DNA of 3,227 bases from a virus. Its lineage: Duplodnaviria > Heunggongvirae > Uroviricota > Caudoviricetes. The stretch is taken from the IMG/VR virus record IMGVR_UViG_2541047736_000005, positions 1 to 3,227 of that record. One strand, 5' to 3'. Shown here piece by piece: positions 1 to 3,227 of this stretch. Numbering within the stretch: position 1 is the first letter of the stretch; each line of letters starts with the position of its first letter. The notes under the pieces were generated by a model. It did no database searches. It was given only the letters and a program-made list of their open reading frames with translations, and had not been told where the DNA came from. The translations under genes were made by a program, and so were the position numbers.

Positions 1-19
1 TTTTACTTCTTCATGCCAA

Positions 20-37
20 AAGGGAGCTATCTCCCTT
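20..37 (+). terminator. Candidate intrinsic terminator hairpin for a gene ending upstream of the window
   Basis: Perfect 7-bp inverted repeat AAGGGAG (20-26) / CTCCCTT (31-37) with 4-nt loop CTAT, followed by GTTTGAATTG. The U-tract is weak and the stem is only moderately GC-rich. Confidence 0.25.
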
Positions 38-148
38 GTTTGAATTGAAAAGTCCAGGCTGCAAAGTCTGGGCTTTTGTCGTATTAGGGCACGGTAAAGT
101 TTGGCTGTGCCCGTAAAAAATGGCTGGCTATACACAAGGAATGTGGCA

Positions 149-706
149 ATGAGTGGTGAAAAAAAGGCGAAAGGCTGGCGGTTCTATGGTCTTGTAGGTT
201 TTGGCGCAATAGCACTGCTTTCCGCTGGCGTCTGGGCGTTGCAATATGCTGGCAGTGGGCCAGAAAAAACGTTGTCGCCGCTGGTGGTGCACAACAATCT
301 GCAAATCGATCTCAATGAGCCGGACCTCTTTCTCGACAGCGACTCTCTGAGCCAGCTTCCCAAAGATCTCCTCACCATTCCGTTTCTCCACGATGTTCTG
401 AGCGAAGATTTCGTTTTCTATTATCAGAATCATGCCGATCGTCTGGGCATTGAAGGCAGCATTCGTCGTATTGTCTATGAACACGATCTCACGCTGAAAG
501 ATAAGCTCTTTTCGTCACTCTTAGATCAGCCCGCGCAGGCAGCGCTGTGGCACGATAAACAAGGCCATCTTTCACATTATATGGTGCTGATCCAGCGCAG
601 TGGTTTAAGCAAACTGCTGGAGCCATTGTTGTTTGCCGCTACCAGCGACAGCCAGTTAAGCAAAACGGAAATCAGTAGCATCAAGATAAATAGTGAAACT
701 ATTTGA
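149..706 (+). CDS. Hypothetical protein with N-terminal signal-anchor/TM helix, function unknown (185 aa)
   Basis: Six-frame ORF 101..706. I place the start at ATG 149 because AAGGA at 136-140 gives an 8-nt spacer, whereas the TTG at 101 has no RBS. Stop is TGA 704-706. After a basic KKAK stretch comes a hydrophobic segment WRFYGLVGFGAIALLSAGVWALQYAG, then a hydrophilic domain rich in D/E/L/S. No catalytic motif recognised by eye. Confidence 0.6.
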   Translation: MSGEKKAKGWRFYGLVGFGAIALLSAGVWALQYAGSGPEKTLSPLVVHNNLQIDLNEPDLFLDSDSLSQLPKDLLTIPFLHDVLSEDFVFYYQNHADRLGIEGSIRRIVYEHDLTLKDKLFSSLLDQPAQAALWHDKQGHLSHYMVLIQRSGLSKLLEPLLFAATSDSQLSKTEISSIKINSETI

Positions 707-781
707 TGCGCCGCGCGATAAATGCACTCTATCTTGTGCGATAAATGGCATCCACGCGGCGTTTCATTATTTGAAAAAGAA

Positions 782-1354
782 TTACATTTCAGGTTGCGTT
801 ATGACAGTCCCAACAGGGTGGTAGCGGTAGATCGTTGACAGTCCAATATCATAGATAATTGCCAGCCGCTTTCTGTCATACCCTTTCTGGAGCAATCTTG
901 CGATCTGCTCATGCTGCTCCTTCGTCAGTTTCGGGCGACGTCCTCCAACTCTCCCTTGTGCTCGCGCAGCAGCCAGTCCTGCCAGCGTGCGCTCAACTAT
1001 CAGTTCACGCTCCATTTCTGCCAGTGCACCCATCATATGAAAAAAGAACCTTCCCATCGGAGTGCTGGTATCGATTGAATCCGTCAGACTGCGAAAATTG
1101 ACACCTTTTGCGCGTAGCTCTTCTGTGAGAGCAATGAGGTGTTTCATTCTTCTACCCAACCGATCCAGCTTCCAGACCACCAATGTATCCCCTCTTTTAA
1201 GGCACTTTAAAGCGCGTTTCAGGCCTGGTCGTTCCGACTTGGTTCCGCTCATTTTGTCCTCAAAAATCTGTTCACATCCTGCGCACATTAATGCATTGCG
1301 TTGCAAATCTGTGTTTTGGTCATTTGTTGACACACGTATGTAGCCAATCAGCAT
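782..1354 (-). CDS. pin: Small serine recombinase, DNA invertase of the Hin/Gin/Cin/Pin family (190 aa)
   Basis: N-terminus MLIGYIRVSTNDQNTDLQRNAL carries the catalytic Ser in the RVST motif. Central blocks GDTLVVWKLDRLGR and SLTDSIDTSTPMGRFFFHMMGALAEMERELIVERT and a C-terminal HTH-like IGLSTIYRY match the hallmark blocks of this family. ATG is the complement of 1352-1354, with a GGGAG RBS (complement of 1363-1367, 8-nt spacer). It lies directly beside tail-fibre cassettes, as in Mu G, P1 C and e14 P. The symbol is family-level only; I cannot say which pin allele. Confidence 0.95.
   Translation of the reverse strand: MLIGYIRVSTNDQNTDLQRNALMCAGCEQIFEDKMSGTKSERPGLKRALKCLKRGDTLVVWKLDRLGRRMKHLIALTEELRAKGVNFRSLTDSIDTSTPMGRFFFHMMGALAEMERELIVERTLAGLAAARAQGRVGGRRPKLTKEQHEQIARLLQKGYDRKRLAIIYDIGLSTIYRYHPVGTVITQPEM
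1201..1261. promoter_or_regulatory. Candidate Fis-dependent recombinational enhancer inside the 5' part of the invertase gene
   Basis: Two 15-bp elements with G at position 1, C at position 15 and an AT-rich centre: GGCACTTTAAAGCGC (1201-1215, nearly palindromic about TTTAAA) and GCTCATTTTGTCCTC (1247-1261). Their centres are about 46 bp apart. In Hin/Gin/Cin systems the enhancer lies within the first ~100-180 bp of the invertase gene with two Fis sites about 48 bp apart. Pattern match only. Confidence 0.25.
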
Positions 1355-1408
1355 TAAAAATACTCCCTTTTGAGTGGTTAAAGTACTGAGATAATGTGGG
1401 GAGGATTT

Positions 1409-1434
1409 GAGAGATAAACGTTGGTTTGGGCGAA
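1409..1434. promoter_or_regulatory. Candidate recombination crossover site (gix/hix/pix-like) at the invertase-proximal border of the invertible segment
   Basis: GAGAGATAAACG TT GGTTTGGGCGAA has the AAACx-NN-GGTTT core typical of Gin/Hin crossover sites. The right half-site GGTTTGGGCGAA matches the recalled consensus GGTTTTGGATAA at 9 of 12 positions; the left half matches only in the inner AAAC. The site sits between the invertase start and the fibre cassette, and the cassette reading frame opens exactly here (in-frame TGA at 1408-1410). Confidence 0.45.
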
Positions 1435-1890
1435 ACGATAAATAAAGCCTCCGGAGCTATGCAGAAATCGGCTAATGGAGCTGATATTTCTGATGTATCA
1501 GCCTTCCGAAATGCGCTCCAGTTAGGGGCCGCCGCAACACGAGATGTTGGAGCAGATAATGCCTCGAAGTTACTGGATTTAGACAGCTTCAGGTCAATGA
1601 TGTCAGGGAATGGCTACATCTACATTCCATGCATTGCGACGACAGGAAACCCGGTGAAACTTATGTTGCAGTGGGGAACGGTGGCAACACAAAAGGGAGC
1701 TGATGCTGGATATGCCTTACCATTTGCTTTTCCCTATGCAGGCTTGTTTGCGACCGGAAACCGTGGAACATCTGGCTACAATGCCGCGATGAATGTGCGT
1801 ATTGCCAGCAGAACGCATATCAGTATTCAGAACTGGTCGCCATCCGGAGAGGGCACCGAAGATTGTTGTTTTATCGCGCTGGGGTATTAA
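1411..1890 (+). CDS. Tail-fibre C-terminal (receptor-binding tip) cassette, apparently the silent alternate arm of the inversion switch; no own start or RBS
   Basis: Frame is open from 1411 to TAA 1888-1890. The first in-frame start candidates are TTG 1426 and ATG 1459, with no convincing RBS. The product shares the motif LQLGxAAxRDVG and a C-terminal ...A[IL]GY end (CCFIALGY versus HFEAIGY) with the minus-strand fibre. Its 159 codons are similar in size to the short fibre fragments I recall next to pin in e14. Confidence 0.8.
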   Translation, partial: EINVGLGETINKASGAMQKSANGADISDVSAFRNALQLGAAATRDVGADNASKLLDLDSFRSMMSGNGYIYIPCIATTGNPVKLMLQWGTVATQKGADAGYALPFAFPYAGLFATGNRGTSGYNAAMNVRIASRTHISIQNWSPSGEGTEDCCFIALGY

Positions 1891-1892
1891 GA

Positions 1893-2303
1893 ATGAATAA
1901 ATTTTATAAAGGCTCTTTCTATCCGGAAGCACTAAAAGATGTATATATCAGCGCCGGCTCATGGCCTGAAAACGGCGTTGATGTTGATGATGAAACAATG
2001 GCAATTTACACGGGTGTCGTACCACAGGGTAAAATGCTAGGTTCCGATAAAAATGGCAACCCTGCTTGGGTGGATATTCCGCCTCTTTCAACGGAGCAAT
2101 TAGTTGCCATTATGGAGCAGAAGAAAGGGAAACTTCGTTCGATAGCCGATGCTGAAATTAGCTGGCGACAGGATGCCGTTGATGCAGGGATAGCGACGAA
2201 AGAGGAAACCGCCGCGTTATCTGAATGGAAAAAATACCGGGTCCTGCTGATGCGCGTTGATACAGCAAAACCCGTATGGCCTGTCAATCCGCAGGATATT
2301 TAA
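1893..2303 (+). CDS. Tail fibre assembly protein (Tfa chaperone), 136 aa
   Basis: ATG 1893 lies 2 nt after the fibre stop, suggesting translational coupling. The C-terminal block [31 protein letters not shown] matches the conserved C-terminal chaperone motif of lambda-type Tfa proteins as I recall it (...[25 protein letters not shown]...). The track ORF starts at 1863, but that overlaps the fibre and I prefer 1893. Stop is TAA 2301-2303. Confidence 0.85.
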   Translation: [136 protein letters not shown]

Positions 2304-2517
2304 CGGGGGCGTTGTAGGTGGTGACATATTCAAGCAGTTCTGTTGGATATGTCACCGTTGCTGCATCTCGCTCTACGTTAAATGTATCCGCTCCCCAGAT
2401 AACACACTCCCTCAAAAATGCCTCCACCTCTGGCGAGACTTCAACCGCATCATCAGGTCGCTCTTGTTCAGAAACATAAAAACCAACGGTCGTTGGGCTG
2501 AAATAGATATTCTCCAT
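2284..2517 (-). CDS. Tfa-like N-terminal domain only (77 aa); probable truncated or decayed tail fibre assembly gene
   Basis: ATG (complement of 2515-2517) lies 2 nt after the minus-strand fibre stop, the same junction architecture as the plus arm. N-terminus MENIYFSPTTVGFY...PDDAVEVSPEVEAFL resembles Tfa N-termini of the IYFSA..FY type. The ORF stops at TGA (complement of 2284-2286) without the conserved C-terminal ATKEE..W.KYRVLL.RVD block, and the track shows no minus-strand ORF that could supply it by frameshift. It overlaps the 3' end of the plus-strand tfa by 20 bp. Confidence 0.55.
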   Translation of the reverse strand: MENIYFSPTTVGFYVSEQERPDDAVEVSPEVEAFLRECVIWGADTFNVERDAATVTYPTELLEYVTTYNAPVKYPAD

Positions 2518-2519
2518 AT

Positions 2520-3227
2520 TTAGTATCCTATTGCTTCAAAATGCAGTGTCGGTGTTTCGCCGAGATTGGGTGTCGTATACGCCACAGTGAATCGCGTTCT
2601 TGATACGTCAGTGCCAGAATCAGTATCGCGATGCGTTGCCAGTGATTTTCCGGCCATTGTTGACTGGGTCGGATAGCTGTAACTCGCTAGTGTTGCCAGC
2701 GTTGCTATTTGTGCATTTGGGAATTGTCTGGGGAAATTAACCCTGTAGTAATGGGTGTAGTACGTCACCCCACCAAGCACCTGCGAGTTGAAGTTACCAA
2801 CTGGTGTCAGTGTCACAGTGCCAGCCTGTCGAATCATACCATTTGGGAGAATATCCCAGGCAGTTTGTCCGTTTCGCGACATACCAAATGCGGACATGTC
2901 CGGGAGTTGATTATTACCGGTTCCGACATCCCGTTTTGCCGCTTCTCCCAATTGAAGGTAATTGAGGACTTCTTTTATACTGCCCATAGCGATAATAGCG
3001 CGACCAATAGCTGTAAGGGTTGTCAGCGCTGCGCGGTCTGCTCCGGTAAAATAAGGCAACCGATCTGCTGCAGTGGCAAGTCCTGCCAGAGCAGTGAGCG
3101 TGGCATCTGCCGGTTGTTTTCCGTTTGCCAGATCGTATGCAGCCTTGACCGCTTTCGGTGTGGCGGCCAGTATTTCAGACGTGCTGTTGATGTCACTGCT
3201 CAATTGTACGGTGCCTTTTGCCGTCAG
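2520..3227 (-). CDS. Tail fibre protein, C-terminal portion (partial; 5' end lies beyond the right edge of the window)
   Basis: The reading frame is open from the window edge (3227) down to TAA (complement of 2520-2522); the M in the track at 3203 is a TTG inside an open frame. SDINSTSEILAATPKAVK...NGKQPADATLTALAGL...LPYF resembles the conserved region of lambda-like side tail fibres (recalled, unverified). It is followed by a divergent tip ending HFEAIGY. Confidence 0.9.
   Translation of the reverse strand: MTAKGTVQLSSDINSTSEILAATPKAVKAAYDLANGKQPADATLTALAGLATAADRLPYFTGADRAALTTLTAIGRAIIAMGSIKEVLNYLQLGEAAKRDVGTGNNQLPDMSAFGMSRNGQTAWDILPNGMIRQAGTVTLTPVGNFNSQVLGGVTYYTHYYRVNFPRQFPNAQIATLATLASYSYPTQSTMAGKSLATHRDTDSGTDVSRTRFTVAYTTPNLGETPTLHFEAIGY

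Follow-up and report, generated by a model that had tools for sequence, protein, structure and literature searches.

The transposable phage Mu ends in TG...CA and has several subterminal sites for its transposase at intervals of about 22-23 bp, three MuA sites at each end (R1, R2 and R3 in attR); near its right end it carries a gin invertase together with an invertible tail-fibre segment. The transposase of Tn552, a small staphylococcal transposon and not a phage, reportedly binds two direct 23-bp motifs per terminal repeat and is said to leave duplications of 6-7 bp. The transposase TnpA of phage BcepMu is annotated as a Tn552/IS1604 rve transposase, and the early transposase operon of this phage reads to one end, with the late genes reading to the other. 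BcepMu-related elements have been described with TG...CA termini and an rve-core transposase, and a consensus for the TnpA sites of BcepMu has been published (PMC2628397), which we cite for its existence and not as equal to the GATAAATG-type motif described below. For the B3/Tn552 family of transposases, TG...CA termini together with a 6-bp target duplication form the characteristic footprint (PMC8705779).

Comparison of these systems with the window analysed here, i.e. the whole stretch of 3,227 nucleotides from IMG/VR virus record IMGVR_UViG_2541047736_000005 (positions 1 to 3,227), leaves us highly confident that positions 704-786 represent the intact right end, the attR-equivalent, of a BcepMu/B3-type transposable prophage inserted in the Escherichia coli gene yfaA (Table 1). 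The prophage is a Mu-like phage with a DDE transposase related to that of Tn552. As its architecture agrees with that of BcepMu, B3 and Mu, this kind of feature is already understood and its biological interest is small; what the locus provides is an exact, sequence-level boundary for a very common E. coli prophage, defined by the junction TG, a pair of GCG[CA]GATAAATG sites at a spacing of 23 bp and a target duplication of 6 bp. No annotation is given for the ends of the prophage in the annotated records that we examined, and one predicted-prophage record (PV468777.1) seems, judged by match position alone, to overrun a window-type end by about 1.7 kb.

Table 1. Features of the right prophage end and its surroundings, in window coordinates.
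Feature	Position	Strand	Remarks
Truncated host gene yfaA	149..706	+	First 185 codons, closed by a TGA stop from the phage terminus
Target hexamer ACTATT	698..703		Predicted copy of the 6-bp target-site duplication on this side
Right terminus	704..724	+	Terminal TG (704-705) and conserved block TGATGCGCCGCGCGATAAATG
Inverted repeat, 5' arm CGCCGCG	709..715		Within the conserved terminal block
R1, GCGCGATAAATG	713..724	+	Inward positions 10-21; putative TnpA-binding site
R2, GTGCGATAAATG	736..747	+	Inward positions 33-44; putative TnpA-binding site, 23 bp from R1
Inverted repeat, 3' arm CGCGGCG	755..761		Lineage-specific
End-proximal box TTTCATTATTTGAAAAAGAATTACA	762..786	+	Palindromic core TTTCA-N5-TGAAA, then AATTACA
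Serine DNA invertase (Gin/Pin/Cin type)	782..1354	-	Last prophage gene; Pfam Resolvase (E 8e-51) and HTH_7
Invertible tail-fibre segment	1421..2959		Opposite orientation in L133

On the host side, nucleotides 1-703 of the window are 100% identical to the yfaA region in thousands of E. coli genomes, comprising the stretch directly after gyrA and the initial 185 codons of yfaA; beyond position 703 there is no homology. A sequence-only reading of this DNA had drawn attention to a structured gap of 75 bp (707-781) between a convergent ORF and an invertase gene and had proposed a comparison with empty-site genomes, which places the junction exactly at 703/704: the intact yfaA allele continues uninterrupted past 703 (...ACTATT|CCTGTT..., or at greater length ...GAAACTATT|CCTGTTTATCAG), whereas the window reads ACTATT|TGATGCG (...GAAACTATT|TGATGCGCCGCG). 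The gap is indeed bounded by the stop codons of an ORF at 101-706 (+) and of the invertase ORF at 782-1354 (-). The first of these ORFs is present, but its identity has to be corrected: its stop, TGA at 704-706, consists of the first three bases of the inserted element, and because homology to the host also stops at 703, the supposed convergent ORF is the broken host gene yfaA, whose true start is the ATG at 149, matching the yfaA start in DH5alpha. The gap therefore owes its existence only to the distance of 78 bp between the end of the invertase gene and the terminus, and to the coincidence that the terminal TGA puts a stop to the interrupted yfaA frame; it is a by-product of the insertion and no host regulatory region. 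The same insertion explains the yfaA truncation in the strain carrying the window. Across its length, the window matches contig KE699566.1 of the E. coli draft assembly GCA_000457165.1 (region 2540833-2561390) at 100% identity, and the identical truncated YfaA protein, hence the same insertion, occurs on 17 contigs from several independent samples, a pattern that fits a clonal lineage carrying yfaA::prophage. Farther upstream, between gyrA and yfaA and just past the end of gyrA, there is a terminator-like hairpin at 20-37 (+), AAGGGAGCTATCTCCCTT and then GTTTGAATTG, which is probably the gyrA terminator.

The insertion sites of the element are random. Window positions 704-800 were found in 650 of the 5426 complete E. 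coli genomes (~12%), in 583 of them at an identity of at least 99%, and this 97-bp end occupies 705 chromosomal places in the 650 genomes, the match always beginning at about 704 and the host genes beside it differing from copy to copy (hycH, lptF, dcuC, nfrB, csiE, cirA, ssuB, irp1/2, upaG and others). In IMG/VR, the first 66 bp of the end were found 23 times; 17 of these copies are identical over 100 bp and have 14 distinct flanks. Four full copies of about 36.6 to 41.5 kb were delimited from their end positions (L001, L004+L006, L005+L007 and L008), the longest of which, L005+L007, contains an IS66 insertion. All four have TG...CA termini, with left ends reading TGAT inward (ATCA at the end), and all four are flanked by exact 6-bp target duplications, namely GCTAAT, TCTGTT, GGTATA and TCTCGA; neither 5 nor 7 bp fits as a duplication length in these copies. 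The measured 6 bp agree with the target duplication of B3, in contrast to the 5 bp duplicated by Mu (PMC8705779).

A junction or attachment remnant at the prophage end had been among the readings offered for the gap, and one half of it holds, as the stretch lies exactly at the prophage/host junction, where the attL/attR core left by integrase-mediated, site-specific integration would be expected to lie. That 704-781 is such a core remnant has, in our judgement, practically no chance of being correct. The element encodes no integrase gene, copies of this end lie next to hundreds of different host genes, and the flanking repeats are 6-bp duplications of whichever target was hit, with no shared core, and on these grounds an integrase attachment remnant is excluded; the TG...CA termini and the encoded rve DDE transposase with its AAA+ partner likewise speak against it. 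The stretch is an intact transposon end and no remnant. For the insertion in yfaA, whose other end lies outside the window, ACTATT is the predicted target duplication, judging from the four related copies, and the left junction would read ...GAGATAAATG...ATCA followed by ACTATTCCTGTTTATCAG. Searches of IMG/VR, GTDB genomes and JGI metagenomes returned no exact match either to this predicted left junction (ATCA|ACTATTCCTGTT) or to the window's own yfaA junction.

The gene content of the prophage was read from the full copies sharing the identical end, with the genes for the transposase, its AAA+ partner, Mor and GemA located outside the 3.2-kb window. One operon reads out to the far end and encodes HTH regulators, a DUF3102 protein, an rve transposase, an AAA+ ExeA-like ATPase, Gam, a gp16/GemA-like protein and Mor; divergent from it, the genes for lysis, head, tail, tail fibre and invertase read toward the window end. 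This is the layout of BcepMu and B3, whereas relative to Mu the early region is inverted, and no mom gene lies between the invertase and the end. Pfam searches of the full copies identified rve, AAA_22 and Mor. The transposase TnpA (589 aa) shows the rve core alone and no Mu-specific Pfam domains, and a phmmer search of the PDB yielded no MuA chain at E up to 1. Its identity amounts to 98.6% with the TnpA of Escherichia phage PhiKM, 68.5% with that of BcepMu and 56.5% with that of B3. At the right end itself, BcepMu carries an acyltransferase, in contrast to the Gin/Pin-type invertase and invertible tail-fibre segment of the E. coli element, while B3 (Beetrevirus) differs in having no invertase at its end, and its annotation and taxonomy suggest a different tail module.

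Within the right end, the 10-bp sequence GCGATAAATG occurs at 715-724 and 738-747, 23 bp apart from start to start; in 5000 dinucleotide-preserving shuffles of 704-781, exact direct repeats reaching 10 bp or more arose with P=0.0026, so that this repeat is beyond chance. This repeat, the arms CGCCGCG and CGCGGCG and the tract TTTCATTATTTG, all noticed in the sequence-only reading, were recovered where it had placed them. Read inward, the right end has the order TGATGCGCC-GCGCGATAAATG-CACTCTATCTT-GTGCGATAAATG and the left end the order TGATTAGAC-TTGAGATAAATG-ACAGGGAATAA-GTGAGATATTTA, both conforming to TGAT, N7, G[CA]GATAAATG, N13, G[CA]GATA[AT][AT]T. The motif is therefore found twice per end, at inward positions 10-21 and 33-44, and is inverted between the two ends of the prophage.

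A search of IMG/VR with a degenerate end pattern returned more than 119 loci, corresponding to 59 distinct ends in a right-type and a left-type class, from which a dereplicated set of 29 ends (16 right and 13 left) was derived. Across these 29 ends both motif copies are near-invariant and the spacers between the sites vary; G33 and G35, which lie outside the search pattern, are strongly conserved, and the terminal block 704-724 is conserved among the 16 right-type ends. Part of the alignment was collected with a pattern that fixes some motif positions and carries the corresponding ascertainment bias, which is offset by left ends that were recovered without the pattern as well as by BcepMu and B3, both reached via the protein. 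In these two phages the motif, located through the TnpA protein and not through the pattern, is present at both ends. Conservation of the repeats in related loci thus extends over the 29 dereplicated ends, BcepMu and B3, and the earlier suggestion of a protein-binding site gains substance, with the repeats arranged across the family as would be expected of transposase sites.

Given their position, their spacing, the inverted arrangement at the two ends and the conservation across the family, the best reading of 713-724 and 736-747 is that they are the two candidate transposase-binding sites of this end; their binding by TnpA and the chemistry of the reaction are what we infer from this arrangement. 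In the transposition mechanism that we propose, TnpA would bind the two 12-bp direct repeats R1 (713-724) and R2 (736-747), 23 bp apart, and the same motif at the far end, at equal distances and in inverted orientation. It would then pair both ends and cleave next to the terminal TG/CA, after which the ends would be joined, with a stagger of 6 bp, to a target picked together with the AAA+ partner protein. The expected outcome would be a 6-bp duplication, predicted as ACTATT (698-703) in the case of yfaA.

Comparison of the individual ends revealed close agreement with BcepMu, whose right end starts with TGAAGCGCGGCGCGATATTTC and whose ends align position by position with those of the present element (TGAAGCGCGGCGCGATATTTC...GCGCGATAAAT versus TGATGCGCCGCGCGATAAATG...GTGCGATAAAT), including the TG...CA termini. 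B3 shares the TG terminus and has two subterminal motifs of the G-N-GA[TA]A type at about 12-17 and 33-42, although its motif is more diverged (GAAATT / AATAAATG). For Tn552, the two-motif layout would match the two sites located 23 bp apart here. The right end of Mu reads TGAAGCGGCGCACGAAAAACG...CACGATAAATGCG, with CGATAAATG at 35-43 versus 36-44 in the present element, which in contrast to Mu has only two motif copies per end. A position-weight scan of positions 47-160 in the 29 ends detected no third copy: the mean best score was -0.85 compared with -1.0 in shuffles, and true sites score at least 7.8. The tract TTTCATTATTTG, considered as an inverted third GATAAATG site, was rejected in the course of this analysis, as the weight-matrix scan gave nothing above shuffles. 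As a separate observation, the Mu right end (L137, read inward 1-45) resembles the right ends of BcepMu-type elements almost position for position, although no sequence similarity beyond the rve core is detectable between the Mu and BcepMu-type transposases; this likeness of the ends could reflect either shared ancestry of the ends or convergence.

The two arms CGCCGCG and CGCGGCG form a GC-rich inverted repeat that can be extended to 12 nt (704-715/755-766, 83% complementary), with 39 nt between the arms that contain both conserved sites. A perfect inverted repeat of at least 7 bp was obtained with P=0.22 in the 5000 dinucleotide-preserving shuffles of 704-781 and, taken alone, is not beyond chance. 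Its 3' arm is kept in three sub-lineages only: the window type, the L003 type, with one G-C pair turned into G-T, and the L002 type, represented by the fossil copy of P1-like phage-plasmids, with the compensatory change C709:G761 to T:A. About 12 of 15 right-end lineages lack the arm, as do BcepMu, which consequently has no hairpin, and B3. An origin of the 3' arm as an inverted copy of the terminus, comparable to R3 of Mu, was considered and rejected as a family feature: the arm matches the inverted terminus at 10 of 12 positions in the window lineage only (p ~0.015) and at 9 of 12 in one relative, and no such copy was found in the other lineages, BcepMu, B3 or Mu.

It is nevertheless conceivable, albeit improbable, that, superimposed on the transposon end, the inverted repeat gives rise to an RNA hairpin that has its own function. 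On the + strand, the hairpin followed by UUUCAUUAUUUG would act as an inward terminator or insulator that stops read-through from yfaA antisense to the invertase, and on the - strand it would stabilise the 3' end of the invertase or late transcript. RNA folding of both strands, which the earlier reading had proposed, favoured a structure clearly on one strand and less so on the other, with -31.1 kcal/mol and z -4.33 for the - strand (0 of 200 shuffles as stable) and -24.1 kcal/mol and z -1.96 for the + strand; the compensatory change in the P1-like fossil copy is in line with such a role, as are the three different hairpin configurations by which right ends sequester the terminal GCGCCGCG. Against it stand the chance expectation for a 7-bp inverted repeat in this stretch, the loss of the 3' arm in most right-end lineages, BcepMu and B3, and the presence of the two conserved sites between the arms, and in the L003 lineage the altered position pairs, as G-T, on the + strand only.

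On the invertase strand a terminator cannot be encoded, since only CAUCA follows the hairpin before host DNA begins, which makes a U-tract impossible; on the + strand, the U-rich run is no terminator U-tract, because it belongs to the conserved palindromic box described below, which is also found at left ends with no preceding hairpin. A canonical intrinsic terminator was therefore rejected, with 39 nt between the arms, no U-tract on the - strand and no flag for the stretch 707-781 in a scan with a terminator consensus; a search of 704-786 against Rfam 15 likewise gave no match at E up to 1. The unusual bidirectional terminator envisaged previously is not supported by these results, given that its 3' arm is absent from most related ends, its - strand has no U-tract and its T-run is the conserved box.

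Besides the two candidate transposase sites, the ends share a further conserved element. The tract TTTCATTATTTG at 762-773 is the left part of a palindromic box (762-786) and, with the following GAAA, completes the palindrome TTTCA-TTATT-TGAAA (762-776) within the box sequence TTTCAnTATnTGnAAnnnAATTACA. Almost all right ends contain the box, at inward positions of about 59-83, whereas at left ends it starts at position 86/87 and is the reverse complement relative to the terminus, so that its copies are direct, and not inverted, repeats along the genome. As a consequence of this constant absolute orientation, the box is directed outward in the right end but inward in the left. Its AATTACA part overlaps the stop codon of the invertase in the window and is kept where another neighbour gene stops elsewhere. 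The box is shared with the ends of BcepMu and B3, near both termini in the latter; in the form TGTAATT-N3-TTTCA-N5-TGAAA it lies about 60-110 bp from both termini in BcepMu/B3-type elements (L001 37748-37772; L129 for BcepMu and L130 for B3).

Within the whole prophage, the box occurs at the two ends only, apart from two matches with one mismatch, and the notion of an operator that is reused elsewhere in the prophage was dropped on this account. The box might be an undescribed cis element of B3/BcepMu-type transposable phages, recognised, for instance, by an accessory protein, a DNA-bending protein of the host or an additional TnpA domain that distinguishes the left from the right end, and the lineage-specific hairpin that sequesters the terminal GCGCCGCG could serve as an added insulator against host read-through. 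We consider this proposal tentative and rather unlikely. The directly oriented palindromic box is the one point at this locus that might repay further work. A further asymmetry between left and right was noted in the form of GGGA-rich short repeats, for example two copies of ATGGGAAGA located 22 bp apart, which at left ends lie between the second transposase site and the box (L001 37759-37815, inward positions ~44-100) and are missing from right ends.

The invertase gene directly adjoins the stretch, and the GATAAA within GCGATAAATG resembles half of a Hin/Gin-type site, from which one could suppose that the two GCGATAAATG repeats are crossover or accessory sites of the invertase; motif matches with two mismatches are even present at the real crossover region (1411-1420 and 1435-1444). 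We consider this extremely improbable. Comparison with L133, which stems from another sample with the same yfaA insertion, revealed that 1421-2959, which separates the invertase from the tail-fibre gene, is inverted there (4965-6503, 99.9% identity), with end points at 1421/1422 and within 2940-2959 and hence outside 704-781. Furthermore, the same repeats recur 36 kb away from the invertase, at the opposite prophage end; they are also found at right ends next to which another kind of gene lies, and in BcepMu and B3, for which no invertase is annotated beside the end. The repeats thus remain best read as putative sites of the transposase, and the inversion in a second sample with the same insertion is evidence that the invertase is active in natural populations.

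Two minor observations were made besides. In the tail-fibre assembly gene, a sub-threshold match to Rfam IS009, the sole Rfam hit in the window, was obtained at 2113-2269 (+), with 34.6 bits compared with a gathering threshold of 117 (E 1.2e-5), which is probably a chance or coding-sequence match. In addition, P1-like phage-plasmids contain a fossil right end (TGATGTGCCGCGCGATAAATG...) beside a Hin/Cin-like invertase, located at 1502-1600 of L002 (Escherichia phage vB_EcoM-673R5) and in 22 IMG/VR copies. All fossil copies share one flank and lack the palindromic core of the box, which suggests that the invertase module was captured together with a BcepMu-type phage end.

Follow-up and report, generated by a model that had tools for sequence, protein, structure and literature searches.

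A probable Mu G-segment-type inversion switch exchanging fibre tips at the end of a transposable Escherichia coli prophage

The window (the whole stretch of 3,227 nucleotides that was analysed) most probably carries, at a probability of about 0.88, an inversion switch of the Mu G-segment type, which is the last module of a transposable E. coli prophage and exchanges the tips of its fibre. All elements listed in a first-pass annotation of the sequence, an invertase, two opposed fibre tips and the ORFs downstream of them, were found where it had placed them (Table 1), and its reading of them as an inversion switch was borne out by sister genomes that carry the segment both ways with exact hybrid junctions. 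The arrangement is not due to chance, since the window is 100% identical to the public E. coli contig L015 and the segment 1423-2954 is inverted between these junctions in the sister genomes.

Table 1. Features of the window, with positions counted from its first nucleotide.
Feature	Position	Strand	Description
Prophage terminal sequence	704..781		Begins TGATGCGCCGCGCGATAAATGCA...; two GCGATAAATG motifs
pin	782..1354	-	190-aa Gin/Pin-type serine DNA invertase
Candidate Fis-dependent recombinational enhancer	1201..1261	-	5' part of pin; predicted from motif and homology
Crossover site A (pin-proximal)	1409..1434	+	GAGAGATAAACG-TT-GGTTTGGGCGAA; core TT 1421-1422
Invertible segment	1423-2954		1.53 kb; + strand, silent tip 1 and Tfa1; - strand, ORF77 and expressed tip 2
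Tip cassette 1, silent	1423..1890	+	155 aa; Gp53-like_C 1.4e-08 (Pfam)
Tfa1	1893..2303	+	136 aa; canonical tail-fibre assembly chaperone for tip 1
ORF77	2284..2517	-	77 aa; tip 2 partner; not Caudo_TAP
Tip cassette 2, expressed in window orientation	2520..2954	-	144 aa; Gp53-like_C (Pfam)
Crossover site B, inside fibre gene	2943..2968	-	TCCTCAATTACC-TT-CAATTGGGAGAA on - strand; core 2955-2956
Fibre constant part, 3' end	2957..3227	-	Phage_fiber_2 repeat and neck; gene extends past window

The host element is a Mu/BcepMu-like transposable prophage whose right end lies inside E. coli yfaA. Homology among copies located at many different chromosomal sites starts at 701-704, and the prophage end, 78 bp past the pin stop codon, shows motifs similar to R1 and R2 of the Mu right end. 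L021, a sister prophage from this family, contains genes encoding a DDE transposase, a MuB-like ATPase, Gam, Mor, and head, tail and lysis proteins, and shows the full annotated gene set except for IS66 insertions. The complete fibre ORF of L015 (10628-12556, about 640 aa) is intact and sits within an uninterrupted tail/baseplate operon. This gene content bears on an explanation in which the switch serves the host, with inversion giving a protein derived from the fibre that inhibits other phages by blocking a surface receptor. Such a case has been described in the e14 P segment, whose inversion, carried out by any of PinQ, PinR and PinE, creates StfE2, which blocks T2 adsorption (PMC12529663), and the cassettes of the window are ~100% identical to cassettes of e14-like prophages. 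However, the phage genes of L021 and the full-length fibre within its operon make the virion the simplest beneficiary, and we consider the host-serving explanation very improbable. Benefits to host and virion are not mutually exclusive.

Pin contains the Pfam domains Resolvase (8e-51, residues 3-135) and HTH_7 (1e-12, residues 138-180), and its catalytic Ser9, in the motif GYIRVSTNDQ, aligns with Ser9 of Gin, the position changed to alanine in structure 3uj3. Sequence identity is 72.6% to Mu Gin and 75.5% to K-12 PinE, and the protein matches PHROG 125 'DNA invertase' at 1e-94. Comparison with solved structures gave Mu Gin (4m6f, 3uj3) at E = 2e-93 (314 bits, residues 1-181) and the C-terminal domain of Hin at E = 1e-10, whereas the resolvases reached 1e-32 at most (gamma-delta, 116 bits; 1e-32 to 3e-26 for gamma-delta and Tn3). 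The sequence of Pin is nearer to those of characterised invertases than to any resolvase or large serine recombinase sequence, so that the claim of a serine invertase with its hallmark blocks stands, and this score gap rules out a resolvase or transposon-resolvase identity. The pin ORF is intact, and an identical protein is encoded in 27,240 assembly-index blocks. The NCBIfam matches of Pin were all below the curated cut-offs; none of the five window proteins obtained an NCBIfam name above them. For pin, a consensus scan revealed no promoter of the sigma-70 type, the promoter and terminator scan of the window gave nothing above chance, and no RNA family of Rfam was matched.

Invertases of the Din family, which includes P1 Cin, acting on the C segment, p15B Min and Salmonella Hin, are serine invertases of ~190 aa that act at 26-bp sites with a 2-bp core, and a Fis enhancer is expected within the invertase gene. 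Min has six sites in contrast to the two found here, and Hin flips a promoter instead of coding cassettes. Within its 5' part, pin has two 15-mers, GAGGACAAAATGAGC and GCGCTTTAAAGTGCC, that are Fis-like at motif level; they lie at nucleotides 94-108 and 140-154 of the gene, with their centres (nucleotides 101 and 147) 46 bp apart, and Mu gin has Fis-like 15-mers at the same two positions. Fis may be required for inversion.

Both orientations of the segment occur naturally. L016 carries the same prophage with the same yfaA junction as L015, and matches window positions 1-1437 at 99.65% and positions 1418-2959 on the other strand. In a second same-site pair, L010 and L011, the 2.8 kb flank is 100% identical and the segment orientations are opposite. 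Across the eight loci examined, from complete genomes and draft contigs, four show parental junctions and four recombinant ones, and the fibre ORF is intact in either state (427-651 aa). The orientation heterogeneity that the first-pass annotation had proposed to look for is therefore present between genomes, with both states seen at one insertion site in each pair. The same yfaA insertion was found in none of the RefSeq complete E. coli genomes. Inversions of the fibre region, confirmed by PCR, have been described in prophages of E. coli ST131 labelled 'Entero_P88' by PHASTER, and a translocation was reported in an invertase-bearing prophage labelled phiE255 (bioRxiv 10.1101/2022.05.07.487787).

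These pairs also weigh on the idea that the switch is a fossil, with Pin or its sites inactive and the orientation differences left by rare past events or by invertases of other prophages acting in trans. The degeneracy of site B relative to gix, the failure to find a pin promoter and the cross-reaction within the Pin family, with PinQ, PinR and PinE each able to invert the segment of e14 (PMC12529663), are in its favour. However, opposite orientations between near-identical flanks in two independent same-site pairs imply recent and frequent flipping, each state is found in half of the loci, and the widely found Pin ORF is intact with its catalytic serine, which makes a fossil switch very improbable. 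Pin itself, rather than a trans-acting invertase, probably flips the segment of the present prophage.

The crossover sites were located by comparing the orientation variants; a generic inverted-repeat search missed both of them because they are too imperfect. Site A, close to pin, and site B have 26 bp each, are in inverted orientation and show an identical 2-bp core, TT. The first-pass annotation had made its reading depend on a second crossover site, and site B supplies it, inside the fibre gene. L016 and L011 have a junction in which the left half of A passes into the right half of B precisely at TT, and flipped genomes show the two reciprocal hybrid junctions, AL-TT-BR and BL-TT-AR. In its inner half, site A resembles Mu gix (GGTTTACAGGAA), and differs in one base from TTGGTTTGGGAGAAGG, the published inverted repeat of the e14 P segment (PMC12529663). 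The position of the crossover in the codons is also as in Mu gix (Y-L/G-L-G-E here and N-L/G-L-Q-E in Mu, crossover at the slash). Site B is a poor gix match, with ~5/12 positions per half counted from the sequences, and A and B share ~14/20 bp around the core. Homology to loci with other cassettes begins at 2942, and other copies keep this Pin and these 26-bp sites around unrelated cassettes. The internal QLGAAATRDVG of tip 1 was also considered as a third, cryptic crossover site and was rejected, since its core differs from TT and none of the recombinants makes use of it.

Since the orientation evidence comes from assemblies, we also considered that the apparent inversion could be an assembly artefact or the product of homologous recombination between inverted repeats. 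Nothing specific speaks for this explanation, whereas the ~14/20 bp shared between the sites are far too little for RecA-mediated recombination or assembler collapse, and exact reciprocal hybrids at the 2-bp core are found in independent complete genomes and draft contigs; its probability is negligible. The natural junctions map a Pin-type crossover cleanly to the 2-bp core, at quite degenerate sites.

The constant part of the fibre matches Pfam Phage_fiber_2 (2e-17) and is 96-98% identical in loci with unrelated cassettes. In the window, the fibre ORF runs on the - strand from beyond 3227 to 2520 and joins Phage_fiber_2 to the Gp53-like_C domain of tip 2, which in flipped genomes is a silent 125-aa ORF beside pin. 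Tip 1 lacks its own start codon in the window orientation, and inversion joins it in frame to the constant part of the fibre; its ORF was called at 1426-1890, but the variable part already begins at 1423, ahead of the TTG at 1426. In L011, L012, L016 and L017, tip 1 makes up the C-terminal end of a fibre of 427-651 aa. The in-frame junction reads ...LNYL/QLGEAAK in the window and ...LNYL/GLGETINKA in L016.

Tip 1 ends in ...FIALGY-TAA, followed by GA and the ATG of Tfa1, and tip 2 ends in ...FEAIGY-TAA, followed by AT and the ATG of ORF77, so the GY-TAA-NN-ATG arrangement described on both arms is present. The tips share a motif (ALQLGAAATRDVG in tip 1 and YLQLGEAAKRDVG in tip 2), and BLASTP aligned 32 residues of the neck with 53% identity (E = 5e-05), the remainder being unalignable; this agrees with the earlier description of two tips that have LQLGxAAxRDVG and a final ...A[IL]GY in common and are otherwise divergent. 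Divergence beyond the 32 neck residues is consistent with different receptors, without being proof of them.

Each tip has a downstream partner inside the segment, Tfa1 after tip 1 and ORF77, a putative chaperone, after tip 2. Tfa1 matches Pfam Caudo_TAP (4e-31) and PHROG 188 (5e-43), and shows a dN/dS of 0.18 in relation to its L009 copy. ORF77 has no Pfam or NCBIfam match, resembles PHROG 188 only in residues 1-31 (E = 9e-05) and lacks the conserved C-terminal Tfa domain (Caudo_TAP, PF02413) present in Tfa1. A Tfa start on both arms, as first annotated, thus holds for position and fails for family, since ORF77 is not a Caudo_TAP protein. Among 34 ORF77 homologues, with identities to the query down to 59%, 24 have 77-80 aa and the others are shorter partials or extended forms (84 and 99 aa). 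In non-inverting P2-like prophages, ORF77 occupies the slot of P2 gene G behind tip-2-type fibres and co-varies with the tip. An AlphaFold2 model (pLDDT 91.7) predicted an alpha/beta fold, for which no matching solved fold was found. ORF77 is presumed to act as the assembly factor or chaperone of tip 2; because ORF77 has neither the Tfa C-terminal domain nor a solved structural relative, the assembly competence of this tip is likewise a presumption.

The interior of the segment is ~100% identical to that of the e14-like prophage L009, in contrast to flanks with 50-80% identity. Identity changes sharply at the 26-bp sites, which suggests an exchange of entire invertible segments between unrelated phage lineages, with the crossover sites as module borders. 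Separately, ORF77 could belong to a minimal class of tip chaperones or accessory proteins not described before, which replaces gene G beside one Gp53-like_C tip lineage, in P2-like and Mu-like phages; we propose both ideas tentatively, at somewhat less than even odds.

In the proposed mechanism, Pin would bind the two imperfect 26-bp inverted sites, cut A and B at the central TT and exchange strands, flipping the 1.53-kb segment 1423-2954, probably assisted by Fis bound to the enhancer within pin. Transcription of the fibre would start outside the segment, and the constant part ends in ...LNYL. In the window orientation, the fibre continues into tip 2 (QLGEAAKRDVG...AIGY), with ORF77 2 nt further on; after inversion, it continues in frame into tip 1 (GLGETINKA...ALGY), with Tfa1 2 nt further on. 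A given virion population would then bear one receptor-binding tip out of two, each tip having an assembly partner of its own, and the two tips may bind different receptors.

The switch shares with the Mu G segment (S/U, S'/U', gixL, gixR) its location at the right end of a transposable phage and its gene order: constant fibre, tip and chaperone, convergent chaperone and tip, site and invertase. The invertase is close to Gin, as detailed above, the crossover falls in the homologous codon and the inner half-sites are alike (GGTTTACAGGAA in Mu and GGTTTGGGCGAA here). However, the segment has 1.5 kb instead of the ~3 kb of Mu, the core is TT instead of TC, the tips are of the Gp53-like_C type and unrelated to Sv and S'v, one partner is a 77-aa non-Tfa protein, no com or mom follows the invertase, and the backbone is BcepMu-like with P2-type tail genes. 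The e14 P segment (stfP, tfaP, tfaE, stfE), with PinE, shows the same architecture. The cassettes of K-12 e14 are other alleles, however, and neither tip resembles StfP or StfE: in forced global alignments, the tips are 27-30% identical to StfP and StfE of K-12 e14, and Tfa1 is 24-31% identical to TfaP and TfaE. Furthermore, e14 is defective and site-specifically integrated, whereas this prophage is transposable and has sister copies with the full gene set. Both cassettes recur at ~100% nucleotide identity in the e14-like prophage L009, which differs in the constant fibre part and the pin flank (50-80% identical).

Invertible fibre segments have been textbook knowledge since Mu G, P1 C and e14 P, and the switch is conceptually nothing new. 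The first-pass annotation was right that the class is well known, and its suggestion that the cassette pair may be new has little strength: e14-like prophages in RefSeq genomes of E. coli contain these cassettes too, ~100% identical at the nucleotide level, as do at least 88 blocks from public assemblies. A literature search found no experimental paper on this allele. Only the ORF77 family, with its place in the chaperone slot, is mildly new. For genome comparisons, the switch means that assemblies of one strain can legitimately differ across this 1.5-kb region. If our reading is true, lysogens of this widespread E. coli prophage family would release virions of two alternative receptor specificities.

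The layout of the window was built from the six-frame ORF list and Pfam. The GY-TAA-NN-ATG junctions, the LQLGxAAxRDVG motif and the A[IL]GY ends described in the first-pass annotation were all found in the window. According to BLASTP, only 32 residues are alignable between tip 1 (silent cassette) and tip 2 (expressed cassette). A 14-bp inverted repeat (2320-2356; GGTGACATATTCAA / TTGGATATGTCACC, 93% complementary) is located directly past the Tfa1 stop codon, within the 3' end of ORF77, and no T-run follows it.

Features of the window and crossover junctions of the flipped locus L016
Feature	Position	Strand	Evidence or sequence
Truncated host gene yfaA: DUF2138 protein (YfaA), first ~185 residues	149-706	+	Profile positions 2-176 of 560, E = 1.7e-85
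Pin, 190 aa	782-1354	-	Resolvase and HTH_7 domains
Site A	1409-1434		GAGAGATAAACG-TT-GGTTTGGGCGAA
Tip 1 ORF	1426-1890	+	Gp53-like_C fibre-tip domain
Tfa1, 136-aa Caudo_TAP chaperone	1893-2303	+	Begins 2 nt past tip 1 stop codon
ORF77, 77 aa	2284-2517	-	ORF list
Fibre ORF	2520 to beyond 3227	-	Phage_fiber_2 repeat and Gp53-like_C; stop codon 2 nt ahead of ORF77 ATG
Site B	2943-2968	-	TCCTCAATTACC-TT-CAATTGGGAGAA
L016 junction adjoining pin			GAGAGATAAACG-TT-CAATTGGGAGAA
L016 junction within fibre			TCCTCAATTACC-TT-GGTTTGGGCGAA

An exact look-up of Tfa1 gave eight loci in public assemblies, against which the window was compared by BLAST. L015 (GCA_014747445.1) shows 100% identity across all 3227 bases. 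L016 (CP164724.1) shares the yfaA junction and matches window 1-1437 at 99.65%, followed by 1418-2959 on the opposite strand, after which 2940-3227 resumes. The flipped state was also found in L011, L012 and L017, while L010, L013 and L014 keep the orientation of the window. Serine invertases cut 26-bp sites centrally with a 2-bp stagger, and the L016 junctions are exact reciprocal hybrids of sites A and B joined at the common TT, which is the signature of such an enzyme. When all loci were searched by pattern, four showed junctions exclusively of the parental form and the other four exclusively of the recombinant form. Furthermore, L010 and L011 share 2.8 kb of host flank at 100% identity in opposite orientations. 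The second crossover site and the orientation heterogeneity expected of a switch are therefore both present, and since two independent same-site pairs (L015/L016 and L010/L011) differ by the flip alone, inversion is recent and recurrent.

Both orientations maintain the fibre reading frame. The constant fibre ends in ...CTC AAT TAC CT|T and continues in the window with CAA TTG GGA GAA (L-N-Y-L-Q-L-G-E-A-A-K), and after inversion with GGT TTG GGC GAA ACG (L-N-Y-L-G-L-G-E-T-I-N-K). The full fibre ORF of L015 is intact (about 640 aa), and in flipped loci tip 1 forms the end of fibres of 427-651 aa. The shaft consists of 168-bp (56-aa) tandem Phage_fiber_2 repeats (window 3118-3227; L015 10628-12556), whose copy number varies among otherwise near-identical prophages (fibres of 427, 528, 539, 590, 642 and 651 aa), so that fibre length is itself variable.

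Among all solved structures, the best matches of Pin were those of Mu Gin (4m6f and 3uj3; E = 2e-93, residues 1-181), followed by the gamma-delta and Tn3 resolvases (1e-32 to 3e-26). Pin also matches PHROG 125 'DNA invertase' (1e-94), shows global identities of 72.6% to Gin and 75.5% to K-12 PinE, and contains Ser9 within GYIRVSTNDQ. Judged by its sequence, the recombinase is an invertase and not a resolvase, as the first-pass annotation had proposed. Mu gix, TTATCCAAAACC-TC-GGTTTACAGGAA, has the core TC where the window has TT and is located in homologous codons (N-L|G-L-Q-E-T-V-N-R-A in Mu, Y-L|G-L-G-E-T-I-N-K-A in the window). The inner half of site A is one base apart from the published e14 P-segment repeat, TTGGTTTGGGAGAAGG (PMC12529663), and its outer half and site B are more degenerate. 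Two Fis-like 15-mers in pin (gene nt 94-108 and 140-154), recognized at motif level, lie where Mu gin has such motifs too and are only suggestive of a candidate for the usual enhancer.

ORF77 showed no match in Pfam or NCBIfam, and only its residues 1-31 match the Tfa PHROG (E = 9e-05). Its 34 homologues, with identities down to 59%, include 24 of 77-80 aa, the others being shorter and partial or extended (84, 99 aa); members with a named source come from Citrobacter, Enterobacter and Phytobacter, among others. In non-inverting P2-like prophages the family occupies exactly the gene-G slot, between fibre and sheath, behind fibres with tips matching tip 2. Four such prophages (L022-L025; metagenome, sequencing-run and JGI assemblies), with the ORF77 family member at 4001-4243, have neither an invertase nor a canonical Tfa. 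ORF77 co-varies with the tip (tip 84%, ORF 74%; tip 53%, ORF 59%). AlphaFold2 predicts its structure confidently (pLDDT 91.7), and the model has no significant neighbour among solved or viral structures. We conclude that ORF77 is the partner of tip 2 and not a Tfa family member, and it is probably an assembly factor.

Invertible fibre segments have long been viewed as modules exchanged horizontally. In L001-L008 (about 8200-9930 in each), wholly unrelated Collar-type cassettes lie between the same 26-bp sites, beside a 190-aa Pin identical to that of the window. DNA identity to the window is 99.3-99.7% up to and including site A and, starting at site B, 96-98%. Conversely, the segment interior of the e14-like prophage L009 is about 100% identical to that of the window, except in the middle of Tfa1 (58-85%), whereas its pin and constant fibre are just 50-80% identical. 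The breaks in identity coincide with the crossover sites, which fits the horizontal-module view. The divergent part of Tfa1 (window 1980-2220; L009 about 7060-7300) is a small recombination patch in the chaperone gene; whole-gene dN/dS between the copies is 0.18. L004-L007 contain three tip cassettes each, suggestive of multi-site (Min-like) inversion arrays in these sister prophages. In L007, a P4-like satellite (1-7500; integrase, Psu, Ogr/Delta, AlpA) stands in place of the baseplate region, beside a truncated fibre gene; its reverse transcriptase (RVT_1) and SLATT_5 genes may be retron-type defence cargo.

Homology among prophage copies begins at window 701-704 and their many chromosomal sites include aroA/serC, aaeB, rpoS, rpoD, dps, ppsA, csiE, lptF and dcuC. 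The prophage end, TGATGCGCCGCGCGATAAATGCA..., with the phage terminus from 704 (TGATGCG...), resembles Mu sites R1 and R2; its two GCGATAAATG motifs (717-726 and 738-747) look like putative transposase-binding sites. Within 149-781, this Mu/BcepMu-like end interrupts the host gene yfaA (DUF2138) about 185 codons into its frame, which then closes on a TGA created where the phage begins. In a sister prophage between split csiE halves (L021), the gene set includes a DDE transposase, an ExeA/MuB-like ATPase, Gam, Mor and gp16, with Mu-type head and P2-type tail genes. The prophage is a BcepMu-like transposable phage. The sister prophage L021 shows two IS66-family (ISCro1) copies (2281-4896 and 40863-43478), one of which breaks a tail-fibre assembly gene within the invertible region; its switch is therefore probably disabled. 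In ST131 isolates, reversible fibre-region inversions were confirmed by PCR in prophages labelled 'Entero_P88' and 'Entero_BP-4795' by PHASTER, a prophage labelled 'Burkho_phiE255' was reported to have undergone a fibre-region translocation, and the P88- and phiE255-labelled prophages carried DNA invertase genes (bioRxiv 10.1101/2022.05.07.487787).

The inversion switch recognized in the first-pass annotation withstood both refuting conditions set there; it is real and was correctly interpreted. Switches of this kind are textbook material. The present allele is uncharacterised and occurs widely among public assemblies of E. coli.

Follow-up and report, generated by a model that had tools for sequence, protein, structure and literature searches.

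The DNA analysed here is a stretch of 3,227 nt (hereafter the window), which carries the junction between a host gene and one end of a prophage, followed by a DNA invertase gene and by two opposed tail fibre cassettes. Positions 1-703 contain the truncated 5′ part of yfaA, a core gene of the E. coli host, which is 100% identical to thousands of genomes, with the identity ending at position 703. The prophage end (704-781; starting with TGATGCGCCGCGCGATAAATG…) directly abuts this gene and terminates 78 bp past the stop codon of the invertase gene. It contains two copies of GCGATAAATG, at 715-724 and 738-747 (direct repeat D9), which may be transposase-binding sites. In other assemblies the same prophage end (TGATGCGCC…) adjoins at least 13 different, unrelated host sequences, which argues for transposable (Mu-like) behavior. 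A relative inserted in csiE, both ends of which are visible (L024), encodes a DDE-type 'integrase catalytic domain' protein, an ExeA-family ATPase, Gam, Mor, gp16, a DUF935 portal protein and a contractile-tail module, and this gene content points to a Mu-like transposable prophage. A layout of this type is shared by the BcepMu-like phages. Judged from these comparisons, the carrier of the window behaves as a Mu-like transposable prophage residing in yfaA of E. coli. A match to the phage-collection entry 'Entero_P88' was uninformative, since this is a predicted-prophage record that includes host genes.

The invertase gene (782-1354, minus strand), a pin/gin-type gene located outside the invertible segment, encodes a serine DNA invertase of 190 aa, referred to below as Pin. 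The protein is composed of an N-terminal resolvase domain (Resolvase, PF00239, 8e-51) and a C-terminal helix-turn-helix domain (HTH_7, PF02796, 1e-12), as in small serine recombinases. It shares 77% identity over 181 aa with Gin of phage Mu, and its N-terminus retains the MLIGY(I/V)RVSTNDQ sequence of Gin, including the serine. The distance between the proximal base of the crossover core (1421) and the ATG of pin (1354) is 67 nt, and the same distance (67 nt) separates the proximal boundary of the G segment from the start of gin in Mu. A simple scan for a sigma-70-like promoter upstream of pin revealed none.

Within the 5′ coding part of pin we distinguished a candidate Fis-dependent recombinational enhancer (1270-1333). 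It contains two Fis-like 15-mers on the minus strand, which conform to a loose motif: GTGTCAACAAATGAC (1319-1333) and GCGCAGGATGTGAAC (1270-1284). Their offsets from the crossover centre are +96 and +145, and in gin of Mu 15-mers of almost the same sequence occupy these two offsets. Recombinases of this type carry the enhancer in the 5′ portion of their gene, some 100 bp away from the nearer crossover site, and the distance observed here agrees with that described earlier (PMC3798978). Fis may bind at 1270-1333, as the position and the loose motif suggest. According to the title of the work of Johnson & Simon (1985; cited in PMC2724282), Hin requires two 26-bp sites and an enhancer of about 60 bp, and the two sites described below would fit this requirement together with the candidate enhancer. 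The same region contains one arm of an imperfect inverted repeat (1272-1290 and 1392-1410; arms of 19 nt, 84% complementary, 101 nt apart), which overlaps the distal Fis-like site; the other arm ends at the outer edge of the first crossover site. This repeat may be due to chance.

The invertible segment (1423-2954) comprises the 1532 bp between the central dinucleotides of the two crossover sites and contains two opposed cassettes, each with a fibre tip of the Gp53-like_C family. The cassette on the plus strand is silent and has no start codon of its own: it contains a fibre C-terminal part (1423-1890; PF21882, 1.5e-8), whose frame is open from position 1411, followed by a gene for a tail-fibre assembly chaperone of 136 aa (1893-2303; Pfam Caudo_TAP, 4e-31). 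The cassette on the minus strand contains the expressed variable C-terminal part (2520-2954; Pfam match to Gp53-like_C) and, directly downstream, a 77-aa ORF (2284-2517), taken from the list of open reading frames. This ORF gave no match in Pfam; gene calling recognised it in each of the ten loci that encode the 136-aa chaperone (see below). It occupies the chaperone position of the expressed tip, and 20 bp of it are shared with the 3′ end of the chaperone gene on the other strand.

The constant part of the fibre gene (2957-3227, minus strand; Phage_fiber_2 repeat) is represented in the window by its 3′ end and continues beyond the right edge. Locus L017 (GCA_014747445.1) matches the whole window with 100% identity at positions 8109-11335, and in this locus the constant part and the expressed tip are continuous and form an intact minus-strand fibre gene of 642 aa. 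The constant part is built of 168-bp (56-aa) tandem repeats (…SATDSQSETEAATPKAVKAAYDLAAGKAPVSHTHPWSQITGVPAASLTAKGTVQLS…), seen at 3118-3227 of the window and at 11226-12322 of L017. The length of the fibre gene varies from 427 to 779 aa between loci, probably because the copy number of the repeats varies.

The first crossover site (site 1; 1409-1434) has the sequence GAGAGATAAACGTTGGTTTGGGCGAA. It is the invertase-proximal site, the topological equivalent of gixR of Mu, and consists of an outer half-site, GAGAGATAAACG, a central TT (1421-1422) and an inner, cassette-borne half-site, GGTTTGGGCGAA, which reads TTCGCCCAAACC on the opposite strand. The core AAACG-TT-GGTTT occupies positions 1416-1427. 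A TGA triplet (1408-1410), in frame with the ORF opening at 1411, closes this frame upstream of the site. The surrounding sequence contains two copies of AAAC (1416-1419 and 1433-1436), one of GTTT (1424-1427) and two of GATAAA (1413-1418 and 1437-1442). All of these strings had been listed in an earlier note, prepared from the sequence of the window, and each is present at the position given there.

The core motif is only marginally non-random when taken by itself. With up to one mismatch, AAACCNNGGTTT is matched once in the window against 0.06 matches expected, and 11 of 200 shuffled sequences also contained a match; with up to two mismatches, the 2 matches found, against 1.4 expected, are at the level of chance. 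These counts are suggestive rather than a proof, and it is the comparative evidence that makes site 1 real. In a comparison with approximately 780 complete E. coli genomes, the homology of the pin-side flank stops at position 1434, i.e. at the end of the 26-bp site. The outer half-site, which the earlier note had described as poorly conserved, proved not to be decayed: GAGAGATAAACG is identical in every related locus examined and, since it remains constant beside seven different inner halves, it is the one form that the pin-side half-site takes throughout this prophage family.

The note had also predicted an inverted partner of site 1 just to the right of the window. Such a partner exists; its location, though, is within the window, about 1.5 kb rightward of site 1, inside the expressed fibre gene. 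This second site (site 2; 2943-2968), the equivalent of gixL, has the structure TTCTCCCAATTG-AA-GGTAATTGAGGA, with the central AA at 2955-2956; its outer half may also be read as AAGGTAATTGAGGA. The two 26-bp sites are in inverted orientation and each is composed of two 12-bp half-sites around the same 2-bp core. Aligned in inverted orientation they agree in 13 of their 26 positions, the central dinucleotide among them, with a longest identical run of 5 bp. An automatic search of the window for inverted repeats did not recover the partner of site 1; the sites are too dissimilar, which is why the partner was overlooked by this search and by eye. The quality of the half-sites is uneven: one (TTCGCCCAAACC) is near-consensus and three are divergent, including both halves of site 2 (AATTG and TTACC where AAACC is expected).

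Site 2 was located from the homology breakpoints between the window and an e14-like locus of E. coli (L001), and from the loci carrying the segment in the opposite orientation. At the left edge, L001 has TTTTCATAAACGTTGGTTTGGGCGAA at the position occupied in the window by GAGAGATAAACGTTGGTTTGGGCGAA, and the two sequences are identical from ATAAACG rightward and unrelated leftward. At the right edge the identity runs through …TTCTCCCAATTGAAGGT and then collapses, and positions 2943-2968 were therefore marked as the second site. A further half-site-like sequence, TTCTCCCAAATG (2840-2851, minus strand), is present within the expressed fibre tip; it was rejected, as it has no dyad partner and a junction occurs there in no locus.

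An exact lookup of the 136-aa chaperone yielded ten loci, which were sorted by orientation using BLAST against the window. Four of them (L012, L015, L016 and L017) are collinear with the window, while in the others (L013, L014 and L018-L021) the region corresponding to 1418-2959 is inverted relative to both flanks. The constant fibre part keeps its orientation with respect to pin in either state. The insertion point of the window in yfaA is shared with L018 (complete genome CP164724.1) and L020, both of which are flipped, and a second insertion point is likewise represented by both states (L012, window-like; L013, flipped). Both orientations thus occur within two independent insertion lineages, which are 99.6-100% identical, so the inversion post-dates the insertion. 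Both orientations are known from public assemblies.

In the flipped loci L018, L020, L013 and L021 the pin-side junction reads GAGAGATAAACG-TT-CAATTGGGAGAAGCG and the fibre-side junction reads CGTTTCGCCCAAACC-AA-GGTAATTGAGGA (also written, for the same yfaA insertion point, as GAGAGATAAACG-TT-CAATTGGGAGAA and TTCGCCCAAACC-AA-GGTAATTGAGGA). All differences between the window and the junctions of L018 and L020 lie past the TT/AA. The two parental sites have different bases directly to the left (G vs C) and directly to the right (G vs C) of the dinucleotide, and the exchange is therefore confined to TT 1421-1422 and AA 2955-2956. The natural recombinants thus place the crossover exactly in the central TT, as had been anticipated in the earlier note.

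The segment is flanked by inverted repeats, and its two orientations might be ascribed to RecA-dependent homologous recombination between these short repeats instead of a site-specific process. This explanation appears exceedingly unlikely: the repeats are identical at half of their positions, with no uninterrupted run above 5 bp, the exchange point is the same 2-bp core whatever the locus or cassette type, and a Gin homolog adjoins the segment.

The inversion fuses the silent plus-strand cassette in frame to the constant fibre part, again in accordance with the earlier prediction. The crossover TT supplies the second and third bases of a codon in either frame, which specifies Leu (cTT) in the expressed gene and Val (gTT) in the silent one. 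Translation of the fused fibre of L018 reads …IKEVLNYL joined to GLGETINKASGAMQ… and continues to the stop codon of the cassette, the junction peptide being …KEVLNYL joined to GLGETINK…; the fusion is called as a gene of 651 aa, followed by that of the 136-aa chaperone. The 3′ parts of the fibre gene are therefore exchanged with preservation of the reading frame. These data also bear on the view that site 1 is a near-palindrome that arose by chance between genes and that the flipped loci are assembly artefacts. Such a view could draw on the chance-level frequency of the core motif at two mismatches. It is, however, effectively refuted by the reciprocal, base-precise junctions found in independent assemblies (a complete genome and metagenome contigs among them) and by the in-frame fusion that the flipped state yields, and we assign it a negligible probability.

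The cassette pair of the window is rare; its chaperone protein has entries in 88 blocks of the collection. A search of complete RefSeq E. coli genomes with the whole window revealed no records covering at least 80% of it. The junction of the window orientation (state A) occurs in none of these genomes, and that of the flipped orientation (state B) is present in them solely as variants of 91-94% identity.

Taking these observations together, we consider it very probable that 1409-1434 is one of the two sites of a Gin/Pin-type switch at the right end of a Mu-like prophage inserted in yfaA. Inversion systems of the Gin/Hin/Cin/Pin type depend on negative supercoiling and on a topologically defined invertasome. 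Gin acts as a dimer on each gix site; the dimers are assembled into a Fis-activated synaptic tetramer, in which double-strand breaks are followed by 180-degree rotation and religation (PMC3575834). By homology with Gin and Hin, strand exchange would be catalyzed by Pin, and inversion would probably depend on Fis and the enhancer. In the proposed mechanism (i) Pin would bind site 1 and site 2 as dimers, (ii) it would cut with a 2-bp stagger at the identical central TT/AA of both sites, and (iii) rotation and religation would invert the 1.53-kb segment. In the window orientation the constant fibre part (minus strand, from 2957 onwards) is joined to the tip encoded by 2520-2954, with the 77-aa ORF downstream. 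Inversion joins it in frame, within the Leu codon (cTT), to the tip encoded by 1423-1890, with the gene of the 136-aa chaperone downstream. Given these two fusions, virions would carry one of two receptor-binding tips, and the inversion may, as judged from the homology with Gin and Hin, have consequences for the host range, as in tail-fibre switches of the Mu G, P1 C and e14 P type, whose two orientations confer different host ranges.

Alternatively, site 1 might be a historical relic, which served for inversion in the prophage lineage, and the switch might now be frozen in this strain, for example with pin unexpressed or the degenerate site 2 too weak. The two off-consensus half-sites of site 2, the lack of a promoter-like site upstream of pin in the simple scan and the single orientation displayed by a single assembly are in line with such a state. 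Against it, the pin ORF is intact and the collection contains an identical protein in over 27,000 blocks, the 642-aa fibre gene is also intact, and both orientations are found in the two nearly identical insertion lineages. A frozen switch is therefore considered improbable, and the Gin/Pin-type switch is retained as the preferred interpretation.

The half-sites were further compared in a wider set of sequences. A 20-mer comprising the pin-side outer half and the TT is present in 36 metagenome contigs. One of these (L056) is a chance match, which shows no homology to the locus and was set aside. We also disregarded L061, a 1268-bp contig labelled Moraxella osloensis, which has the exact pin-side 20-mer (325-344) together with the common inner half-site and probably stems from contamination with E. 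coli or from mislabelling. In the metagenome contigs and other loci, the pin-side outer half is joined, after the TT, to seven different inner half-sites: TTCCCCCAAACC (32 loci), TTCTCCTAAACC (8 loci), TTCTCCCAATTG (7 loci), TTCTCCCAAACC (5 loci), TTCGCCCAAACC (4 loci) and two others found once each. Five of the same inner halves precede the fibre-side outer half, AA-GGTAATTGAGGA. Throughout the 36 metagenome contigs and 23 other loci the outer halves are constant and the inner halves swap, and the break is always at the central dinucleotide. The sites of the family are strongly asymmetric, the outer halves being constant and weak and the inner halves interchangeable. The inner half CCCAATTG departs from the AAACC core, yet it has clearly recombined.

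Close relatives of the locus (L002-L011, approx. positions 7790-9946) contain three crossover sites and three fibre tips, with CGTTTCTATGCC or CGTTTTTATGCG as additional outer halves. Their cassettes are found in several arrangements at one aroA-proximal insertion site, like a small shufflon. They resemble in this respect the multi-site inversion systems, i.e. Min of p15B and a P2-like prophage of EPEC that has three inverted repeats. Sequencing and PCR have demonstrated co-existing orientations for the Mu- and P2-like prophages of EPEC, including a case with three repeats and four variants (PMC4272514). Unlike these multi-site systems, the window has only two sites and two cassettes, and it therefore represents a simple two-state switch.

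The organization of the locus matches that of the P segment of e14 and that of the G segment of Mu. It has the gene order of the latter, in which the constant part of the fibre gene (S) is followed by the variable part, the chaperone gene U, the inverted U′ and S′, and the invertase gene at the right end of the phage. The likeness extends to the probably transposable carrier, the high identity of the invertases, the spacing between the crossover core and the invertase gene, and the offsets of the Fis-like 15-mers. There are, however, several differences: (i) the Mu segment is about 3.06 kb long, twice the length of that described here (1.53 kb), (ii) com and mom follow the invertase gene in Mu, and neither follows pin, (iii) the core dinucleotide is TC/GA in Mu and TT/AA here, (iv) the fibre tips of the window belong to the Gp53-like_C family, and (v) all gix half-sites are near-consensus, whereas the outer halves GAGAGATAAACG and TCCTCAATTACC and the inner half TTCTCCCAATTG deviate; between each site and the gix site in the same topological position, 13 of 26 bases agree.

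Positions 924-2959 of the window, which include the segment and most of pin, are approximately 89% identical to positions 5001-7036 of the e14-like locus L001. The cassette homology stops exactly at both crossover sites, and the variant half-site CCCAATTG is also present in L001; in contrast, the two loci show no sequence relationship in the constant fibre part, the flanks or the pin-side outer half-site. The e14 element itself, with its pix sites and the invertase PinE, is lambdoid, unlike the Mu-like transposable prophage of the window, and its P segment has a published length of 1797 bp, compared with 1.53 kb here. The P segment inverts at the repeats TTGGTTTGGGAGAAGG and CCTTCTCCCAAACCAA (PMC12529663). 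The right half of site 1 together with the core, TTGGTTTGGGCGAA, equals the e14 repeat TTGGTTTGGGAGAA at 13 of 14 positions (PMC12529663). The homology ending exactly at the crossover sites suggests that cassettes are exchanged between unrelated prophages.

The Hin/hix system of Salmonella involves a recombinase of the same subclass, whose enhancer lies within the 5′ coding region of its gene. It differs in that Hin is encoded inside its own segment and moves a promoter, while in the window the invertase gene lies outside the segment and the 3′ ends of coding sequences are exchanged.

The unequal half-sites raise a further, rather doubtful, possibility, namely that the switch is intrinsically biased and that the constant weak outer and strong inner halves allow cassettes to be traded between Mu-like and e14-like prophages. 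In the window state neither half of site 2 (TCCTCAATTACC, TTCTCCCAATTG) conforms to the consensus, and the single good half lies in site 1; inversion shifts it to the fibre-side site. If the occupancy by Pin dimers tracks half-site quality, the forward and reverse rates would be unequal, with a built-in preference for one tip.

The inversion of fibre tips is a textbook mechanism, and the finding, though correct, is for this reason ordinary. It adds one fairly degenerate natural site pair to the Gin/Pin repertoire, and the knowledge of DNA invertases is otherwise unchanged. Recombination at the central dinucleotide could be demonstrated from public assemblies alone, and a reading limited to the sequence had correctly placed a functional recombination site and its exchange point. 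Fibre-tip cassettes are common to a Mu-like transposable prophage and e14-like elements, with the homology ending at the crossover sites. If the suggested role of the half-sites is true, the layout of constant outer and interchangeable inner halves would let unrelated prophages trade cassettes at the crossover point.

Follow-up and report, generated by a model that had tools for sequence, protein, structure and literature searches.

The locus considered here raises the question of whether a short gene lying directly downstream of an expressed tail fibre gene is the remnant of a chaperone gene or a complete gene of unusual design. The window, by which is meant the whole stretch of 3,227 nt that was analysed, corresponds to positions 9853-13079 of scaffold KE699566.1 (L015). 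It carries two convergent cassettes, one on each strand, and in both of them an accessory gene starts 2 nt past the stop codon of its own fibre tip (Table 1). The accessory protein of the plus-strand cassette is a classical tail fibre assembly protein (Tfa) of the Caudo_TAP family, and that of the minus-strand cassette has 77 aa and lacks the C-terminal block of Tfa. A preliminary description of the window had reported this absence as well as the 20-bp overlap (2284-2303) between the two convergent genes, both of which agree with the ORF listing and the Pfam results. It took the 77-aa protein for a truncated chaperone and proposed as explanations that DNA had been lost between the tfa 3' ends, that the opposite-strand Tfa served in trans, that the chaperone was genuinely short, or that the locus was defective. 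The genuinely short chaperone is the best supported of these four alternatives; that the protein is a chaperone is probable, an assignment of function made from its position, its homology and its co-variation with the tip.

Table 1. Coordinates of the features of the window
Feature	Position	Strand	Basis or detail
yfaA (host, DUF2138), 5' part	1..703	+	100% identity to E. coli yfaA up to 703
Prophage DNA end, from yfaA junction to invertase stop codon	704..781		78 bp
Serine DNA invertase, Pin/Gin/Cin-type, 190 aa	782..1354	-	Pfam Resolvase (E 8e-51) and HTH_7
Recombination site A, GAGAGATAAACG-TT-GGTTTGGGCGAA	1409..1434		Exchange at central TT, 1421-1422
Silent alternative fibre tip, Sv'-like	1411..1890	+	Pfam Gp53-like_C (E 1.4e-8)
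Tfa, classical tail fibre assembly protein, 136 aa, cognate to silent tip	1893..2303	+	Caudo_TAP
Conserved short protein, 77 aa, related to Tfa N-terminus, without helical C-terminal block; partner of expressed tip	2284..2517	-	ATG start
Expressed tail fibre, C-terminal 235 aa	2520..3227	-	Pfam Phage_fiber_2 (E 2e-17), Gp53-like_C (E 1.5e-6)
Recombination site B, TCCTCAATTACC-TT-CAATTGGGAGAA (minus strand)	2943..2968		Exchange at 2955-2956

The left part of the window is host DNA. The yfaA fragment covers positions 2-176 of the 560 positions of the DUF2138 profile (Pfam), and the gene is cut at 703/704 by phage DNA. Two phage records begin to match the window exactly at 704, with 99-100% identity, and in PV468777.1 (L019), an ST131 prophage record, the phage end lies at the identical nucleotide and adjoins aroA, not yfaA. 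The tail genes of L015 are arranged in the order tape measure-U-X-D-V-W-J-I-fibre-invertase, with the invertase at the end. This Mu-like gene order and the occurrence of one phage end beside different host genes suggest a transposable or multi-site phage. The same two features, along with the end repeats of Mu, raise the possibility that positions 704-781 are a Mu-type transposable-phage end. The copies of the invertase in related elements are annotated as pinE or as recombinase.

The interruption of yfaA only 78 bp beyond the invertase, and a fibre cut at the edge of the window and at a gap in the scaffold, might be taken to mean that the cassette belongs to a decaying prophage remnant in which the short gene has no functional meaning. 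The right edge of the window at 3227, however, is L015 position 13079, where a gap of 745 Ns interrupts the scaffold within the repetitive Phage_fiber_2 region of the shaft, and it is only because of this gap that the fibre ORF seems to start at the window edge. Past the gap come a normal fibre N-terminus and then P2-I-like, J, W, V, D, X, U and tape-measure genes, which make up a complete complement of tail and baseplate genes. The invertase is intact, and a second sample of this locus has the segment that it serves in exactly inverted form. Other records have the phage end of position 704 at the same nucleotide, and the short gene is 100% identical to its copy in intact prophages. A defective locus is accordingly very improbable. 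Since the minus-strand fibre continues past the gap to the fibre N-terminus and the baseplate genes, the minus-strand arm is the one joined to the shaft, which is what the preliminary description had supposed. Within the window this fibre consists of a variable tip (approximately 2520-2954) and a part of the shaft that contains the Phage_fiber_2 repeat (2969-3227).

The two recombination sites both have a TT centre in their own coding direction, and one of them lies within the fibre reading frame. Site B encodes LNYLQLGE, and its inner half-site is atypical in having CAATT in place of GGTTT. A flipped allele from another sample (L017), which has the identical yfaA junction, consists of window 1-1422, the reverse complement of 1418-2956 and window 2940-3227, with 98.3-100% identity per segment, and these segment boundaries place the exchange exactly at the central TT. 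An unbroken match to a synthetic flipped junction was obtained in 16 complete E. coli records; in one of these (L014) the Tfa arm is on the shaft and the short arm is silent, and the short protein is WP_001340317.1, as in an intact P2-like prophage (L001). Counts for the E. coli relatives were 60 unflipped versus 16 flipped records, figures that are not strictly comparable since elements with other partner cassettes may be matched by the unflipped query too. The inversion switch is thus active at the window locus, with an invertible segment of approximately 1422-2955, and the phage alternates between one tip with a classical Tfa and another tip with the short protein. The inner half of site B reads ACC-TT-CAATTGGGAGAA (YLQLGE), compared with the usual ...GGTTTGGG... 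(LGLGE). This atypical half-site is kept in the window, in L001 and in a P1-like phage-plasmid (L002), and it still supports precise inversion (L017).

In the state represented by the window the plus-strand tip is silent. Its reading frame opens only past a TGA that lies within the recombination site (1408-1410), and it has neither a start nor a promoter of its own; in the flipped alleles L017 and L014 it is in frame with the shaft. Past the junction motif it is unrelated to the tip of the minus-strand arm. The silent tip has about 32 extra codons between site A and a second junction-like motif, 'LQLG..RDVG' (1505-1560 versus 2913-2968), which aligns with the flank of site B and may have been left by an earlier crossover site or by the shuffling of cassettes. 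The plus-strand Tfa, for which 1893 is the biological ATG, matches positions 5-131 of the 131 positions of Caudo_TAP (PF02413; E 4e-31, 108 bits; Pfam). Its C-terminal block, the retention of which had been pointed out before, shows homology to residues 107-175 of Mu protein U (5YVQ_B; E 1.6e-14). In an AF2 model of this Tfa (pLDDT 95.7), residues 1-61 form the elements beta-beta-(alpha)-beta-alpha-beta-beta and are followed by two long helices.

If the 77-aa ORF were a stump of a full-length tfa gene, made by a frameshift or by loss of 200-300 bp between the convergent 3' ends, one could account for the absent C-terminal block, for the overlap with the opposing gene and for the Tfa-like character of the first 33 or so residues. 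The lengths of its homologues argue against such a lesion. A search of 5.8 billion proteins yielded 34 homologues, nearly all of 77-80 aa, down to 59% identity, from Escherichia, Citrobacter, Enterobacter and Phytobacter; Klebsiella elements carry the gene as well. When 1.84 billion cluster representatives were searched exhaustively with an HMM, the family extended to about 45% identity, its members all being full-length at 75-96 aa, and neither a longer version nor a fusion to the Tfa C-terminal block was returned. Conservation continues through the C-terminal end of the alignment, in which W41-G42-A43, Y64-V65 and A70-P71 are invariant, and purifying selection likewise extends to the last residues. 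The ratio dN/dS is 0.083 relative to a Phytobacter-type copy (L005) and 0.14-0.25 relative to the copy of Klebsiella phage KP12, for which synonymous sites are saturated. Because the stop-to-stop frame is kept in more than 30 homologues and dN/dS lies at 0.08-0.25, the ORF is not a chance one. Of 5,426 complete E. coli genomes, 146 carry a member of the family. The family is named 'hypothetical protein' in every database examined, and no mention of its protein accessions was found in the literature.

The DNA around the gene likewise bears no trace of a lesion. The three minus-strand frames past the TGA are stop-rich and contain no Tfa-like sequence and no match to an HMM of the Tfa C-terminal block, which disposes of a frameshifted continuation. 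The identical 234-nt gene, together with the 20-bp overlap, occurs in the intact P2-like prophage L001, the P1-like phage-plasmid L002 and the lambdoid phage phi458 (L009), and nothing is missing from the window relative to these intact relatives, the window copy being 100% identical to that of L001 at the DNA level. The gene also ends at the same point where no tfa gene opposes it, as in the non-invertible P2-like prophages L003 and L005-L008. KP12 (L011, OM835952.1) represents an independent lineage with a short protein that is 51% identical, and in this phage the short gene (1118-1360) and a gene for a 200-aa Tfa (1332-1934) converge with an overlap of 29 bp, each being of normal length. 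A truncated chaperone or a deletion between the tfa 3' ends therefore finds no support at this locus, and a lesion of either kind is scarcely credible; a domain may have been lost long ago, at the origin of the family, which would be a new architecture and not a defect of the window locus. By all of these comparisons the 77-aa ORF is complete and belongs to a conserved, unnamed family of naturally short genes, and the 20 bp shared by the convergent genes reflect normal compaction of the segment and not a deletion scar.

Some further features of this region deserve mention. The short gene is identical in the window (2284-2517) and in L001 (7362-7595), and the whole invertible region is only about 89.6% identical; the divergence between the two is concentrated elsewhere in the segment, which is therefore mosaic. 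A very stable stem-loop at 2301-2380 (core arms 2320-2333 and 2343-2356) begins at the stop codon of the plus-strand tfa and lies wholly within the 3' part of the short ORF; its folding energies on the plus and minus strands are -37.8 kcal/mol (z -5.8) and -23.2 kcal/mol (z -4.5), respectively. An intrinsic terminator was considered for this structure and rejected, as no U-tract follows it and a consensus scan did not call it. The core of the stem-loop, which corresponds to the codons VTY...YVT, is also found in L005 and KP12 and is absent from L003. It may be a bidirectional barrier, a stabiliser of mRNA 3' ends between convergent genes or a by-product of a palindrome in the peptide. In KP12 the short gene is unannotated and on the silent arm, and the product annotated as 'tail fiber protein', KP12_250, is in fact the 200-aa Tfa (C-block HMM E 4e-11).

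A gene of normal length might still encode a protein that is insufficient by itself, in which case the tip would need a full-length Tfa in trans from the opposite strand or from another prophage. The C-terminal block that the short protein lacks has been described as a trimerisation module (PMC9608196), the invertible elements all have a full Tfa 20 bp away, and E. coli hosts often have other tfa genes, the relatives of the plus-strand Tfa numbering 968. In the non-invertible P2-like prophages, however, the arrangement is V-W-J-I-fibre-[77-80 aa]-sheath-tube with no invertase, so that the short gene takes the slot of P2 gene G, and a six-frame scan of these loci within +-6 kb found no Tfa sequence near the short gene, using a Caudo_TAP-type HMM that would miss an unrelated class of chaperone. 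The P1-like phage phi456 (L010/L012) has lost the other arm and the invertase by deletion. What is left of its Tfa (record positions 14464-14769) is without the first 40 or so codons, is fused to the first cin codons and contains an internal stop, and across the whole 89-kb genome no intact Tfa was found apart from this broken remnant. Even so phi456 is infective, having been propagated from plaques, although its plaques on MC1061 are tiny and blurry (PMC10967188). It is possible that the hosts of phi456 (DE456 and K-12 MC1061) supply a Tfa from cryptic prophages in trans. As for the opposite strand, in the window state the plus-strand tfa appears to lie antisense to the late operon, with no promoter evident, and relatives which lack any Tfa do not need one from that source. 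Dependence on a Tfa in trans is thus improbable. In phi458 (L009, 5822-6519) the other arm contains an IS1, and the invertase has been shortened to 279 nt. Both phi456 and phi458 are propagated phages that are locked with the short arm expressed.

What kind of protein the short gene encodes was approached through its similarity to Tfa. The 77-aa protein has no match in Pfam at E<=1 and none in NCBIfam, the divergent family members P0036, P0039 and P0040 do not match PF02413 at E<=0.01 (Pfam), and BLASTP gives no alignment between the accessory proteins of the two arms (77 aa and 136 aa). Residues 1-31 of the protein do match phrog_188, 'tail fiber assembly protein' (E 9e-5), as do 16 of 18 diverse members of the short family. 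Alignment of the short family with 135-160-aa Tfa proteins by hhalign gave a probability of 90% (E 1.7e-6) over residues 1-33; with a shallower alignment the match had a probability of 67% (E 5e-5), ran over the whole length and ended at the start of the Tfa helical block. Homology of the first 33 or so residues to the Tfa N-terminus is solid on these profile comparisons, and homology beyond that point is suggested by the 67% hhalign match and by the order of the predicted secondary structure elements. Modelled by AF2 (pLDDT 90.4), the short protein consists of beta-beta-beta-alpha-beta-beta and one short helix at residues 59-67. A sequence-profile search of the PDB with the 77-aa protein returned only a chance match of 24 residues (E=2), and fold searches of the PDB with the model found nothing significant and did not recover the Mu Tfa N-domain. 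Matches in BFVD, a library of viral models, were weak, two of them being to annotated Tfa proteins of which one has just 60 aa.

The helical block that characterises the C-terminus of Tfa ('...ATxEExxxLxxWKxYRVxLxRVD...') is absent from the ORF, from the frames downstream of it and from all family members. The protein thus carries the N-terminal Tfa motif but lies below the gathering threshold of Caudo_TAP and is without the C-terminal block, and its gene is co-oriented with and directly 3' of its cognate fibre gene in the P2-like, P1-like, lambdoid and KP12 contexts. It is a relative of Tfa with the N-terminal part only, and it stands outside Caudo_TAP as Pfam defines that family. The preliminary description supposed that the C-terminal block acts on the fibre tip, which is imprecise. 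A summary of the Mu Tfa structure (5YVQ) assigns binding of the distal fibre tip to the N-terminal domain of Tfa, which is variable, and trimerisation to its C-terminal helical domain, which is conserved (PMC9608196). It follows that what the short protein is without is the trimerisation module and not the part that binds the tip. Two longer proteins, P0044 and P0045, have a tandem duplicate of the N-terminal motif 'FSxxTLGFY...PxDAVEI(S/T)'. In P0045 the tandem motifs precede a Phage_tail_APC chaperone domain (PF16778), and the similarity of this protein to the short family is a weak, partial sequence match. The distribution of the motif suggests that it is a mobile module common to different families of fibre chaperones.

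The short gene is also tied to one particular kind of fibre tip. All eight fibres examined upstream of a short gene (8/8) have one tip type, of the Gp53-like_C type with the pattern '...LGEAAKRDVGTGNNQLPDMSAF...YYTHYYRV...HRDTDSG...HFEAIGY'. Over the last 170 residues they are 47-98% identical, and divergence among these eight tips is roughly in step with divergence of the short proteins. Fibres that are followed by a full Tfa, namely those of the plus arm of the window, the plus arm of L001 and the expressed fibre of KP12, have unrelated tips past a short junction motif. The short gene and its tip move as a unit through P2-like, P1-like, lambdoid and Mu-order phages. On this pattern of co-occurrence, the short gene and one particular receptor-binding fibre tip appear to constitute a two-gene module.

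The reading that is considered likely is that the short protein is a minimal, tip-specific fibre accessory, an N-domain-only relative of Tfa, within one of the two alternative tip and accessory cassettes of a Pin-type switch. The protein would be translated directly after the fibre, given the 2-nt spacer and an AGGA of its own 8 nt upstream of its ATG. Its position, homology and co-variation with the tip suggest that it binds the nascent tip in the manner of the Tfa N-domain. It would then aid the folding or solubility of the tip, and it may stay attached to the fibre. In place of the conserved helical hairpin, or trimerisation block, a single 9-residue helix is predicted to follow the core. 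A more specific proposal is that the short family is a minimal, self-sufficient chaperone which folds the Gp53-like trimeric tip without the conserved C-terminal trimerisation module, regarded in the current modular model as the engine that Tfa proteins have in common, and this proposal comes near to an even chance without reaching it. Were it so, the tip would trimerise alone once bound, or the short C-terminal helix would substitute for the module.

Alternatively, the short protein could be real and linked to the tip but not a chaperone, serving instead as a structural cap or adaptor that modulates receptor binding or as some other small accessory. Tfa proteins of Mu and Ur-lambda stay on the virion (PMC9608196), strict co-variation with the tip is just as consistent with any binding partner, and the protein lacks the trimerisation block and has no structural match. 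Against this are the location of the gene at the G/U position in three phage types, the N-terminal Tfa motif and a translational arrangement that the Tfa of the opposite arm has in identical form. These features favour a role in assembly, which would be compatible with retention on the virion, and a cap or adaptor is unlikely, though still to be reckoned with. With the assembly accessory preferred, what seemed to be a defect is a conserved design that belongs to an unannotated family of small proteins. If the short protein is the chaperone of its tip, then the C-terminal domain of Tfa is dispensable for some tips, and phage host-range engineers would have at their disposal a very compact module of tip and accessory. 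For annotation purposes, these 'hypothetical proteins' should be named and cassettes of this kind should not be flagged as degraded.

The Mu G segment with Gin, the P1 C segment with Cin and the e14 P segment with Pin are invertible host-range switches of tail fibres, and the classical systems of this kind have full-length accessory genes of the Tfa type (U and U') on both arms. The window resembles these systems in having a serine invertase beside a segment of about 1.5 kb that is bounded by inverted sites of 26 bp within the fibre gene, a pair of convergent cassettes of tip and accessory, and both orientations among the observed alleles. It differs from them in that its two arms use accessory proteins of 136 aa and 77 aa and in that one site has an atypical inner half-site. 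Compared with Tfa proteins of the Caudo_TAP family (lambda Tfa, Mu U/U', P2 G and e14/Rac Tfa; PF02413; 5YVQ), the short protein is likewise encoded directly downstream of a fibre, and it shares with them the N-terminal motif 'FSxxTxGFY...PxDAVEVS', the predicted order of N-domain elements and specificity for one tip. It is about half their size, lacks the C-terminal helical hairpin and fails the Pfam model, and its similarity to the structure of the Mu U N-domain is not detectable. In the modular model of Tfa (PMC9608196), the N-terminal tip-binding domain is small, variable and beta-rich, and the short protein resembles this domain. Whereas gp25 of cyanophage Pam3 and Mu Tfa need or have a C-terminal helical domain for trimerisation, the short family has the one helix of nine residues. 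A protein of 60 aa from Pantoea phage LIMEzero that is annotated as Tfa (F4N9V0) ranked third among the BFVD matches and was the first with a name (probability 0.93, 29% identity over 58 columns); this match is weak (E 0.05) and was not found by sequence searches, and the function of the LIMEzero protein is given by annotation only. The LIMEzero example indicates that other very short proteins are also annotated as Tfa.

Follow-up and report, generated by a model that had tools for sequence, protein, structure and literature searches.

The nine-base sequence CGTTGGTTT at the core of one crossover site of a tail-fibre switch, and its reverse-complement copy inside a small open reading frame, very probably match by coincidence in coding sequence, each copy being fixed for a reason of its own. 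Both lie in the window, which is the whole stretch of 3,227 nt that was analysed (a virus of the class Caudoviricetes, IMG/VR record IMGVR_UViG_2541047736_000005, positions 1 to 3,227). The preliminary description of this DNA had listed chance among several possible origins of the match, and that reading was borne out by sequence shuffles, by scores of the candidate sites, by the absence of recombinant junctions and by synonymous variation in homologous genes.

Bases 1419-1427 form the centre of a real Pin/Gin-type site at 1409-1434, while bases 2480-2488 spell the T-V-G-F codons of a small conserved protein encoded after the active fibre cassette. The invertase (782-1354) flips the 1.53-kb segment between 1409-1434 and 2943-2968, cutting at the central TT/AA dinucleotides (1421-1422 and 2955-2956), and the flip exchanges the fibre tip, along with its helper gene, that continues the constant part of the tail fibre in frame. 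On this reading, position 2485-2486, in the copy, takes no part in the inversion of the segment.

Organization of the invertible region

The layout of the window is that of a Gin/Pin-type invertible tail-fibre switch, with the following genes:

149-706: truncated DUF2138 (YfaA-like) gene, the Pfam match of which ends at profile position 176 of 560
782-1354, minus strand: Pin/Gin-type serine DNA invertase with Resolvase and HTH_7 domains
1411-1890, plus strand: silent (unexpressed) alternative fibre C-terminal cassette with a Gp53-like_C domain
1893-2303, plus strand: tail-fibre assembly protein (Caudo_TAP), partner of the silent cassette
2284-2517, minus strand: 77-aa open reading frame of a length-conserved family, directly 3' of the active fibre cassette
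2520-3227, minus strand: 3' part of the expressed tail-fibre gene, which extends beyond the edge of the window and consists of a constant part (3227 to 2969), a crossover site (site 3) and a variable Gp53-like_C cassette (2954 to 2520)

The tfa gene on the plus strand and the 77-aa open reading frame on the minus strand are convergent, and their 3' ends overlap by 20 nt (2284-2303), an overlap that is also annotated in four relatives of the region (L001-L004). Homology to five viral and metagenome loci (L020, L026, L029, L032, and L038) starts inside tfa, at about 2148-2152, which suggests that the conserved C-terminal part of tfa is a recurrent mosaic boundary unconnected with the invertase sites. 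No complete E. coli genome covers at least 80% of the window, and the left junction of the window, between the truncated yfaA and pin, occurs in no complete E. coli genome. Exact searches of genome contigs for this junction and for the junction at site 3 gave no match.

The end of the element beside the invertase lies within 699-781, where it adjoins the truncated yfaA-like gene at about position 704 (TGATGCGCCGCGCGATAAATGCACTC...). The same end, 99-99.5% identical, adjoins unrelated genes, for example lptF, dcuC, and csiE, in other E. coli genomes, and it adjoins a lambdoid side-tail-fibre open reading frame in the metagenome contig L031. It begins with 5'-TG and resembles the right end of Mu. 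The arrangement has the appearance of a Mu-like transposable prophage end, from which the invertase is about 80 bp away and where a mom-like gene is missing.

The crossover sites of the switch

Every 26-mer of the window was scored with a half-site weight matrix built from 16 published Din-family sites (PMC3241671 Table 3), here called the Din matrix. Only two positions in the window reach full-site scores:

1409-1434, plus strand: crossover site 1, pin-proximal, GAGAGATAAACG-TT-GGTTTGGGCGAA (Din matrix rank 2)
2943-2968, plus strand: crossover site 3, inside the fibre gene, TTCTCCCAATTG-AA-GGTAATTGAGGA (Din matrix rank 1)

On the same matrix the published sites score 15.6-30.5 bits and the two sites of the window 9.4 and 11.0 bits. 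A general search of the window for inverted repeats did not pick out this pair because sites 1 and 3 have just 13 of 26 bases in common; the pair was found through a homology breakpoint together with the weight matrix. The third-best 26-mer, at 2970-2995 (8.0 bits; TTCTTTTATACT-GC-CCATAGCGATAA), belongs to the constant part of the fibre gene and begins one base past site 3. It has consensus-like outer ends with mismatched inner bases and core; it may be a chance resemblance or a decayed site.

The homology breakpoint comes from two relatives of window 924-2960, a P2-like prophage (L001, CP103758) and a P1-like plasmid (L002, CP151646). Both are identical to the window up to position 2960 and unrelated to it thereafter, so that the break falls within the 26-mer 2943-2968, and at the corresponding position L002 reads TTCTCCCAATTG-AA-GGTATTGGATAA. 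Between L001 and a third relative, L003 (CP016182), the whole segment of about 1.55 kb is inverted. The boundaries of the inverted segment in L003 are the hybrid sites TTCTCACATACC-TT-GGTTTGGGAGAA and TTCTCCCAATTG-AA-CGTTTATGAAAA, and therefore half-sites were exchanged at the central dinucleotide. Such hybrid sites are seen in L003, L004, and L031. The last of these, the metagenome contig, matches window 704-1422 at 100% identity in its pin region, to which window 1881-2959 is joined in the opposite orientation (99.8% identical), and it carries the exact hybrid that sites 1 and 3 of the window predict, GAGAGATAAACG-TT-CAATTGGGAGAA (= GAGAGATAAACGTTCAATTGGGAGAA). An inversion between sites 1 and 3 keeps the reading frame of the fibre gene, changing ...KEVLNYL-QLGEAAK... 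to ...KEVLNYL-GLGETINK....

Published sites of the tail-fibre inversion region in prophage Phi2 of E. coli EC958 (EC958 Phi2) agree with this assignment. Its crossover sites, GAGAGATAAACG-TT-GGTTTGGGGGAA and TCCTCAATTACC-TT-GGTTTAGGAGAA (PMC4134206 Table 3), were both defined from PacBio alternate alleles (PMC4134206). Site 1 of the window matches the 3' site of EC958 Phi2 at 25 of 26 positions, and site 3 has the same outer half as the 5' site. Taken together, 1409-1434 and 2943-2968 are shown to be working Din-family crossover sites that exchange at their cores. The outcome is a corrected map of the switch, with sites at 1409-1434 and 2943-2968 and cores at 1421-1422 and 2955-2956.

The inner half of site 3 reads TTCTCCCAATTG rather than the usual ...AAACC beside the core. 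This half-site has nevertheless recombined in nature, as seen in L003, L004, L031, and the 130 genomes with a flipped junction described below, which suggests that the invertase is tolerant of changes at inner positions of a half-site.

Min-type multi-site systems had also been mentioned in the preliminary description, and in such a system the copy of the 9-mer would be one of more than two working sites. Multi-site systems do exist, as exemplified by the six mix sites of p15B (PMC3241671 Table 3), and the mix and pixR sites are similar to site 1 (AAACC-AA-CGTTT). With a third working site, the region would be a multi-site switch of the Min kind located in a chromosomal prophage. Against this stand the two full-scoring positions, which are the only ones in the window, and the natural variants found, in all of which the 1.53-1.55-kb segment is inverted in its entirety; junctions from the inversion of sub-segments were absent from the collections searched. 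More than two sites bounding invertible sub-segments, the hallmark of a Min-type system, were thus not found in the window or its variants, and we regard this origin of the match as exceedingly unlikely.

The nine-base match and its expected frequency

The two copies of the 9-mer are placed as follows:

1419-1427, plus strand: CGTTGGTTT, within the real pin-proximal crossover site, comprising the core TT with 2 nt from the outer half and 5 nt from the inner half
2480-2488, minus strand: reverse-complement copy, codons 10-13 (T-V-G-F) of the 77-aa open reading frame

The recurrence of CGTTGGTTT at 1419-1427 (plus) as its reverse complement at 2480-2488 was confirmed, and no further copy with up to one mismatch exists in the window. 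Apart from the copy, no near match to the core had been reported in the preliminary description; this holds for the 9-mer itself, but the description overlooked the real partner site at 2943-2968, where the bases next to the core are CAATTG-AA-GG, compared with AAACC-AA-CG. The codon phase is indeed shared, as had been pointed out, with AAC GTT GGT TTG (N-V-G-L, in the silent fibre cassette) on the plus strand and ACC GTT GGT TTT (T-V-G-F, residues 10-13 of the 77-aa open reading frame) on the minus strand. For such an agreement in phase the prior probability is one in three. The poor match of the flanks was also verified, with the overall count corrected from 12 to 13 of 26 positions; outside the 9-mer, 4 of 17 positions are equal between the two 26-bp frames.

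Dinucleotide-preserving shuffles of the window served as the model of chance. The rarity estimated in the preliminary description was about right for one given 9-mer, a second copy of which appeared in 3% of shuffles (0.03), yet it answers the wrong question: the probability for a single 9-mer is not relevant because this 9-mer was selected after looking. Some 9-mer match over the core dinucleotide occurred in 15.5% of shuffles, and when all 9-mers of the 26-bp site are allowed, the share of shuffles with a match is 31.6%. The window as a whole contains 29 exact inverted pairs of 9-mers, compared with 27.9 ± 6.7 in the shuffles. Given these rates and the agreement of the number of pairs with the shuffled expectation, the match is no better than chance.

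Site quality of the copy

Crossover sites of the Din family are 26 bp long, and the corresponding frame around the copy of the 9-mer is:

2473-2498, plus strand: 'site 2', the 26-bp frame of the 9-mer copy, AACATAAAAACC-AA-CGGTCGTTGGGC

This frame scores -4.4 bits with the Din matrix and ranks 30th of 3,202 26-mers. Its resemblance to a Din half-site is confined to one half: the left half, AACATAAAAACC, scores +7.8 bits and is the seventh best of 6,432 half-sites in the window, whereas the right half, CGGTCGTTGGGC, scores -12.1 bits (rank 3,059 of 6,432), which is the random level. All published sites conserve outer positions of the TTxTC type, and both halves of site 2 lack them. The central dinucleotides, AA at 2485-2486 (plus) and TT at 1421-1422 (plus), are identical in inverted orientation, but with 16 dinucleotides possible, this identity alone is weak evidence for a site. 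The frame 2473-2498 therefore lacks the pair of inverted 12-bp half-sites, each fitting the family consensus and flanking a 2-bp core, that is required of a Din-family (Hin/Gin/Cin/Pin) crossover site, and we infer that the invertase does not bind it. More generally, a short match to a core in coding sequence does not make a site unless both half-sites are present.

The copy could instead be a cryptic quasi-site that recombines with site 1 on very rare occasions, the resulting 1.06-kb inversion being a non-adaptive by-product. Iida and Hiestand-Nauer (1987, Mol Gen Genet 208:464) reportedly found that P1 Cin can recombine, at very low frequency, at 'quasi' sites with little similarity to the real one, provided that the central dinucleotide matches. 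The core dinucleotide and the orientation of the copy are compatible with inversion against site 1, the five inner bases of one half and two bases of the other are identical to those of site 1, and the left half has the high score given above. These features have to be weighed against a right half at the random level, the lack of conserved outer positions in either half, and several other half-sites in the window that score equally high or higher. If this reading were true, Pin would occasionally disable the 77-aa helper and join its first 11 codons to the silent cassette. Together with the junction searches below, the balance makes use of the copy as a quasi-site improbable.

Search for recombination products at the copy

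Recombination between sites 1 and 2 would invert the 1.06-kb segment 1421-2486 and create two junctions, predicted as ...GATAAACGTTGGTTTTTATGTTTC... and ...GCCCAAACCAACGGTCGTTGGG.... The inversion is predicted to place the peptide MENIYFSPTTV in front of the silent cassette, with the constant fibre part missing from the fusion, and to leave the remainder of the 77-aa open reading frame without a start codon. Such products would be non-functional, with no apparent function for the exchange, which is a further point against a quasi-site.

A 200-nt query centred on site 2 matched 159 E. coli records, 158 of which cover it in full, and the last match also spans the site. The full-length junction of sites 1 and 2 was found in none of the 294 E. 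coli records that carry its two halves, a count that reflects fixed or majority states, as events below about one in a few hundred lineages and minorities within a culture are invisible in assembled genomes. The junction of sites 1 and 3, used as a positive control, is common, occurring in 132 E. coli records (130 genomes). Likewise, a 21-mer specific for recombinants between sites 1 and 2 was found in no viral contigs and no metagenome contigs, compared with 7 occurrences of the parental 21-mer in viral contigs and 12 in metagenome contigs. The other junction of sites 1 and 2 was absent from viral contigs. A deletion between sites 2 and 3, which are in direct orientation, was considered as an additional product, and its junction was also absent from viral contigs. 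Among the loci that carry the parental 21-mer (L020-L038), none ends its homology to the window at 2485, contig ends aside.

Products of exchange at the copy of the 9-mer are thus shown to be absent from the collections searched. The preliminary description had itself proposed that a lack of support for recombination at this position would speak against a site, and such support is lacking throughout the assembled records and contigs searched.

The 77-aa open reading frame

The protein family of the 77-aa open reading frame comprises 34 clusters from Escherichia, Citrobacter, Enterobacter, and Phytobacter, and its members are mostly exactly 77 aa long. Two residues, G12 and F13, never vary in the family, and T10 and Y14 are almost invariant. 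Close relatives of the gene all carry the 9-mer, but they are uninformative in this respect because the whole open reading frame is at least 99% identical among them. As a distant blastn search of plasmids and phages returned only copies at least 99% identical, homologues identified at the protein level were used. One 85% identical copy (H99/L005) was left out of the evidence on account of its assembly, in which several genes are broken.

The diverged homologues do not carry the 9-mer. L014 and L015 have ACG GTG GGT TTT (GGTGGGTTT), and L016 and L017 have ACA GTT GGC TTC (AGTTGGCTT); in both cases T-V-G-F-Y is kept and two bases of the 9-mer are changed. L012 has ACA TTA GGG TTT (ATTAGGGTT) for T-L-G-F and differs at 4 of 9 bases. 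Since synonymous bases vary while the peptide is kept, the DNA at 2480-2488 is constrained via the protein alone. Judged from these sequences, the copy is no more constant than its coding requires. It had been anticipated that an unrelated sequence at this position in related prophages would count against a site, and the diverged relatives do have a different sequence here. The earlier suggestion of a cryptic or secondary crossover site is consequently not upheld, considering the poor second half-site, the lack of a recombinant junction, and synonymous bases that are free to vary.

A different history of the copy from that favoured here would be a scar, left when a site-specific rearrangement at an ancestral crossover site cut a full-length tfa down to 77 codons. 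Residues 1-31 of the open reading frame do match the N-terminus of a tail fibre assembly protein family (PHROG 188, E 9e-5), and the open reading frame is shorter than the adjoining 136-aa Tfa and has no Caudo_TAP match. However, the 9-mer is located at codons 10-13, whereas a truncation would show at the 3' end, and the length of the family is conserved across the four genera named above. In P2-like phages, where the gene order is fibre gene, 77-aa open reading frame, and tail sheath, the gene lies right after the fibre gene without an invertase nearby: no invertase gene was called near it in L014, L015, or L017, and none is apparent in L012. The predicted structure of the protein is a complete and compact α/β domain (mean pLDDT 92). 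Moreover, the flanks of the 9-mer retain no remnant of a half-site, given their match at 4 of 17 positions, and the 9-mer is missing from diverged homologues. With a family conserved in length, found also where there is no invertase, and a compact predicted fold, the idea of a scar from tfa truncation, put forward in the preliminary description, is scarcely credible, and a chance match within a complete gene is the preferred reading.

In the window, L001-L004, L012, and L014-L019, the 77-aa gene starts 2-3 nt past the stop codon of a Gp53-like_C fibre gene. No Pfam match at E ≤ 0.01, including Caudo_TAP (PF02413), was found for the 77-aa protein, and it has no BLASTP similarity to the neighbouring 136-aa Tfa. 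No significant match among PDB structures was found by sequence or by fold, and comparison of folds gave weak matches to viral Tfa models (E 0.02-0.035). The basis of the label 'Tfa-like' is therefore limited to the N-terminal PHROG match and the position of the gene. The protein is probably a minimal fibre-tip chaperone, and its family is length-conserved, unannotated, located directly after Gp53-like_C fibre genes, and without a solved structural relative.

In two Mu-like metagenome loci (L018 and L019), codons 6-17 of the homologue, which include the 9-mer, are identical to those of the window, and the overall nucleotide identity of the gene is about 72%. The homologue is followed there by two tiny open reading frames on the opposite strand (55 and 42 aa) and then by a resolvase-family gene, an arrangement that may be a decayed invertible segment.

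Comparison with known systems

Sites 1 and 3 of the window share with the Din-family sites (hix, gix, cix, pix, mix, and bix) the 12-2-12 layout and the central AA/TT, and site 1 is close to the pixR and mix sites (…CCCAAACC-AA-CGTTTAT…). The copy of the 9-mer has AAACC-AA-CG alone in common with these sites and lacks a second half-site. Its nearest counterparts would be the quasi-cix sites of P1 Cin, which reportedly also combine low overall similarity with an identical central dinucleotide; quasi-cix sites are said to have been defined by recovered recombinants, whereas none was found at the copy in the collections searched.

The G segment and gin of phage Mu resemble the window in several respects. 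In both, the invertase adjoins one end of a transposable-type prophage, a crossover site divides the S-like fibre gene, and there are two alternative tips, each with a helper gene of its own. Unlike Mu, the window has Gp53-like_C tips, a 77-aa protein takes the place of a full Tfa/U as one of its helpers, and there is no mom-like gene between the invertase and the end of the element.

Another close system is EC958 Phi2, which, like the window, has an invertase, invertible fibre tip cassettes and a constant fibre part (PMC4134206), in addition to the near-identical site 1 and the shared outer half of site 3. The inner half of site 3 reads TTCTCCCAATTG in the window and TTCTCCTAAACC in EC958 Phi2. 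The invertible segment of EC958 Phi2 is 2,067 bp long with 227-bp imperfect inverted repeats, whereas the window has a different cassette pair of 1,534 bp. Inversion in EC958 Phi2 has been demonstrated by PacBio alternate alleles (PMC4134206), and the system in the window is an ordinary two-site Pin/Gin-type tail-fibre switch of the kind already described there.

Follow-up and report, generated by a model that had tools for sequence, protein, structure and literature searches.

We conclude, with little doubt, that the end of an E. coli prophage contained in the stretch of DNA analyzed here (the window, 3,227 nucleotides) holds a complete inversion switch of the Din family (Hin/Gin/Cin/Pin) that swaps tail-fibre tips. 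The data show two crossover sites, exact breakpoints in natural variants, fibres that are fused in frame in either orientation, and a recombinase that is intact. We infer that Pin is the responsible enzyme, that Fis acting at an enhancer at 1270-1332 assists it, and that the two tips give different host ranges. The cassette belongs to the Din family of invertible tail-fibre segments, an ordinary known type, and a non-exhaustive literature search found no paper on this particular cassette. In the window orientation, tip 1 (2520-2954) and a 77-aa ORF occupy the expressed position, downstream of the minus-strand late tail operon, and tip 2 (1423-1890) is silent, as is its Caudo_TAP gene. If, as the sequence indicates, the switch is complete and probably active, then the prophage can present two different receptor-binding tips.

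We propose that the serine invertase encoded at 782-1354 would bind the inverted 26-bp sites at 1409-1434 and 2943-2968 and cut at both 2-bp cores, TT/AA at 1421-1422 and 2955-2956, with inversion of the 1534-bp segment between the cores. A Pin dimer would occupy each site, both sites and a Fis-bound enhancer would come together as an invertasome, and double-strand breaks staggered by 2 nt at the core would then, by rotation of the subunits, yield the inversion; Pin binding, invertasome formation, and the cut-and-rotate steps are modeled here on Hin, Gin, Cin, and Pin. Since the distal site falls within the tail-fibre gene, either orientation links the constant body ending in ...SIKEVLNYL in frame to one of the two receptor-binding tips, and each tip has an assembly gene of its own downstream.

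What identifies the two sites? Din crossover sites are 26 bp long, with imperfect 12-bp inverted halves about a 2-bp core, and paired sites are inverted and have identical cores. A weight matrix was built from 13 distinct published sites of the family (hix, gix, cix, pix, mix, and bix; table in PMC3241671). Its top match in the window is the pin-proximal site at 1409-1434, which reads TTCGCCCAAACC AA CGTTTATCTCTC on the minus strand, has its core at 1421-1422, and scores 18.8-19.0 bits. The second match is the distal (partner) site at 2943-2968, which reads TTCTCCCAATTG AA GGTAATTGAGGA on the plus strand, has its core at 2955-2956, and scores 17.3-17.7 bits. These are the only strong matches, they are inverted with respect to each other, and both show an AA core when read from the inner half; the third-ranked match in the window reaches 6.4 bits. 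Across 200 shuffles the matrix maxima had a mean of 6.3 (sd 2.9) and a top value of 16.3, all of which the distal site exceeds. The sequences of both sites differ from every published site in the PMC3241671 table and are nearest to the mix and pix sites (19-22 of 26 bases).

The distal site and the inverted left site have 13 of 26 bases in common, a fact that we counted against our main reading, and it is because of this low match that a near-exact or manual search misses the pair. No other copy of the left 26-mer (1409-1434) with up to three mismatches was found on either strand of the window, and a generic inverted-repeat search (seed 7) returned nothing connecting 1409-1434 to the right arm. 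The original prediction that 2520-3227 holds no inverted copy of this site is therefore correct for copies with up to three mismatches, but the partner, as located by both the matrix and the breakpoint, is within that interval at 2943-2968. The far site had been placed right of 3227 or else taken to be degenerate; it is instead the second matrix match and the exact inversion breakpoint. Within the plus tip, LQLG..RDVG recurs about 100 nt inward of the GLGE-encoding site, and the earlier reader, reasoning from the plus cassette, probably expected a site some 100 nt upstream of LQLG; because this internal motif was aligned with the minus tip, the site was sought too far right by about 100 nt. 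The nucleotide identity of the two tips around LQLG..RDVG, put there at about two-thirds, is 26/36 (72%). More generally, Din partner sites can match at half their bases and can sit on conserved fibre codons, and they should be sought by family profile or by comparison of orientation variants, not as a near-exact inverted repeat; the significance of the present case is mostly that of correct annotation.

The distal site overlaps the YLQLGE codons on the minus strand, its inner half TTCTCCCAATTG being the LQLGE coding sequence of the expressed fibre, and the left site's inner half codes for GLGE. The distal inner half has AATTG where published sites have a near-invariant AAACC, which was likewise counted against the main reading. 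This same inner half is kept beside the cassette of this tip in each of 10 other prophage loci, which have P2-like, Mu-like, and other backbones and in which the AATTG-type half lies either beside the invertase or beside the constant fibre part. Because it is unchanged at all ten, we take the unusual AATTG half not to be a product of decay. Similarity to other E. coli genomes and phages breaks at the edges of the sites (window 1434 and 2942/2943), as expected if the sites are module boundaries.

The decisive evidence comes from natural variants. The truncated YfaA protein at the host junction was used to recognize this insertion in further samples, and both orientations were found at the same yfaA junction: L011, the scaffold containing the window, and L014, identical to the window over 3165 nt, are of the window type, and L013 and L015 are flipped, matching window positions 1-1437 and 2940-3227 directly and 1418-2959 in inverted orientation. 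When the invertible segment (1422-2955, 1534 bp between central dinucleotides) is reverse-complemented in silico, the window becomes L013 without a single mismatch in 3227 nt, and the same product equals L015 over its 1450 nt. Shifting the breakpoint by at least 2 nt either way introduces mismatches, which limits the exchange to 1421-1422 / 2955-2956, plus or minus 1 nt; L013 thus displays the precise, conservative exchange at the central dinucleotide that characterizes the Din family. Both predicted recombinant junctions are exact in L013, and the left one is also present in L002 and L003. The same cassette with the TTCTCCCAATTG half occurs in both orientations across 10 unrelated prophage backgrounds. 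The original prediction had named strain-to-strain orientation polymorphism as a check on its suggestion of a locked switch, and the opposite orientations of L011/L014 and L013/L015 speak against locking.

Complete genomes were also searched. With 80-nt probes for the four junction types, 0, 1, 0, and 6 of 5426 complete E. coli genomes matched at 80% coverage or more; the window-type distal junction was found in 0 of these genomes and the flipped type in 1, a result counted against the main reading. Since almost no probe matched at full length, the complete genomes yield no orientation statistics, and since the combination of constant part and tip is nearly absent from them, the orientation polymorphism rests on a few draft and short-read assemblies.

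Both states give open in-frame fibres, in which ...SIKEVLNYL is followed by QLGEAAKRDVG in the window and by GLGETINKASG in L013. The 3' end of the constant fibre body (2957-3227, minus strand) is an open frame that continues right beyond the window. As the original prediction had it, the minus-strand fibre frame is open to the window edge, 2520-3227 being free of stop codons, and it includes a fibre-body block, evident here as the repeat TAKGTVQLSSDINSTSEILAATPKAVKAAYD and as a match to Pfam Phage_fiber_2 (residues 1-39, E 2e-17). The tip joined in frame to this body (2520-2954, minus strand; QLGEAAKRDVG...HFEAIGY, then stop; Pfam Gp53-like_C) is the expressed one, and the in-frame fusion together with the silent plus cassette bears out the view that the minus arm is currently expressed. 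The alternative tip (1423-1890, plus strand; GLGETINK...IALGY, then stop; Pfam Gp53-like_C) is promoterless and silent in the window orientation, and its 5' end is closed, again as had been claimed, by an in-frame TGA at 1408-1410 directly left of ...EINVGLGETINK. In L013 this tip joins the constant part in frame, ...SIKEVLNYLGLGETINK....

Each tip is accompanied by a downstream gene. The tail-fibre assembly protein of the silent tip is encoded at 1893-2303 on the plus strand (Pfam Caudo_TAP, E 4e-31) and has 136 aa from its ATG, or 146 aa if started at TTG 1863. Downstream of the expressed tip lies the 77-aa ORF (2284-2517, minus strand), which matched no Pfam family and which, from its position, is presumed to encode a protein that serves that tip as partner or chaperone; 20 nt of the ORF overlap the convergent Caudo_TAP gene. 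In 10 of 10 loci read, this ORF lies between the AATTG-type site (on the tip-1 side) and the convergent Caudo_TAP gene, and the exact 77-aa protein is found in 6803 blocks of a public collection, so that the cassette must be very common. The whole has the layout of an invertible tail fibre, with a crossover site inside the fibre ORF and alternative tips with convergent downstream genes. The complete homologous fibre in L002 and L003 is 639 aa long.

Din-family recombinases combine a resolvase-type catalytic domain at the N-terminus, with the active-site serine near residue 10, and an HTH at the C-terminus. The product of 782-1354 (minus strand), an intact pin-type serine DNA invertase of 190 aa, is of the size expected for the family (about 190 aa) and contains both the resolvase domain (Pfam Resolvase, E 8e-51) and the C-terminal HTH (HTH_7, E 1e-12). 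Its residues 1-181 align with the Gin structures 4m6f and 3uj3 (E 2e-93) with the catalytic YIRVSTNDQ block kept, and among solved structures Gin is the nearest to this invertase. The hin and gin enhancers consist of two Fis sites 48 bp apart in the 5' coding region of the recombinase gene. In the pin 5' coding region, two matches to the Fis consensus constitute a candidate distal enhancer site (1270-1284) and a candidate proximal enhancer site (1318-1332, about 96 bp from the left crossover centre); they are the sole degenerate Fis-core matches in 1100-1400, and their centres are 48 bp apart, at pin codons ~8-28. The degenerate motif has low specificity (28 matches in the window versus about 25 expected), a spacing of 47-49 bp also occurs in two other pairs of Fis matches elsewhere in the window, and the statistics are accordingly weak; we treat the matches and their 48-bp spacing as supportive only. 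A 19-nt inverted repeat (84% complementary), which may be due to chance, joins 1272-1290, the region of the candidate distal Fis site inside pin, to 1392-1410, the sequence bordering the crossover site on its left.

Could the segment instead be frozen, with the minus arm expressed and the partner site decayed or right of 3227? We give this next to no chance. It would account for a left 26-mer that lacks a second copy at up to three mismatches, for a candidate partner that matches the left site at just 13/26, and for a window that ends at 3227 within the fibre gene, but it is at odds with the occurrence in nature of the exact inversion product, with 0 mismatches and breakpoints at 1421/22 and 2955/56. 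Nor is the distal site, at 17.3-17.7 bits, weaker than might be expected of a working site, hixR scoring a similar 18.8; and, the homologous distal site aside, no other site of at least 13 bits is present in the 7.5 kb read to the right in L011, nor in the complete L002 and L003 fibres. A locked switch with an absent partner is ruled out by the exact junctions, the 0-mismatch inversion, and the matrix match. The alternative raised in the original prediction, a degenerate far site and hence a locked switch, is contradicted by identical prophage copies in both orientations and by the intact invertase. Nothing in the sequences compared indicates that the switch is locked, and the intact state of both sites, of the recombinase, and of the enhancer-like region, like the existence of base-identical copies in both orientations, speaks against it.

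There is a very slim chance that the two orientations arose without Pin, by homologous recombination across the LGE-coding similarity or by an assembler mis-join. The inner half-sites do both encode L-G-E with TTGGG in common, and the flipped copies come from short-read assemblies; against this, the longest identical runs between the two sites, at about 5 nt, are much too short for RecA-dependent recombination or for a k-mer assembler, the breakpoint coincides exactly with the 2-bp cores of a pair of Din-type sites, and the same cassette is flipped in many complete genomes. A third reading, to which we assign a small probability, accepts the sites and a past inversion and holds that the switch is now inactive in this strain, the polymorphism being inherited, for example because pin is silent in a defective prophage. 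The prophage could indeed be defective, its fibre being interrupted by an unsequenced gap, and the pin-proximal site of the flipped state is made of two weak halves (11.8 bits). Yet the two orientations are otherwise identical over 3227 nt, which argues for recent events, and the recombinase ORF is intact, as are both sites and the enhancer-like region. We favor a complete and probably active switch.

Inversion reshuffles the half-sites of this switch, such that the window state has two sites of medium score (18.8 and 17.7 bits) and the flipped state one strong site (24.7 bits) and one very weak one (11.8 bits). As a speculation with a low but real chance of being right, we suggest that the conserved TTCTCCCAATTG may be more than a by-product of coding for LQLGE, that the reshuffled half-sites could bias the switch towards one orientation and produce an asymmetric rate of phase variation, and, as a separate matter, that the tips of the resident prophage might act as adsorption blockers against other phages. 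Adsorption blocking has been reported for PinQ and StfE2 (PMC12529663).

How does the cassette compare with known Din systems? The Salmonella Hin site hixR sets a precedent, since it functions with one half, TTTTCCTTTTGG, that departs from the consensus, and at 18.8 bits it scores about as high as the distal site here; unlike the present switch, Hin flips a flagellin promoter and not the coding end of a fibre. In phage Mu, whose G segment is about 3 kb, a constant part is likewise combined with alternative variable tips and the assembly genes of these, with the invertase at the extreme end of the prophage beside the invertible fibre segment, and the present invertase is about 80% identical to Gin, as judged by eye, over 181 residues. 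In contrast to the sites described here, with their AA core and 13/26 match, the gix sites have a GA core and are mutually identical (PMC3241671). The Shigella boydii pinB / B segment was considered as a counterpart and rejected, its published bix sites having a GA core and gix-like halves (PMC3241671). By base count the closest published sites are those of Min (p15B), a system we considered together with the P1 C segment/Cin: the left site matches a mix site at 21/26 and the distal site matches mixQ''R' at 19/26, with a GGTAAT outer-half start in common. Min has six sites and multiple overlapping inversions, whereas only two sites are present here.

The e14 P segment/Pin of E. coli K-12 also has its invertase beside a segment with two convergent pairs of tip and assembly genes, and one of its crossover sites falls within the fibre gene. 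In the left site described here, the outer half CGTTTATCTCTC is similar to pixR CGTTTATGAAAA (the e14 sites being pixL and pixR), the inner halves follow TTC(T/G)CCCAAACC, and L010 has the cassette described here between e14-type outer halves. The differences are that the segment is 1534 bp here and 1797 bp in e14 (PMC12529663), that one inner half here is TTCTCCCAATTG with no AAACC, and that the constant part and the prophage backbone, which here includes P2-type baseplate genes, are not those of e14.

Why does the window end within the fibre gene? The window is identical to positions 9853-13079 of L011, an E. coli scaffold (GCA_000457165.1, KE699566.1), and it stops at 3227 because a 745-N scaffold gap (L011 13080-13824) follows directly. 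Beyond the gap lies the N-terminal part of the same fibre (L011 13825-14252), followed by the P2-type baseplate genes. Extending the sequence rightward, where the original prediction would have looked for the inverted site, thus leads through the gap into the fibre N-terminus, and no site of at least 13 bits was found within the 7.5 kb read right of the window in L011; nor, apart from the homologous distal site, do the complete homologous fibres of L002 and L003 contain one. Window 3127-3227 is part of a repeated fibre unit, QLSS..S.SE.LAATPKAVKAAYD, and six places in L002's complete homologous fibre match this 100-nt stretch. The fibre repeat probably caused the 745-N assembly gap.

At the other end, window 1-703 (plus strand) is the 5' part of the host gene yfaA (DUF2138), which lies outside the switch, is 100% identical to yfaA in E. 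coli genomes among the matches listed, and is interrupted by the prophage end, so that yfaA is reduced to 185 aa. When window 1-800 was used as the query, 5394 of 5426 E. coli genomes had a match over at least 80% of it. The border between yfaA and prophage is at about 703/704, similarity to other prophage copies beginning at about 700-704. The terminal stretch of the prophage, from the host junction to the pin stop codon, lies at 704-781, and 99% identity to L002 and L003 (both GCA_949769055.1) holds from 700/704 to 1437. The prophage terminus, which starts TGATGCGCCGCGCGATAAATGC, is about 78 bp past the pin stop codon. The host gene at the prophage end is yfaA here, tar in L002, yedD in L003, and aroA in PV468777.1; because the same prophage end abuts different host genes, these varied neighbors suggest that the phage is transposable (Mu-type) and does not use a fixed attachment site. 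When the full window was compared with the 5426 complete E. coli genomes, none had the whole arrangement, the best coverage being 63-68% at 87-90% identity, and matches to the window in the phage collection were partial and mosaic only. One annotated record of that collection that we inspected is a predicted prophage, badly delimited, that takes in host genes.

Finally, we note that the near-identical prophage copies L002 and L003 lie at ~2.73 and ~2.85 Mb of GCA_949769055.1, about 110 kb apart and in inverted relative orientation, and that they flank the flagellar and chemotaxis region; the fibre segment is flipped in both. Several short-read contigs end near the junctions, L015 at 33 nt past the left crossover, L016-L018 at window 703, and L012 at 828. 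Contig breaks at a crossover or at the host-prophage junction are as expected for mixed orientations or for repeated prophage copies.
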